Positions 1 to 64,000 of a stretch of DNA of 64,000 nt are shown here, one piece after another. A program made the translations under genes and the position numbers. This DNA is from Ignisphaera sp. Its GTDB lineage: Archaea > Thermoproteota > Thermoprotei_A > Sulfolobales > Ignisphaeraceae. Below the pieces are notes generated by a model that ran no database searches, was not told the origin of the DNA, and was given only the letters and a program-made list of their open reading frames with translations. Each line of letters opens with the position of its first letter. Position 1 is the first letter of the stretch. The stretch is from NCBI GenBank assembly GCA_038821645.1, contig JAWBDT010000009.1, positions 1 through 64,000 of the forward strand, given 5' to 3'.

Positions 1-10
1 CTAGCTTCTT

Positions 11-173
11 GAAACTCCCAAAAGGGAGTAGAAAGTGAGACCCCTCGAGGTCTGTAGTGGTGATACTCGAGTATCAGAAACTCCCAAAAGGGAGTAGAAA
101 GGTAACAATAAAGCTGTCTGATATTATTGGATTATCGAGAATACCTGTGAAACTCCCGAAAGGGAGTAGAAAG
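11..173 (+). CRISPR. CRISPR array, trailer end (probably continues upstream of the window)
   Basis: 25-bp repeat GAAACTCCCAAAAGGGAGTAGAAAG at 11-35 and 77-101; variant GAAACTCCCGAAAGGGAGTAGAAAG at 149-173; unique spacers of 41 bp (36-76) and 47 bp (102-148); internal hairpin ACTCCC/GGGAGT; 3' GAAAG gives the orientation; degenerate last repeat. Confidence 0.95.
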
Positions 174-192
174 CTCTAGTGGCTCTATCTTG

Positions 193-1002
193 CTACACCA
201 GCTCTACTTCTTCTACCGATTCTATAGCTCTTTGTCTCTTCTTTTTATAGCTCTTTACATCTGCGCTATGCTTCAATACTTCTACAAATGTTGCTACTGA
301 AGCTAAAAGACCTAGCATCCCTATAGCTCTAAACTCTTTCTCAAACATATCTATAGCTCTGTATTCTTCTAGTTTCTGAAGCACTATATGGGGTATCCGG
401 AACCCTGCTATCTCTATGCGAAGTAGCCATAGGTAAGCTATAGTTGCTATAGCTATAGCGAGTAGCTGTAGAATTTTCACCATCCTTCTATAGGGAGGTA
501 TATCTCCTAGACACATGATTAGTACTGGAACCAATATCACTAGAGTTAGTGTTGTTAGTGGCTCCATGTTAGGAACCTTATGTAGATTATATATCTCCCA
601 AACTATTGTAGCTAGCTCACGAGTAGCTACTGGAGCACCAACTATGATTGGAAGAATCTTCGGTATACCCCAGAACCTACTGTATCCATAGACCTTTGGG
701 TGATATGTGACAGATACCATTAGATAGAAAAACATTATAGCATATATCACGATACCGCCAAAAACCATTAAGACAATTGCTGGATAGATAGCATAGATAG
801 ATGCTACAAGACCTAAACCAACCATGTAGACCTCTAGACGAGGCTCTAATGCAGCAATAATTGAGAGTAGCACATAGAGTCCTAGAAAACCTAGAGAATA
901 GAGCGTATATACGATACTTTCCCAGAGGTACTGATCTTCACCAGTAAAATAGTTGGTAAGAGCAGCTAAACCATAGAGTATAGCTGAAAAGAGAGATATC
1001 AT
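193..1002 (-). CDS. Hypothetical polytopic membrane protein, converging on the CRISPR array
   Basis: 269-aa ORF with ~7 hydrophobic segments and a basic/acidic C-tail; frame stays open upstream to 1077, so the start is uncertain. Confidence 0.75.
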   Translation of the reverse strand: MISLFSAILYGLAALTNYFTGEDQYLWESIVYTLYSLGFLGLYVLLSIIAALEPRLEVYMVGLGLVASIYAIYPAIVLMVFGGIVIYAIMFFYLMVSVTYHPKVYGYSRFWGIPKILPIIVGAPVATRELATIVWEIYNLHKVPNMEPLTTLTLVILVPVLIMCLGDIPPYRRMVKILQLLAIAIATIAYLWLLRIEIAGFRIPHIVLQKLEEYRAIDMFEKEFRAIGMLGLLASVATFVEVLKHSADVKSYKKKRQRAIESVEEVELV

Positions 1003-1381
1003 AGGTGGTGCATAGACATAGAGCTTAGGCTTCTCAAAAATTCGACAAAACTCTACACCAAGTCTATCTCGATAGATCTAGGCTAAAAAATCTATCGCTA
1101 TAGAGATACAATGGTGTATCTCTATCCCTATGATAATGATGGTGGTGTATCTAGTCAATAGATCTACTTCAAATAGAGCTTGAGGCACTTAGTTCTAGAA
1201 CCCTGGTTTACTGGATCTCGATAGGAGATTCTGGATAATCAATTACACTCTATACAGCATGGATACTGTACATCAATCTCTATCCAAAGACGCTTAGCTA
1301 TATCGTTATGCTAGATTAGAGTTAGGTGTAGCATAAATGCTTTAGATATCGCTATCATCTGGTGCAATATTTATTGAGTAA

Positions 1382-1888
1382 TCACCATGGATTGCCAAAG
1401 ATGTTTAGAGATACTATCTCTTTCAGCGGTTTTCGAGGTCTTGGTGATGGTGATTCTGAAGCTATACCTATTGTTATTAACGCTACAACTCTGTATCTAT
1501 CCGGTATATTCAGAATCTTCTTAACTTCAGCTTCATCAAATGCACCAATCCAGCATGTTCCATAGCCTAGTTCTGTAGCTTCTAGAACTATATGCTCTAG
1601 AGCAATAGTTGTATCTACTATAGCCCATTTAGGTGATTTCTCTACATCAGCAAGACCAACTACTACACAAGATGCATCCTTTATGAAGCTCTGATTCCTA
1701 CACACAGGTACAAGCTTCTCCTTGATCTGTTCATCAACAACAACTATGAAATGCCATGGCTGTCTATTTCCAGCACTTGGAGCCCATCTAGCAGCCTCAA
1801 GTATCTTCTCTAGATCTTCTCTCCTAATAGACTCATGTTTATATACCCTAATGCTACGTCTCGAGAGTATAGCTTCATATACATCCAT
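1382..1888 (-). CDS. Nitroreductase family flavoprotein
   Basis: RRSIR, APSAGNRQPWHF and GYGTCWIGAF motifs; ATG 1888 is 6 nt after a GGTG SD. Confidence 0.92.
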   Translation of the reverse strand: MDVYEAILSRRSIRVYKHESIRREDLEKILEAARWAPSAGNRQPWHFIVVVDEQIKEKLVPVCRNQSFIKDASCVVVGLADVEKSPKWAIVDTTIALEHIVLEATELGYGTCWIGAFDEAEVKKILNIPDRYRVVALITIGIASESPSPRPRKPLKEIVSLNIFGNPW

Positions 1889-1969
1889 AGACATCACCAA
1901 CAAGTATAGAAACAACAGAACATAAAAAATCTATAGCTATATCTACACACAAAGAAAGATACATCAATC

Positions 1970-2875
1970 CTAGACCAAGCTCTTCAGTATCTTTGACTCA
2001 AGCTTATCAGCTATATCGATTTCATTTGGCTCTAGCTCTCCCACCTCTATAACACTCCACAACTCTGTATGTGTATTCACTTCACCTGGAGCTACTTTCT
2101 TCAAAGGCCCTAGAGTCTCTAGCTCTAGAAACAAGTTGTTTGTATAGATCTCTACAGATACATTGAAATCTGGATAAACAGTATCTACATATCTAAACAT
2201 CTTGATAAACACATATCCATCAACATAATAAGCTACCCAAGGAGGATTAGCTCTTACACCAATCTTAAGAGGCTTCTCTATAGAGGGATCCTGTACAACA
2301 ACTATATAGCTATCTGTGAAAATAAGCCTCTTATCCGAAAGCCGTGTATATGGCCATAGAGCTACAACTCTATCAGGTAGAAGACTCTCTCTATAGAAAG
2401 GCTTTATAGGCACAATAGCAAATCCACCTCTCTTCATAACAGATAGAGCCCAACAAGAAAACTCTATAGACCATCTACCGATATTAGTCACCCTATGAAC
2501 AACTTCAACAAAACCACTATTCCCCAAAGGCTTAAACACTATACTCTTCAACACATTATTCAGAAGCTCTGGATTACCAATCACCTCTACAACATCATCT
2601 CTAACCTCGATAGAGACAGGTCTATCATCTATAGAGTATGTTCTAGGCATAGACTCTGGAGCAATCCAGAGCCTATGTCCACCATATATCCTCCAGAAAC
2701 CATCAACAGTCTCTACACCAAAATCAGGCAATACACTAAACAGATTAAGGTTAGGTCTATCTCTAGGAGCTAGATAAAGTACTCTAGGACCAAAATCCTC
2801 AGCAACACCTATAGCCATACCACCCATATAAAACACTCTAACCCTAAAACCATCAACATTCATCTCCATACCCAT
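1970..2875 (-). CDS. Conserved hypothetical protein, DUF4380/galactose-mutarotase-like
   Basis: GGHRLWxAPE, YPD and FLELETLGPL motifs; SD AGGTGG upstream. Confidence 0.7.
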   Translation of the reverse strand: MGMEMNVDGFRVRVFYMGGMAIGVAEDFGPRVLYLAPRDRPNLNLFSVLPDFGVETVDGFWRIYGGHRLWIAPESMPRTYSIDDRPVSIEVRDDVVEVIGNPELLNNVLKSIVFKPLGNSGFVEVVHRVTNIGRWSIEFSCWALSVMKRGGFAIVPIKPFYRESLLPDRVVALWPYTRLSDKRLIFTDSYIVVVQDPSIEKPLKIGVRANPPWVAYYVDGYVFIKMFRYVDTVYPDFNVSVEIYTNNLFLELETLGPLKKVAPGEVNTHTELWSVIEVGELEPNEIDIADKLESKILKSLV

Positions 2876-2945
2876 TGAACCACCTATAGATAGAAGTTAC
2901 TACTCAATACTTAAAAAACTTGATCAATTCAGCAAAATACTCTAG

Positions 2946-3761
2946 TCATCTCTTCACAAAACGCTTAGAGAGAAGCAGTAGAGAAGCTATAGATACAACA
3001 ATGAGTATAGATACAATAGCTAGAGTTTCCCCAGAACCTGCTACCGTATATGTTGTTGTGACTGTTTTTGTTAGTATTGATTGTGAGACTACTGTATATG
3101 TTGTATAGATTGTGGTAGTTTCTCTACTGACTACAGTAGATACAACTGTTGCTATATCTCTTGATGTTAATGTTTTTGTTACAGTATCTCTCACAGTCTT
3201 CACATCTATTACCGTAGTTGTAACAGAAGTTGTGATAGGTATTGTGGATATTACTGTAGTTGTTACCTTATGTGTAATAGTTTCGGTAACAATCTTCTCT
3301 ATGCAGGGATCATGCGGTAGATATACATAGAGAGACCATGTATATGGATTAAACTGGTTTCTGTAATCATCAATAGATGCATAGCCATTTTCTACAAGCC
3401 ATTTATTTACATTAATTAGATGAGTCTCGTTATACCTTAGATAAACAACTGCTACAATCCTATTGTATCTATCCATAACATAGACATTATCTACATCTAG
3501 ATACGCTCTATACCCATATCTATGAACTAGATTTATTAGAGCCTCTCTAGCCCTCTCTCCTTCTAGTGTACCTCGTTCAGGTGCATCTATATCAGCTAAC
3601 CTAACTCTACCTACAGGAAAAGCATCAAGTGTATCTCCATCAACTATACGATAAATATCGACACATACATCAATCTCTATATCTTGTCCCTCTAGATAAA
3701 TTGTATAATGGATAGCCATAGATATGAATATAAAGAGAAACACCAACAAGATATATCTAAT
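2946..3761 (-). CDS. Membrane-anchored thermonuclease (SNase family) with Thr-rich stalk
   Basis: DGDT, VRLADIDAPE and DRYNR motifs; N-terminal signal, Thr/Val-rich linker, C-terminal TM plus KRFVKR; start is either TTG 3749 or ATT 3761 (7 nt after GAGGTG). Confidence 0.88.
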   Translation of the reverse strand: MRYILLVFLFIFISMAIHYTIYLEGQDIEIDVCVDIYRIVDGDTLDAFPVGRVRLADIDAPERGTLEGERAREALINLVHRYGYRAYLDVDNVYVMDRYNRIVAVVYLRYNETHLINVNKWLVENGYASIDDYRNQFNPYTWSLYVYLPHDPCIEKIVTETITHKVTTTVISTIPITTSVTTTVIDVKTVRDTVTKTLTSRDIATVVSTVVSRETTTIYTTYTVVSQSILTKTVTTTYTVAGSGETLAIVSILIVVSIASLLLLSKRFVKR

Positions 3762-4016
3762 ATCTCTACACCTCTAGCTTCAAAAATATGGTTGAAGATA
3801 TAAAATGTTTATGTTTATAGCAAACGCTTTAGCTCTTGGTTATAGAGCCAGGTTCTCTATATAGATGAATCAGTTTAAACTGTTTTTACATATTTAAAGA
3901 AGTATATATAGAGGTATGTATATAGGATCAATAGATATAGTGTTAAAGAGTTTAACAAATATTTAAAGAACATGTTTATATTGTTAAAGCTATTGTTCAA
4001 CAGATGGTGGTAATCT

Positions 4017-4481
4017 ATGATCCGTATAGCTGTTGTAGCCACTATGTTTGGAAGCATAGTAGACCACATGATCAAAGCTGTTGAAGAAAAAGCACAAAAG
4101 TATGGAGCTAATATTGTTGATGTGTATAGAGTTCCAGGTCTTCTCGAAACACCTCTAGTAGTTAAGAAAGTTCTAGAGAAAGACTATGTAGATGGTGTTA
4201 TAGTTCTTGGAGCAATATATAAAGAAACATCGCTAGAAGAATTCCTTTTTAATCAAGTTGTTAACAAGCTCTTGGATCTATCTCTAGAATATGGAAAACC
4301 TATAGGCTTCGGTATCTCTGGCCCTGGTATCTATTGGAGCAATAGACTTGTTGAAGAAGGTGGTAAAGAGATTACAGAACTAGCCTTAAGTGCTGTTAAA
4401 AAGGTTGTAGATATACTGAGATCTATAGATAATAGATATAGAGATAGCGAAAAACACTCTCTAGATATAGCCACACATTGA
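4017..4481 (+). CDS. ribH: Lumazine synthase (RibH)-like protein, divergent active site
   Basis: VPGxxExP, DGVIVLGA and LSLEYGKPIGFGISGPG match archaeal RibH; GETxH is replaced by KETSL. Confidence 0.7.
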   Translation: MIRIAVVATMFGSIVDHMIKAVEEKAQKYGANIVDVYRVPGLLETPLVVKKVLEKDYVDGVIVLGAIYKETSLEEFLFNQVVNKLLDLSLEYGKPIGFGISGPGIYWSNRLVEEGGKEITELALSAVKKVVDILRSIDNRYRDSEKHSLDIATH

Positions 4482-4951
4482 TAAGCATCTACATGATCTA
4501 GAGACACATCATTTTTCAATACACATCTCTATATACTCAATCCACAAACCTACTCCCTATAATCCACATCTCTATAATACTCTATATCTATGTATATCAA
4601 GAAACATACTACACATATACCATTAATACAAGAAATGGAGAATACATAAAGATGTTCAGTCTCTACCTAGATAAACATATATGTTCTCAATATCTTTAGC
4701 CACATCTATTGATATATAGGAGATCTCTATATATTGACTACTGATGTTCTGTTATGAGAATAGATATACTGATACATAATCAATAGTTAAGCACTATAGT
4801 GATGTTCTTATATCTAAATATAGATCTAGTAGCACTATCATATAGATCTACTAATATCAGATCTATTAATTTCTAGTTCAGTAGCTATGGATAGATCAAT
4901 AAGGTTAGATTTTTATGCTTTCTCTCTGATGGATCTATAGGTGCACTATAT

Positions 4952-6325
4952 ATGGATATAAGTGCACCTATCTTTGACTCCGAGAAACTAAAGACCTGTA
5001 GACTACTTAGAAAAAGAGTTAGAGTTAAGTTCTATAGAATCCATGATACATATAGTCATTGGAATCTTGTTGAGAAAAACATCAATACCAGGGACATCGG
5101 CATATATATACACATACCTTTCTGTAGATCTATATGTATGTTTTGTCCATATTTTAAGGATGTGTTGAAGAATGAGCAAGAGCTTGAGAAGTACTTTAGC
5201 TTTTTGTTGAAAGAGATCAAGATGTATGGTAAACAATTAAAAGAGAGTGATCTTAATGTTACAGATATACATGTTGGTGGTGGAACTCCTAGTCTTGTTC
5301 CACCGAAGCTATATAGAGAACTCATCGATACGTTAGCACAATTCTTTAACATTAAGTGTAGCATAGGTATAGAGGTTAATCCTGAAGATTTTAAGAATCG
5401 TGAATATGTAGAGAATCTCTATTCAGCTAATGTTGATGAAGTTAGTATAGGTGTTCAAAGCTTTGACAAAAGGATACTAATGTCTATTGGTAGAAAGCAT
5501 TCTCCAGAAGATAACATAAAGGCTATTGAGAATAGCCTTAAAGCTGGTTTCAAATGGATTAACATAGACTTGATGATCCTTACCCCTAATATTAAAGACT
5601 ATATCGAGATTCCTCTAGAAGAGAAGCTAAAGATATTTAGAGAAGATATGGAGAAATGCTATACACTAGGTGTTCATCAAATAACGTTCTATCCAACAAT
5701 AATACCAAGAAGCTCTCCAGGATATAGATTAGTAGGATACAATAAACTGAGTCAAGAGCTAGATTCAATTGATCTGTTTATTGATGAAGCTATAGACTTT
5801 GCTGAATCAAATAATCTATACTTCATCAGGGTATACTCTATCTCTAGACAACGCTATGAATATGCCACAATGAACTCGCTATGGATAGGACCTTTACTAG
5901 GGTTTGGTCCAGGTTCATGGAGTACTGTATCTCTATATCAATACATAAACATACACAATCTGCTGAAATACATTAATCTAGTGGAAAGAGATATACCTCC
6001 AGCTATATACTCAAGAAACATAAATCCATCAGCAAGGATATGGAGATTATTCTTTGACCAACTAAGTAGTTGCGAAATATCTGATAAAGCATTTAGATTA
6101 ATAGGCTTGAATAAAATACCTCTCAGAATAAAGCTTCTGCTAAAGATTATGGAGATAAATGGTCTGGTTAAGAGAAATGGAGATATCTATAGACTATCTA
6201 GACGAGGTATTAAAGAAGTATATAAATCCGTTATGAACTATGTAACTAAACCAGTTAGACTAGCAGAAGCAATTACAGAGATATCTAGGTATGAGGATTA
6301 CCCAAAGATAGTTGAAATAGTATAG
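4952..6325 (+). CDS. Radical SAM protein, HemN/HemW-like family
   Basis: YIHIPFCRSICMFCPY (CxxxCxxC), GGGTPS, EVNP, SIGVQSF, NIDLM. Confidence 0.88.
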   Translation: MDISAPIFDSEKLKTCRLLRKRVRVKFYRIHDTYSHWNLVEKNINTRDIGIYIHIPFCRSICMFCPYFKDVLKNEQELEKYFSFLLKEIKMYGKQLKESDLNVTDIHVGGGTPSLVPPKLYRELIDTLAQFFNIKCSIGIEVNPEDFKNREYVENLYSANVDEVSIGVQSFDKRILMSIGRKHSPEDNIKAIENSLKAGFKWINIDLMILTPNIKDYIEIPLEEKLKIFREDMEKCYTLGVHQITFYPTIIPRSSPGYRLVGYNKLSQELDSIDLFIDEAIDFAESNNLYFIRVYSISRQRYEYATMNSLWIGPLLGFGPGSWSTVSLYQYINIHNLLKYINLVERDIPPAIYSRNINPSARIWRLFFDQLSSCEISDKAFRLIGLNKIPLRIKLLLKIMEINGLVKRNGDIYRLSRRGIKEVYKSVMNYVTKPVRLAEAITEISRYEDYPKIVEIV

Positions 6326-6463
6326 TTCTTGTATTCTACTACACAATGTATGTAGATAATGTACTAAGTAAGTTACTAGATACTGTACAATTTATTCTCT
6401 AAATAGAATCGTGTGATAAAATACATATATAGTCTCTATACAAACCATATATAGGGAATAAGG

Positions 6464-7024
6464 ATGAGTAACGTACTTAGTAAAGAAGAGAAAATAAAGA
6501 TACTCAAGGCTATTGAAGAAGATATAGAGTTTAGATACGCTATAGCTGGTGCATTAGGGATACTAGATATCCTCAGAAGACTAGATGCAATAGAAAAAAG
6601 ACTAGAAGAACATAGCAAAAGACTAGAAGAACTAACAAATGTTGTTACTATGCTTGTTAAAAAGACATCTGATCTTGAGCAGACTATTGGTGGTTTAACT
6701 GAAGCCTCTATTGCTAGATATGTTTATGAAGATCTTGCTAAAGAACTTTATCATAAAGGTGAACATATACTCAAGAGAGTTAGGAATGCTAGACTTGATG
6801 ATGTTGATATAGATCTTCTCATAGAGACAAATAGATCTGTATATGTTGTTGAGGTTAAGGTTAAGCCTAGACATGGAGATATAGGTATCCTCTTAAGTAA
6901 AATAGATTTAGTTAAAAAACACTATATAGAGAAAGAAGTTATAGGTATTCTAGCAGGAGTATGGATAGGTAAGGAAGTAGAGAATTATGCAAAAGAAAAA
7001 GGAATAATGGTCTACATCTACTAG
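6464..7024 (+). CDS. Coiled-coil plus PD-(D/E)XK nuclease-like protein (archaeal DUF3782-like)
   Basis: EEDIEFRYAIAG N-terminus, heptad repeats RLEEHSK, C-terminal DIDLLIE...VVEVK. Confidence 0.75.
   Translation: MSNVLSKEEKIKILKAIEEDIEFRYAIAGALGILDILRRLDAIEKRLEEHSKRLEELTNVVTMLVKKTSDLEQTIGGLTEASIARYVYEDLAKELYHKGEHILKRVRNARLDDVDIDLLIETNRSVYVVEVKVKPRHGDIGILLSKIDLVKKHYIEKEVIGILAGVWIGKEVENYAKEKGIMVYIY
6575..6632 (+). repeat. 21-bp period in-frame tandem repeat encoding coiled-coil heptads
   Basis: AAAAGACTAGAAGAAC at 6596-6611 and 6617-6632; degenerate copy at 6575. Confidence 0.7.
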
Positions 7025-7332
7025 AACCATTAACAGAAAAACCCTCTAGATAAAGTAGAGAATCTAAAGATGTGTAGGGTATTCATAAGCTCTCAAATAT
7101 AGATATAGATTCTAAAATTGAGTACAAAGACTATGGGATTTAGCTAATGAGCTAAGTTTCTCGGAATAATTTCTCGATGTATATAGATCTTCTATTATTA
7201 GCTGAATGCCGCAATAGCATTGGGTATGATTAGTTGGTTTGGTCTAAACGTAGTGTTTATTGTTTTTGGTTTGTATATATAATGAATGTTTATATATCTA
7301 GTGCATGGATGTTTTAAGTAGAGGTCTGGTTT

Positions 7333-7962
7333 ATGGAGAGCGAATCTCGAGATAATTTAAGTAGTAAAGAGATTGCTAGAAATGCTTCTATAGCTATCGC
7401 TAGCACAATAATGTTTATTGTGCTTTATGTTGTGGTTTCAGCTCTAGTGAAGTTTGTTGTTAGTGATCTTCTATTGACTAGACTCAATATCGATATAACT
7501 GGTTACGAGATTTATATCCAGCTCCTATTAGCATTAATGTTTGGTTACCTCATAGTTAATAGTGTAGCCTGGTTTTTCTACTGGTCTACAAGACCTAGAT
7601 ACGGTCATTCAACAGCTGTTGCTGTTAGAAATGTTGTTAGAATTATTGGTGTAGGAGCTATGGTTGCAGCTATAGCTGGTGGTGTTGCTGGAGGAGTTGC
7701 TGGTGTTGCTCTAGGTGGCTTCTTGGGCATGGTTATTGGATTTGCATCACAGCAAGTACTAGGACAAGCAGTAGCAGGTCTATTTGTACTTATCTCGAGA
7801 CCCTTTAGGATAGGCGATGAAGTTATTGTAGCTGGTGAAGAAGGTGTTGTAGATGATGTATCAACAATGTTTACAGTAGTCAAGAAATCAGATGGAACAA
7901 GAGTACTGATACCCAATACCACGATCATCGGTGGAAAGATATATATAAAGTCAAAGAAATAG
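7333..7962 (+). CDS. mscS: Small-conductance mechanosensitive channel family protein
   Basis: GFASQQVLGQAVAG, RPFRIGD and LIPN motifs. Confidence 0.88.
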   Translation: MESESRDNLSSKEIARNASIAIASTIMFIVLYVVVSALVKFVVSDLLLTRLNIDITGYEIYIQLLLALMFGYLIVNSVAWFFYWSTRPRYGHSTAVAVRNVVRIIGVGAMVAAIAGGVAGGVAGVALGGFLGMVIGFASQQVLGQAVAGLFVLISRPFRIGDEVIVAGEEGVVDDVSTMFTVVKKSDGTRVLIPNTTIIGGKIYIKSKK

Positions 7963-8360
7963 ATACAAACATTACAACATAAAACAGTATACAGAGAACC
8001 AAAGAACTCCATACACATTATTGTTCCTACATACTCCAGAAATTCTCTAAATCTTGTCCTAGATATCTTGATAGGTACATACATAGCCATGTAATTCGTT
8101 ATCTATCCTAAAGCTTTATGAATAGATCTACATTTGCTAAATAGTTTAACTCACTATGTTATTATGTATCTCTGTTGATCTGGATAACTGTTTCTTTAGT
8201 CAATATACTATTCAATAAATACCTCTGCATATGTTTAACTATGGTAGGAAGTCTATTTCCTAGTTATTCTATGTTCTAGAAAATGAGTCTATACAGTATT
8301 TTCAACGCTATATAATCATTTCTGCTCATTGAGTAAGCAAAATATTGTTTGCGATTAACG

Positions 8361-9182
8361 TTACTTTACCTCAACTAGTATTGATTTAAGTTCTGTACCG
8401 TATCTTTCTCTAAATTTCTTGTGTAGAAGCTGGATAGCATTATCTACAGCTGCTTCTGCTTCATTTCTATCTCTATGTGAATACATCACGTATACCTCAA
8501 GAATCTGCTTCCCTACTTCATCTCCTTTGGGATGGGTCTTTATGTATAGATTTGGAAACTCTTTAAGAACATCTTTAACTATTGGTGCAAATGTTGCTTC
8601 AGGTACATCCTCGATTACAAATAACCTCTCTACTATATGTATTGGTGGCCCTATAGCTCTTAATCTAGGTTCAACCCATGAACTCCACATAGCCTCCATT
8701 TCCTTAGGCACACCTGGCAAAGATATTATTATCGTTTCTCCTACTTCAAGCCAAGAACCAGGAGCTGTACCAATGGGATTGGGTATCGGGATAGCGCCTT
8801 CGGGTAGATAGGCCATCTTTATCCTCTCGTTCGTTAGCTCTATACCACGTAGACTGTATCTAGCTTTAATCATTTCTAGTGCTTCTTGATTGATAACTAA
8901 TCTCTTGTTTACAGCTTTTGATATAGCTTCAAGTGTTCTATCATCATATGTTGGCCCCAAACCACCTGTTGATACTATAACTCTTGGCTTCTCCTTCAGC
9001 ACCAATGATATGTATCTAGCTATAACATCTACATCATCTATTAACGATAATACACCTACAACACGAAAACCTAGAAGAGTTAATCTTCTGCCAATGAAAC
9101 TCGCATTAGTGTTTATAACTCTTCCTTGCACAATCTCGTTGCCAAGCGTAAAGATCCATGCATCTAGCTCTATATCCATCAC
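8361..9182 (-). CDS. cinA: CinA-like molybdopterin-binding domain protein
   Basis: GNEIVQGRVINTNA, TGGLGPTYDDRT, NPIGTAPG, LPGVPKEM. Confidence 0.88.
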   Translation of the reverse strand: MMDIELDAWIFTLGNEIVQGRVINTNASFIGRRLTLLGFRVVGVLSLIDDVDVIARYISLVLKEKPRVIVSTGGLGPTYDDRTLEAISKAVNKRLVINQEALEMIKARYSLRGIELTNERIKMAYLPEGAIPIPNPIGTAPGSWLEVGETIIISLPGVPKEMEAMWSSWVEPRLRAIGPPIHIVERLFVIEDVPEATFAPIVKDVLKEFPNLYIKTHPKGDEVGKQILEVYVMYSHRDRNEAEAAVDNAIQLLHKKFRERYGTELKSILVEVK

Positions 9183-9256
9183 CTCAAAACTATTGATACT
9201 GTTATCTACCTCTAACTTATATACCTAAGACAATTAATCAGCATTGGTGCAACTAC

Positions 9257-10165
9257 GTGAAGCTGTATGCTGAATGTATAGCTTGTCAAATCAATATAAG
9301 GCTAAAAGATATAGAGAGACTAGTATACAATGAAGATAAACGTGTAGAGATGATCAAGAACGTTGTGGAGAAAGTTAACGATAGACTGAAGAAGTGTAGA
9401 GATAGATACGATAGTCTATGTATACCAACAGTTATAGCAACAGATCTATTTAGATACATAAAGCATACCACAGGACTCTCTGACCCATATAGAGAGCTTA
9501 AGAAGAAAGCTAATGAAGAAGCTCTAAAGATCTATAGAGAGATAAAACAGATAATAGAAAGCATACCTAGTCCTATAGATAGACTCCATATAGCTATAAA
9601 GATATCGCTTATAGGAAACACACTAGATACAGGTGTTGCAGGATATACACCACCAGATATTAACGAGATTAAAAATCTAGCCAATTCTCTCGAGATATAT
9701 GGAGATATAGATCCAGTAATCAACATCTTTATGAATGCTAATGACGTAGCTATCCTAATGGATAACTCAGGCGAAGCTGTATTCGATAAGATTCTAGCTG
9801 ATGTACTTAAGGATATGGGTAAGAAAGTAATAGCTATTGTTAAAGGTGGTGCTTTTCAAAACGATATAACTATAGAAGATGCTGTAGATGCTAATCTACA
9901 TGAGAGTTTCGATAAAGTTATTGATACAGGTAGCGATGCTTCAAGCATATTCTTAGATGAAGTAAAGCCAGAGGTTATTGAGATACTTAACAATGTTGAT
10001 GTTGTTGTAGCTAAAGGTATGGCTAACTATGAGTATATAACAGAGATAGAGAGTATGTTGAAGAAACCTGTGGTATATATGCTTGTAGCTAAATGTAGAC
10101 CTATTGCGAGAGACATAGGTGTTCCTCTAGGTAAAGCTGTTGTAAAGATAGGGAACAATTTATAG
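9257..10165 (+). CDS. DUF89/ARMT1-like damage-control phosphatase
   Basis: CxxC N-terminus, DPY, GNTLD, DNSGE, ND, AKGMANYE, AKC. Confidence 0.88.
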   Translation: MKLYAECIACQINIRLKDIERLVYNEDKRVEMIKNVVEKVNDRLKKCRDRYDSLCIPTVIATDLFRYIKHTTGLSDPYRELKKKANEEALKIYREIKQIIESIPSPIDRLHIAIKISLIGNTLDTGVAGYTPPDINEIKNLANSLEIYGDIDPVINIFMNANDVAILMDNSGEAVFDKILADVLKDMGKKVIAIVKGGAFQNDITIEDAVDANLHESFDKVIDTGSDASSIFLDEVKPEVIEILNNVDVVVAKGMANYEYITEIESMLKKPVVYMLVAKCRPIARDIGVPLGKAVVKIGNNL

Positions 10166-10225
10166 GATATCTTCTTGAAGCCTTATATAACTACTAAAGT
10201 AGTGTTGGTGAGGAGGTTAAGAGAA

Positions 10226-11569
10226 TTGTCTTATGATTGGATCTGGACACCTAGAAGAAGAGAGAGACCTATAGCTACCTACACACTTATAGCCATTAAT
10301 GTAGCAATATACATTGCTTCATCAGCTCAAAACTTTTTCTCAAGTGTTACACAAGGATGGGTAGATAGATTTGCCTATGTACCAATAATGCTTCAAAACC
10401 CTATTCAATGGTATAGAATTCTATCAAGCATGTTTCTCCATGGAGATATATTCCACATATTCTTCAACATGATGTTTCTCTACTGGTTTGGAAAAGAAAT
10501 AGAGCAACTACTAGGGATAAAGAGATACCTAGTTCTATATCTAGCTTCAGGTATAGTTGCAACAATTTTTCACACAGGATTTACACCAATCATGGGTACA
10601 CTAAACCTCATTATACCTGCTCTAGGAGCTTCTGGAGCTATAAGTGGACTTCTAGGTGCCTACCTAATGCTTTATCCTAGAAGAAGACTCAATATATGCT
10701 GGTTTCTATTCCTGATACCTCTCTGTTTTACCACAACAGCTCTATTCTTTCTATTATTCTGGTTCGCTACACAAGTTATATATGGATATCTACGTTTCGG
10801 TGGAATAGCGTTTTTCGCACATGTAGGAGGATTTATAGCTGGAATAGCCTTGATATACCTCCTAAAGAGAAGATCTATAGAAACCTTACACTATTTCCTT
10901 AAACCATATGATCTCTATACACCAAAAGGCCTTGGATCTATAGCTAAAACACTACTATCGATACTCCTTATAGCTGTTCTCATAGGCTCTACATACTCTA
11001 CCGCAAATGCGGCAAGATCAGCAAATGTCTACATAATTGATGTAAATGTGTGTAGGCAAGACACATGCTTTAGAGATCAAGCAGCATATACACCATTAGG
11101 AGATGAAGCTATAGCTCCATCAATAGATCTACCTAGGATAGCATTCAACAGACTACTATGGTCAGGAGTAATAAGGAACATTAGAGCTACACCATTAACA
11201 CCTATCTCCATAGACTTTAGAGGTAATGTTGTTGCACGTGATTACGGTATAAGGATCTTCATACAAATAGTTGGTGAAGGTTTATATGATGAAAGAGGTG
11301 TGCTTATCGAGTTTACCGGCAGTATTGTAACTGATGTGATAAATGTAAATATATGGGGTATAGCTAGCCGTGGTGACCGTATATATATCGATAGAGTTGA
11401 TCTTAAATCACAAGATGTTGCAAAAAACGTAGGCGAATTCATTGTTAGACCCTTCGCCTTGATATCTTCATTTATAACGCTATCCTCAATATTTGTTGTA
11501 GTTTTCAAGGATAGAGATATAACCGAAGAAGAGTTCCTGGGACCCCCTATCTATACACCATGGATCTAG
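10226..11569 (+). CDS. Rhomboid intramembrane serine protease with C-terminal extension
   Basis: SMFLHGDIFHIFFNM, GASGA (catalytic Ser), AHVGG (catalytic His); TTG start after GGAGG. Confidence 0.88.
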   Translation: MSYDWIWTPRRRERPIATYTLIAINVAIYIASSAQNFFSSVTQGWVDRFAYVPIMLQNPIQWYRILSSMFLHGDIFHIFFNMMFLYWFGKEIEQLLGIKRYLVLYLASGIVATIFHTGFTPIMGTLNLIIPALGASGAISGLLGAYLMLYPRRRLNICWFLFLIPLCFTTTALFFLLFWFATQVIYGYLRFGGIAFFAHVGGFIAGIALIYLLKRRSIETLHYFLKPYDLYTPKGLGSIAKTLLSILLIAVLIGSTYSTANAARSANVYIIDVNVCRQDTCFRDQAAYTPLGDEAIAPSIDLPRIAFNRLLWSGVIRNIRATPLTPISIDFRGNVVARDYGIRIFIQIVGEGLYDERGVLIEFTGSIVTDVINVNIWGIASRGDRIYIDRVDLKSQDVAKNVGEFIVRPFALISSFITLSSIFVVVFKDRDITEEEFLGPPIYTPWI

Positions 11570-11619
11570 AGACAAAAAGACTAAACCATAGATAGAAGAT
11601 ACTCTTGTATAGAGTATAG

Positions 11620-12498
11620 CTATGAATATCTAATCACTATATAGAGCCCTATCAAAACCTTGATTAAAGCAATCAGATACACAAATTCTATAGGTTCTCT
11701 AAGAATAACTGAGGCAAGTATTGTTGCTACAACTGGTTCTGTTAAAGCTATAGATGCTACAGTAGAGCTTCTATAAAACTTCAAAAGATAGTTCATAACA
11801 GTGTGTCCACCTATTGTAGGTATTATTGCTAACATCAAGAACCATATCCATGAAGATGGAATATAGCTCAACACATTCTCTTCCACAAATATAGAGTATA
11901 GAAATACTACTATTGCACCTATTCCATACACAAATGTTGTATAGAGCCCTAGATCCATTGATCTCCTCAACACTCTACCTATATGGAAATATAGTGCAGC
12001 AAATATCGATGCTGAAAAACTCTGAACCACTCCCACAATATCTATGGTAGCTGATGTAAATGCATCTCGAAAGAGTATCAGTATACCTAAGAAACCTATG
12101 ATAGAGCCTAGAAGAGTCGATACATGTCTTATACTCTTTTCATAGACTGTATAGGCTATAGAGAGATGAAGAGGATATGTAACAACTATTGTAACACTCA
12201 CAGCTATAGGCAATCTGAAGAGAGACTCCATCCACAGAATTAAGTGTAGAGCGAGTGAAGAGCTTGAAACAAGAAGAAGAACAACCTCTCTTCCACACAA
12301 CCTCTTTCTACCTCTTCTCCATAGACCATAGATTATGCCTAGAACTATAGATGATATAGAGAGTCTCCAAAAAGCACAAGCAACACCACTAGCATTTGAT
12401 AATTTCACAAGTATAGATGCTGAACCTATGCTAAGTATAGAGATTATGTAGAGCAACACATGGCAAAAAGGTATCTCTACACCATCTCTCGATACCAT
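11620..12498 (-). CDS. DMT/EamA family transporter
   Basis: ~10 TM; AFWRL, PTIGGH and EPVVA motifs. Confidence 0.88.
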   Translation of the reverse strand: MVSRDGVEIPFCHVLLYIISILSIGSASILVKLSNASGVACAFWRLSISSIVLGIIYGLWRRGRKRLCGREVVLLLVSSSSLALHLILWMESLFRLPIAVSVTIVVTYPLHLSIAYTVYEKSIRHVSTLLGSIIGFLGILILFRDAFTSATIDIVGVVQSFSASIFAALYFHIGRVLRRSMDLGLYTTFVYGIGAIVVFLYSIFVEENVLSYIPSSWIWFLMLAIIPTIGGHTVMNYLLKFYRSSTVASIALTEPVVATILASVILREPIEFVYLIALIKVLIGLYIVIRYS

Positions 12499-12553
12499 TA
12501 GCTAATAAACCTCTACACCATCTAAGAGGTAAAACAAGTAATGGTAGAGGTAA

Positions 12554-13174
12554 TTGAGTTATATAAATCTAGCAATAGATCTACCTACAGTAGCAATACT
12601 ATCGGTACAGATATTCGCTATAATGGATCCTCTAGCAGCTGTTCCAGCACTAGTTGAAGCTCTATCTGGTTTTGGTGATAAAGAGGCTAGAACTTATATT
12701 AATAGAGCTTCGATAGTGATATTCGCTCTACTAACAATATTTTCAACAATTGGTGGAGCTGTACTACATGTACTGGGACTCGATATCTCTTACCTCAAAA
12801 TTGCTGCAGGAGTACTCCTTATGGCTATATCTATAGATACATTGATAACAGGACACAAGCCATCCAGAATAAGCGTTGGTGAATACATTATTGTACCTAT
12901 AGCTACTCCATTGATAGTTGGTCCAGGCACCATGACACTACTTATAGCTTCCTCTAAAGTCTATGGAATAGCTAACACATTACTAGCTTCATATATAGCC
13001 TTCTTAGCTACATACATAATACTCTTGATATCCAACAAGATTGTAAAGCTTCTCGGTAACACATTTATACATGGTTTAGGGAGATTTATGTCGATAATCA
13101 TAGCGTCTTTTGCTGTAGAAATGTTTGTATCAGGTCTAAGAAGTATAGTTTCTACACTACTTCTTAGTGGCTGA
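12554..13174 (+). CDS. MarC family integral membrane protein
   Basis: FAIMDPL, VPIATPLIVGPG, LGRFMSIII. Confidence 0.88.
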   Translation: MSYINLAIDLPTVAILSVQIFAIMDPLAAVPALVEALSGFGDKEARTYINRASIVIFALLTIFSTIGGAVLHVLGLDISYLKIAAGVLLMAISIDTLITGHKPSRISVGEYIIVPIATPLIVGPGTMTLLIASSKVYGIANTLLASYIAFLATYIILLISNKIVKLLGNTFIHGLGRFMSIIIASFAVEMFVSGLRSIVSTLLLSG

Positions 13175-13180
13175 TGCACT

Positions 13181-13660
13181 ATGATGTGTAGCGATAGTGT
13201 TCAAGAATTCATAGAGAGATACAATATCTCTGCTACTCTATACAGATTTAGCGATACTGTTGAATCTGTTGAAAAAGCATCCCATATGTGTGGCACAGAT
13301 CCCTCGAACATCATAAAAACACTAGTTCTCATAGCTGATTCTCTACCCCTGATAGCTATAGTTCCAGGTAACAAGAAGCTTAGCTACAGAAAACTAGCAA
13401 ATGTAGTAAAAGCTAGATCCCTGAGAATGGCTAAACCTCATGAAGTAAAAATGTATACAGGTTTTGATGTAGGTGGAGTTTCTCCTCTAACTGAGTGTAT
13501 AAAGAACTATATGATTGTTGTTGATCAAGATGTTGCTGGAAAAGAGTATGTATGGTGTGGTGGAGGAGATTTATATTCTCTAGCTCTAGTAAAGGTTAGA
13601 GATATATTAGCTATACTTAATCCAGTAATAGCCGATATATCAGATCCACCTAATAACTAA
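13181..13660 (+). CDS. YbaK/EbsC aminoacyl-tRNA editing family protein
   Basis: IIKTLV, TGFDVGGVSP, CGGG. Confidence 0.88.
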   Translation: MMCSDSVQEFIERYNISATLYRFSDTVESVEKASHMCGTDPSNIIKTLVLIADSLPLIAIVPGNKKLSYRKLANVVKARSLRMAKPHEVKMYTGFDVGGVSPLTECIKNYMIVVDQDVAGKEYVWCGGGDLYSLALVKVRDILAILNPVIADISDPPNN

Positions 13661-13746
13661 ATTTATTCAAGTCTCTGCAAGATATCGATAAACTGATTAT
13701 AGTGATACATAGCTATTGATACTGTGTTCTAGATAGAAACCTCTGG

Positions 13747-14889
13747 TTAATAGAGTAAGAGGCTGTATTTCTCTATAAGCTTCTCTCTATCCACAATATT
13801 TATGTAGTCAAATATCGTGCCACTACTCTCTCTAAGTCTAAGAACATTGACTAACTCTTTATACCTTCCACCAACAATTCCGCTAGCGATTATAGCTGCT
13901 CCTTCAGCTGCTTCTTTAGCTATCCTACCTCTACTCTCTAGTTTAACTATCATAGGACTTTCTCTAAACTTCTTGAACAGATTCTCCTCTAGATATCTAG
14001 GTAGATCCTCCATAAACTTCTTCACTCTAGTGAAGCGTCCGCTAAAGTATATAGAGTCTGGTTCTGTTGAAACCATTAGCACAGAGATGTCTTTCGCTAT
14101 AGATTCAAGCATAAGTCTATATCCCTCATCTTCCATCTCAATAAACATCTCTATAGGTGTTCTAAATGGATCTATATTCGATAGATATGCTGCACCACCT
14201 CTAAACAAAACCTCTTTAGATACCTCTACAGCATTTGCTACAGCATAGAATATCTCGCCATCGATAAAGCCTCCCCCAAGATAGCTTGGAAAACCAGATG
14301 TTCCAGCTAAAGCATCAACTATTTCACCACACTTTACAGCTATAGCTGATGTATATGCAAAACCTACCTCAACAGTAATCAGGTTTACTGAGCTATAGCT
14401 TATGTTTTTTGCTTCTGCATGTCTCGCTATAGCTAGTGCTACAGAGTATATCTTGTCTGATGTACCCATATCTATCCTATTGATTTTTCTATACCTAGGG
14501 ACTGTGGGTAGATGTATAACACCTGGGGTAAAGTAGGTCTTTTCATTCAGCTGTTTATCTTCTTTCAACATCTTCATCAGCTTCCTTAAACCAAGTATCC
14601 TCAGCCCTCTCTTAACATCGTTTTCAGTTACAAAAGTAGCCATAGCTATCTCTTCATCAGTAGCATCTCTAGCTAATTTAAGAGGCATACCATAACCACT
14701 TGAAGCAACAATAGCATCAATTCGATAAACACTATCTATCTGTTTAAGCCTCTTGATAATTATTGAAGGATCTCTAACCATCTCATCTCTAGGTATAGAC
14801 TCGTCGACAAGAATCTCTCCAGACTCGTCATCAAAACCAAATATATCGTAGCTCTTGGTACCCGAATCTGTTCCAATAACTCTAACCAC
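13747..14889 (-). CDS. DUF1464 family (butyrate-kinase-like ASKHA) protein
   Basis: GTDSGTKS, SGYG, PGVIHLPTVP, NRIDMGTSDK. Confidence 0.82.
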   Translation of the reverse strand: MVRVIGTDSGTKSYDIFGFDDESGEILVDESIPRDEMVRDPSIIIKRLKQIDSVYRIDAIVASSGYGMPLKLARDATDEEIAMATFVTENDVKRGLRILGLRKLMKMLKEDKQLNEKTYFTPGVIHLPTVPRYRKINRIDMGTSDKIYSVALAIARHAEAKNISYSSVNLITVEVGFAYTSAIAVKCGEIVDALAGTSGFPSYLGGGFIDGEIFYAVANAVEVSKEVLFRGGAAYLSNIDPFRTPIEMFIEMEDEGYRLMLESIAKDISVLMVSTEPDSIYFSGRFTRVKKFMEDLPRYLEENLFKKFRESPMIVKLESRGRIAKEAAEGAAIIASGIVGGRYKELVNVLRLRESSGTIFDYINIVDREKLIEKYSLLLY

Positions 14890-15838
14890 AACTCTCTACC
14901 TCTAACCCTTTGTTTCTGCCATGTGTAACAAACACAACCCCACCACCATTGCCTCTCAATAATTGTTCAAGTTCTTCTACAGCTCTTTTTGCAGATTCTT
15001 CACTATCTGTTATACCGTAGAATGTTGGACCCCATGAAGATTGACAAGCAGCATATGTGTATCTAGTCATTATCTCGATACCTCTCTCTACAAGAGGATC
15101 ACAATACACCCCTCCTTGATACTTCATCCATATATAACCAAGCCTTCTATTGAATTCTGTCAAACCTTCACCAAAACTCTTAAGATCCTTTTCAATAAAA
15201 CTAGGTATAATCTTCATGAGGACAAGTCTCGATAAATATGAAGCTTCTTCATCACTAGCTCTAACCTCCTCTAGAATCTTAGGCTCACTACTAGCTCTAA
15301 GCTTATTCAGTTTTCTCCAAGGCCTCTCTGGAACAGCTACCACAAAAAACCAATCATCAGGAATATCTCCACGAAATATCAGCGGCGGGATACTTCTATC
15401 CCTAAGTTCTTTCCTAAACCCACCCTCAACTATAAATCCACCATATCTACAGGCATATAGACCTAGAGCTGTTACAAGACCCCTCTTAATAGTTAGAGCT
15501 ATTTCTTCAAGAGATTTCCTAAGATTGTATAACTCTGAAATACCTAAACCTATGGATAGCCCAAGCGTGGTTATATACCCTAGACCAGCATTCTCATAAA
15601 ACCTTTCCCTAACTCTAACAACTACACCACCAGTTTCAAAACTCTTTACCAAAGATTCTGCAAACCTTTTCGCATATGGATCATCAGCTTGAATATCTCT
15701 ACTCTTCTCAACCTCAACAACAATGAATGGGTAATCAATAGTGAATCCAACTGTTCCGAAAAGTCTTCCAAAACCTCCATGAAGATCCATATTTCCTGCA
15801 TGAAGATGAGCTGGAGCCTTGATTCTTAAGCATTCCAA
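14882..15838 (-). CDS. Beta-ribofuranosylaminobenzene 5'-phosphate synthase family (GHMP kinase fold)
   Basis: PAHLHAG, GGFIVEGG, PPLIFR, QSSWGPT; overlaps the DUF1464 gene by 8 nt. Confidence 0.85.
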   Translation of the reverse strand: MECLRIKAPAHLHAGNMDLHGGFGRLFGTVGFTIDYPFIVVEVEKSRDIQADDPYAKRFAESLVKSFETGGVVVRVRERFYENAGLGYITTLGLSIGLGISELYNLRKSLEEIALTIKRGLVTALGLYACRYGGFIVEGGFRKELRDRSIPPLIFRGDIPDDWFFVVAVPERPWRKLNKLRASSEPKILEEVRASDEEASYLSRLVLMKIIPSFIEKDLKSFGEGLTEFNRRLGYIWMKYQGGVYCDPLVERGIEIMTRYTYAACQSSWGPTFYGITDSEESAKRAVEELEQLLRGNGGGVVFVTHGRNKGLEVESCG

Positions 15839-16086
15839 TGCTATTCACCTAGAAGCATATTGTTATCAATCCTAAAAAGCTTAACAATTAAAGAAGCACA
15901 GCAATATATCTAGCACACAGGGATTCAAGATATTTCTAAATCGATAAGCTGTAGCTTAAAGCCTCTATAGTTGATAGATATTCTCTCAATCATCTCTATC
16001 TATACACATGTATCTACGAATATATATATAGATTTTTGTATCTTTATCTCGATAACAATATAGCTAAAGCATTCATGGTGATTATT

Positions 16087-16638
16087 TTGAGCTGTAATGC
16101 ATCTGGATGTATTACTAAATACGATTTATCTATTTATATCACAATAATTGTCGCTATAACTATAGGTTTTTCAGCTCTTTCGAGAATCACTCAATACATT
16201 AACACAATGAATAAACCATACATATTAACTACAACTATCCTAATGTTTATAGCTATAGCTCTAGCACATGAATATATACACTATTTTGTAGCTAGATACA
16301 TTCTTGGAAAAGATGCTAAGATACGTTTATCCATAGGTTTAGGTGGATTAGTTATAGAGTACAAGGAGATTCTATGGAGCGAGTACATCTATATAGCATT
16401 AGCTCCACAGATACTTATAACACTTCCTCTAGCAATAACATATACATTGACTAGAGATCCATTCATCTATATACAGCTAGTGCTACATATATCTGCATCA
16501 GCAGTAGATCTACTGAATATAGTAAGAGCTTTAACAATCTTCAGGAACTGTAGATTCATACTATGCAGAGAAAATAAAAAGATTGTAGGATACATGGTTA
16601 TGAAACCCAACGGCAGATGCACAATATACAGAATATAA
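16087..16638 (+). CDS. Membrane HExxH zincin-like putative metalloprotease (DUF3267-like)
   Basis: AHEYIH in a TM context, IALAP, downstream D; TTG start 6 nt after GGTG. Confidence 0.7.
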   Translation: MSCNASGCITKYDLSIYITIIVAITIGFSALSRITQYINTMNKPYILTTTILMFIAIALAHEYIHYFVARYILGKDAKIRLSIGLGGLVIEYKEILWSEYIYIALAPQILITLPLAITYTLTRDPFIYIQLVLHISASAVDLLNIVRALTIFRNCRFILCRENKKIVGYMVMKPNGRCTIYRI

Positions 16639-16860
16639 GATAACGCAAGACTAGAACCATATACATGAAACCACATGAAATAGATACAGGCTTAAGTATA
16701 CAGAATATATCCTATATAGTGCTCAACTCTAGAACAATCCATCAAATTACTCACAACACCACTAACTATCATACACATTCAATACTAAATCATTCTCTAA
16801 CACTATAAAAGAAGCTATTCACCTAAACATAATCACATTAAAACAAATCTCTATTCAAGA

Positions 16861-17688
16861 CTATCTATATGCTTTTCCTATCTTAATCAATACCACAGAA
16901 ACTAATAACAATACAACAAAAGCTATAACTAATGCAGGCTCTGGAACTGGGACAGGCACGCCCGTAGTAGTGACATACGCATTAATAATAACACCATCAA
17001 GAGAAACAACAAGACTATTACTACATATTCTATCTACACAAAATTGAGTATCATCATCAATATTCCCAAAACCTTTGGCACTGGCATATACTTCTCGCGC
17101 TTCTAGAGATAGTTTTCTTAAACCATTAACTGAGTATTTAACCTCAATCTCAACACCATAAACATTAGCGCCATAACTTCTGACTACACCAATACCACTA
17201 ATATTCAAATCATTATGAATCAGATTAACATTAACTGTAGGAGAATCTCTAACTGATAATATTGTTGTAATTTTGATATCATCTAGAGTTATTGTTATGT
17301 TTGTATTTTTGGTTGTTTTTATCTTTATGAATGCATATATGCCTGAAGTATTCACATATATTCGAACATAACGTATATCTACTGCTCCCCCTTCATCATC
17401 TTTCCACATTATCTGGCATTCTCTTGGATAAGAAGTTGAGTTACAGCACAACCATACTGCATAGTTTGTTGTAGGGATTGGGCATACACCTCTTCCTGCT
17501 GGACTTATCCATCCAGATATATTCCCCCATTCATTATCTTCTCCATCGAGAACTATACTTAGTTTTCCTGATACTGATTGTGTATTAATGTAGATAGTAG
17601 TTATGGTAATAGCTATCAGTAGAAGTAGTAAGGATACAGCTATTGATTTTATCCAAATAGTTTTTCCCTCTATAACCATTTTAAACAA
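16861..17688 (-). CDS. Secreted/surface protein with C-terminal VPEP-TM-basic sorting-like signal
   Basis: N-terminal signal/TM, DGxxxEW motif, several Cys, C-terminus PVPVPEP + hydrophobic helix + KIGKAYR. Confidence 0.75.
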   Translation of the reverse strand: MFKMVIEGKTIWIKSIAVSLLLLLIAITITTIYINTQSVSGKLSIVLDGEDNEWGNISGWISPAGRGVCPIPTTNYAVWLCCNSTSYPRECQIMWKDDEGGAVDIRYVRIYVNTSGIYAFIKIKTTKNTNITITLDDIKITTILSVRDSPTVNVNLIHNDLNISGIGVVRSYGANVYGVEIEVKYSVNGLRKLSLEAREVYASAKGFGNIDDDTQFCVDRICSNSLVVSLDGVIINAYVTTTGVPVPVPEPALVIAFVVLLLVSVVLIKIGKAYR

Positions 17689-17869
17689 CTCTATATAACT
17701 TAAGGTGAAGTAGTTAATAAATTTCTCTTACATAACTTAGTTAAAACTTGTGAAATAGATATACATAGAGTAGCATATATAGTATTGTTAATACATTTTG
17801 TATAAGGATTGCCAATACTGTATTACCAATGGGTATAGAGATCTATAGAGCGATATTTATAGAGAGACT

Positions 17870-18931
17870 CTATCGCTTATGGTTATCGATAGATACATCC
17901 TGTAGCAGATCCTGTGATACTTCATATCTTTTGATGTTCTTAGTCATTTCTTTTCTTATTTTCTCGAGTTGTCTAGTGATTCTTATCTCGAACCTCTTTA
18001 TATATAGTGATAGAACTGCTACTACAGATGATATAAGACCTGTTGCTGTAAGTATTACTGCTATAACTCCTTTAACATAGTGTTTTATGCCTGTAAAGAA
18101 GTAGTGATATGCTGTATATCCTCCTAAAACAAGTCCTGGTATAAGCATTAGGATCCCTATTGATGATATGAATAAAGTTGGATTATATCTCCACATAAGT
18201 CTAACAATATCTTTTGCTATCTTGAGTCCGTGAAAAACATTTAATTTCTTTGCTTTTGGATCTACTCTAGATCTATACTCTATAGGTATTTCACATATAT
18301 TTCCAAAACTAGCGAAATGACTAACTATCTCAGATTCTAGGCTAAATCCATCCATCTCGAAACCAATAGTACTTAACTCATCTACTCTAGCCATATACAT
18401 ACCGCTTAATACATCTCTTAAATTAGTACCAAAGAGTATATTAAAGAATTTTGTAAGAACCTTGTTCCCAAACCTGAAAACAGGTTTTTGAGATCCATGT
18501 CCATAGATTCTAGCACCTATAACTAGATCACATCTATTACTCTCTAAAGCCTCAAGCATAGCAGGTATGTATTTCGCTGGATACGTTCCATCACCATCTA
18601 TAACAACTACATATGGAGTTGAAACATATCTCAATCCAGTTCTAACAGCATCAGCTTTACCTCTACCTTCTTGAGGTACAACAAGAACTTGACGTGATCT
18701 AGCTATCTCTACAGTTCTATCGCTACTTCCCCCATCAACAACAACTATATTGTCTCTAGAGATACCTATAGAAACTATCTCATCTATCACCATACCTATA
18801 GCTTTTTCTTCATTAAGTACAGGTATGATTACTGAAACCATAGATAGATCTACAGCACTTCTATATATACTCTTTAAAGAAACTATCTCTGCTTGATTTT
18901 CAACACATATACTTTGCATCACCAATTCCAC
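17870..18931 (-). CDS. GT2 glycosyltransferase, dolichol-phosphate hexosyltransferase (AglJ/DPM1)-like
   Basis: VIIPVLNEE, VVDGGSSDRT, GKADA, DGDGTYP, DVLSG, two C-terminal TMs. Confidence 0.88.
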   Translation of the reverse strand: MELVMQSICVENQAEIVSLKSIYRSAVDLSMVSVIIPVLNEEKAIGMVIDEIVSIGISRDNIVVVDGGSSDRTVEIARSRQVLVVPQEGRGKADAVRTGLRYVSTPYVVVIDGDGTYPAKYIPAMLEALESNRCDLVIGARIYGHGSQKPVFRFGNKVLTKFFNILFGTNLRDVLSGMYMARVDELSTIGFEMDGFSLESEIVSHFASFGNICEIPIEYRSRVDPKAKKLNVFHGLKIAKDIVRLMWRYNPTLFISSIGILMLIPGLVLGGYTAYHYFFTGIKHYVKGVIAVILTATGLISSVVAVLSLYIKRFEIRITRQLEKIRKEMTKNIKRYEVSQDLLQDVSIDNHKR

Positions 18932-19464
18932 ACCCTATATACATAAACTTCTTCAGCACATGATTCCAATAAATTCTACTGAATACACATAGATACCCCC
19001 AAGGATATGTTTATCGATAGAGATAATCATATATCCATCTATAGGTATACTGGATAGAGCTAGATATTTAGAGCTACTACCACTAAAAACATTAACTACT
19101 GTATTGGTAAATTCCATACCCTGCTAAGCCCTTCTAATGCTCTCCTCACTACTGTAACTCTCCCTTTAAAAACTTTACTATAGTATTTAAATATATTAGC
19201 TAGAGATGTGTATTAAGTAGTATCGCAGTAACTAAATAACTATGTACATTAAGTATATAAAATCTATCTGATAAAAATTTAGATTATATTACTTCAAGCT
19301 CTATTTACTGAAGTACATGAATACCATATACCATCTAGTACCCATATATACATTCTAATGTAGTACATCCTCTAGAACAAGTAGAGATATTTAGTAGAAT
19401 TCTCTATATGTTTTTCAATATAAAATAAATTTGATTGATTATTGATATAGAATTGTTGTAGAGC

Positions 19465-22400
19465 TTACCACTCTAACTCTATAGCTAGTTTCTTATTTAC
19501 GTAGAATGGCTCAATACGTATACTATCGATTGATGCTCTACTGCTTGTTACATGTACTGCTAAAGCTATAGTATTCAATCCGTTTTTAAGTAGGGGTTCA
19601 GGTATGTAGAATTCTCTCTGTGGACCTTCATCAACATATCTACCAATAATCTGTCCATTGAAGAATACCAAGATCTTGACATTACTAGCTTTAATGATGA
19701 GCTTTAGTGGAGCTACAGTATCTATTGGATAATCTATATGTATCTTGTTTCTGATCCATAGAACTCTACCTTCGGTATCCTTAAAGATCTTGGGGATCTC
19801 TATACAGCTCCACGAGCTATCATCTAGATCCTCTGTATACCACTTCTCCTCTAGCCCTTTGGTATATGGTTTAACTTTCCATAAACCATTGACCTTATGC
19901 TGATATATCTTTAGGATTGGGTGTAGAGCTATACGAGACCAATCTATATATACAGCAATTTCGTTAATACCTTCAGTAAGATACTCTGTTATATCTATAG
20001 GTCCTGTATATATCGAGACATATCTCTTGTTCACAAATATTAGGGCTCTTGGATAGTAGAAGTAGTTACTATAGTATGTAGCTTTACCTAGATCTAGAAT
20101 ATATCTACCCCTCTTTTTATCTATATCTAGATACTTTATATAGAGACCTTGTTTCTCAAGAGAATTAGCTGTATCACTAGAACTCTCTGCATCTATATTA
20201 TTCAGTATCTTTACCACTTCCTCAGGATTGTTAATGAATCTAGCCATACTGAAGTCTCTACCATATCTAGTCTGTATCTTTATGTATCTCCAGTCGTTTA
20301 GCTGAATCTCTTCAAGTTTACCTAGGTATATGCCTCCAACAATACCGTTGGGGATATAGACAAGACCATCATTTGGATGACCAGTAGATTCTAGAAGTAT
20401 GGTTAACCTATTTGCACCTTCTTTCAGTATATTTGATGCATCTATTTCTAGAGTATGGTATCTTGATCCAAGTGTTTTTCCGTTAAGTATAGCTGTAGCA
20501 TAATCGTTGAAGTAGCTTATATAGATATAAGAATTCTTGAGGGACTTAAAAACATCTCTATCTATATTGAAGTCTATTGTATATATGTAGTAGCCATTAG
20601 ATGTATATCCAGCAATCTCTAGAGGCTTCATTGCCTCTATCTCTCTCCCATCGACATCTATGGTATCCTCTCTATATCTCCACATATGTCCATACATAAT
20701 TTTGGGTTGAGCTATATCTCTACAGAAATCTTGACTAAGACTAGATCTATAGAGAACTCCATGTATATTCTCAAACTCTATAGATCTACTGTTCACGTAT
20801 ATAGATGAGAGAGGTCTAGAAGATACAAGTAGTATAGATCCACAGCTCTCTTCATCAACTTCTGCTTCTAGAATCAAGCCGTCTTCTCTAGATGTTGTTC
20901 GTCCAATGAAGTATATCTTCGATACCACAATAATTGGAGGATCTACATCATCTATATACCATGTTCTACTAGCTCTATCTCTAGATAGAGCCACAATATA
21001 TAACTTTCTACCTTCTGATTCTAGAATAGCTATAGAGTCTATGTAGCTATGTACATAACTTAATATAACTAATTTATCGTTCCTCTTATCCACATCCATA
21101 CCTTCTGTATACACAATAGATATAGGTTTACTAGACTCTATACCTATTTCTCCAACTTCAGATACATCACCATAAACTATGAAGATGGTATCTGCACCAA
21201 ATCTCTCTATGAGTAGTGGTTCTGATGATGTATAAAGAATCCTGAATGGAGTATCCTCTATCTCAGTATCTAGGAGAACTATTTTAGCATTTCTAGGAGA
21301 AATTACAACAATGTTTCTGTATGGATATACATGACCTCTGTAAATAATCTTCGTGAGTTTAGGGTATATATCTAGATTCCTTAAGATAGCTATAGCTCCA
21401 CTATCGCTAACTCTAGCAAATACCTCAACATCTTTATTGCTCACCTCTACAGCACCATCAACAGGGACTGTTTTTGTTAAAAGTTTGCTGAATGTCTTGA
21501 TGAACATAGCTATTCTCTTCAAGACATAGTATCTCTGTGATAGTTCTCCCCATTCTCTTACTGGTGCTTCATAGTCATACGAAGACGTTATGTATTTACC
21601 TGTATAGTACCCTGGATTTGTTCCTCCGTGAAACATGTATATATTTACTGAATTAATTCCTAATCCTATTGCTGTCTTCAATAGAGTTTCACTCCATTCA
21701 GCAGGAATAGATCCTCTACTAGTGGGATAGAGTGAGCCAAAGTATGTAAACCATCCACCCTCTAGCTCCATAAACATCTTCAAGAAACCTTTCTGCGTCT
21801 TTATATAGCTCTTGATCTTATTGTCGAATTCCTCTATATCCCATGGTACTGGGTAATCATCTATAGTGTTTGCGATAGGTGTATCCTCTAGAAACCAATC
21901 CTCATTTGTAACTATAGGTATATCCTCTACATATTTTCTAGCTATCTCGTAGAGCTTCAATATGTATGGAACATCACCCCAGAAATACTCGTTCTCGATT
22001 TGGAGAAGAATCGTAGGACCATTACGTGGAACTGTGTATCGAGCTATTATCGGTAGTACAACTCTATACCATTTCTCAACAGCTTCGATATAGTCTTTAT
22101 CAATAGATCTAAACATCTTTGTTTTTCTATAGAGCCAGTTAGGATGTCCACCACTATCCCATTCAGAACATATGTATGGCCCTGGTCTAGCTACAAAAAA
22201 CATACCCAAGCTCTTGATCATCTGGATATAGCTCTCTAAATCTCTACTAAACAAATTTGATTCATAAGGTGACTCAAAAACTCTATCATCAAAGACTATA
22301 TAGTCTTCCTCAACTTCATGCCAATTCCATGGAATATAGCTAGAAACACAATTAAAACCAGCTCTCCTAACCTTTAGTAAACGATCATGCCACAGATCCT

Positions 22401-22491
22401 TAGGCACTCTAAAGTAATGAACTTCACCACACATCAAAAAGACTCTAGAGCCACCAACAGATAGAAAACCATTATCGTACGAAACTTGTAT
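19465..22491 (-). CDS. Glycoside hydrolase family 35 (beta-galactosidase-like)
   Basis: GEVHYFR, YIPWNWHE, RPGPYICSEW, QIENEY, ELEGGWF, YMFHGGTN, SYDYEAP; the conserved N-terminal strand extends upstream of TTG 22437 to ATA 22491. Confidence 0.92.
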   Translation of the reverse strand: MQVSYDNGFLSVGGSRVFLMCGEVHYFRVPKDLWHDRLLKVRRAGFNCVSSYIPWNWHEVEEDYIVFDDRVFESPYESNLFSRDLESYIQMIKSLGMFFVARPGPYICSEWDSGGHPNWLYRKTKMFRSIDKDYIEAVEKWYRVVLPIIARYTVPRNGPTILLQIENEYFWGDVPYILKLYEIARKYVEDIPIVTNEDWFLEDTPIANTIDDYPVPWDIEEFDNKIKSYIKTQKGFLKMFMELEGGWFTYFGSLYPTSRGSIPAEWSETLLKTAIGLGINSVNIYMFHGGTNPGYYTGKYITSSYDYEAPVREWGELSQRYYVLKRIAMFIKTFSKLLTKTVPVDGAVEVSNKDVEVFARVSDSGAIAILRNLDIYPKLTKIIYRGHVYPYRNIVVISPRNAKIVLLDTEIEDTPFRILYTSSEPLLIERFGADTIFIVYGDVSEVGEIGIESSKPISIVYTEGMDVDKRNDKLVILSYVHSYIDSIAILESEGRKLYIVALSRDRASRTWYIDDVDPPIIVVSKIYFIGRTTSREDGLILEAEVDEESCGSILLVSSRPLSSIYVNSRSIEFENIHGVLYRSSLSQDFCRDIAQPKIMYGHMWRYREDTIDVDGREIEAMKPLEIAGYTSNGYYIYTIDFNIDRDVFKSLKNSYIYISYFNDYATAILNGKTLGSRYHTLEIDASNILKEGANRLTILLESTGHPNDGLVYIPNGIVGGIYLGKLEEIQLNDWRYIKIQTRYGRDFSMARFINNPEEVVKILNNIDAESSSDTANSLEKQGLYIKYLDIDKKRGRYILDLGKATYYSNYFYYPRALIFVNKRYVSIYTGPIDITEYLTEGINEIAVYIDWSRIALHPILKIYQHKVNGLWKVKPYTKGLEEKWYTEDLDDSSWSCIEIPKIFKDTEGRVLWIRNKIHIDYPIDTVAPLKLIIKASNVKILVFFNGQIIGRYVDEGPQREFYIPEPLLKNGLNTIALAVHVTSSRASIDSIRIEPFYVNKKLAIELEW

Positions 22492-22610
22492 AATCCATCA
22501 CCTAGCAATCTCCATTGCCTATTAAATCGATACCCTATATATCGAGCCCAAATGCTCATCCCAGATACATTTCGATCAATAGATAAACAGTACAAAAAAT
22601 AATATTGTAT

Positions 22611-22964
22611 CTAGATCTTATCTATACCTATAGCTTTAGCTAGATCGTATATAATCTGTGGCTTCCACCACTCAATATTCAACACTTTAACTATACCTAT
22701 AACCCATACCACCAAAAGACCTAGCGATATAAGTATTTGTATGATCATGCCCAAAATCGGTATAAGACCTACTATATTATTAATAATAGCAGCAACAACA
22801 ATTATTATAAAGAAGGATATCGATAGATATGACCAGTATTTAGCATATCTATAGTTAGGTTTAAGTACTAGCACTAGTATAGCTCCAACAATAGATAATA
22901 GCCATGCTAACAATCCCCACAATTTCTCGTCATCACTAACACTATAGCTACTTTCTTGAGACAT
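22611..22964 (-). CDS. Small membrane protein, DUF4870-like
   Basis: EKLWGLLAW, 3 TM, IPILG; SD GTGGTG. Confidence 0.75.
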   Translation of the reverse strand: MSQESSYSVSDDEKLWGLLAWLLSIVGAILVLVLKPNYRYAKYWSYLSISFFIIIVVAAIINNIVGLIPILGMIIQILISLGLLVVWVIGIVKVLNIEWWKPQIIYDLAKAIGIDKI

Positions 22965-23382
22965 AAGCTACACCACTACAGCTTTAGCCTTTAATGACAG
23001 AGTTTAAAATCTTTTAATAGATCATAAGATATGATCCATAGATAGAGTCTTAAAGTTATAGAAATTAATGTAGGGGATAAGTCATCGATAAGTCTCTTTC
23101 TAACATTGATAACACTCTCTACTTGGTTCTAGTGATCACAGTATATCTATTTCTTTAATTTCTCTAAATAGGTACTGATCTCTAGTGATACTACAGATAA
23201 TTCTGTATTAATTCGCTCCACTCTAGTCTTTTGTTTGGATATAGAGTTTGTTATACATCAAGCATATTGCTTACTGATGACTTTATGTGTTTGATATTGT
23301 GAGTAGCTTTGTCTTGCTCTAGCATCATAGATACTGCTAATATTTATTAATTAGGATAGCGAGAATATTCTACGGTGAAATT

Positions 23383-23625
23383 ATGGAGATTATTGTTAGG
23401 ATAGATGCCAAAGGCTGTATTACGATACCTAGCGATATTAGGAAAAAGTTAGGTATTGAGAATGTTGTTCGTCTTCGTGTTGAAGAAGATAAGATTATTG
23501 TTGAACGTATTAAGGATCCTATAGAGTTTCTAGAACTATCAGTTGTTAGTGGTACAAATGATATAGAGATGGAGATCAGTATGCTTAGAAAAGCTATCGA
23601 TGAAGAGATAGAAGGAGGTGTATAG
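23383..23625 (+). CDS. vapB: AbrB/MazE-type antitoxin
   Basis: RIDAKGCITIPSDIRKKLGI AbrB motif; directly upstream of a PIN gene. Confidence 0.85.
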   Translation: MEIIVRIDAKGCITIPSDIRKKLGIENVVRLRVEEDKIIVERIKDPIEFLELSVVSGTNDIEMEISMLRKAIDEEIEGGV

Positions 23626-23629
23626 AGAT

Positions 23630-24052
23630 ATGGTGGTTATAGAGACAGATCTCGTACTAGCTTTAGCATCTAAGACAGATAAACACCATCTAGAAGCAGT
23701 AAACATAGTTAGGAATGTGAAACACTTAACGTTATCTCCCTACACATTAGTTGAGTTAGAGATTTTGATAAAATCTGGCAAGATAAAGGTTATTCTACCA
23801 GATTTCTATAAAGCTCTAGACCAAGTTATACAGTTCTATAGCATAGGGATCATCCAGGTGAAGCCTATTCATATGGTTATAGCTCAGAAACTTAGAGAAA
23901 CATATGGTCTCACACATTTCGATAGCCTCCATGCATCAGTAGCTATAGCTGAAAACGATGTTCTATTGAGCTACAATAATGTGTATAGCAAGATAGTAGA
24001 GCTAAAGTATCTTCATCCAACCAAATTATTGAAATCAAATAGCTATCACTAA
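23630..24052 (+). CDS. vapC: PIN-domain toxin
   Basis: VIETD, DKHH, ELE, LTHFDSLHAS; follows the antitoxin; SD GGAGGTG. Confidence 0.85.
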   Translation: MVVIETDLVLALASKTDKHHLEAVNIVRNVKHLTLSPYTLVELEILIKSGKIKVILPDFYKALDQVIQFYSIGIIQVKPIHMVIAQKLRETYGLTHFDSLHASVAIAENDVLLSYNNVYSKIVELKYLHPTKLLKSNSYH

Positions 24053-24692
24053 GCATTTTTCATAAACTACAGATAGCTAGAAACTTCTGTATTAAGTTGA
24101 TGTTATATGCTTATATCTACACTCTACTTCTTCTACTTGTTGTCTATTTTCTATCTATAGAAGTATAGAACTACTAGATAGATTTCTGAACCAAATCTAT
24201 ATAATTCAATTCATTTATTCTTCACTAAAGTATCAAGAACATAAGTGATGTAGCATCACAAACTTCACATCTATTGATTATGAAGATATAGCATCAATAC
24301 TTGAAACATATTAAACAACATTATCTGTTCATCTTTCACAAACAATCTCTACACAAAGACTACACTTTATATCTCTAGATCTTTTAATGATACATGAATC
24401 TATAGTAACACAAATACATGCAATTATGAATATAATGTAATTCAAACCTATATACATGAGATACTTATCTCAATTGTATCTTATCTTAACTACAGAATTA
24501 CTAAACCTTAGTTTCTGAGCTAAGTTCTTTGAGAGAGTTCTTTCCTTAACAAATATATTGCTAGAGAATAACTCAGACATTTAGAGACTATAGTGAAGTG
24601 TTTCCTATATATAGTGGCTTAGTTAGTAGATCTATTGAAACTTTATTTTAATTCAGATCTTGTTGCTATATTTTGTAGAGGGGTATTAGTAA

Positions 24693-25211
24693 ATGGTTCA
24701 ACTTGTTGAAGAGAGGACTCTATGTAGAGGTAAACGTATTGAGCTTATCCAAAGAGTATATATGTATAGTACTGAGGTTTTTGTTAAAGATGTTGTTAGA
24801 TTTGGTCAGAGTGTGGCTATTGTACCGTTTAAAGATATGAGAAAAATTGTTATGGTTAAACAGTTTCGAGCCCCTATCAATAAATGGATCTTAGAGATTC
24901 CTGCAGGTAGAATAGAGTTTGGTGAATCGCCTGAAGAAGCTGTTGTAAGAGAGCTTAGAGAAGAAGTTGGCTATGTACCTAAATATGTTCAGAAGCTTGT
25001 CTCGGTATATATGTCACCTGGATATAGTGATGAAGTTATACATATATATGTAGCTAAAAATCTTGAGTATGTAGGTGCATCTCCTGAAAAAGGAGAGCTC
25101 ATAGAGATTGTTGAAGTTGATATTGATAAAGCTCTCGAAATGATTCTAGCAGATAATGTTGTTGATGCTAAAACACTTATAGCACTTCTATCTGTTAAAC
25201 AATTTAGCTAA
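24693..25211 (+). CDS. Nudix hydrolase, ADP-ribose pyrophosphatase-like
   Basis: QFR, EIPAG, GESPEEAVVRELREEVG Nudix box, SPG, DAKT. Confidence 0.92.
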   Translation: MVQLVEERTLCRGKRIELIQRVYMYSTEVFVKDVVRFGQSVAIVPFKDMRKIVMVKQFRAPINKWILEIPAGRIEFGESPEEAVVRELREEVGYVPKYVQKLVSVYMSPGYSDEVIHIYVAKNLEYVGASPEKGELIEIVEVDIDKALEMILADNVVDAKTLIALLSVKQFS

Positions 25212-25492
25212 AGTGATGATACAGAAAATTAGTTATTGTACAATAAATAGAGATGATAGAGATAGAATAAAACTCTGGATAGCTTTGTGAAGTACTGAAT
25301 GAAAGCTCTAGACCTGGTATAGAAGATGAGCTAGAGAGTGTGAAGATCTGGAGAGACTAATTCTATAGATTTCGTCAAGAATATGATGAAGTATTTCTGA
25401 TTAGTAAGCCATGGATTCATTAACAAGTTTTAGATCACTAGAATCCTTTAAGATATTTTTACTCTCATTAATCAGCTATTCGGGGTGATAGC

Positions 25493-26473
25493 TTGTTAAT
25501 AGGGATATACGGATTTGGATCTATAGGAAGACTGGTGGCTAGAGAAGCTATTGAGCGTGGTTATGAGATTGCAGGAGTTGTTGATATAGATAGAGCTCTA
25601 ATAGGTAGAGATATTGGAGAGATACTGGGAATAGGATCCATAGGGCTAGAGATTTCTGATGATATAAGCGTTCTTAGTGATGCAGATGTTGTAGTACATG
25701 CAACAGGATCTTATTTAGATAAGGTCTATAACCAAATAGTCTCTGTACTGGATATGGGGATAGATGTTGTATCTACATGTGAAACTCTTGCATATCCTTA
25801 CTATAGGTATCCTGTTCTAGCTGTTAAGCTTAACGAAATCGCTTTAGATCAAGGTGTATCAGTTTTAGGTACAGGTGTTAATCCAGGATTCCTCTTAGAT
25901 ACTCTTGCAACAGTTTTAGCTTCATCAGTAACACAGGTAAAGTCTATAAGAGTTGTTAGAAGTGTTGATGCTTCTAAGAGGAGAGAATCATTCAAGAAGA
26001 AGATCGGGATAGGAATGGACTTTAGGGTTGTTGAAGATATGATGAAACGAGGAGAGTTATCGGGACATGTCGGTTATGCAGAATCTGTCTACCTTATAGC
26101 TCATGCAGGTGATCTTCAGCTAACAAAAGTTCTAGAAGAACAAAAACCATTAGTAGCTGAGGAAACAATAGAGTGGATGGGCTTAAGAATAGAGAAAGGT
26201 TTCTGTAGAGGAATCAGGGGTACCGGTATAGGTTATGTATATGATAAAGAGATTATAAGGATAGAGTTCTATGCTTATGTAGGAGCACCAGAATATGAAG
26301 AAATAACTATTGTAGGGAAGAACTATTCTGTAACATGGAGAAGTAGTGGAACACCAGGTGATCGAGGTACTGTTGCAGTTGTTCTAAACATAGCTGAAAA
26401 GATAAAGAAACTACCACCAGGTCTCCATTTAATGACAGACCTCATACCATTTAAAATAAGATTCATATCGTAA
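25493..26473 (+). CDS. NAD(P)-dependent dehydrogenase, DapB-N/2,4-diaminopentanoate dehydrogenase-like
   Basis: GFGSIG Rossmann, STCE, GTGVNPGF, KIGIG, GHVG, PGD. Confidence 0.8.
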   Translation: MLIGIYGFGSIGRLVAREAIERGYEIAGVVDIDRALIGRDIGEILGIGSIGLEISDDISVLSDADVVVHATGSYLDKVYNQIVSVLDMGIDVVSTCETLAYPYYRYPVLAVKLNEIALDQGVSVLGTGVNPGFLLDTLATVLASSVTQVKSIRVVRSVDASKRRESFKKKIGIGMDFRVVEDMMKRGELSGHVGYAESVYLIAHAGDLQLTKVLEEQKPLVAEETIEWMGLRIEKGFCRGIRGTGIGYVYDKEIIRIEFYAYVGAPEYEEITIVGKNYSVTWRSSGTPGDRGTVAVVLNIAEKIKKLPPGLHLMTDLIPFKIRFIS

Positions 26474-26857
26474 ATACATTAAGTCTACTTTCTATACCAT
26501 AACTTTTTCTGCAACAAAACTCTATGGAATAGTATAGATAATCTTGTCTTAGTGATCTCTTAAGCTATTAGCCTACATTATATAGACAGCGATTTATTGA
26601 ATGATATCTATATTCATGAACAATTTTTAAAGCGATGTTGTGATATCAAGCTAGAAATATTAGAGTAATAGAGGCGAGATCTAGTGTTCGTTATCACTAT
26701 CACACTATAATGATTTAATACATCTATAGATATAACAAATCTTAGAACTATAAAAGATATGAGCTATAGAAACTATCTCAATACCATCATGATGAACAAT
26801 ACACTAAACTTGAGATGATACATATATAGCTGATCTCGATTGACTTGACAATTTTGT

Positions 26858-27613
26858 TTAGGAGATGATGCAAAGTTGCTTAAATCTTGATGCGTTTTGA
26901 GCCATATAGATGTTGTTGAACATTATGTAAATCTCTTCTAAATTTCTAGAGCTAAGATCTTTGACAATTATACATAATCTTTCTAGATCTTCATCTGTGT
27001 AATTGTATCTATAGTTTACATCGTGTTCACCTAGACCATGAAGCCTGAAGTAAGCTATAGACTTTACTACAGTTGGAAGTCTTTTGAGAGGATCTACAAT
27101 CTCTACCACATTCTTAAACCTAGATACAATATCGGCTACTTTATCCAGGTTCTGGAGCCATGAACCTCTAGGCTCCCAACCAATAACGAATCTATCTGTA
27201 TCAACTGTAGAAAAGAACTCTAGAGCATTTCTATAGTTTTCTTCGCTATAACCAAAGCTTGGAGGTGTTTGAATAACCACAACTTTTGCATTTAGAATCT
27301 CAGCAGCTTCAACAACTTTTTCCCATGCCTCGAAAACCTCTTTTGTTGGTCTTAGAAAACCGTATCTATTGCTAAGAGATTTATCTGGAACATTTTTTGC
27401 TTTTCTCCATGTAGGCAAGTCTAGTGGATGGGTGACTGCTTGCCAAGCTTTTAGAGAAAAAGCAAATGATTCAGGAGCTTCATATCTATATCTCTTAAGT
27501 TTATCTATATCAGGTATATCGTAGAATGTTTCTTGTAGCTCAACAACATTGAATACCGTGTAATACTTTGATCTAGCTAAACAGTATCCACAACAACCTA
27601 CATAAGTCTTCAT
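26858..27613 (-). CDS. DUF72 family protein
   Basis: VELQETFY, KAWQAVTH, QTPPSF, WEPRG, YFRLHG, MFNN. Confidence 0.9.
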   Translation of the reverse strand: MKTYVGCCGYCLARSKYYTVFNVVELQETFYDIPDIDKLKRYRYEAPESFAFSLKAWQAVTHPLDLPTWRKAKNVPDKSLSNRYGFLRPTKEVFEAWEKVVEAAEILNAKVVVIQTPPSFGYSEENYRNALEFFSTVDTDRFVIGWEPRGSWLQNLDKVADIVSRFKNVVEIVDPLKRLPTVVKSIAYFRLHGLGEHDVNYRYNYTDEDLERLCIIVKDLSSRNLEEIYIMFNNIYMAQNASRFKQLCIIS

Positions 27614-27780
27614 AGAGCTCCCTAGATAGAATTTATATTGAATCGCTATTAAGTGTAGAGCTTTATCGAGCTCTTTATAAAGTCAAGTAATACGTATATC
27701 AACTGGATAATCTCTGATCATAGATCTACATGGTGTTTAAAACTTATATAGTAGTGTATATTAGCCTCTCTGGGTCTAAG

Positions 27781-29451
27781 GTGAACAGGAAAAGAATATA
27801 CATAACAATAGCTGTAGCAATTGTGGTCATAGCTATTATTGCTATTCTATATAGTTACTTCTCTTCACTAAATAGATCAGTATATCCAGGCTATGAAGTT
27901 CCTAGCCCATTAGAGAGGAATATTATTTATGCTTATAGAGATGCTATAACGGGTATAGATCCAGGTATAGAGGATGATACAGGTATAATAGTGCTTCATC
28001 TAGTGTATGAAACACTTCTAAGGTATGATCCTATTAGAAATGAGTATCAGTATGTATTGGCTAAAGAAATAGATAGGGTTAATGAAAATACCTGGAGAAT
28101 TGTTTTAAGAGATGCACAATTTCATGACGGATCACCTGTTACAGCATATGATGTTAATTTCAGTATATGGAGATCAAAGCTTATGTATGAAGAAAAAGGT
28201 CTAGGGCTTGGCTATATATGGGATTGTCTAGATAAGATAGATGTTGTAGATAATAAGACTCTCTACATAAATACACGATATCCATGCGATATAAGAGTAT
28301 CTCTTGCAGCTGCTTATTCAGCATTTATATACAGTAGAAGAGTTCTAGAACTTAGTGAAGCAGATGATATGTTATCTGAAAAACTTATAGAGTGGTTTAA
28401 TGCTGGAAACTCTCTTGGTTCAGGACCATACAGACTTGAGAAATACGAACCAGAGAATATGGTGATTCTACGTAAGTTTGAGAATTGGTGGGGATGGAGA
28501 GAAATAAATAATCCAGATGCACCTGATATCGTTATCATAAAGATTGTTGAAGATCCAGGAAGCCAAGAAAGAACGCTTAGAACAGGTCACATAGATATTG
28601 CTTCATCTGTACCTAGAGAATCGCTAAACAGTTTAGAGAAAGATGGCTACAAAATCCATGTTGTTGATACTTTCCATAACTTCATAATGATGTTTAACAC
28701 AAAGAGATGGCCAACAAATATAACTGAGTTTAGGAAAGCTATAGTCTATGCTATACCATGGGACAGAATTGTTGAACAAGCGCTCATGGGCTACGGTAGA
28801 AAGGGAAGTGGATTAATACCATATGGTTTTCCGGGATATAGCAAGAGATGGGAGTTGAATCGAGATCTAGAGAAAGCTAGAGAACTTCTCGAAAGAGTAG
28901 GGCTTCTAGATAAAAAGATAGATTTAGAGATAGTCATAACACAAGGATATGAAGAAGAAGAAGTTTTTGCTAAAATGCTTAAGGAAGCTCTATCAACATT
29001 AGGCATAAACCTCCTTATAAAGCCTCTACCTTGGCAACAAGTCAAACAGCAGGGAGAAGCTGTCTGGAGTGATCCTGAATCAGCACCACATATGATTATA
29101 AATGACTGGTGGCCAACATATATGGTGCCCTATGATTACTTCAGTCTTCTCGAGTGTCTTGAGCCTGAAGAAGGTGTGTATAATTACTGGAATTGGGCTG
29201 GATACTGTAATAAAGAATTCGATGAACTGCTTTATGAAGCTTACTATACCTCGCTTCAAGATATAGATAAATCGTTATCTCTCTATGAAAAAGTTCTAGA
29301 AATTGTTTTCGAAGATATGCCTGCTGTTAATCTTTGGGATATGCAACACATGTATGTATACGATCCTAGACATGTGGTGATAAGATATGAAGCAATAAAC
29401 CCGCTATACACATACACTATATTCTTCCAGTATGTTGAGGTGAAGATATAG
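27781..29451 (+). CDS. dppA: Peptide/oligosaccharide ABC transporter substrate-binding protein (family 5)
   Basis: VYETLL, FHDGSPVTAYDV, GSGPY, FRKAI, GYCNKEFD; N-terminal TM anchor. Confidence 0.9.
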   Translation: MNRKRIYITIAVAIVVIAIIAILYSYFSSLNRSVYPGYEVPSPLERNIIYAYRDAITGIDPGIEDDTGIIVLHLVYETLLRYDPIRNEYQYVLAKEIDRVNENTWRIVLRDAQFHDGSPVTAYDVNFSIWRSKLMYEEKGLGLGYIWDCLDKIDVVDNKTLYINTRYPCDIRVSLAAAYSAFIYSRRVLELSEADDMLSEKLIEWFNAGNSLGSGPYRLEKYEPENMVILRKFENWWGWREINNPDAPDIVIIKIVEDPGSQERTLRTGHIDIASSVPRESLNSLEKDGYKIHVVDTFHNFIMMFNTKRWPTNITEFRKAIVYAIPWDRIVEQALMGYGRKGSGLIPYGFPGYSKRWELNRDLEKARELLERVGLLDKKIDLEIVITQGYEEEEVFAKMLKEALSTLGINLLIKPLPWQQVKQQGEAVWSDPESAPHMIINDWWPTYMVPYDYFSLLECLEPEEGVYNYWNWAGYCNKEFDELLYEAYYTSLQDIDKSLSLYEKVLEIVFEDMPAVNLWDMQHMYVYDPRHVVIRYEAINPLYTYTIFFQYVEVKI

Positions 29452-29455
29452 CAAA

Positions 29456-30472
29456 ATGTTGTCACTAAACTATCTTCTGAAAAGATTTTTTGCATCATTA
29501 TTCCTAATACTTGGCACCATAGTTATAACGTTTCTCCTCATCAATTTTGCTCCAGGTGATCCTGCTCTTGTATGGGCTGGAAAACCTCGTGGACCTCAGG
29601 CCTCTATAGCTATTGAGAAAGCAAGAGAGTATCTAGGTCTTGATCTACCTCTCTATACTCGTATAGCTATACATGTATATAGATTCTTTACAGGAGATTG
29701 GGGGACATCTGTTCAATTCAAGTTACCTGTACTCAATCTTGTTACTAGAAGTTTTATGGCTTCTCTAGAACTTGTGGTATATTCCTTTATTATAGCTATA
29801 CCGATAGCGCTATGGCTAGGGACTGCTGTAGCTCTTCGTAGAGGAAGTTATATCGATAAACTGGTATACTATATATCTGTTGTTTTTGCTGGTAGCCCAA
29901 GATTTATGGTGGCAGGGATTCTCTATCTCATTCTATATCTATCTGGATATAGTTTCTTAGGTCTAAGAACTTCACCAAGTTATGCAACATTTAAAGAATT
30001 AACGGGATTCATAACAATAGATTCTATAATTAGTGGAAGAATAGATATATTTGTGGATAGCTTATTGAGGCTTTTACCACCAGCTTTAGCACTATCTACA
30101 TACCCTATAGGTGTTCTTACTAGAGTGATTAGAGTATCTCTATCTGAAACATTTGAAGAAGAATATGTTAAACAGGCCATATCTCTAGGAATAGACAGAA
30201 AAAGTATTGTAAGAAGATACGCATACCCAAACATCATCTCTGTTGTAGCTCAACTACTTGGACTTATGTTTTCTTACCTACTTCTTGAGGCAATGGTTGT
30301 TGAAAATGTTTTTGTTAGAGAAGGTTTAGGAAACTTAATATCGAGAGCTATTGTTGCTTCAGATTTTCCACTACTTATAGGAGCTACAGTATTTACAGCC
30401 ATAGTGCTCATAATTACAAACACTTTAGCTGATGTTATTCAAGCTATTACGAATCCTAGGGTGCAGATATGA
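29456..30472 (+). CDS. dppB: Peptide ABC transporter permease
   Basis: APGDPA, GDWGTS, EEYV...G EAA loop, VENVF, NPRV. Confidence 0.9.
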   Translation: MLSLNYLLKRFFASLFLILGTIVITFLLINFAPGDPALVWAGKPRGPQASIAIEKAREYLGLDLPLYTRIAIHVYRFFTGDWGTSVQFKLPVLNLVTRSFMASLELVVYSFIIAIPIALWLGTAVALRRGSYIDKLVYYISVVFAGSPRFMVAGILYLILYLSGYSFLGLRTSPSYATFKELTGFITIDSIISGRIDIFVDSLLRLLPPALALSTYPIGVLTRVIRVSLSETFEEEYVKQAISLGIDRKSIVRRYAYPNIISVVAQLLGLMFSYLLLEAMVVENVFVREGLGNLISRAIVASDFPLLIGATVFTAIVLIITNTLADVIQAITNPRVQI

Positions 30473-31371
30473 TTAGAAGTATTTACGTAATTGTACACGA
30501 TATTTTATCGATATTGAGTAGAACTTGGAGAAAGAGATACTCCTTCAGGATAGCTTCAGTAGCCATGATAGCCATATTCTTACTAGCTATCCTAGGTCCA
30601 TATATAGCTCCCTATCCTAGGCAAGGTCTTGGTCTAGATATAGATAGATCTAGAGCACTTCTACCTCCTTCTCCAGAACATCTATTGGGTACTGACAGCT
30701 TTGGGAGAGATTTATTAAGCAGAATACTTTTCGCATTAGGTAGAGCTCTATACCCGAGTATTGTAGTGGTTTTTGTGAGTCTTCTACTAGGTATAGCTAT
30801 AGGGTCTATAGCCGCACTTTCACCTAAACCTATCGAGATATCTCTATCATACTTCATAGAACTTCTATTAGCTCTACCATCAGTTCTTTTAGCAGCTTTG
30901 CTAGCGATACTTATGGGAGGTACCCTAACCAGTATAGTTGTAGCGTTAATCGTTACCTGGTTTCCATGGTATGCAAGAATAGCATACATACAGGCACGAA
31001 ATCTCAAAGAACTAGACTTTGTTAAGCTTCCTCTATACTACGGTCTATCAAAGGGATACGTAATAATGAAGCATATAGCTCCCAACATACTTGCACCAAT
31101 GCTTATAGAAGCTTTAAGCGACATGGGTAGCGTAGTTTTAGAAATCTCTACAATAACATTCCTATTTGGGATAGGTATAACCTCTATAGAGGAGCCAGAT
31201 CTAGGTATGATGATAGCATATAGTTTAAGAGATCTAACTAGAGCGCCATGGACATTCTTAGCACCTTCTATAGTTCTTGCCACTATAGCTATAGTGTTTA
31301 CAGTATTTGGTGAAGCGATTTATGAAGAACATCACCCAGTATTGAAGAAGAGGTGGTGGCTATGGTTCTAG
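30469..31371 (+). CDS. dppC: Peptide ABC transporter permease
   Basis: PPSPEHLLGTDSFGRDLLSR, WFPWYAR, HIAPN. Confidence 0.9.
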   Translation: MIRSIYVIVHDILSILSRTWRKRYSFRIASVAMIAIFLLAILGPYIAPYPRQGLGLDIDRSRALLPPSPEHLLGTDSFGRDLLSRILFALGRALYPSIVVVFVSLLLGIAIGSIAALSPKPIEISLSYFIELLLALPSVLLAALLAILMGGTLTSIVVALIVTWFPWYARIAYIQARNLKELDFVKLPLYYGLSKGYVIMKHIAPNILAPMLIEALSDMGSVVLEISTITFLFGIGITSIEEPDLGMMIAYSLRDLTRAPWTFLAPSIVLATIAIVFTVFGEAIYEEHHPVLKKRWWLWF

Positions 31372-32315
31372 CTGTAAAGAGTTTGAAGCTCTATATAGGC
31401 TATGAATTAGACGAAGGTATAGCATGGGTTGTAGAAGACCTCAACATGAGTATAGAGAGTAATACAACATATTGTCTCATAGGTGAATCTGGTTGTGGTA
31501 AATCAACTATAGGGAACGCTATAGCAGGACTACTACCACCTTATGCATATACATATGGCAAGCTTATAGTTATGGATAAAAACGTCATAGATGAAGATGT
31601 TAGAAGATTCAATGGAATTAGAGGAAAGATTGTTGTAAAGATACCACAGGATCCAGCTTCAGCTCTAAATCCATATATGACTATAGGTGATCAGCTAGAT
31701 ATAGCTGTGAAAAACTATTTTCGAAATCTATCAGATAGAGAAGTTAAAGCAAAGACTCTAGAGCTTCTATCTGAGGTTATGTTGGATAGAGAAGTATATG
31801 ATATGTATCCTCATCAACTTAGTGGAGGAATGAAACAAAGAGCCGCTATAGCTTTAGCACTTGCACCAGAACCTAAGATAATTGTTGCAGATGAACCTAC
31901 ATCATCACTTGATGCATATCTAAAACATGCAATAGCTTCTCTCCTGAAGAAGCTCCAAAGAGAATGGGAACTAACAATGATCTTTATAACACATGAAATC
32001 CCTATAGCACAATATGTATGCAATAGAGTAGCTGTTATCTATGCTGGAAGAATTGTTGAAGAAGGGTTTGTTTCTGATGTTCTTCAGAATCCTAGACATC
32101 CTTATGTAGAGCTTCTGCTTAAGGCTTATCCAAAGAGGCTAAATAGAGAGAGATTGACAGACATTCCCGGTATGCCACCTCCACCAGGAAGATATCCCCA
32201 GGGCTGTAAGTTTGCTCCTAGATGTCCTTATGTCTTCGATAGATGTAGAATTGAAGAACCTCCACTAATAGCTTTAGGGAACTGTTTGATTAGGTGTTGG
32301 AGATATTATGAATGA
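31362..32315 (+). CDS. dppD: Peptide ABC transporter ATPase
   Basis: GESGCGKS, QDP, LSGGMKQR, ADEPT, HPY, C-terminal Cys cluster. Confidence 0.92.
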   Translation: MVLAVKSLKLYIGYELDEGIAWVVEDLNMSIESNTTYCLIGESGCGKSTIGNAIAGLLPPYAYTYGKLIVMDKNVIDEDVRRFNGIRGKIVVKIPQDPASALNPYMTIGDQLDIAVKNYFRNLSDREVKAKTLELLSEVMLDREVYDMYPHQLSGGMKQRAAIALALAPEPKIIVADEPTSSLDAYLKHAIASLLKKLQREWELTMIFITHEIPIAQYVCNRVAVIYAGRIVEEGFVSDVLQNPRHPYVELLLKAYPKRLNRERLTDIPGMPPPPGRYPQGCKFAPRCPYVFDRCRIEEPPLIALGNCLIRCWRYYE

Positions 32316-33240
32316 TCCATTGCTTAAGATAGAAAATCTACATACATATTATGCAGTTCCTATTGGAAATCTCAAGTTTGGTTATAGAAAGGTATGGGTT
32401 TTAAAAGGTATAGATCTAGAGGTATTTTCTAGAACTGTTCTTGGAATTGTTGGAGGTAGTGGTAGCGGTAAATCAACTATATTGAGAGCTATACTAGGGT
32501 TTGTTAAACCTGCTAGAGGTAGAATTCTATACCAAGGTATAAATCTACTCAAGCTCAAGTCTAGAGATAGGAAAAAGATAGCAAGAGAGATAAGCTATGT
32601 ACCTCAAGAACCAAGTCAATCCATAAACCCAAAGATGAGTATAGAAGATGTTTTAAAAGAACCATTAAAATCTCTAGGTATAGCTAAAAGCGATATAGAT
32701 AGAAGAATAGACCTAGTTCTCGAAATGCTTGATCTAGATCGATCAATAAGGAAGATGTACGCCAAAGAACTTAGTGGAGGAATGCTACAGAGAATAGCTA
32801 TAGCTAGAGCCATTATCTCAAAACCTAGGCTAGTTCTACTAGATGAACCAACAAGTAATCTAGATATCTCTATACAAGCACAGATACTGAACATGCTGAA
32901 AGATCTTAAAGAAGAACTTGGGCTAACCTATATATTTGTTTCACATGATATAGATGTTGTAAGCTATATAGCAGATAGAATAGCCGTAATAGCTTCAGGA
33001 AAAATAGTTGAAGAAGGATCAACAGAAGAAATACTAAAAGAACCACTACATCCCTATACACAACTACTCTTAAATCCAGAGAAAATAGTGAATAAAACAA
33101 CAATAAACAACAATCTATGTCCAATAACCAGCTGGTGTCCATGGAAAACAAATAAATGTGAAACCATGCCACCGCCAAAAACCAAAATAAACAATAGATA
33201 TATCTATTGCTGGAGATACACAGACCTTAAACAACTATAG
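32308..33240 (+). CDS. dppF: Peptide ABC transporter ATPase
   Basis: GGSGSGKS, LSGGMLQR, LDEPT, SHD, HPYT, Cys tail. Confidence 0.92.
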   Translation: MNDPLLKIENLHTYYAVPIGNLKFGYRKVWVLKGIDLEVFSRTVLGIVGGSGSGKSTILRAILGFVKPARGRILYQGINLLKLKSRDRKKIAREISYVPQEPSQSINPKMSIEDVLKEPLKSLGIAKSDIDRRIDLVLEMLDLDRSIRKMYAKELSGGMLQRIAIARAIISKPRLVLLDEPTSNLDISIQAQILNMLKDLKEELGLTYIFVSHDIDVVSYIADRIAVIASGKIVEEGSTEEILKEPLHPYTQLLLNPEKIVNKTTINNNLCPITSWCPWKTNKCETMPPPKTKINNRYIYCWRYTDLKQL

Positions 33241-33378
33241 TAACAACCATAAACATAGATTAATAGACTAATACCAAACATATAGCACACAACATCAAAA
33301 AGAAAATAGTTTCTAAATCTGTGTACAAATGTTAAGACATTAATTAAAAATTAATGCTAAAAACTAATTGAAGTTTAT

Positions 33379-34008
33379 TTACATCTCACCTTTCTCTAAC
33401 TTCTCTATCGCTGATCCAAGACCTATATACATCAGTATCCATGCTATAAACGGTATACCTATTATAAATAATATGCCTGCCACCATTATCGAAGTAACAC
33501 TAAATGTATCGTTTAGTTTAAATGATAGAATTATTAGACCTATATAGCCAACTAAAAGCATTATACCTCCTATAACCACTAATGCTAAACCCCCCAAAAT
33601 GATTCCAAGGTTTAACGCGAATGCCCCAGCAAGAATGATTATAATGGCTATAAGCATTAATACTGCTCCTCCACCATATCCTATCTTTAAGAGTTTTGAA
33701 GATGTAGAGAACTTCTCATCCCATTCCGCTAATTTTGATGTACCTGGAATCACAAATCCAAAGAGACCAACCAAATTCAGTATGAAACCAACTATAGCTA
33801 CTCCTAGTATCGTAGCTAAGCCCATAAACGCTCCTATAGCACCTCCACCAAAACCTGTTGCCAGTATTGTAGGTATTGCCGTTATAAGAGCACCAACTAT
33901 TAATAGTGTTGCTACTATGAATATTATGGCTCCTGTCCTAAGTTTCCTGAGCCCCTCTATAGCTATGGACTTACTTTCTGTACTTACAGAAGATTGTGGT
34001 GACCCCAT
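33379..34008 (-). CDS. DUF973-like membrane protein
   Basis: EGLRKLRTG, Gly-rich TMs, AGILFII, WILMYIGLG. Confidence 0.72.
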   Translation of the reverse strand: MGSPQSSVSTESKSIAIEGLRKLRTGAIIFIVATLLIVGALITAIPTILATGFGGGAIGAFMGLATILGVAIVGFILNLVGLFGFVIPGTSKLAEWDEKFSTSSKLLKIGYGGGAVLMLIAIIIILAGAFALNLGIILGGLALVVIGGIMLLVGYIGLIILSFKLNDTFSVTSIMVAGILFIIGIPFIAWILMYIGLGSAIEKLEKGEM

Positions 34009-34176
34009 CTTCTGTACCTCACTCTCTATCTAGCTATGGTTTCTCTTATATAAACTTTACTTTCTATAGGCTGGTTAAGTATTATAGATATTGTGTTATA
34101 GAGCTTTGTATCAATGTGGAAACTTATACTTGACAGAATTGCATAAGTGTGTGACACATAGGTATTGTGTATGTGG

Positions 34177-34246
34177 GGGTGTGCGACCCCGTCGGCTTCT
34201 CTCTTCATTCTCTCCGTATCTACGGAGCGTCTGAGAGCCTTCCCAC
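34177..34246 (-). ncRNA. Putative non-canonical H/ACA pseudouridylation guide RNA with K-turn (predicted target 23S U2511, E. coli numbering)
   Basis: GC-rich island; K-turn CUCU-CAGA...AUGAAGA-GAG with apical hairpin CUCCGU/ACGGAG; arms GUGGGAA and GCCGAC complementary to recalled 23S GUCGGC-UC-UUCCCAC; ACA 14 nt after the start of the 3' arm; TATA box upstream. Confidence 0.72.
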
Positions 34247-34267
34247 TTTATCTTTTAAGGTTTGGTG

Positions 34268-34285
34268 TTTAAAAATATTTTCTTT
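34268..34285 (-). promoter_or_regulatory. BRE/TATA promoter of the guide RNA
   Basis: Minus strand AAAGAAAATA-TTTTTAAA ending 21 nt before the first G of the RNA. Confidence 0.6.
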
Positions 34286-34354
34286 TTACCGGTTCATGCA
34301 TATTTATTAGCTCTAGATTCATCTATCTTTCAATGGGATCTATTGTTGTTGTTT

Positions 34355-34711
34355 ATGTCTTCAGGTAAGCTTGTTAAGAACTATACAGTATTGGAGAAGT
34401 ATTTTGATTTGTTAGAGAAGATGGGGGTAGATAAATCTCTGTATTTACCGAGTTCAAGTGATATGGATTTTGTTGTGAGGCTTGTATCCTCTGGTAGAAA
34501 AAAGCTTTCAGATGTTTTAGAAGAGCTTATTGCTAGAATTGTGGCTAGAGTGCATAGAGAAGCTGCTAAAGAGGCTATTAGAGAGGCTTTAGGTAGCGAT
34601 ATTGATGAAGAGATTGCTGTAGATATTGTGGCTAGAGATATTGCTGGATGGATTCTAGAAATAGCTGAGAACATGGGTCTAATAAAGATAGATAGTAGCA
34701 TGATACGCTAA
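34355..34711 (+). CDS. Conserved hypothetical crenarchaeal protein
   Basis: 118-aa ORF with coding-like codon usage from ATG 34355; the ORF-track extension to 34262 covers the divergent promoter. Confidence 0.7.
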   Translation: MSSGKLVKNYTVLEKYFDLLEKMGVDKSLYLPSSSDMDFVVRLVSSGRKKLSDVLEELIARIVARVHREAAKEAIREALGSDIDEEIAVDIVARDIAGWILEIAENMGLIKIDSSMIR

Positions 34712-34784
34712 AACTCGTCAAAAGAGTAGTGAGATTGTGTGGGCTAAATTTTTGTAGATCTTTGGCTATAGACTTTTTCTCAAA

Positions 34785-35993
34785 TTATTCTTCGTTTCTG
34801 ATTACTTCTGATAATCTCTCTATCCCTATTCTTATCTGTTCAACTGTTGGGTATGTAAAGTTTAGTCTCATTGTATCGTGACCATTTTCATTGTGGTAGA
34901 ACCCTTTTCCAGGTACATAGAGAACACCTCTACTGAATGCCTTAGGTAGAAGTTTCTCTGTATCTATATCTCTATTGAGTTTAACCCATACAAACATACC
35001 TCCTATAGGTTTTGTCCACCAAGCTTCTTTTGGAAAGTACTCCTCTATGGATTCTATCATTGTGTTTCTCTTTAATCTATAGATAGACTTTATCTTCTCT
35101 ATATTCTTCTCTATGATTCTTTCCCTCAACGCAAAAGCAGCTATGTATTGATTGAATGAAGGTGTATGTAGATCTACTATCTGTTTAAACGTCTCGAGAC
35201 TATCTATAACTTCTCTAGCTGCTATGATATGACCTAGTCTAAGACCTGGCGTCAGTACCTTACTTAATGAACCTATGTAGATAACTCTTCCAGATCTATC
35301 TAGTGTGTAGAGTGGGGGAATAGAGCTACCTTCATCGAATACCACTAAACCATATGCATCATCTTCGATTATCAGGAAATCAAATTCTTCAGCAAGCTCA
35401 ATTAGATGCTTTCTTCTCTCAATAGATAGTGTTACACCCGATGGGTTTTGAGCTGTAGGAACTGTGTAGACGATCTTAACCTTATCTCCATCGGATCTAA
35501 GCTTCCTAAGTTTTTCTGCAAGAACTTCTGTCTTCATACCTTCATCATCTATTGGAACACCAATGAATCTAGGTTTTCTAGCTCTAAATACATTAAGTGC
35601 AGCTATATAGGTAGGCTCTTCAACAACAACTACATCGTTTTCATCTAAATACATTCTAGCCACAATATCTATGGCTTGTTGAGAACCTGTTGTCACTAAA
35701 ACATTCTCTAGCGATGCCTTTATTCCTCGCGTTCTATAGAGAAAGTCTACTAACTCATTCATGTATATCGATATACCTCTACTTGGCATATACTGAAGAG
35801 CATCAGCTCCATAACTCTCTAGAACCTCTATCACTATCCTCTTGAGCTCTACTATAGGAAATGTGGAGGGATCTGGTAATCCTCCAGCAAAACTTATTAT
35901 CGATTTATCTTCTAGAAACTGAAGCGAGTATCTAGCTACTATCGAAGCTACATGCTCTCCATCTCTTGATCTATACTTTCTATAGTCTATCAT
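34785..35993 (-). CDS. PLP-dependent aminotransferase class I/II (LysN/ARO8-like)
   Basis: SFAGGLPD, TGSQQA, QNPSG, EDDAY, SLSKVLTPGLRLG, RLNF. Confidence 0.92.
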   Translation of the reverse strand: MIDYRKYRSRDGEHVASIVARYSLQFLEDKSIISFAGGLPDPSTFPIVELKRIVIEVLESYGADALQYMPSRGISIYMNELVDFLYRTRGIKASLENVLVTTGSQQAIDIVARMYLDENDVVVVEEPTYIAALNVFRARKPRFIGVPIDDEGMKTEVLAEKLRKLRSDGDKVKIVYTVPTAQNPSGVTLSIERRKHLIELAEEFDFLIIEDDAYGLVVFDEGSSIPPLYTLDRSGRVIYIGSLSKVLTPGLRLGHIIAAREVIDSLETFKQIVDLHTPSFNQYIAAFALRERIIEKNIEKIKSIYRLKRNTMIESIEEYFPKEAWWTKPIGGMFVWVKLNRDIDTEKLLPKAFSRGVLYVPGKGFYHNENGHDTMRLNFTYPTVEQIRIGIERLSEVIRNEE

Positions 35994-36139
35994 AATTCTT
36001 CCACAAATGTTGTAGAACTCCAGAATAAATCTGTTTATGAATATAAAACATTTTTAAAAACATTAAATCTACGTAATCCACAAAACTTTAGATCGATATA
36101 TAGATAGTGCAGGAGATGCTATAGCACAGATGATGAGAC

Positions 36140-37510
36140 ATGAGTATTATAACAATAGTTCCAAGAGATATCATTGCCCTTATTAAAGCTACTAGATATG
36201 GTGAAGAAGTAAAGCCTAGTCAACAAGCTAAAAGAAAGGTATTCGAGGAAGAAGGTATCGCTGGTACATATAAAGATAGGATCTTGACAGCTATATTCTA
36301 CGATATATGGAGACGTATGGGTATAATAGATAGAGTAGCTATAGAGCTTACCAACGTTAGTGATATAGCTATATTGGATCCTTGGTTAAGAGCTGCTTTA
36401 AGAGTAGCTATAGAGATACTAGTTTTCGAGAAATTCGTTAGAGATAGAGATAGAGATACTAGAAATCTATTTATAAAGTATTTGAAGGGACCTGTAGCTA
36501 GTTTTCTATCCAATATTACACACCCTTATGTAGGTATGTACTTCTGGAAACTTGTTGACCGATTAGCTACCTATAGATATGAACCTAGAGATCTCTACCT
36601 TAAATGGGAATATAGATACCTAGTTTCTGAATTCATTATAAAGAAGCTTGTAGAGCTCATAGGCAGAGAAGAGACAAAGAAGTTTCTTCAAGCTGTAAAC
36701 AGAGTTCCTCCGATAAGTGTTAGAGTCAATATACTCAAAGCATCAGTTGATGAAGTTGTTAAAACACTTAGAGAAGAAGGTTTAGAACCAGTAGTAGGTA
36801 GATATGTACCAACTGTAGTGAAGTTTAGAGGGCCTTATGATTTCAATAGATCTAGGCTATTCAACGAGGGTAAGATAGTTATTCAAGATGAGGCATCAGC
36901 TGTAGCCTCTATTGTACTTGATCCAAAACCAGGTGAAATAGTTGTAGATCTATGTGCTGCACCAGGAGGAAAGACTGAGCATATGGCTGAGCTTATGAAT
37001 AACAGTGGAACTATATATGCTTTCGATATAGATAAGAATAGGATAGCCAGGATGAAGAAGCTTCTGAATAAAACAGGAATAAATATTGTTAAGGTGTATG
37101 AAGAAGATGGAAGAAAAGCTTCAAAAATAATTGGTGAAGATGTGGCAGACAAAGTTCTTGTTGATCCTCCTTGCACATCTACAGGAACTATAGCGAAGAA
37201 TCATGAAGTTAGGTGGAGAGTTGTCTATGAAAGAATAGATGATGTTCAAAAACTTCAGATAGAGCTTCTAGAGACAGCTATAAAGCTTGTGAAACCTGGT
37301 GGAAGAATACTGTATACTGTATGCTCTATATTTAGAGAAGAAGGTGAAGACGTTATTAGATACATTCTTGATAGATATAGCGATAAAGTGTTTCTTATAC
37401 CATTAACTAGACCCTTCGATCCCGGCTTTCTCAAAGGTACAATGAGAGCGTGGCCTCATAGACATTCTGTCAACGGCTTCTTTTACGCACTTCTAGAGAA
37501 AAAACAATGA
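36140..37510 (+). CDS. RsmB/NOP2-family RNA m5C methyltransferase
   Basis: IQDEAS, DLCAAPGGKT, VDPPCTSTG, YTVCS, GFFYA. Confidence 0.92.
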   Translation: MSIITIVPRDIIALIKATRYGEEVKPSQQAKRKVFEEEGIAGTYKDRILTAIFYDIWRRMGIIDRVAIELTNVSDIAILDPWLRAALRVAIEILVFEKFVRDRDRDTRNLFIKYLKGPVASFLSNITHPYVGMYFWKLVDRLATYRYEPRDLYLKWEYRYLVSEFIIKKLVELIGREETKKFLQAVNRVPPISVRVNILKASVDEVVKTLREEGLEPVVGRYVPTVVKFRGPYDFNRSRLFNEGKIVIQDEASAVASIVLDPKPGEIVVDLCAAPGGKTEHMAELMNNSGTIYAFDIDKNRIARMKKLLNKTGINIVKVYEEDGRKASKIIGEDVADKVLVDPPCTSTGTIAKNHEVRWRVVYERIDDVQKLQIELLETAIKLVKPGGRILYTVCSIFREEGEDVIRYILDRYSDKVFLIPLTRPFDPGFLKGTMRAWPHRHSVNGFFYALLEKKQ

Positions 37511-37627
37511 AGATGATGCTAGCTGGATACCAGATACAATTAATATTTAACATGATTATACATAGAGCGAAGATTATTAGTATATATATATCACGATTTT
37601 GCCTATCCACTATATCTTGAATGCTTC

Positions 37628-38209
37628 TTAATCCATTATCTCTTCTATATCTTCTAGAGTATTGATGCTTCTAAAGACCTCTCTATACTCGCTTAATTCT
37701 GTATCTATATGTATGAACTGTACATCTACTTTAAGTTTCCTTAACAGTCTCTGTATACTGTATTCAGTACTTGCTATACCGTATTCAATTATATTAGTTA
37801 TCTTATTGGTGTATATTGCTGCAAGAGGCTCCATATATACTCCTCCCCAAGTCGGTATACATGCATAGGCATCTTTAACACATAATTCATCTATCTTCTC
37901 TATATAGCTACAGCTAATGTTAGGCATATCACCTCCTATAACAAGAACTCTATTAAACATCTTTGTGGCTATATATATACCTCCAATAGGTCCTATACAC
38001 AGATTGTCTACAACTGTCTCTACACCTAGATCGACTAGATTATGTACATTATATGGAGAAGCTATGGCTATAACCTTCATAACGTTTCTACATAATCCAA
38101 GACGCTCAATTATGTACATAACCAGAGGTCTACCTTTAAAAGGATAGAAGAGCTTATTCACAAAGAATCTAGTGGAGCTTCCTCCAGCTAAAACAGCTAC
38201 AGATATCAT
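37628..38209 (-). CDS. mobA: Molybdenum cofactor guanylyltransferase
   Basis: LAGGSSTRF, GPIGG, GGDMP, EPLAAIY, SINTLED. Confidence 0.88.
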   Translation of the reverse strand: MISVAVLAGGSSTRFFVNKLFYPFKGRPLVMYIIERLGLCRNVMKVIAIASPYNVHNLVDLGVETVVDNLCIGPIGGIYIATKMFNRVLVIGGDMPNISCSYIEKIDELCVKDAYACIPTWGGVYMEPLAAIYTNKITNIIEYGIASTEYSIQRLLRKLKVDVQFIHIDTELSEYREVFRSINTLEDIEEIMD

Positions 38210-38229
38210 TAAACCACTCTATGGGTTCA

Positions 38230-39831
38230 TCAAACAAGTTTGGGGAAGTATCTATCTATTATAGCTCTATGATTCTCTCTCAATAGTTTCACAGCTCTAG
38301 GTAGATAGTTCATTATATCGTCTGGTGTTACACCATCTTCACCAATATCATCTGCTGCTAAATCACCTGCTAATCCATGTATAAGCACACCCATTCTTGT
38401 TGCCAATCCTATATCTCTATAACCTATACCATACATAGCCGCTATAGCTCCTGTTAAAACATCACCTGAACCAGCTTTAGCCATGCCGGGGTTTCCAGTC
38501 ATATTTATATATACATAGCCATCCGGGTACCCTATAAGGCTATGAGCACCTTTAAGCACTATATATGCATTTAATTCTCTACATGATTTTCTAAGAATAC
38601 CTATAGGATCTTCTTGGATATTCTTGATTTCGAGACTTATCAAACGAGAGAATTCAGCTAGATGAGGCGTTATTACTGTTTGTGCTTTCCTCTTCCTAAT
38701 GATTTCTATATCTCTTGCTACAGCTGTTATACCGTCACCATCAACTATAACAGGTCTATCTATATGTGTAATAAGTTCTCTGACAAGTTGTTGAGATTCT
38801 TGATTGAGAGATATACCAGGACCTACAGCAACTATATCTATACTGTATTCTTCTACAATATCCAGAATATGTTCGAGATTACTGAGAGCTATAGATCCTT
38901 CAGCTGTTTCTTCAAGAGGTATATAAACTACCCCACTACATCTAGCAGCAATATATGGTACAACTGATTTAGGTGTAGCTAATCTAGAGTAACCTCCACC
39001 TGCTTTAAGAAAAGAGTAAGATACATAGTATGGTGCACCATAGTAATATCTAGAACCAGCAACAGCTAGAAACTTCCCAAACACACCTTTATGTCCCCAC
39101 TTAACTCTTTCTGGAGGTTGTATAGGTGTATTCAGTTCTGTCTTTATATCTTCTAGAAGGTTACGTGGATACGATAGAAAAGATACATACAGCTTACCAC
39201 AGTAACTGTATCCAGGATACAGAATGTTTCCATACTTAGGTAGACCCAATGTAATAGTTAGCCAAGATTTAATAGCAACACCTCTAACAAGCCCGTTATT
39301 TCCATCGATACCAGAAGGAATATCGATACTTACGACAGGTTTACCCCACCTATTTATCTCCTCTATAACCTCTCTATATAGACCCCTCACCTCTCCCCTC
39401 AAACCTATACCTATAAGACCTACAACCACATATTCACACCAATCAAGAAGTTTCCTCAATCTATCCAATTCTTCTGAAGTAGACACATTTACAACCTCTA
39501 TACCCAAGGCCTTAACAAGCTCTAGATTCTTTCTACATAACTCAGTAGCTCTCGAAACATCACCAACAACAACCACCTTCACATCTCCTCCAGCTGAGTA
39601 GATCCTTCTACCAGCAACAAGAGCATCACCACCATTATTTCCCGTACCAGCTACAACAAGAAATCTCTTATAAAGAACATCACCAATTTCCTTAACTATA
39701 GCCGAGAAAACAGCTGAACCTGCATCCTCCATAAGCAGAAGATGATCTATACCACAAATTTTTGCCGCATCTTCATCAATTCTCTTCATCTCTTCAACAC
39801 TACAGACCTTCAACACATATTTCGACAACAT
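38230..39831 (-). CDS. nnr: Bifunctional NAD(P)H-hydrate epimerase/dehydratase
   Basis: LMEDAG, GNNGGDA, DIPSG, HKG, GPG, VDGDG, TPHLAEF, GSGDVLTG. Confidence 0.93.
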   Translation of the reverse strand: MLSKYVLKVCSVEEMKRIDEDAAKICGIDHLLLMEDAGSAVFSAIVKEIGDVLYKRFLVVAGTGNNGGDALVAGRRIYSAGGDVKVVVVGDVSRATELCRKNLELVKALGIEVVNVSTSEELDRLRKLLDWCEYVVVGLIGIGLRGEVRGLYREVIEEINRWGKPVVSIDIPSGIDGNNGLVRGVAIKSWLTITLGLPKYGNILYPGYSYCGKLYVSFLSYPRNLLEDIKTELNTPIQPPERVKWGHKGVFGKFLAVAGSRYYYGAPYYVSYSFLKAGGGYSRLATPKSVVPYIAARCSGVVYIPLEETAEGSIALSNLEHILDIVEEYSIDIVAVGPGISLNQESQQLVRELITHIDRPVIVDGDGITAVARDIEIIRKRKAQTVITPHLAEFSRLISLEIKNIQEDPIGILRKSCRELNAYIVLKGAHSLIGYPDGYVYINMTGNPGMAKAGSGDVLTGAIAAMYGIGYRDIGLATRMGVLIHGLAGDLAADDIGEDGVTPDDIMNYLPRAVKLLRENHRAIIDRYFPKLV

Positions 39832-40362
39832 TCAATCACCGAGATATATCCAGTCTACATTAAAAATCTATGTTCTTCTAAAATTGCTGTGGAACTAGAG
39901 TGTATCTACAAAAATATAACCTATATCGATAATCAATAGTAGTATCATTATACTTGATGATCATCTTAATATACATTGATGCTACACGAGAACTGTTTAG
40001 CTAAAACATAGAGAATGAACCTATAGAAACACGAAGTATCTAATAGAGCTAGAGTCTCTTCTAGCGCTTATCAAAATTCTAAAAGAAAGTTTAACACATC
40101 CAGTATCTTGGTCACACACTAGTTCTAGCAATATATATATCGGGACGCTATATAACCCGCAGTCTATATAGAGATCGTCCTTACAATACTTGTGGAACAG
40201 ATTTTTATAACCACATTATTCCTAAATATCTATGTATCTGAATATTTAAAGATTTGATATAAGCCATAAAATGTTTTCACTATCTTCGAGATATACATTC
40301 TAATGAACTCCTATAACCAGTTCCCTATAATTTAGGGTAATATTGATAATCATATATAATTG

Positions 40363-41859
40363 TTATAGATCTATTTTCTTAAATATCTTGTAACCTACGA
40401 TAAAGAGTACTACAATCCATGCTATAGGTACAGCAATAGATATGTATGGATTAGCTACAGAGATTTCTTGAGTTAGATCGTATTTCAATTTTATGAAGTA
40501 TTGGACCACATCTATATAGTTTATGGGATTGATGTGGTTAAGTCTGTGACCAAGTTCTGTAAACTCTTTACCCATTAACGGTATATTTAGTGCTAAAGCA
40601 ATCGCGAATTGTATAAAAGTCCAGAGAAATGCAAAAAGTATGTATAGAGCTAATGCTATAGCTAAATAGGTTTTGCCACGTGTCACTGATGCTAATGTAT
40701 AACATAATGTATAGAACATTATGAATGATGCTGATAAACCTAGTACTAAGACTATGTAGCTAGATAGATCAAGGGTTATTCCAAAAATAATTGCAGAAGA
40801 TACTGCTATAGAAACAACATATAGAGTTGCTGATGATAAAGCTGTTAGTACACCAGATAAATATCTTAGTAAGTATATATCGAATCTAGTTACAGGTCTA
40901 GCCAATATGAATTCTAGTGCACCACTTTCTTTAGGTTTAGCGAAAAGTGTATTGACTAGGTATATCATGACTATCGGGAAAAACGCTACGAGTATATTCA
41001 TTCCTCCAGATCCTAAAGCCATCTCGATATACATTTGTTCAAAACTAATTCCACCATACGATATAGTGTTCATACCTATCGCACCTTCTTTCTCAAGACT
41101 TAGAATCATTGTATCGTTGTATGGATCTAGATCAATATGGTAGACCTCAACAATATTTTTGATCTCTAGAGTTCTATAACTCGTAGATAGATTCTTAAAA
41201 CTATCTTCACTTGATAAGAAAGCTCTATATGTAGAGTAGTATATTAGTAGATCTGGTTTAAGATCTATGGAAGAAATATTTGTGCTCAATACAATTAGAA
41301 TTGAATGACCTGTTCTTCTGCTGATGGTAAATAATTTAAAGACAGCAATAGTATCATTGACAAGAATCCATGCATCTGGAGAACCATAGACAGTAAAGAA
41401 TGTATCTTCAGGAAATTCAACTCCTTTCCATCTCTCCTCTATTCCTAACAAAGATATGTAGAGCTGATATATTCTTTCTCCTCGGTATCTCGTTATATTG
41501 AAATTCATTACATTAGTTCTAATCTCTATAGAATCAGGAGTTTCTCCACATAATTGAGAACCAGTAGCCATGTATACACCTTTCCTAGAACTCGTGCTAT
41601 AGATAATCATACCGTTTCTAATAATGTTTATTTCACCATCTATTAATGTTCCTTTTCTATCAAATATTGTTCCTATGATTGTGCATTCCCCATCTTTCTC
41701 GATGTGCAGAGCTACACTATTGATTAATTGAGTCCGTAGAAGCATTATGTAGGTAAGATAAGATAGAGATATCCCTAGAGCTATGGCTACCACAAGGATA
41801 ATTATTGTTGATATTCTTAGAAAAGATCTCTTAAAGTCATAGAGTATAGGTATCTTCAT
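40363..41859 (-). CDS. ABC-2 type exporter permease with large extracellular loop
   Basis: N-terminal TM, ~240-aa loop, ESGALEFILARPVTR, 5 further TMs. Confidence 0.85.
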   Translation of the reverse strand: MKIPILYDFKRSFLRISTIIILVVAIALGISLSYLTYIMLLRTQLINSVALHIEKDGECTIIGTIFDRKGTLIDGEINIIRNGMIIYSTSSRKGVYMATGSQLCGETPDSIEIRTNVMNFNITRYRGERIYQLYISLLGIEERWKGVEFPEDTFFTVYGSPDAWILVNDTIAVFKLFTISRRTGHSILIVLSTNISSIDLKPDLLIYYSTYRAFLSSEDSFKNLSTSYRTLEIKNIVEVYHIDLDPYNDTMILSLEKEGAIGMNTISYGGISFEQMYIEMALGSGGMNILVAFFPIVMIYLVNTLFAKPKESGALEFILARPVTRFDIYLLRYLSGVLTALSSATLYVVSIAVSSAIIFGITLDLSSYIVLVLGLSASFIMFYTLCYTLASVTRGKTYLAIALALYILFAFLWTFIQFAIALALNIPLMGKEFTELGHRLNHINPINYIDVVQYFIKLKYDLTQEISVANPYISIAVPIAWIVVLFIVGYKIFKKIDL

Positions 41860-42761
41860 TTTGCTTCACCTATAATTTTGAAGAACACATCTTCAAGACT
41901 TGCCTCCTCTTTTCTAAATTCTTCAACTCTATAACCTTTCTTTACAAGATCTTCAACAATTTCTGAAATATCTCTAGAAATGTTCTCTATATGTATGGTA
42001 TCTCTATCTATATTAATTATGTCTCCATATTTCTTGAGGATATCTATAGCTCTTTCATCAATACTCGGTATCTTGATAATGAATTTAGGTTTCGCCATAC
42101 TCTTTATCTCGTCTATGGTCATTATCTTCACGATCCTACCTCTATGTATAAACACAACCTTATCCGCTATATCTTCAACTTCTTTGAGTATATGTGATGA
42201 GAATAGAACAGCTCTATTCTCTTTCTTGAATCTCTTAGTAAGCTCTCTAAAAAAGACTATTCCCTGAGGATCTAGACCGTTAAGCACTTCATCAAATAGA
42301 AAGTTGCTTGGGTTATTGATCATCGATACAGCTAATGCGAATCTTTTCTTCATTCCTAGTGAAAAATTCTTTAACTTCATGTTTAATGCATTCCCTAGAC
42401 CTACTTCTTCAAGAAGTTTCCTACCTAGGGATCTAGCTTCTGTATACGATATACCGTAGTAACCTGCTAGATACACAAAATAGTTGAGGGCTTTTTCATC
42501 TAGCTCAAATATAGGTAGCTCAGGAACCCATCCAATATATCTAGAAGCAATTCTCTTCTCATAGGTAATAGAATATCCATCTATCTTTACATCACCTGAG
42601 TCAGGATTAAGAACAGCTACACATATCCTTATGGTAGTTGTTTTTCCAGCACCATTGAGACCCACATACCCAACTATCTCTCCATTCTTAACAGAGAATG
42701 AGACTCTATCTAAGGCTTTTAAAGAACCAAATGACTTCGATATACCATCAATTTCTATCAA
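41856..42761 (-). CDS. ABC-2 type exporter ATPase
   Basis: GLNGAGKTT, FSLGMKKR, FDEVLNGLDP, SSH, SLEDVF. Confidence 0.92.
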   Translation of the reverse strand: MIEIDGISKSFGSLKALDRVSFSVKNGEIVGYVGLNGAGKTTTIRICVAVLNPDSGDVKIDGYSITYEKRIASRYIGWVPELPIFELDEKALNYFVYLAGYYGISYTEARSLGRKLLEEVGLGNALNMKLKNFSLGMKKRFALAVSMINNPSNFLFDEVLNGLDPQGIVFFRELTKRFKKENRAVLFSSHILKEVEDIADKVVFIHRGRIVKIMTIDEIKSMAKPKFIIKIPSIDERAIDILKKYGDIINIDRDTIHIENISRDISEIVEDLVKKGYRVEEFRKEEASLEDVFFKIIGEAK

Positions 42762-43499
42762 AAAGCACCACACCCCTATGCATAACGAATATACTGAGGT
42801 ATAAAAACTAGACGGTTATAGTGATAACACAGTTTGCTACCTATACCTTTTCAGCTGAGATACCCCTATTCCACTTCAGAAACTCCTCACTTCTGTAGAG
42901 TATTTTCCGTGATGCTCTATTCCATGAAATAACTATGAGCAAAAACCATTCCTCATAGCTTTCTTGTACAATCTACATACATCTCTAGAGTACCTTTCTA
43001 CGAATTCTTTATACCGAGTAACAAAAGAAGCTGGATTATGGAGATTAAAATCTAAACCCTACAGAATCTATGTAACATTATTAACTATTGTGAAGAAATC
43101 CACAAAGATGTATCTCGTCAACTTTACCTTACCTCTAAGAATAGCTTCTCTATTATTGTCTGTGAATGACTTTCGATCACTTTTTGCTCCTCAAGTCTAT
43201 GTGATTGATAACTAATCAGAATTCTCTTTCTGGAAATCTGTAAGTGCAGCAACAATAAGAGATAATATTATTGAAATGAAATGATATAGTTGTTAGCAAC
43301 AACCCTAAATACATTGTCTATCTGAAAATAAATGCTCTAACCATGTAGATGGATAGAGAATCCCTAAGGCTAAGGCCAAATCTAGAATAGTCTGATCCAT
43401 ATAAAGATTCATTGTTCTTAGCAATAGAGATAGAACTTCATCTGAAATTAAAACATAGTAGCTCCGAAGTATAAAAATTATCTAGTATTTTGCTAGATG

Positions 43500-44390
43500 C
43501 TATGCGGCTCTTTCTTCTTTAAAGTATATTTCTCCTAGTGCTTTAGGTATAGCTAACCTTTTGCTTATTGGCAATGCGCTTACAAATGTTACAAAAGCTA
43601 TAGATGCTATATATGGTATCATTGAGAGTATTTGTTGTGGTATCCCGTATTCGAGTTGATATATGTAGAGAGATCTCTCTAGATAACTAAATATTGTTAC
43701 AGGTATTAAAGCTATTAGGGGATGCCATAGCGATGCCATAGCTAAAGCTAGTGTTAGAAATCCATAGCCCATGCCTATGTACGAAGACCAAGACTTTTTG
43801 TATAGAAGTGTATATACATATCCACTAAAAGCTATAACTATGTAACCTAGAGCTAACGCTATAAACCTTGTTCTCCACATCTTTACACCAAGATGATCTG
43901 CTGCCTTAGGATTGAATCCACATGCTCTTATAGCCACACCTATTCTTGATCTGTATAGGAATAACCATATAGCTATAGATACAGCTATAGATATCAAGAG
44001 TATTACGCCCCAATTTAGTGTTATAGGTGCTACAAGCGTTCTTCTTCCTAGGTATATTGGGGCTAGAGAAAGCCCTATGTTTCCTACAACAACACTTAAT
44101 CCATAGAAGATCATATTGAGTACTAATCCTGATAATATATGTGATAAATGCATTACGTTTATGAGTAGAGAGATCAGTATGGCGTATACTATAGCAGATG
44201 CTAGAGTTATTGCTAGAGCCACGATAGGATTGAACACAACTGTACATGTATATGTTAAAGCTATAGCAAATACTATGAACCCATCTATTCCTAGGTTTAG
44301 TACACCACTACGTTCTACAACTATATCACCTAAAACAGCTAGAGCAATAAATAGGTAGAATTCTTCAAACAATATCCCGAGATCTATCAT
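43500..44390 (-). CDS. Nucleoside/sugar ABC transporter permease
   Basis: ERSGVLNLGIDG, RACGFNP, GYGFLTLA, PKALG. Confidence 0.88.
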   Translation of the reverse strand: MIDLGILFEEFYLFIALAVLGDIVVERSGVLNLGIDGFIVFAIALTYTCTVVFNPIVALAITLASAIVYAILISLLINVMHLSHILSGLVLNMIFYGLSVVVGNIGLSLAPIYLGRRTLVAPITLNWGVILLISIAVSIAIWLFLYRSRIGVAIRACGFNPKAADHLGVKMWRTRFIALALGYIVIAFSGYVYTLLYKKSWSSYIGMGYGFLTLALAMASLWHPLIALIPVTIFSYLERSLYIYQLEYGIPQQILSMIPYIASIAFVTFVSALPISKRLAIPKALGEIYFKEERAA

Positions 44391-45439
44391 CTCTTTACCA
44401 CCACTCTATACCTAGCCACGAATATCGATAAAAGCATGAGAACAAATATCAAACCCACAAAGAATCGTGCAACAGCTTCTGTTAACTCTCCAACCTGTAT
44501 AACCATTCTCAGATAATGAAGAGATGAGACATAGTATGAAGCGAGAGGTACTACAAGAGGATTGAGATCAGCAAACCATACAACAAGAATAGATATGAAC
44601 CCCATTCCAGCACCTATCTTTTCTCCCGGTACGAGTTTTCTATGATACATAAGCACTTCGTTACCTCCTACAAAACCAGCTAATGCGCCAGAGAGAACAA
44701 AAGCTATTATAGCCACTTTTCTCCTCGAGATACCGCTTAATTCTACAGCTGTTCCACTAGATCCAAGAGCTCTTATAGCTATACCTATTCTAGTCTTATA
44801 GAGAAACATATACACAAGTGGAACTAAAGCGAACGATATGATTAGAGGATATATGGAGAAGCTATAGCCAGGGAACCACGGAAATCTACATTGATTAGGT
44901 ATAGGGTCTGTTTCTGGATATCCATACACAGTTCTTCCTCTCCATGGACCATAGACTAGGTAGTTAGCTAAGTAATACGCTATGTAGTTCATCATTAGGG
45001 TTGTAAGAGCTTCATTAACTCCTAAGAAAGTACGAAGTAGTGCTGGTACTAAAGCCCAGAGAGCTCCAGCAATTGAGGCAAAAACAAGAGATACTGTAGC
45101 ACCTAGAAAAGGGACCTCACCAACTGGTGTAAAGAGAGCTATATATGTAGCTCCTATTGCTCCTAGAACTATTTGTCCTTCAGCACCTAGATTCCACAAC
45201 TTTGCGTGAAACGCTATTGCTAGACCTAGTGCTGTTGGTAAGAAAACAGTCATATATCTAAGCGCATCTAGTCTAATGAACACATCTATAACTCTACTAG
45301 CAACCAAATCTACGGGAATCCTTAATAGAAATGCTAGAGAAGATACCGCTAGAGCTATTCCACCTATAGCTATGCTAATCCTAAGCAGAATATTGCTCCA
45401 AATCGGTAGCTCTCTTCTAACTATAGCTACCTTAACCAT
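44387..45439 (-). CDS. Nucleoside/sugar ABC transporter permease
   Basis: LWNLGAEGQ, VNEALTTLMMNY, SGALAG, GMGF. Confidence 0.88.
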   Translation of the reverse strand: MVKVAIVRRELPIWSNILLRISIAIGGIALAVSSLAFLLRIPVDLVASRVIDVFIRLDALRYMTVFLPTALGLAIAFHAKLWNLGAEGQIVLGAIGATYIALFTPVGEVPFLGATVSLVFASIAGALWALVPALLRTFLGVNEALTTLMMNYIAYYLANYLVYGPWRGRTVYGYPETDPIPNQCRFPWFPGYSFSIYPLIISFALVPLVYMFLYKTRIGIAIRALGSSGTAVELSGISRRKVAIIAFVLSGALAGFVGGNEVLMYHRKLVPGEKIGAGMGFISILVVWFADLNPLVVPLASYYVSSLHYLRMVIQVGELTEAVARFFVGLIFVLMLLSIFVARYRVVVKR

Positions 45440-46919
45440 AGAGAACCATAGCCTCCTCAATTTCTTCTCTAATACTTGGTGAAATTGTATCAAAAATCTT
45501 GACAATTTTGCCTCGTGAAATAACTGCAATCCTATTGGCTAGTCCAAGAGCTTCATCAACATCTTCAGTAACAAGCAGAATACCTACACCTTTATCAGCC
45601 ATATCCTTAAACACCAACTTCACAAAATTTGAACTAGCTTCATCGAGCATTCTAGTCGGGTTATAAGCTATGATGCACTTTAGAGGAAGAAGCTTTAGTC
45701 TAGATATAGAGATTTTCTGTATATTTCCACCAGAGAACTTATATACCTTAACCTTTGGATTCGGTGGATAGATCCTCATACTATTGAGTATACCAGATAT
45801 ATCTGTCTTGCTGATTCCTCTACCTGCTACTAATTTAAGGTTTTCAGCAACGGTCAAATCCAGTACAACACCATCTCTAAACGGATCTTCTGGTAGATAC
45901 CCAAGACCCATAGCGACTCTTCGAGATGTAGGTGCATCAGTTATATCGATACCATCAAGAAGCACTCTTCCCTCAACTACTTTCTTAAGACCTATAATAC
46001 CTTCGCAAAGCTCTTTCTGACCATTACCAGCTACACCAACTATAGATAGAATCTCTCCATTTCTAATAGACAGATTTACACCTTCAACAGCTCTTCTACC
46101 GTAATCATCAAGTACAGCCAAATTCTCGATGTGTAGTATATTCTTATCAAAGATCTTGGGAACAGTTTTCTCAATAACTTCACTAAGTGTCTTGGGGAAA
46201 GATGATACCCTCTCTCTAACTTCATTAAACATTGCTTTTCTTAAAACCTCAACAGAAAGTCCACCATCATTTAGGTAAACATTGATGAGCTTTCCTCTAC
46301 GAAGAATAGCTATTCTATCACATATTTCTACAGCTTCATTTATTTTATGAGTTATGAATATAACTGAACTGCTGAGAGATATCAGCATCTTTAATGCTCT
46401 ATAGAACTTCTCTCTAACTTCTTTAGGAAGATATGTAGTAGCTTCATCAACTATTAACAGCTTTGGCTTGATAGCTAATGCTTTCACAAGTTCTATAAAC
46501 TGTTTCTCTGTATAGCTAAGAAGATTAACTGGAACATCTGGCTCTATATCTATCTCAAATCTCTTCATAATAGACCAAACTACTTTTTTAGCCATAGAAG
46601 GTGAAGTTTTCAAGAATAACGCAACATTATCTGCTATGGATAGTTCTTCAACAAGTTGAGGTCTTTGGCTAATCATTACTATACCATTCTCTATAGCATC
46701 TCTAGGAGATGAAAAATGTACTTTAATTCCATTGAATTCTATGTAGCCGCTATCAGGTGTATAGATGCCATAAATTATTTTCGCTAATGTAGATTTACCT
46801 GAACCATTTTCACCCAAAATGCCTAGAATCTCGCCCTCATAAACATCTAGTGTAACTCTATCTAGAGCAACAATACTCTCAAAACTTTTAGACACATCAA
46901 CAATCTTTAGGAGAACCAT
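45432..46919 (-). CDS. Tandem-domain ABC ATPase (CUT2/nucleoside type)
   Basis: GENGSGKS, VDEAT, ITHK, GVAGNGQ, PED, SGGNIQK. Confidence 0.9.
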   Translation of the reverse strand: MVLLKIVDVSKSFESIVALDRVTLDVYEGEILGILGENGSGKSTLAKIIYGIYTPDSGYIEFNGIKVHFSSPRDAIENGIVMISQRPQLVEELSIADNVALFLKTSPSMAKKVVWSIMKRFEIDIEPDVPVNLLSYTEKQFIELVKALAIKPKLLIVDEATTYLPKEVREKFYRALKMLISLSSSVIFITHKINEAVEICDRIAILRRGKLINVYLNDGGLSVEVLRKAMFNEVRERVSSFPKTLSEVIEKTVPKIFDKNILHIENLAVLDDYGRRAVEGVNLSIRNGEILSIVGVAGNGQKELCEGIIGLKKVVEGRVLLDGIDITDAPTSRRVAMGLGYLPEDPFRDGVVLDLTVAENLKLVAGRGISKTDISGILNSMRIYPPNPKVKVYKFSGGNIQKISISRLKLLPLKCIIAYNPTRMLDEASSNFVKLVFKDMADKGVGILLVTEDVDEALGLANRIAVISRGKIVKIFDTISPSIREEIEEAMVLYG

Positions 46920-46968
46920 TCTTATACCCAAAACAAAAAATATTTGCGATAATGATTATTGTTTGATT

Positions 46969-48396
46969 CTATCTTTTACCCATATACTCTACTCCTTTGA
47001 TGAACCAATCCATATCCCATAGATCTTGATGCGTAAGCCTTACACCAGATGGTACTGTAACAACAGCTCCAATATCTTTACCTTTGCAGAATCTTGAGTA
47101 AGCTTCTTCACCACCCTTTATACAGTAACCTTCAAGAGGACCTATGAATGGATCGAATACTGGAGCTACTATATGTCTAGGTATAGCCTTTATATCTATA
47201 TCTACATACGCTACAGATTCATACTCATGGGTAATCGCTGTACCTTGGAGTGACTGTAGTATTGGAGCATTCTTCATCTGTTCATATCTCTTCATAACGT
47301 ATTCATACACCGATACCTCTCTTCCTGTCTCAGGATCTCTGAACCTAATGTTTTGTAGCATTGGTATATACTTGGGGTTTATCATCATAACAGATCCATT
47401 AGGATATACATGGGCTCCAAGTTCGACAGCACCTGTATTGAGTAGATACCAGTAATCTACATTCTCGAGATTACTTGGGGTGTATATACCTGCCTTAACC
47501 TTAGCTAAGATATCTGCGTATATTACTTCCCATCTAACTAACTGACCACTTATCACTACATCTGGTCCATATTCATACATTGGGCTATAGTGACTAAACA
47601 CATAAACTAGTTTACCTTTCTCATCGTAAAGTGATTGTGCATATTCAATAATGGCTGTAGAGTCTTCAGTAAAAGCGATAACATCAACATTATATCTCTC
47701 TACAAATGTTTTAGCAGCTTCTCTAGCTGCATCAGGATCATACCAAGCACCTATCTCTATCACATAGACCTTTATGTCCTTGCCAAGAATTCTACCCATC
47801 TCCATAGCTCCTATAGCGAAGGCATTGATATGTCTAACAACTTCAGGTATTGTGTGTGCAGCTACATAGCCAAGGTTACCTGTTTGTGTAACTGCTCCAG
47901 CTATAAGGCCATTGAGATAGTATATCTGGTAGAGATCAGCAAAGTATGTACCCATATTTGGCGCTCTTTTGTATCCGGAACAGTGGAAGAACATGACATT
48001 GGGATATTGGAGAGCTTTTTCATATGTTGGATCCATGTGATCGAAACTTGTTGTGAATATAACGTTATATCCTCGTCTAATAAACTCATCTATAACACTA
48101 GCTGTAGCTTCTTTAGAAACAAATTCTTTTTTATCTGTCTCTAGCCAATCACTAAATAGTTTATCAACAACTTGTCTACCTACTTCATGAGCATGTGACC
48201 ATCCGAAATCACCTATAGGTCCTACGTATATAAATGCGGCTCTTATTTTCTCTGGAGGCTTATATACAGTAGGCTCATATACAGTAACTGTTGTTGTGTA
48301 AGTCGATGGTACATGAAGAGCATAAAATGTAATTGAACCTATTAGAGCTCCTATCACTATTCCTATGGCTAGACCTATATACAGTTTATTCACCAT
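46969..48396 (-). CDS. BMP family (nucleoside-binding) ABC substrate-binding protein
   Basis: FIYVGPIGDFGWSHAHEVGR, FTTSF, HCSGY, PEVVRHINAF, WYDP. Confidence 0.9.
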   Translation of the reverse strand: MVNKLYIGLAIGIVIGALIGSITFYALHVPSTYTTTVTVYEPTVYKPPEKIRAAFIYVGPIGDFGWSHAHEVGRQVVDKLFSDWLETDKKEFVSKEATASVIDEFIRRGYNVIFTTSFDHMDPTYEKALQYPNVMFFHCSGYKRAPNMGTYFADLYQIYYLNGLIAGAVTQTGNLGYVAAHTIPEVVRHINAFAIGAMEMGRILGKDIKVYVIEIGAWYDPDAAREAAKTFVERYNVDVIAFTEDSTAIIEYAQSLYDEKGKLVYVFSHYSPMYEYGPDVVISGQLVRWEVIYADILAKVKAGIYTPSNLENVDYWYLLNTGAVELGAHVYPNGSVMMINPKYIPMLQNIRFRDPETGREVSVYEYVMKRYEQMKNAPILQSLQGTAITHEYESVAYVDIDIKAIPRHIVAPVFDPFIGPLEGYCIKGGEEAYSRFCKGKDIGAVVTVPSGVRLTHQDLWDMDWFIKGVEYMGKR

Positions 48397-48550
48397 ATTT
48401 ACACACCTGATGCTCATAAATCTTGAGAAAGTTTATAAGCACTATCTACAGTATTTATGTAAGCTTATACATAATTATGTTAAATCTCGATGATTCATAT
48501 TTAAAATACTCCCTAAACTTCTTATCTCTAGTGTATCTTCAAGTCACAAG

Positions 48551-50419
48551 ATGGTTAGAATGAGTCATGGAGATATTGAGATAATCTTCAAACCAATAGA
48601 GACAAGAGCTGTATCTACCTCAAATAAAGTTCTCTTAGATATTGCTAGAGAATGTGGAATCCCTATTAGAGCTGATTGTGGTGGTATAGGTATCTGTGGA
48701 AAATGTAGAGTAAGATTCGAGTTTGTTGATGGAGAACTCTCTAAACCAACACGAAGCGAGCTGAATATTCTTGGGGAAAAAAGTATAGCTGAAGGATATA
48801 GACTTGCATGTCAAGTTAAATTGATTAGCGGCCGCTTCATTATCTATATCCCTTCTGAGAGCATAATCCAAAAATACAGATCTGCTGACATAGGTTTAGA
48901 GAAACCTCTAGTGTTGAAGCCAGCTATAAATATCTATAGGGTTAGACCATCTAAACCAACACTTAATCATCCTTATCCAGATCTCGATAGAGTTGTAGAA
49001 GAGATTAAGAAAACATTAGCTGTAGATGAAGTCGAGATACCTCTAGAGATACTGAGAGAACTACCAGAGATACTGAGGAAAGCTGATTGGGATATAGATG
49101 TTGTTCTATGGAGTGGTAAAAAGATAGTTGATGTAAGACCTCACATAGATTCTTTTAAGCCATATGGTTTAGCCATAGATATAGGTACATCTAGAGTTGT
49201 GGTACATCTTGTTGATCTCTTATCAGGTGAAACAATAGCTATAGAGTCTATGGTAAATCCACAGACAGTTTATGGAGCAGATATAATATCGAGACTTGTA
49301 TATGCATCTCGATCTGTAGAGAATCTTCAGAAACTCCATACCGTGATAGTGAATAGCATCAACACTCTTATCGAGAAAATAGTTAATAGAGTATCTATCT
49401 CTCTCGATCAGATATATGAAGCTGTAGTTGTATGCAATACCGTTATGCATCATCTGTTTCTAGGTATAGAGCCCAGATACCTTGGTATCGCACCTTACAC
49501 ACCTGTAGCTCGAGGACCTCTACACTATGAGGCTAGAGAACTTGGCCTAAAAATGAATAAGTATGGTATTGTTTACTTACCACCAATTATAGCAGGTTTC
49601 GTGGGTTCTGATGCTGTAGCTGATGCTGTATCTATCGATATAGATGAATGTAGAGAACCATGTATATTAATCGATATTGGAACCAATACAGAGATAATAG
49701 TGAATACAGGGAAAAAGATTGTAGCTGGCTCTACACCTGCTGGACCTGCTTTCGAAGGAGCTTCGATGAGCTTCGGTATGAGGGCAATTGAAGGAGCTAT
49801 AGACCAAGTATATATATACTTCGACAAATCTCTAGGAGATTATGTTGTTAAATATAGTGTTATTGGTGGAAAGAAGCCTGCAGGTGTGTGTGGTTCAGGT
49901 TATATAGATCTTGTAGCTAATCTCTATAGAGTTGGTGTACTGAATAAACGTGGCAAATTCTATAACGATATCAAGTCATCAAGAATTGTGAAGGAGAATG
50001 GTTTAACAAAATTTATTGTTGTAAGAGCTAATGAAACATCGATAGGTAAGGATATAGCTATAGATGAAAGAGATGTAGACAATTTGTTGCTAGCAAAAGC
50101 AGCTATTGCCTCAGGACTGAAAACATTACTTGAGTGGGTTGATCTAGAGGTTAACGATATAGGTAAAATCTATATTGCAGGATCTTTTGGCTCATACATA
50201 AATATAGAGAACGCTATAACAATAGGTCTTTTACCAAATATATCTATCTCTAGATATGTTTTCATAGGTAATGCTTCTATCACAGGTGCTAAAGCTATAC
50301 TCAAGTCTAGAGATATTAGAGATAAAACTGTTTCTCTATCTAAGAGAATAGAGTATGTGGAGATATCTGCATATCCAAACTTTAAGAAACTGTTTACCGA
50401 GTCTCTGTACCTACCTTAA
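48551..50419 (+). CDS. 2Fe-2S/ASKHA ATP-dependent corrinoid reductive activator (RACo/DUF4445 family)
   Basis: CGGIGICGKC...RLACQ, DIGTS, NPQ..YGADIISR, GFVGSD, DIGTNTE, AGPAFEG, CGSG, AGSFG, GNAS. Confidence 0.88.
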   Translation: MVRMSHGDIEIIFKPIETRAVSTSNKVLLDIARECGIPIRADCGGIGICGKCRVRFEFVDGELSKPTRSELNILGEKSIAEGYRLACQVKLISGRFIIYIPSESIIQKYRSADIGLEKPLVLKPAINIYRVRPSKPTLNHPYPDLDRVVEEIKKTLAVDEVEIPLEILRELPEILRKADWDIDVVLWSGKKIVDVRPHIDSFKPYGLAIDIGTSRVVVHLVDLLSGETIAIESMVNPQTVYGADIISRLVYASRSVENLQKLHTVIVNSINTLIEKIVNRVSISLDQIYEAVVVCNTVMHHLFLGIEPRYLGIAPYTPVARGPLHYEARELGLKMNKYGIVYLPPIIAGFVGSDAVADAVSIDIDECREPCILIDIGTNTEIIVNTGKKIVAGSTPAGPAFEGASMSFGMRAIEGAIDQVYIYFDKSLGDYVVKYSVIGGKKPAGVCGSGYIDLVANLYRVGVLNKRGKFYNDIKSSRIVKENGLTKFIVVRANETSIGKDIAIDERDVDNLLLAKAAIASGLKTLLEWVDLEVNDIGKIYIAGSFGSYINIENAITIGLLPNISISRYVFIGNASITGAKAILKSRDIRDKTVSLSKRIEYVEISAYPNFKKLFTESLYLP

Positions 50420-50509
50420 TATCTACCTTAATTTCAAGACCAAGAGAATAACAATATCTACTGTATAAATTCCATTAATTCTTGATTTTATTCATAATCT
50501 ATTGTTTTT

Positions 50510-51961
50510 CTATCTATTCTTTAGTAGCATTATAAGTAGAGGTATGGAGGAAGTAATTAGACACCATAATGGGGCTGGTGCACCTATAAATGGTGCTGTA
50601 AGAGCTCTAGAAGGTCCTAGCTGTATTATAGCTATAACCATTATGGTTAAACCTATAGCTAAAGATGATACAGCATACAGTAGTCCTCTTCTCTTAGGCT
50701 CTCTATATAGACCTATCAATGTTATTGGTGCTATAGGTATCAAGATTGCTGACGATGTAACTGAAAGCTCTACTATATAGGCTATTCTCTGTATAGCTAT
50801 GACACTTGCTATAGCTATCATCAGGACCATAGATATGTATGTCACCAGTATTGCTCTAGATTCACTAGCCTTTTTTGAGTAAGCTGTATAGAGATCTTTA
50901 GCAATACAGCTAGCAACCGATAGGACTATGCTGTTTGATGTAGATATAGCTGCTGCTACAATACCTACAAAAACTGTTGATGCAAGGATTGGATGTGTAT
51001 AGAGTAGAACTGTTGGTGTAACACTATCTCTAGAGCTTATCAAGATCTTCTCTAGGTGGGGAAGCGATGTAGCTACATATGATCTGAATACAAGACCCAG
51101 AAACACACAAACAATTGTGTATATGAATCCATATATCGAGAAGTATCTGACCATTCTTCTATAGGCTTTAATATCTCTAGGGATATAAAGCCTTTGAACA
51201 ACTTGGGGATTAGTTAAAGCAAAGAATATCCATGGTATAGATAGTCCCAAAAACATGTTTATAGTCCATCTAAACCCCAATATATTACCATTTGATGTAT
51301 TAGTTAGCATCACTAAAGCTCTAGATACATCGAGACCAGAATCTGGAAGCATAACCATAACAATCCATGTCACAAGAACTATGGATGTAACAATCATCCA
51401 GAGACCTTGAAAAGCATCAGAAGTCGCTACACTCCATATACCTGCAATAGCTATCCACAAGAATGTCGTTATAGCCATAAACGTAACACCAACTGTATAA
51501 TCAATTCCAAGGGCTTGAAAAATCTCACCTACACCTTTGAATTGTGCTGCTAAATAAGGTGTTAAAGCAAGTAGATATAGAATTGCTATTGCTGATGCCA
51601 GAGCCTTGGATCCATAGAGATCCCCCAACATTTCTGATGACGATACCCATCTCCTTGATCTAGCCTTCATCCATATGGTAGGTCCAACACTAACAAGTAT
51701 ACCTATTGTTGCCACAAGATATACTAGTTCAAATCCTAAAGCAGCTACACCTGTAGCAAAAGAAAGACCCACGAGACCAACCATCATGAAGGCGCTATAG
51801 GTTGTTGCAGCATATGTCATAGCTGATAGAAATCCTCCTAATCTATAGCCAGCAACAGTAAATTCTGTAAATCCTTTTCCCATAAGCTTTCTCGATGCAA
51901 AAGCTATAAGAGAACTTGTAGAAAAGAAGACTATTAAGGTAATTATGAAGAACTCCATCAT
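50510..51961 (-). CDS. Sodium:solute symporter family protein
   Basis: ATTYSAF, SDAFQG, NPQVVQR, AAAIST; ~13 TM. Confidence 0.9.
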   Translation of the reverse strand: MMEFFIITLIVFFSTSSLIAFASRKLMGKGFTEFTVAGYRLGGFLSAMTYAATTYSAFMMVGLVGLSFATGVAALGFELVYLVATIGILVSVGPTIWMKARSRRWVSSSEMLGDLYGSKALASAIAILYLLALTPYLAAQFKGVGEIFQALGIDYTVGVTFMAITTFLWIAIAGIWSVATSDAFQGLWMIVTSIVLVTWIVMVMLPDSGLDVSRALVMLTNTSNGNILGFRWTINMFLGLSIPWIFFALTNPQVVQRLYIPRDIKAYRRMVRYFSIYGFIYTIVCVFLGLVFRSYVATSLPHLEKILISSRDSVTPTVLLYTHPILASTVFVGIVAAAISTSNSIVLSVASCIAKDLYTAYSKKASESRAILVTYISMVLMIAIASVIAIQRIAYIVELSVTSSAILIPIAPITLIGLYREPKRRGLLYAVSSLAIGLTIMVIAIIQLGPSRALTAPFIGAPAPLWCLITSSIPLLIMLLKNR

Positions 51962-52155
51962 GATTCACAACCTTCTATAGCCTTAAGCCCTAGAGCTATA
52001 GCTATAATGGTTAACAGAATCCAGTAAACAAAAAGCGAAAAGCTCCACATACTAACCATAATCTCTGATATGGATGGTATAGAGGGTATGAAGAATAGTA
52101 TTGTTAGGAATACAAAAGTTAATGCATAACGTTTAAGATTCTTTATCTTAATCAC
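51958..52155 (-). CDS. Small 2-TM accessory protein of the SSS transporter
   Basis: 65 aa, two hydrophobic helices, ATGA overlap with the symporter start. Confidence 0.7.
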   Translation of the reverse strand: MIKIKNLKRYALTFVFLTILFFIPSIPSISEIMVSMWSFSLFVYWILLTIIAIALGLKAIEGCES

Positions 52156-52241
52156 CTATAAACGGTTGTTTACATACTTACCTGTTCAGCTAAGTTTAAA
52201 AAACTTAATGCAACATATAGGTTTAGCAACATATATACAGT

Positions 52242-53264
52242 ATGTGTGATACTGTGAATATAGAGACAAAGATACTAGAACTACTGTCTAGAAATCCTGA
52301 AGGTATTCCTCAATCAAATTTAGCAAAAGCCTTGGGAATATCTAAAGCCTATATCAGTATTATTCTAAGAGAACTAGAGAAACAGAGTTTGATTTATAGA
52401 GTACGTATAGGCAATACATACATAGTTAAACCAGTAATACCAAAACATTGTTTGGGTTACAATAAAGAATTAAAAGTCTTTAGAATAGGTATTGTGTGGT
52501 CTAGCGAATATCTCTTCCTAGGATATTTTGCTAAAAATCTTAGAGAAAAAGAAGACATAGAGCTTAAAGTTCATGTCTATCCAAGTGCAGTTCAAGCTGT
52601 TTTAGCTCTTATAAAAGGTGAAGTAGATGCTTCTCTAAGCCCTATGGTTACACAAATCTATGGCTATCTCCTATCTAGATCTTTCTATATAGCTGGTGGT
52701 GGAGCTAGTGGTGGAGGATATATTTACGAATTCCCAGAATCAAAAACAGATATAATCATATCTAGCGAGATATCGACAATGGATTTATGTAGATATCTTG
52801 CGCTAAAGCAGAAATATATTGGAGATGTCTCTACAAGATACTTCTCTTCTGCTCAAGAAGCTACACTATTGGCTAGAAAACGTTTAGCTAGATATGCAGT
52901 TGTATGGCATCCATTAAATACAGAGATGGAGCTTATTGGTGGTAGAAAGATGCTTGGTTGTCTTGATCTAGAGGAAATGAAGTATTGCTGTACTTTCGCT
53001 ATATCTAGATCTCTTAGCTATGAAGTTATAGAGACTATGAGCAAGATATATAGAGAATCGATAGAGATGTTCAAAAGAGATAGGGAAAGATATGTAGAGT
53101 GGTATTCAACAGTTGTTGGTATCGATACTGCTCTACTGAAGAAAGCTGTAAATGAGTATGTCTATGAACCACAGCTGGATTCTAAGTATTTCGTGAAGAT
53201 AGTTGATATACTGGGCTTCGAAATTCCGCACAAGATTCAGCTCTATAGAGCTATACATTTGTAG
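52242..53264 (+). CDS. wHTH (MarR-like) regulator fused to a solute-binding-protein-like domain
   Basis: GIPQSNLAKALGISKAYISIILRELEK; C-terminal type-2 PBP-like region; divergent from the symporter. Confidence 0.75.
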   Translation: MCDTVNIETKILELLSRNPEGIPQSNLAKALGISKAYISIILRELEKQSLIYRVRIGNTYIVKPVIPKHCLGYNKELKVFRIGIVWSSEYLFLGYFAKNLREKEDIELKVHVYPSAVQAVLALIKGEVDASLSPMVTQIYGYLLSRSFYIAGGGASGGGYIYEFPESKTDIIISSEISTMDLCRYLALKQKYIGDVSTRYFSSAQEATLLARKRLARYAVVWHPLNTEMELIGGRKMLGCLDLEEMKYCCTFAISRSLSYEVIETMSKIYRESIEMFKRDRERYVEWYSTVVGIDTALLKKAVNEYVYEPQLDSKYFVKIVDILGFEIPHKIQLYRAIHL

Positions 53265-53973
53265 ATCTCTTATACCTATTGCCGTCCCCCACTACCCAGT
53301 ATTCACCATCAACTCTTTTCTCAAGTTTGTAAACAGGCACCTCGCTTTTCACTCTCTCTAAGATTGTTGAAAGAGCCTCTATAGCCTCTTTTCTACTTCT
53401 AGCTGAAACAGCTATTACAAGTGTCTTTTGACCAGGTTTAGCATTACCGAGTCTATGAAGAATCTGTACAGAATAAAGGTCATGTCTCTTCAATTCTTCT
53501 TGAGCTATCCTCTCCAGTATCTTCGTAGCGTAGGGTTCGTAAGCTTCATATATTAGCTCCACAACTTCTTTACCATTGATTTCACCTTTAACTACACCAA
53601 TGAAAATAGCTATAGCGCCAACCTCTTTTCTAATACTATCCATTATAATGCTATCTAGTGAAACTTCTATATCACTAGAAAAGAAACCAACCTTAATATT
53701 GCTACTACCGCCAGAAGCTGGAGGAGCAATAGCTACTTCAGTACATATCTCTAGACCTTTATCTGTCTCTAGATCAGCTGGTTCACCGTTTATGAAAACT
53801 ATTGGCGATACATTCCTAAAGGTTTCTCTAAGTTTTGGATAGATTCCTGTTAGTTTCAATAGAACTTCTTTAGCGCTACACTTCTCAACATCTATTTCTA
53901 CTTCGGGAAGACCTACAATATCTCTATATAGTGAAAAGATTTTTACCTTAACTCTCAAACCGTAGTACACCAA
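53251..53973 (-). CDS. moaE: MoaD-MoaE fusion (molybdopterin synthase)
   Basis: Ubiquitin-like N-domain ending PPASGG; MoaE motifs GAIAIFIGVV, YEAY, HRLG, VKSEVPVYKLE. Confidence 0.9.
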   Translation of the reverse strand: MVYYGLRVKVKIFSLYRDIVGLPEVEIDVEKCSAKEVLLKLTGIYPKLRETFRNVSPIVFINGEPADLETDKGLEICTEVAIAPPASGGSSNIKVGFFSSDIEVSLDSIIMDSIRKEVGAIAIFIGVVKGEINGKEVVELIYEAYEPYATKILERIAQEELKRHDLYSVQILHRLGNAKPGQKTLVIAVSARSRKEAIEALSTILERVKSEVPVYKLEKRVDGEYWVVGDGNRYKRSTNV

Positions 53974-54073
53974 CTACTTCAGCATTAATCCTGTACTATG
54001 TATTTAAAAATTTTGTTTTAGAGTCTGTATCTAGATATACAATGATTTAATCAGAGGTGTAGGTAGAAAAACA

Positions 54074-54757
54074 TTGGCTAAACTAAATAGTAGAGAAACC
54101 ATCAAGAAATTAGTTAGTGTATACATATCTATAGTAGCATTCGTGGTATTCAGTATCGTTCTATATATCTACAGGACACAAATAGTGTATCTTTTGGGTA
54201 GTTTTCCAGGTCTTCTTGGATTCTTCGTTCTATCCTTTATATCGTGTCTCTCTATAGCACCAATACCCTATATACCTATAGTGTTCAAAGTAGCTAGATA
54301 TGTAGACATATTACCGATATCTATTGTTGTTGGTATGGGATCAGCATTAGGCGAAGCAGTAGCTTGGGGTATTGGGAGAGCTAGTACTCATTTTCTTTAC
54401 GATACCATCTACTTCAGGAGAATCAACACATTACTTAAATTTATTCAGAAAAGAGGATCTTGGACCATACCATTTCTAGCCTTCTTATTCTCGTTCACAT
54501 TTCTACCAGATAAGATTTTGTATCTTCCTCTAGGTATGATGAGATATAGTTTATGGAGAATACTGCCATTCACAATTCTTGGAAAAATCTTTATGGTTTA
54601 CCTAGTTAGTGTTCTTGGTAGGGTTTGGGCAACATATGTTGAAGGTTATACAAACGAAGAAATGTCTTTTCTAATTACAACAGTAGCACTCATTATTGTG
54701 ACTGTATTGATGATATATATTGATTGGGAAAAGCTACTGCAAAGATTCTCGAGATAA
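54074..54757 (+). CDS. VTT/DedA (SNARE-associated) membrane protein
   Basis: PIPY, GSALGE, LPD, PLG, GK motifs. Confidence 0.82.
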   Translation: MAKLNSRETIKKLVSVYISIVAFVVFSIVLYIYRTQIVYLLGSFPGLLGFFVLSFISCLSIAPIPYIPIVFKVARYVDILPISIVVGMGSALGEAVAWGIGRASTHFLYDTIYFRRINTLLKFIQKRGSWTIPFLAFLFSFTFLPDKILYLPLGMMRYSLWRILPFTILGKIFMVYLVSVLGRVWATYVEGYTNEEMSFLITTVALIIVTVLMIYIDWEKLLQRFSR

Positions 54758-54826
54758 ATTAGTGTTGCATAGCATAGATTCTATGGTTAATCATTTAATA
54801 ACAGCTATGTACAATATGTTCTAACT

Positions 54827-55597
54827 CTATAGATGATAGTCGTAGAGATGTATATGCTTCTCATATTCTGTAAAGCATCCGCGATATACTTTCTCTAGAA
54901 CAGAAGACTTCAATACTTCTTCTGGTTTTCCATAGATATAGCTACCTTTTGACAGAATCATTACATAATCTGTATGCTCTATAAGCATTGATGGATCATG
55001 ACATGTTGTTATAACTATCTTCTCTCTATCTCTGAGAACTTTGATTAGATTTGCTACAACTATTTTACCCTCTACATCTATAGCTGATAGAGGTTCATCC
55101 ATAACAATCATAGGTACATCCTTTACTAAAGCTCTAGCTATTAAAAGCCTCTGTCTCTGACCCCCAGAAAGTTTATGTACACCTTTATACCATAGCTCTC
55201 TAGGTATACCTATAAGCTCGAGAATCTCTTTAACCATCTTTCTTATACTTTCTCTAGCTATGTTTAATGTTTTAGCGTAAACAGTAGCTTCAAATTCTAT
55301 GAACTCCCATACAGTTATAGGAAAAACTTCACCTAGTACATAAGTAGCTATCTGAGGTACATAGCTAATGTATTTACCTGTTTTAGCTGTATTTCCTGTT
55401 ACATCCTCTCCATCGATATAAATCCTACCTTTTATCGGCTTTAAAACACCTATTAAAGTCCTTAAGAATGTTGTTTTACCAGAGCCATTTGGACCCATGA
55501 TCTGTATAAACGAAGGCGAGACTATCTCTAACTCTATATTCTCTACAAGAGGTCTTTCATAACCTATAGCAAGTTCTTCTATTCTCAATAAAACCAT
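54827..55597 (-). CDS. znuC: Zn/Mn-type metal ABC transporter ATPase
   Basis: GPNGSGKTT, YVPQ, FPITV, LSGGQRQR, DEP, His-rich C-tail. Confidence 0.88.
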   Translation of the reverse strand: MVLLRIEELAIGYERPLVENIELEIVSPSFIQIMGPNGSGKTTFLRTLIGVLKPIKGRIYIDGEDVTGNTAKTGKYISYVPQIATYVLGEVFPITVWEFIEFEATVYAKTLNIARESIRKMVKEILELIGIPRELWYKGVHKLSGGQRQRLLIARALVKDVPMIVMDEPLSAIDVEGKIVVANLIKVLRDREKIVITTCHDPSMLIEHTDYVMILSKGSYIYGKPEEVLKSSVLEKVYRGCFTEYEKHIHLYDYHL

Positions 55598-55610
55598 GTT
55601 TACTACCATA

Positions 55611-55654
55611 TGTGCACAGACAAATAAAGCTTAAAAACTTTTGTGTGCACACAA
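55611..55654. promoter_or_regulatory. Candidate operator pair in the divergent metal-ABC promoter
   Basis: TGTGCACA at 55611-55618 and 55644-55651, the latter inside the perfect palindrome TTGTGTGCACACAA; they flank an AT-rich TATA-like core. Confidence 0.55.
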
Positions 55655-55683
55655 CAAGATACTTGATGCTTAGGTGTCCAATA

Positions 55684-56664
55684 ATGCTACAGAAAATTAT
55701 AACCATATTGTTGATCTACCTAACTCTAGCAACATCTATAGCAATTATTGGAGCAACAGATACCAAAGATGGTGTAAATGTTGTTGTCACTTTCCCCTTC
55801 ATACTTAAAGATATAGAAAACATTCTATGCGATGGTGATAATGTCTATAGCCTCGTACCTCTAGGTGTTGATCCACATGAGTACCAAATTACGCCACAAG
55901 ATTTTGAAATTCTTAGTAAAGCAGACCTAATTATATCTACAGCACATACACCTTTTGAAACAAACATCAAGAAGCTTATTGATGATGGTGTATTAAAGGC
56001 TAAACTCATAGAGATACCTGGTATAGCTGGTATAAAGTTTTTAGAACATCCATCTTCAGATACAATCAATTACCATGGTCTGCTTATGGACATAAACAAC
56101 TATCTAATATTCATAGAGAATGTAACTAATACGCTATCTTTTATCAGACACGATTGTAGTGATGTCTATAGATCTAGATTTGAAGAGATTGCAAATAGAG
56201 CTAGAGATGTTAGTGTCAAGAAGTTATTAAAGAATCGTATTGCTGTAATAGATTCACCGATACTTCAATATCTTGTTACTTCTCTAGGAGCTGAGGTTAA
56301 GCATATTGTTCAAATAGAACATGAAGTACCGATAACACCAAAAGATATAGCTAGAGCTGAAGATGTGGTTAAGACATATGGTAACAAGACCATTATAGTC
56401 GTTTTAAAGGAGTCGATAGCTAGAGCGTCATTAAATGATATTGCGTATAGATATAGAGTACCATTTATTGAGCTACCTAATCCTCTTAGCTATAACTCTA
56501 CACTAGGCTACTATGAATCTGTTTTAGAGATGATTTCACAAGATATGATGTCATCAGTATCTCTAGAGAAATCAGATGTTTGGAGGAAAGAGTACCTAGT
56601 TTATGTAGCTATAGGGTTAGCTTTAATTGTGGTTATAGCGTTACTTGTGGCGAAAAAGTATTGA
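55684..56664 (+). CDS. znuA: Zn/Mn-type metal ABC substrate-binding protein with C-terminal TM anchor
   Basis: GVDPHEY, HTPFE, NYHG, EHE; ATG 7 nt after AGGTG. Confidence 0.85.
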   Translation: MLQKIITILLIYLTLATSIAIIGATDTKDGVNVVVTFPFILKDIENILCDGDNVYSLVPLGVDPHEYQITPQDFEILSKADLIISTAHTPFETNIKKLIDDGVLKAKLIEIPGIAGIKFLEHPSSDTINYHGLLMDINNYLIFIENVTNTLSFIRHDCSDVYRSRFEEIANRARDVSVKKLLKNRIAVIDSPILQYLVTSLGAEVKHIVQIEHEVPITPKDIARAEDVVKTYGNKTIIVVLKESIARASLNDIAYRYRVPFIELPNPLSYNSTLGYYESVLEMISQDMMSSVSLEKSDVWRKEYLVYVAIGLALIVVIALLVAKKY

Positions 56665-57536
56665 ATGCTCGAGTAACATACATATTTATTAGTTTTTTCA
56701 TTGTTCTTATAGCATTCTCTTTTCTATATATACCTAGAGTTGAATGGGTCTTAGCTATAATTCTTTCAGCAACTATATATGGATCTGTAAGTCCATTGAT
56801 AGCTGCTCGAAGACTATATTTCTTGGCATCTGAAGTAAGTCATATAGCTCTTTTTGCAGTAACTATCTCTGTAGCTCTTTCTAGAGAAACACCACTTAAT
56901 TCTGAGATTCTATGGGCAATAATTGTAGGTCTCGCTATAGTATATGTTGTTGGCTATGCTATACACAAAGGTTTTGATCCAGATGTGGCTACTTCTATTG
57001 TTGTTTCTGCTACTGCTTCAGGTAGTGTTGTCTCTATGTTTGTTGTTTTAACTAGATATAGAGTTGAATATAGTTTATGGAGCATAATTCTCGGAGATCC
57101 TCTACTTACGACATGGAGAGATATACAGATGCTCACGATAATAAGCCTAGTCTTACTCATTACTGCACTAGCTATATATAGAGTCACAATCTATATCGGT
57201 ATAGATAGGGATACAGTTATGCTTAGTGTTAAAAATATCTACATCTATGAATTCCTCTTCTTTACTGTACTAGGTGTAGCTTGTATAGCTCTCATGAGGA
57301 TCGTAGGCTATATAGTTGAACATATTCTTCTCCTTATTCCAGCTCTTACAGCAATCAATATTGTTGAGGGAAGTAATAGGGTTCTAGCTCTAAGCATATA
57401 CTTATCTATTGTTTCAGGACTTCTGGGACTCATACTCTCTTACTGGCTAAATATAGCTCCGGCAAGCAGTATAGGTTTTACTGCACTAATGATATATATA
57501 TTTTCGATAGTTTTAAAGAGGGTGAAGAGATTATGA
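56661..57536 (+). CDS. znuB: Zn/Mn-type metal ABC permease
   Basis: RRLYFLASEVSH, ILGDPL, VGYIVEH, IPA. Confidence 0.85.
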   Translation: MNARVTYIFISFFIVLIAFSFLYIPRVEWVLAIILSATIYGSVSPLIAARRLYFLASEVSHIALFAVTISVALSRETPLNSEILWAIIVGLAIVYVVGYAIHKGFDPDVATSIVVSATASGSVVSMFVVLTRYRVEYSLWSIILGDPLLTTWRDIQMLTIISLVLLITALAIYRVTIYIGIDRDTVMLSVKNIYIYEFLFFTVLGVACIALMRIVGYIVEHILLLIPALTAINIVEGSNRVLALSIYLSIVSGLLGLILSYWLNIAPASSIGFTALMIYIFSIVLKRVKRL

Positions 57537-57919
57537 CTAGAAAGAAACGCTTCGGAATATCTATAGATAGCTCTCTAGCTTGTGAAATAGATAGACTTGC
57601 CAAAATACTTGGTTTAGATAGATCCAAACTTATTGAAAAAGCATTAACAAATTTCGTTAATGAGTACAGCTATAGCCATACTCAAGAAAACCACTTCTGT
57701 AGAGGTATAATTATTGTAGAAACAGATGAAGGAGAAAAAATAGATAGAGCAATCGAAAGTTTTAAAGATATTGTTCTAAGCTATACACATAATCATCTAG
57801 AGAACACCTGTATATGTATGCTTATAGTTTCAGGAAACTCTGAAAGAATTAAAGATCTTCATAGAAACCTTTTATTGGTAGGTCGTGGAACTAGGTATAT
57901 ACCTATAGGCCATAGGTAG
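57533..57919 (+). CDS. NikR-like ribbon-helix-helix metalloregulator
   Basis: KRFGISID RHH strand, DRSKLI, ACT-like domain with HNH...C. Confidence 0.82.
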   Translation: MTRKKRFGISIDSSLACEIDRLAKILGLDRSKLIEKALTNFVNEYSYSHTQENHFCRGIIIVETDEGEKIDRAIESFKDIVLSYTHNHLENTCICMLIVSGNSERIKDLHRNLLLVGRGTRYIPIGHR

Positions 57920-57975
57920 CTTATTTTATAAACTCTCAAAAATATATCTTCCAACAGATTAACAGGTACTTATCT

Positions 57976-59211
57976 ATGAGCTTTAGTACCCAGCTCTGTA
58001 TTCTCTGTAGAGGAGGTAGAAATCTCTGTGGAAAAGCTTATTGCCCTGTTATCACGAGAATACGTACATTAAACATAATAGCTAATTTGAAGAGAAGCAA
58101 CGAACTTTTTGGAACAAGTCCGCCAGCTGTTTTTGTTGGTAGAATGGGTTATCCCGACATCTATGTGGGTCCTATGGCACCTACAGATTGTGGTGATACT
58201 TCTATATATGATTTTCCAGAACAATGGAGCTCACTAAAAATAGACAAGATTATCGAGATGCGGTTAAGTCTTGTTCTTGGACGAACTAAGATAGGTGTAA
58301 CAGATATAGATTCTAGGATTGCTCAAGCAATTCACGAGCTTGTTCTAAACGCTAAACCTACAGATATAGAGATGGTTTTTGAGAAACCTCCAAAAGGATT
58401 CATATTCTCGGAATATGAGCCTCCCATAGGTCCTAGAGCACCTTTAGTTAATCTCAGAATAGTAGGCTCAACTTCATCTAACCGTATAGTGGATAGATTC
58501 TATAGCGATACAGATGCCAAAGCATCTACAGCTGTTGTAGAACTCTATCGCTACGGTATACCTGTCTCATATATCCAGAAGCTGCTAAGTGTTGGTGCAT
58601 TAGGTAGGAAAAGATCTAGAAGATTTGTCCCCACTAGATGGTCTATAACAGCTGTAGATGATGCTATCTCAAGATATCTTGTGGAGAAACGCATTAAGTA
58701 CTATAGAGAGATAGACCGTATCCAGATATTTGTAAGATCAATCCATAGAAATCTCTTTATATCTCTCCTAATTCCAGGTAAATGGTGTTTCGAATGGATG
58801 GAGGCATGGTTCCCTAGATCTACATGGAATATGTTTGGAAGTGAAGTAGCTATAGAGGGTGATTATGAGCTGTTTACAGCTAATAGAGATACCTATGCAT
58901 CTATAGGTGGATGCTATTATGCAGCAAGATTAGCAACAGCAGAATATCTAGAGAAGATAGGTAGACAAGCCATAGCTGTTGTTTTAAGAGAAATATACCC
59001 TGGTTTTGATATACCTATAGGTGTTTGGTTTGTACGTGAACAGCTAAGAGCTATGTATAGAGAAGATCCTATATATGTTGATTCTCTAGAGGAATCGTTC
59101 AAGATAATTGATAAGGTTAGCAGAATAGGGGCAAACAAATGGGTAGAGAAGTCTTATATCCTTAGAAAACTTATTAAAGAGAAAAAATTGGATAGATATC
59201 TACATAGTTAA
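57976..59211 (+). CDS. nreA: Nre family PCNA-interacting DNA repair protein
   Basis: CILCRGGRNLCGKAYCP, PPAVFVGRMGYP, VPTRWSITAVD, GGCYYAARL, GVWFVRE, PIP-like EKKLDRYL tail. Confidence 0.9.
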   Translation: MSFSTQLCILCRGGRNLCGKAYCPVITRIRTLNIIANLKRSNELFGTSPPAVFVGRMGYPDIYVGPMAPTDCGDTSIYDFPEQWSSLKIDKIIEMRLSLVLGRTKIGVTDIDSRIAQAIHELVLNAKPTDIEMVFEKPPKGFIFSEYEPPIGPRAPLVNLRIVGSTSSNRIVDRFYSDTDAKASTAVVELYRYGIPVSYIQKLLSVGALGRKRSRRFVPTRWSITAVDDAISRYLVEKRIKYYREIDRIQIFVRSIHRNLFISLLIPGKWCFEWMEAWFPRSTWNMFGSEVAIEGDYELFTANRDTYASIGGCYYAARLATAEYLEKIGRQAIAVVLREIYPGFDIPIGVWFVREQLRAMYREDPIYVDSLEESFKIIDKVSRIGANKWVEKSYILRKLIKEKKLDRYLHS

Positions 59212-59215
59212 AAAA

Positions 59216-60982
59216 TTAGATCATCTTCTGTAACGTATTGATTTTGAGCTCTATATCTTTTAATGCTTCATCTATATGTTCTATAATCGCTAAAGCGTTT
59301 TCAAGATCATTGTTTCTGATCATGTTTTTCACATCATTTATCAACTCTTTTACATTCTTAATCATGTTCTCGACATCATTTATTATCCTCTCTAAGGTTG
59401 CTTTAGCTACTCTATTTCCAATTCTTTCTACTCTATTCTTGATACCATTAAATATAGCCTCTAGGCTATTGAGTTTTAATGTAAATGAATTCAGTTTTTT
59501 ATCAAGTTCGCTTCTTACTTCTTCATCAGATTTACCTCTAGCTGTATCAGAAGCCTTTAGCAGTCTGTAGATAGGCTCTAGCTGTGCTTTTGCAATAGTG
59601 ATCATAGTGTTTGCTCTTACAACCATTTGTAGAGCTTTAACCTTATTACCGTTATTGTATAGCTCAATAGCATCATCAATCATTTTTTCTGCTATTGTAA
59701 TTGTTGTATTCACTTGGTTTAGTAGTATTGGCAATATTGTAAGGAACCTACATGCTGGTGGAGGTGGATAAATAGCTATGCATACTATCTTTGATTTATT
59801 TTCTACAAATCTATACATCTCTTTAAGTTTCTCGAGATTCTCTATAGCTTTAGATAAAGTAACGTTGAATGCATTATCGATACTACGTACAGGAACTTCT
59901 CTTAATTGTCTTTCTATATCAAACTCTATCTTCTTAATTTCGGTTTTTATTCTAGCTAAACTCATTATTATCTTATTGAGCTCTACTATAGATATATTTG
60001 TTCTCTGTAATTCTTTCTCTATATCATTTAGCTTCTGAACAATAGACTCTAGTTTCTCAACAATTTCTGTAGCATTTGCTTCTAGAGCTCTTTCTAGAAG
60101 TTCATCTACCTCTTTCTTGAGTTCATATAGGCTTTTGTTTGTTCGCTCATAGATTTTCTCTAGCGTCTTGTTCACTACTTCTCTAACTTTCTCTCTATCT
60201 ATAGATGGTAACTGTATAGACATATTTGCAGATATGTTAGCCAATACTTCTTTAGCGATAGATATATGTTCTATAGCAATATCTATATGCTTAACGACTT
60301 CATCAGAAATGTTTAATGCTTCAAGTCTCTCCCTAATCTTCTTCAATACATCTACAACTTTCCTCAATTCCATGTAGGCTTTTATAACTGTTCTTTCTTC
60401 CAGTCTTTCAATTGTAGTATTTATTGCTGATACTCCATACTCCATCGATACTGCTGTAAATATCTTAAGCCTAGCCTTTTCAATAACTCTATCTAGATCT
60501 TTTAGAATCTTCATCAGCTCTACTCGATTTCTTACTCTAGATATGTTAGCCACTACCTCATCTAACGACACATTATATAGTTTCTCCATAACTCTAGCTC
60601 TAGACTCTATAGCTCTTCTAAGTCTCTCGGCATAGATATTGCCTAGATCCAGTTTCCAGGCTACTCTAATCTCATGCTCAATTCTAGCTAATATCTCTCT
60701 ACTTCTTTCTATGAATTGTTTAAGTTCTTCAACAGATAGAGAAGATACATTCACGTTTAATAGAGTCTCTATTTCAGCTACAAGATCTACAGATATGTTT
60801 AATGCTAAAGCATTTCTAAGCATAACTTGCATCGCTAAAGCTTTAGCAACTAATCTTGATGCATCATCTGCTACAGCTTCTGCATCTCCTTCTGCAAAAC
60901 TTATAGCTATTGGTGTAGCTAGTGATGCTATAACCATTGATATGACTATTATGGATAGGAGTCTTGTTTTTAGGTTCACCAT
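59216..60982 (-). CDS. Secreted all-helical coiled-coil glycoprotein with CIAIYPPPPAC loop
   Basis: Signal peptide after ATG 60982 (6 nt after GGTG); amphipathic helices; ~15 N-x-S/T sequons. Confidence 0.8.
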   Translation of the reverse strand: MVNLKTRLLSIIVISMVIASLATPIAISFAEGDAEAVADDASRLVAKALAMQVMLRNALALNISVDLVAEIETLLNVNVSSLSVEELKQFIERSREILARIEHEIRVAWKLDLGNIYAERLRRAIESRARVMEKLYNVSLDEVVANISRVRNRVELMKILKDLDRVIEKARLKIFTAVSMEYGVSAINTTIERLEERTVIKAYMELRKVVDVLKKIRERLEALNISDEVVKHIDIAIEHISIAKEVLANISANMSIQLPSIDREKVREVVNKTLEKIYERTNKSLYELKKEVDELLERALEANATEIVEKLESIVQKLNDIEKELQRTNISIVELNKIIMSLARIKTEIKKIEFDIERQLREVPVRSIDNAFNVTLSKAIENLEKLKEMYRFVENKSKIVCIAIYPPPPACRFLTILPILLNQVNTTITIAEKMIDDAIELYNNGNKVKALQMVVRANTMITIAKAQLEPIYRLLKASDTARGKSDEEVRSELDKKLNSFTLKLNSLEAIFNGIKNRVERIGNRVAKATLERIINDVENMIKNVKELINDVKNMIRNNDLENALAIIEHIDEALKDIELKINTLQKMI

Positions 60983-61068
60983 TTCGAGCACCAGAAATAG
61001 GTATATGTGTAGTAGGTTTTTTAGGTACCTCGTGGAAAGAGTCTTCATATATTTTGAATAGATTGTAG

Positions 61069-61989
61069 CTAAACCTTAACCTTCTTGATCAACACGATCC
61101 TATTCTGAAGACCTATCTTCTCTATTTTAACTATCCCCAGTTTCTCTAGCTTTCTAACATGTCTCCACAGAGTTGTTCTAGGGATATTTACATCATTCTG
61201 TAGTTCTATTTGAAGAGCAGAACCACCTCTAGCCTCTAGAGCTCTTATTATAGCTATATCAATATCGTTAAGCATATCACTTATATCACTACGTTTTTTC
61301 AATCTAGATCTATATAGATAGTAACCCATACCTCCACCAACAGCTATAACGATAGCTATGATAGCTATCATCACTATATCCATAGATCTTTGTATTTGTG
61401 CTACAGCTGACGTTGGTTCTGTGGCTATAGGAGATTGTGTAGGAGTCTCTGTGATAGTTGTTGGTGTATGTGTTAAGGGTGAGGTTATCGTTACTACTGA
61501 TGGAAGTCTAATGGTGTATCTAATTGTTTCTGGACCCCTAATTACGAGCACTAGTTTATCTTGTTCTAATCTAGCATCAACTAGTTTTTCACCTGGCCAT
61601 GACAAAAGTATGACGTCTCTATGGATCTTGATGTTAACAGTATCTTCTGTTACTATACTTAGATAGAATATATTGTTAATAATACTGACATTAGCTATAT
61701 AGGTTATAGTCACATTGGCTTTAGTATTAAGCACTATGTAGAATGAGCCATTATCATAGATAAGCGGTAGAACGCTGCCATCGGCTGTAGCTATAGCTGT
61801 TGAAGCTATAGGTTCTATAGGTGCCACAATTTCATGAACACCTCTATCAAGAGATAAGGTTATAGATACCTCTACCATACCATACTCATCAATACTAACG
61901 ATACTGCTAGCTCTACACACTATCGAAGGAGAAAGAACGATAATAGATACAACTACAACAAGTATTATTAATCCACAAATATTCTTCAT
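61069..61989 (-). CDS. Membrane-anchored wHTH transcriptional regulator (COG2512-like)
   Basis: Signal peptide, beta-rich ectodomain, Thr/Pro stalk, TM, cytoplasmic QIELQ...PRTTLWRHVRKLEKLGIV..G..N. Confidence 0.85.
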   Translation of the reverse strand: MKNICGLIILVVVVSIIVLSPSIVCRASSIVSIDEYGMVEVSITLSLDRGVHEIVAPIEPIASTAIATADGSVLPLIYDNGSFYIVLNTKANVTITYIANVSIINNIFYLSIVTEDTVNIKIHRDVILLSWPGEKLVDARLEQDKLVLVIRGPETIRYTIRLPSVVTITSPLTHTPTTITETPTQSPIATEPTSAVAQIQRSMDIVMIAIIAIVIAVGGGMGYYLYRSRLKKRSDISDMLNDIDIAIIRALEARGGSALQIELQNDVNIPRTTLWRHVRKLEKLGIVKIEKIGLQNRIVLIKKVKV

Positions 61990-62293
61990 TCTATGCACCT
62001 ATGATGTAACCTACTACTCTGTGTATGGCCAGCTACATTCGGTATAAAAATTATTCGACTTATTATTGTGGATAATCTCAAAACAAAGCGTTCTTACTTA
62101 TACCGAAATATCTTCTGTGTTCATTATCACCTAGATTAGATGTGTATATACTTTAGCTATACTTTATCAGTTTTATAGGATTTAACATGTTTAGAGTGTT
62201 CTAAAGTAACGCAATATACATCAATTTACTATCGATTTAACAATTGTATTGCTACACAACTAGAAATAATTGCTGTATCTAGAGATAACTAAG

Positions 62294-62836
62294 TTAAACA
62301 CTAGTGTCTGTAATGGTGTTTCCATGTGTATCTATGGAGATTATTAAGGGCCCCAAATTCTCTACGACTAGAACCCACATAGCTTCTGGTATACCTAGGT
62401 CTAGCCAATAAACATCAATAACTTTTCTAACAGCTTTAGCTCCTAAAGCTCCTAAACCTCCAGGATATATAGCTACAACACATCCATATCTTCTACAGGC
62501 TTCTACTGTTTTCTTACCCATAAACCCTTTACCTATGATCATCTTCACACCTGTTTTCTCTATGAATTCTGCTTCAATAGATTCCATTCTGCTACTTGAT
62601 GTTGATCCTATGGAGATTACAATCCATTCATTATCTTTTCTCTTAACTGTAGGACCTGCATGCCATACAGCTAACCTGTTTATCTGTATCGGTGGATATA
62701 GACCCTCTAACACGATTCTCTTATGGACTTGATCTCTAGCTGTTACAACGATACCAGATAAGTAGACTATGTCACCTACTTTCAGAAAGTCTAGCTCTTC
62801 ATAGAATGGTGATGAAATTCTATAGATGTTAGCCAT
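62294..62836 (-). CDS. Class I fumarate hydratase / L-tartrate dehydratase beta subunit
   Basis: LKVGD, TARD, HAGP, SxRM, IIGKG, LGIPEA, GPLIISIDTHG. Confidence 0.9.
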   Translation of the reverse strand: MANIYRISSPFYEELDFLKVGDIVYLSGIVVTARDQVHKRIVLEGLYPPIQINRLAVWHAGPTVKRKDNEWIVISIGSTSSSRMESIEAEFIEKTGVKMIIGKGFMGKKTVEACRRYGCVVAIYPGGLGALGAKAVRKVIDVYWLDLGIPEAMWVLVVENLGPLIISIDTHGNTITDTSV

Positions 62837-63725
62837 AGAGCTTCTTCCTTATAACGTTATGTGTAGGTATCTCGAAACTCATATCTGGATATATCTTTAT
62901 ACATCCTTTCCTATGAACCCAGCATCCAGCTGATACAGCTATAGCATATGTAGCTGGATGTCTATATGCATATTCTACAAATACATCTAGAACAAATGTT
63001 TTTCCTTTAAGTCCTTGGGGACCTAAACCAAGTGAGTTGAGCTTCTCCTTCAGTTTCTGCTCTAGTTCTGCAACATTGGGATCTTCATGTCTTTTGCCTA
63101 TTTCTCTAAGAAGAGCCTTCTTGGATAATACAGACGCTATCTCTATAGTTGGCCCAATACCTATCCCTATGATTAGTGGAGGACAAGAATTTATACCTCG
63201 CTTCAAGACTACCTCTAGAACTATTTTCTCGATCTCTTTTTCAGCATCTATAGGCTGTAACACTTTTGCTTCACCTACAGAACTACTTCCTCCTCCAGCA
63301 ACGTATAGACATACCTCAAGAGTATCTGATTTATCGATTTCGTACTGAATCCAAGGTATATACCTACCTAGATTGGTACCACTATTGATGTTTGTGAAAG
63401 GATTTACAGCATTTGGTCTAAGAGGTATATCTCTAGTTGCTCTTTCAACAGCATTGATTATAGCATCTCCTATGATATCTATATAGGGATTCTTTAAACC
63501 AAGTTTAACAAAGAATACAAATATGCCTGTATCTTGGCATATGGGTATACGTTCTGATCTCGCTACATCTATATTCATGACCATGGCCTTAACTATCTCT
63601 CTAGAGAGCCCTTCTTCAACTTCTATAAGTCTGTCTATAGCATGATACACATCTATTGAAAGTGAAGTCTCTACAATCTTGATAAACTCAATCAGTACAT
63701 CTATCAATTCCTCTTTAGCATCCAT
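62829..63725 (-). CDS. Class I fumarate hydratase / L-tartrate dehydratase alpha subunit
   Basis: PICQDTG, PLRPN, AGGGS, CPP, GLGPQGL, RHPA, GCWVHR. Confidence 0.9.
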   Translation of the reverse strand: MDAKEELIDVLIEFIKIVETSLSIDVYHAIDRLIEVEEGLSREIVKAMVMNIDVARSERIPICQDTGIFVFFVKLGLKNPYIDIIGDAIINAVERATRDIPLRPNAVNPFTNINSGTNLGRYIPWIQYEIDKSDTLEVCLYVAGGGSSSVGEAKVLQPIDAEKEIEKIVLEVVLKRGINSCPPLIIGIGIGPTIEIASVLSKKALLREIGKRHEDPNVAELEQKLKEKLNSLGLGPQGLKGKTFVLDVFVEYAYRHPATYAIAVSAGCWVHRKGCIKIYPDMSFEIPTHNVIRKKLYG

Positions 63726-63731
63726 CCTATA

Positions 63732-64000
63732 TCACTTATAGATAGGTATAAGGTTCTCTCTTAAGGCTATATCCATATACTTTCTAGGTCTTTCCACAAG
63801 ACACTTAATCTCATACTCAAGCTCTTTTCTAGCTATATTCCTTCTAGCTAGCCCAAGCTCTATAGCTTTTTCAGCAACAGCTACAGCTTCACGAACATAC
63901 ACCTCTACTTCGTTTACCGAAGGAACTATCCTATCTTCACTCAACCCTGTTTCTTCTGTATATCTAGCTATAGCTTGTGCAGCAGCAATAAACATCTCAT
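63732..64000 (-). CDS. Malic enzyme, C-terminal part (truncated by the window edge)
   Basis: EMFIAAAQAIA...IVP...REAVAVAEKAIELGLAR; upstream of the hydratase genes. Confidence 0.8.
   Translation of the reverse strand, partial: EMFIAAAQAIARYTEETGLSEDRIVPSVNEVEVYVREAVAVAEKAIELGLARRNIARKELEYEIKCLVERPRKYMDIALRENLIPIYK

Follow-up and report, generated by a model that had tools for sequence, protein, structure and literature searches.

The minus strand of the window, the 64,000-nucleotide stretch of an Ignisphaera contig that was analyzed as a whole, appears to carry the gene for an atypical H/ACA-type guide RNA. This RNA of ~70 nt, with a promoter of its own and no lower stem, probably targets the uridine at position 2680 (own numbering) of the host 23S rRNA. 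In the mechanism that we propose, the RNA would be transcribed from its own promoter, L7Ae would bind its K-turn, and Cbf5, Nop10, and Gar1 would assemble on it. The ten-layer stack above the guide, together with the 14 nt leading to the ACA box, would bring the catalytic site to the upper end of an open "pocket". The segment GCCGAC(G) would pair with 23S CGUCGGC and the arm GUGGGAA with UUCCCAU, leaving the U-C between them unpaired, and the U at position 2680, in helix 90 of the peptidyl-transferase centre, would be isomerized to pseudouridine. A guide of this kind had been put forward in an earlier reading of the same DNA (the original prediction), and the computable parts of that reading are supported by the alignments, folds, and pairing scans described below.

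Locus and Promoter

Judged by its letters, the minus strand from 34246 to about 34177 looks like a small RNA gene of ~70 nt in a GC-rich island. The GC content is 0.56 between positions 34160 and 34239, compared with about 0.27–0.40 in the flanks. The string on which the original prediction was built is found letter for letter, starting at G34246, and the promoter that it claimed is present at the distance given in Table 1. In the homologues, 19–28 nt separate the end of the TATA-like box from the first structured base, as judged by eye. The RNA's 3′ end likely lies at the C-run 34175–34179, where one strain variant carries a 2-nt insertion. In the DNA contigs of the strain variants, three substitutions were counted in 65 nt of RNA sequence and four in 66 nt of flank, which would agree with constraint, although the sample is too small for a test.

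Table 1. Elements of the predicted guide RNA gene, with positions in the window
Feature	Position	Strand	Remarks
Archaeal promoter (predicted)	34268..34286	-	TATA-like TTTTTAAA plus upstream BRE-like run
Purine-rich BRE-like run	34286-34276	-	precedes TTTTTAAA
TATA-like TTTTTAAA	34275-34268	-	ends 21 nt ahead of G34246
5′ guide arm GUGGGAA, predicted RNA 5′ end	34240..34246	-	pairs with 23S UUCCCAU, own 2682-2688, one G·U
K-turn hairpin	34199..34239	-	fold and covariation
GG	34239-34238	-	faces AA 34197-34198
NC stem CUCUC/GAGAG, five pairs	34237-34233 with 34203-34199	-	points to the open ends
A-G-A, non-bulged strand	34232-34230	-	
Distal C stem	34229-34222 with 34217-34210	-	C29-G10 and six Watson–Crick pairs, one G·A mismatch
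Hairpin loop	34221-34218	-	
Bulge AAU, 3 nt	34209-34207	-	
G-A-A	34206-34204	-	
AA	34197..34198	-	layers 9 and 10 of the stack, K-turn to pocket
3′ guide GCCGAC	34191..34196	-	complementary to 23S CGUCGGC, which adjoins the target U on its 5′ side
GGGGUCG-C module	34183..34190	-	eight positions, where the 3′ strand of a lower stem would sit
ACA box	34180..34182	-	at +14 from G34196, where the guide begins
C-run	34175-34179	-	potential hairpin partner of GGGG 34190-34187

The gene for a DUF973 protein, which has a TATA-like box of its own, adjoins the RNA gene only in the host and in genome G004. An ABC-ATPase gene lies near the RNA gene in several genus-mates, and the immediate neighbors vary between the other genomes. 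Therefore, the RNA appears to be an independent gene rather than a leader. Rfam gave no match, either over the whole window at the gathering score or between 33900 and 34500 at E values up to 10, the H/ACA families included; with no matching family, standard annotation would miss the gene, as had been anticipated. A tRNA or tRNA-like gene is ruled out by ARAGORN, which placed none at the locus. A weak covariance-model match on host contig C5 turned out to be the antisense of a tRNA T-arm and was discarded. In the host genome, genes are present for Cbf5 (432.6 bits, one in-frame TGA), for Gar1 and Nop10, and for two proteins of the L7Ae family.

The K-Turn Hairpin

The central hairpin is a K-turn of the form originally described, with D-like and C-like motifs, a 3-nt bulge, and stems on both sides. 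Below the AAU bulge, tandem G·A/A·G pairs are followed by an A·A pair and then by the five-pair NC stem. The NC stem is directed toward the pocket, which is the orientation of H/ACA K-turns and also of C′/D′ motifs. The RNA fold beats all of 200 shuffled sequences (z = −3.4).

The homologues agree with this structure. In an 11-sequence alignment, 99.2% of the cells are paired and 5 of the 12 pairs show compensatory changes, with slid controls at 44–64%. A larger alignment holds the 29 full-length copies, G004 being left out as identical to the host. It has 97.4% of its cells paired (slid controls, 47–55%) and compensatory changes in 11 of the 12 pairs, and it leans toward the structure because the sequences were fitted to the covariance model. 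The covariation that had been suggested as a check is thus seen in the hairpin across these 29 homologues.

Distances to the Pocket and the Box

The number of nucleotides from K-turn position 3b to the guide is 7 in 26 of the 29 homologues, the host included, and 8 in the remaining three; the final A before the guide is kept in every one of them. On the other side of the pocket, the predicted interval of 14 nt is confirmed from G34196 to the ACA, and the box is found at +14 in 27 of the 29 homologues and at +15 and +16 in one each. Its spelling is less constant: ACA (12 homologues, and the form present in the host), AUA (4), AAA (1), UCA (6), GCA (4), and CCA (2), so that 17 of the 29 boxes belong to the ANA class and 12 to the NCA class.

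When the G·A, the A·G, and the third non-Watson–Crick pair are counted, the 3′ strand comprises ten layers followed by 14 nt to the box. According to the available part of one report, productive archaeal H/ACA folds have a GA stem of 10 and 14–15 nt to the ANA (PMC4652768). The archaeal rule is stated elsewhere, again in the part available, as an H2 of 5–6 bp with 14–15 nt from the ANA to the U (PMC2377435). In our reading, the ten layers include the sheared pairs, and counting in this manner reconciles the two descriptions.

The 5′ strand of a lower stem had been predicted to be missing, and indeed no upstream complement of GGGGUCG was found in the host or in the homologues read; the promoter abuts the 5′ arm. 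A lower stem formed with upstream sequence is therefore rejected. A mini-hairpin, CGAC-GGG-GUCG, was considered as a mimic of the lower stem and rejected, since its pairing is lost in the GCCGAA/GCCGAG tails and in the GCCGGC...GUCA/GUCU tails. The original prediction had also drawn a hairpin of the 3′ segment around the ACA (GGGGU/ACCCC). This hairpin is present in the minimum free energy (MFE) structure of the host RNA, but it does not stand as a family feature, because the matching C-run after the box is missing in 5 of the 29 homologues (L021, L022, L026, L031, and L039).

Guide Arms and the Proposed Helix-90 Target

The host 23S rRNA gene is located on contig C13, and the site reads GTCGGCTCTTCCCAT. 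The target given in the original prediction, the 15-mer GUCGGC-U-C-UUCCCAC, occurs once in this rRNA except for its last letter, which is U instead of C. The terminal G of the RNA therefore makes a G·U pair rather than a G–C pair. The bipartite arrangement around an unpaired U-C is borne out at position 2680 in helix 90, where the two arms form 7 + 7 contiguous pairs, G34190, next after the 3′ guide, also being paired in the host. No second site of this kind exists in the host 16S and 23S rRNAs.

These comparisons rest on a scan for contiguous Watson–Crick or wobble pairs. Upstream of each U the 3′ guide was matched, and the 5′ arm was matched starting at U+1 to U+3 (rRNAs) or at U+2 (genome-wide). 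No other 23S site has a pairing sum of 8 or more, the best site elsewhere is in the 16S rRNA with a sum of 8, and no site in the two rRNAs other than 2680 attains 9. On both strands of the genome, with 1,016,910 U, one other site has a sum of 14 or more. That site (host contig C8, sum 15) was set aside for its wobble-rich pairing.

The 3′ guide begins with GCCG in 26 of the 29 homologues, and its position 5 is either A or G, giving an A–U or a G·U pair with the same 23S U. Guides that mismatch the helix-90 site also occur, namely GCCAGC in two genomes and ACCAGC in one. The 23S stretch is the same or nearly so in five other genomes (G015, G139, G032, G052, and G067), a comparison that omits G017, G021, G050, and G026, where the stretch is not assembled. 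As the rRNA is invariant, covariation between guide and target cannot be shown.

The identity of the target can be approached from its spacing to a nearby motif. In the host 23S rRNA, the target U is found at +54 relative to the U of the GGAUAACAGGGU motif, and this reference U we take to be the site of S. islandicus U2597, yeast 2826, and E. coli 2457. Spacings of 36, 39, and 54 nt from this U all fall on a U in the host. Yeast also has pseudouridines 2865 and 2880. U2511 is the presumed E. coli number of the predicted target. By spacing, and partly on these numbers, the target would correspond to P. abyssi Psi2603, T. kodakarensis Psi2607, yeast Psi2880, and E. coli U2511, the last two being the equivalents named in the original prediction, which the distance from the GGAUAACAGGGU U supports.

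The pseudouridines listed for P. abyssi at 2549, 2585, 2588, and 2603 have spacings equal to 36, 39, and 54 nt (PMC2377435, available part), and the same authors describe 2549, 2588, and 2603 as conserved in the large rRNA of eukaryotes (PMC2377435). The numbering of the reference U is that of a study on S. islandicus, whose available part gives U2597 as yeast 2826 and E. coli 2457 (PMC11077068). By spacing, the target site is a known archaeal pseudouridine (PMC2377435, PMC6138745). In Thermococcales, as far as the available part of the report goes, it is made by Cbf5-Gar1, guide-free in vitro and Nop10-free in vivo (PMC6138745); a guide is therefore not required everywhere. S. islandicus, from the same broad group as the host, has no pseudouridine at the target site in the available part of the study (PMC11077068).

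Distribution of the Family and the 5′ Arm

A BLAST search with a 91-nt query found copies in 13 of 41 relatives, including 11 of 16 genus-mates. Of 151 genomes in the order, 37 contain the RNA according to a covariance model built on the 11-sequence alignment (E up to 0.01). By group, the matches number 15/18 in f1, 10/18 in f3, 1/1 in f4, 2/14 in f6, 1/8 in f7, 1/18 in f8, 2/6 in f9, 2/18 in f10, and 2/18 in f13. Some of the weak matches cover the hairpin alone and may therefore be other K-turn RNAs. A second run of the model, covering 121 genomes from the class and 141 from the phylum, added three full-length copies in f9 and two in f10.

No family member outside the order was found with the covariance model in these genomes of the class and the phylum. 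The nearest match outside the order, in f28 (L205, L206, and L209), has a different tail, and at the target site its 23S rRNA reads GUCGUCU. At least six public records that contain the RNA are titled Desulfurococcaceae, Desulfurococcales, or Ignisphaera. The matches listed by a pattern scan of public contigs are mostly chance occurrences in GC-rich bacteria, and two from Poseidoniales/Thermoplasmatota lie inside an ABC-ATPase reading frame and were rejected; L089 and L123 gave no covariance-model match.

The original prediction let the RNA start at the 5′ arm. This fits the host, where GUGGGAA is present and is the same in the sole strain-variant contig covering that part, but it does not extend to the family. 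Within the genus, the arm is found only in the host and the nearly identical genome G004 and is missing in 14 of the 16 RNA-bearing genomes. In those 14 genomes, the TATA-like box ends 21–26 nt before GGCUC, and the RNA must therefore start near GGCUC, without an arm. Outside the genus, the corresponding arms are GGGUGGGAA in G017, AUGGGAA in G021, G027, G086, and G108, CAGGAUGGA in G052, G062, and G042 (nine pairs with one bulged C), and UGGGAUGGGA in G032 (ten continuous pairs).

The specificity of these arms was assessed by comparing the 12 nt ahead of the NC stem with the host 23S rRNA and ranking all of its 3076 windows by pairing. For 8 of the 29 arms, the window just after the target is among the top 75: it ranks first for G017, G027, G052, and G062, ninth for the host, 27th for G108, 65th for G021, and 74th for G086. 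The other 21 arms, from eight f3 genomes, twelve arm-less genus-mates, and G050, are not distinctive for the site; the f3 arms (GGUGGAA and variants) have 536–1821 better windows in the 23S rRNA.

As far as these comparisons of sequence reach, the 5′ arm is ancestral or recurrent and is clearly dispensable, an accessory that most genus-mates would have lost, and the 3′ guide is the constant, dominant determinant. In archaeal H/ACA RNAs, the 3′ guide is reported to weigh more than the 5′ guide (PMC2377435, available part). A dispensable arm agrees with this published weight and with sR148, which has a 3′ guide only.

The GGGGUC Module and Alternative Readings

The segment between the 3′ guide and the box is strongly conserved, GGGGU being kept in all 29 homologues and GGGGUC in 28. 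No partner for GGGGUCG was found within the RNA or the window. In the 23S rRNA, it is complementary to CGACCCC (own 2649–2655) in helix 89, 18 nt upstream of the 3′-guide site, and UCGACCCC occurs once in the host rRNAs. The whole tail of the genus pairs with this helix-89 stretch with one bulged A. This is its best 23S duplex, at −23.1 to −24.8 kcal/mol, the next site being at −21.8. Cofolding gives two outcomes: with a 61-nt piece of rRNA, the tail is placed on helix 89 and the arm on helix 90, and with a 33-nt piece the canonical bipartite pairing is obtained.

In f10, a sister form (L051 and L052), which we call family B, has a tail that is one base shorter, and this tail fits helix 89 with no bulged base. 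The helix-89 strand is followed by three U; the arms of family B, GUAGCA and GUGCAA, match the bases that come next, and the form looks like a guide for one of these U. The third of them (own 2662) corresponds by spacing to P. abyssi Psi2585, the other Thermococcales orphan. Second covariance-model matches in genomes of f3, f8, f9, f10, and f2 were discarded as different K-turn RNAs, whose tails differ, or as coding sequence, and none of them is a family-B paralogue in a genome of family A, that of the host.

We tentatively propose, as an unlikely but not negligible idea, that the same 3′ tail reads both helix 90 (through GCCGAC) and helix 89 (through GGGGUCG). In one version, the lower stem that the RNA lacks would be provided in trans by the rRNA substrate itself, stacking beneath the 3′-guide helix and beside the ACA box meant for Cbf5's PUA domain. 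This version fits the published stacking of the 3′-guide helix on H1 beside ACA-bound Cbf5 (PMC2377435, available part). In a second version, the tail would serve one of the three U following the helix-89 strand as an additional target. A third possible reading of GGGGUC is a relic or a protein contact. In the five other genomes the 23S stretch does not vary, so that covariation does not distinguish these readings.

A related explanation makes helix 89 the main target, or an additional one. GCCG-N-CGGGGUCG would form a duplex with 23S CGACCCCGCGG(U), a single base being bulged out; this would bring one of the three U at own 2660–2662 into the active site, and the helix-90 site would be a second, weaker target. 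The duplex energies favor such a pairing, as helix 89 is the best 23S duplex for the tails of the genus, L053, and family B (−22.9 to −24.8 kcal/mol), and the 61-nt cofold sends the tail there. It would also account for the invariant GGGGU(C), and in family B the match needs no bulge and the arm GUAGCA pairs with UGCUAC just 3′ of it. Furthermore, the use of one 3′ guide at two nearby sites has a precedent in S. islandicus sR148 (PMC11077068, available part). However, in family A the pairing with helix 89 is in every case interrupted by a bulge or by an internal loop of 1–4 nt, and none of its 5′ arms matches the helix-89 flank, compared with 8 of 29 for the helix-90 flank. Helix 89 is also outside the four best duplexes for the f3 and L043 tails, many GC-rich rRNA sites lie within 1–3 kcal/mol of it, and which of the three U is hit would depend on the register. 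We consider this explanation improbable and retain U2680 in helix 90 as the preferred target.

The long-piece cofold, with the arm on helix 90 and the tail on helix 89, would also be expected of an L7Ae-binding K-turn RNA clamping the 3′ strand of helix 89 and the 5′ strand of helix 90 in nascent 23S rRNA, acting as a folding chaperone without any modification. The partial conservation of both complementarities is consistent with such a clamp. It gives no reason, however, for the retention of the ruler, with its ten layers and 14 nt to an ANA/NCA box, and the box and the unpaired U-N between the duplexes point to catalysis by Cbf5. We know of no archaeal precedent for a K-turn clamp RNA and judge this role very unlikely. 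Finally, it is hardly credible that the K-turn belongs to a box C/D methylation guide or to a cis leader or trailer of a neighboring gene: C′-like (AUGAAGA) and D′-like (CAGA) motifs are present internally, but the terminal C (RUGAUGA) and D (CUGA) boxes are absent, Rfam gives no match, and the RNA has its own promoter and is adjacent to DUF973 in two genomes only.

Significance of the Predicted Target Site

The target preferred here is a conserved pseudouridine site of the peptidyl-transferase region for which no guide has been found in Thermococcales, where it serves as the leading case of rRNA modification by Cbf5 without a guide. If the assignment is correct, a dedicated guide in another lineage would show that a single site is open to both routes, and it would allow the question of an overlooked guide in Thermococcales to be put directly. 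By spacing, the helix-89 and helix-90 sites equal the two Thermococcales orphans; hence, the same kind of guide has perhaps been missed there.

Sister species with and without the 5′ arm constitute a natural experiment, in which the sufficiency of the 3′ guide is testable in vivo. The family would extend the atypical H/ACA guides beyond Pyrobaculum and Sulfolobus, a wider distribution that the authors of the 2024 study left open in the available part of their report (PMC11077068). It also illustrates that standard annotation, Rfam included, overlooks genes of this type.

Comparison with Known Guide Systems

The closest counterparts of the Ignisphaera RNA are the H/ACA RNAs of S. islandicus that lack a lower stem, which were validated genetically and biochemically in 2024 (Li, Wu, Ye; PMC11077068, available part, as for all S. 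islandicus comparisons here). Like the host RNA, sR109, sR136, sR148, and sR563 consist of a single K-turn hairpin with no lower stem, their guide sequence flanks the hairpin, and their targets are in rRNA (PMC11077068). In sR148, the 3′ guide acts alone and a 6-bp duplex suffices (PMC11077068), which resembles the arm-less copies of the genus-mates and the 6–7 bp 3′ duplex found here. Conversely, these atypical RNAs are described as lacking the ACA (PMC11077068), whereas the host RNA keeps it at 14 nt. The invariant GGGGUC before the box is a feature of the host family in which the S. islandicus RNAs, compared by description only, differ. The target differs as well, in that no pseudouridine is given for the equivalent 23S site in S. 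islandicus (PMC11077068).

The H/ACA-like sR203–sR210 of Pyrobaculum share the truncated lower stem and the ten-layer GA stem with the host RNA (PMC4652768, available part). An ANA or a degenerate NCA box lies at the canonical distance in 59% of these motifs, and their geometry is noted as '10/14'; sR207, whose targets are L2596/L2597, is called an 'intermediate' form (PMC4652768). The lineage is different, the host family having been found only within its own order in the search of 141 genomes of the phylum.

Canonical archaeal H/ACA RNAs, such as those of Pyrococcus, also have a K-turn above the pocket, ten layers, an ANA at 14–15 nt, bipartite antisense elements around a U-N, and a dominant 3′ guide (PMC2377435, available part). 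In contrast to the host RNA, they possess a lower stem, H1, of about 9 bp (PMC2377435). The guide-independent formation of Psi2603/Psi2607 by Cbf5-Gar1 in Thermococcales concerns the same uridine by spacing, and the same enzyme would be expected to act in the host (PMC2377435, PMC6138745). In the available parts of these reports, no guide was found in Thermococcales and the rRNA is thought to mimic a T-arm (PMC2377435, PMC6138745), whereas a guide is predicted for the host.

The original prediction had placed the architecture between canonical guides and the Pyrobaculum type. Its novelty is smaller than claimed, given the S. islandicus precedents of 2024 and the ANA or NCA boxes described earlier for the Pyrobaculum RNAs. 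In the literature searched, where phrases with 'H/ACA' were reached only indirectly, no description of such a guide in Ignisphaera or Desulfurococcales was met. From its features, the predicted RNA is best filed among the atypical lower-stem-less H/ACA-like guides of the Pyrobaculum/Sulfolobus kind. The kind of system is already known; what is new is an unannotated, well-conserved family, its target, and a series of homologues with and without the 5′ arm.

Predicted Target Site and Sister Form

In the host genus, as well as in G067, a relative from family-level group f3, the base immediately 5' of GUCGGC in the 23S rRNA (position 1500 of the host 23S locus L001) is C; in groups f9 and f10 it is U (genomes compared: G139, G032 and G052). 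The 3' guide of the host RNA thus forms seven pairs rather than six, because its seventh base, G, pairs with the C preceding GUCGGC. In the G067 23S (contig C3, loci L047 and L048), the match to the host sequence stops at the position equivalent to L001:1530 and picks up again about 650 nt further on, placing an insertion roughly 23 nt 3' of the predicted target. This insertion is probably an rRNA intron.

A sister form of the RNA is found in f10 (L051 in G139 and L052 in G116). Its tail, GCCGCGGGGUU, gives a bulge-free match to the helix-89 strand of the 23S rRNA, GACCCCGCGG(U), and the 5' arms, GUAGCA and GUGCAA, match UGCUAC, which lies directly 3' of the three U residues. The sister form probably acts as a guide that targets one of the three U residues following the helix-89 strand. 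The third of these, equated by spacing, corresponds to the Pyrococcus abyssi orphan Psi2585.

Strain Variation and Genomic Setting

Strain variants from hot-spring metagenome contigs were compared over positions 34111-34420 of the window. Within the RNA, single-base changes fall at 34183, the base 5' of ACA, at 34200, where an A-U pair of the NC stem becomes G.U, and at 34211, where the C stem has its mismatch. A 2-nt insertion occurs directly 3' of the ACA box, and the spacer between the TATA box and the RNA carries deletions of 2 nt and 1 nt.

Features of the host genome (G000) considered alongside the guide RNA
Feature	Location	Strand	Remarks
106-aa ORF, 5' of the RNA	window 34381-34701	minus	low complexity; overlaps a plus-strand 149-aa ORF
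Second K-turn hairpin (L070)	G000:C6:38469-38506	minus	TATA-like box upstream; outside the window
cbf5 match (L081)	G000:C11:37987-38976		one in-frame TGA

A Pfam search of the 106-aa ORF returned no matches, and the ORF may not be a real gene. A spliced intron is reported for crenarchaeal cbf5 genes (PMC2738675), and Sulfolobus islandicus Cbf5 is described as "two exon-encoded fragments" (PMC11077068). By analogy, the in-frame TGA of the host cbf5 is probably an intron case of the same kind.

Other K-Turn RNAs

The L070 hairpin, with the tail GGUCCCCGGCCUUC, may be a further H/ACA-like guide. A different conserved K-turn hairpin RNA, with CCCCUGG within its tail, occurs at L073, L074 and L077 (f3) and at L079 (f10), and appears to represent a distinct guide family within the same order.

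Another K-turn RNA, with the tail AGCCGGUAGGGCCGACCGCAU, is present at three loci (L205, L206 and L209) of f28, which belongs to a different class of the phylum; a lower stem of 3-4 bp is possible. It lacks a match to the helix-90 site because this site reads GUCGUCU in the 23S rRNA of f28 genomes (L212-L214). A possible counterpart of this RNA is the Pyrobaculum "intermediate" form sR207.
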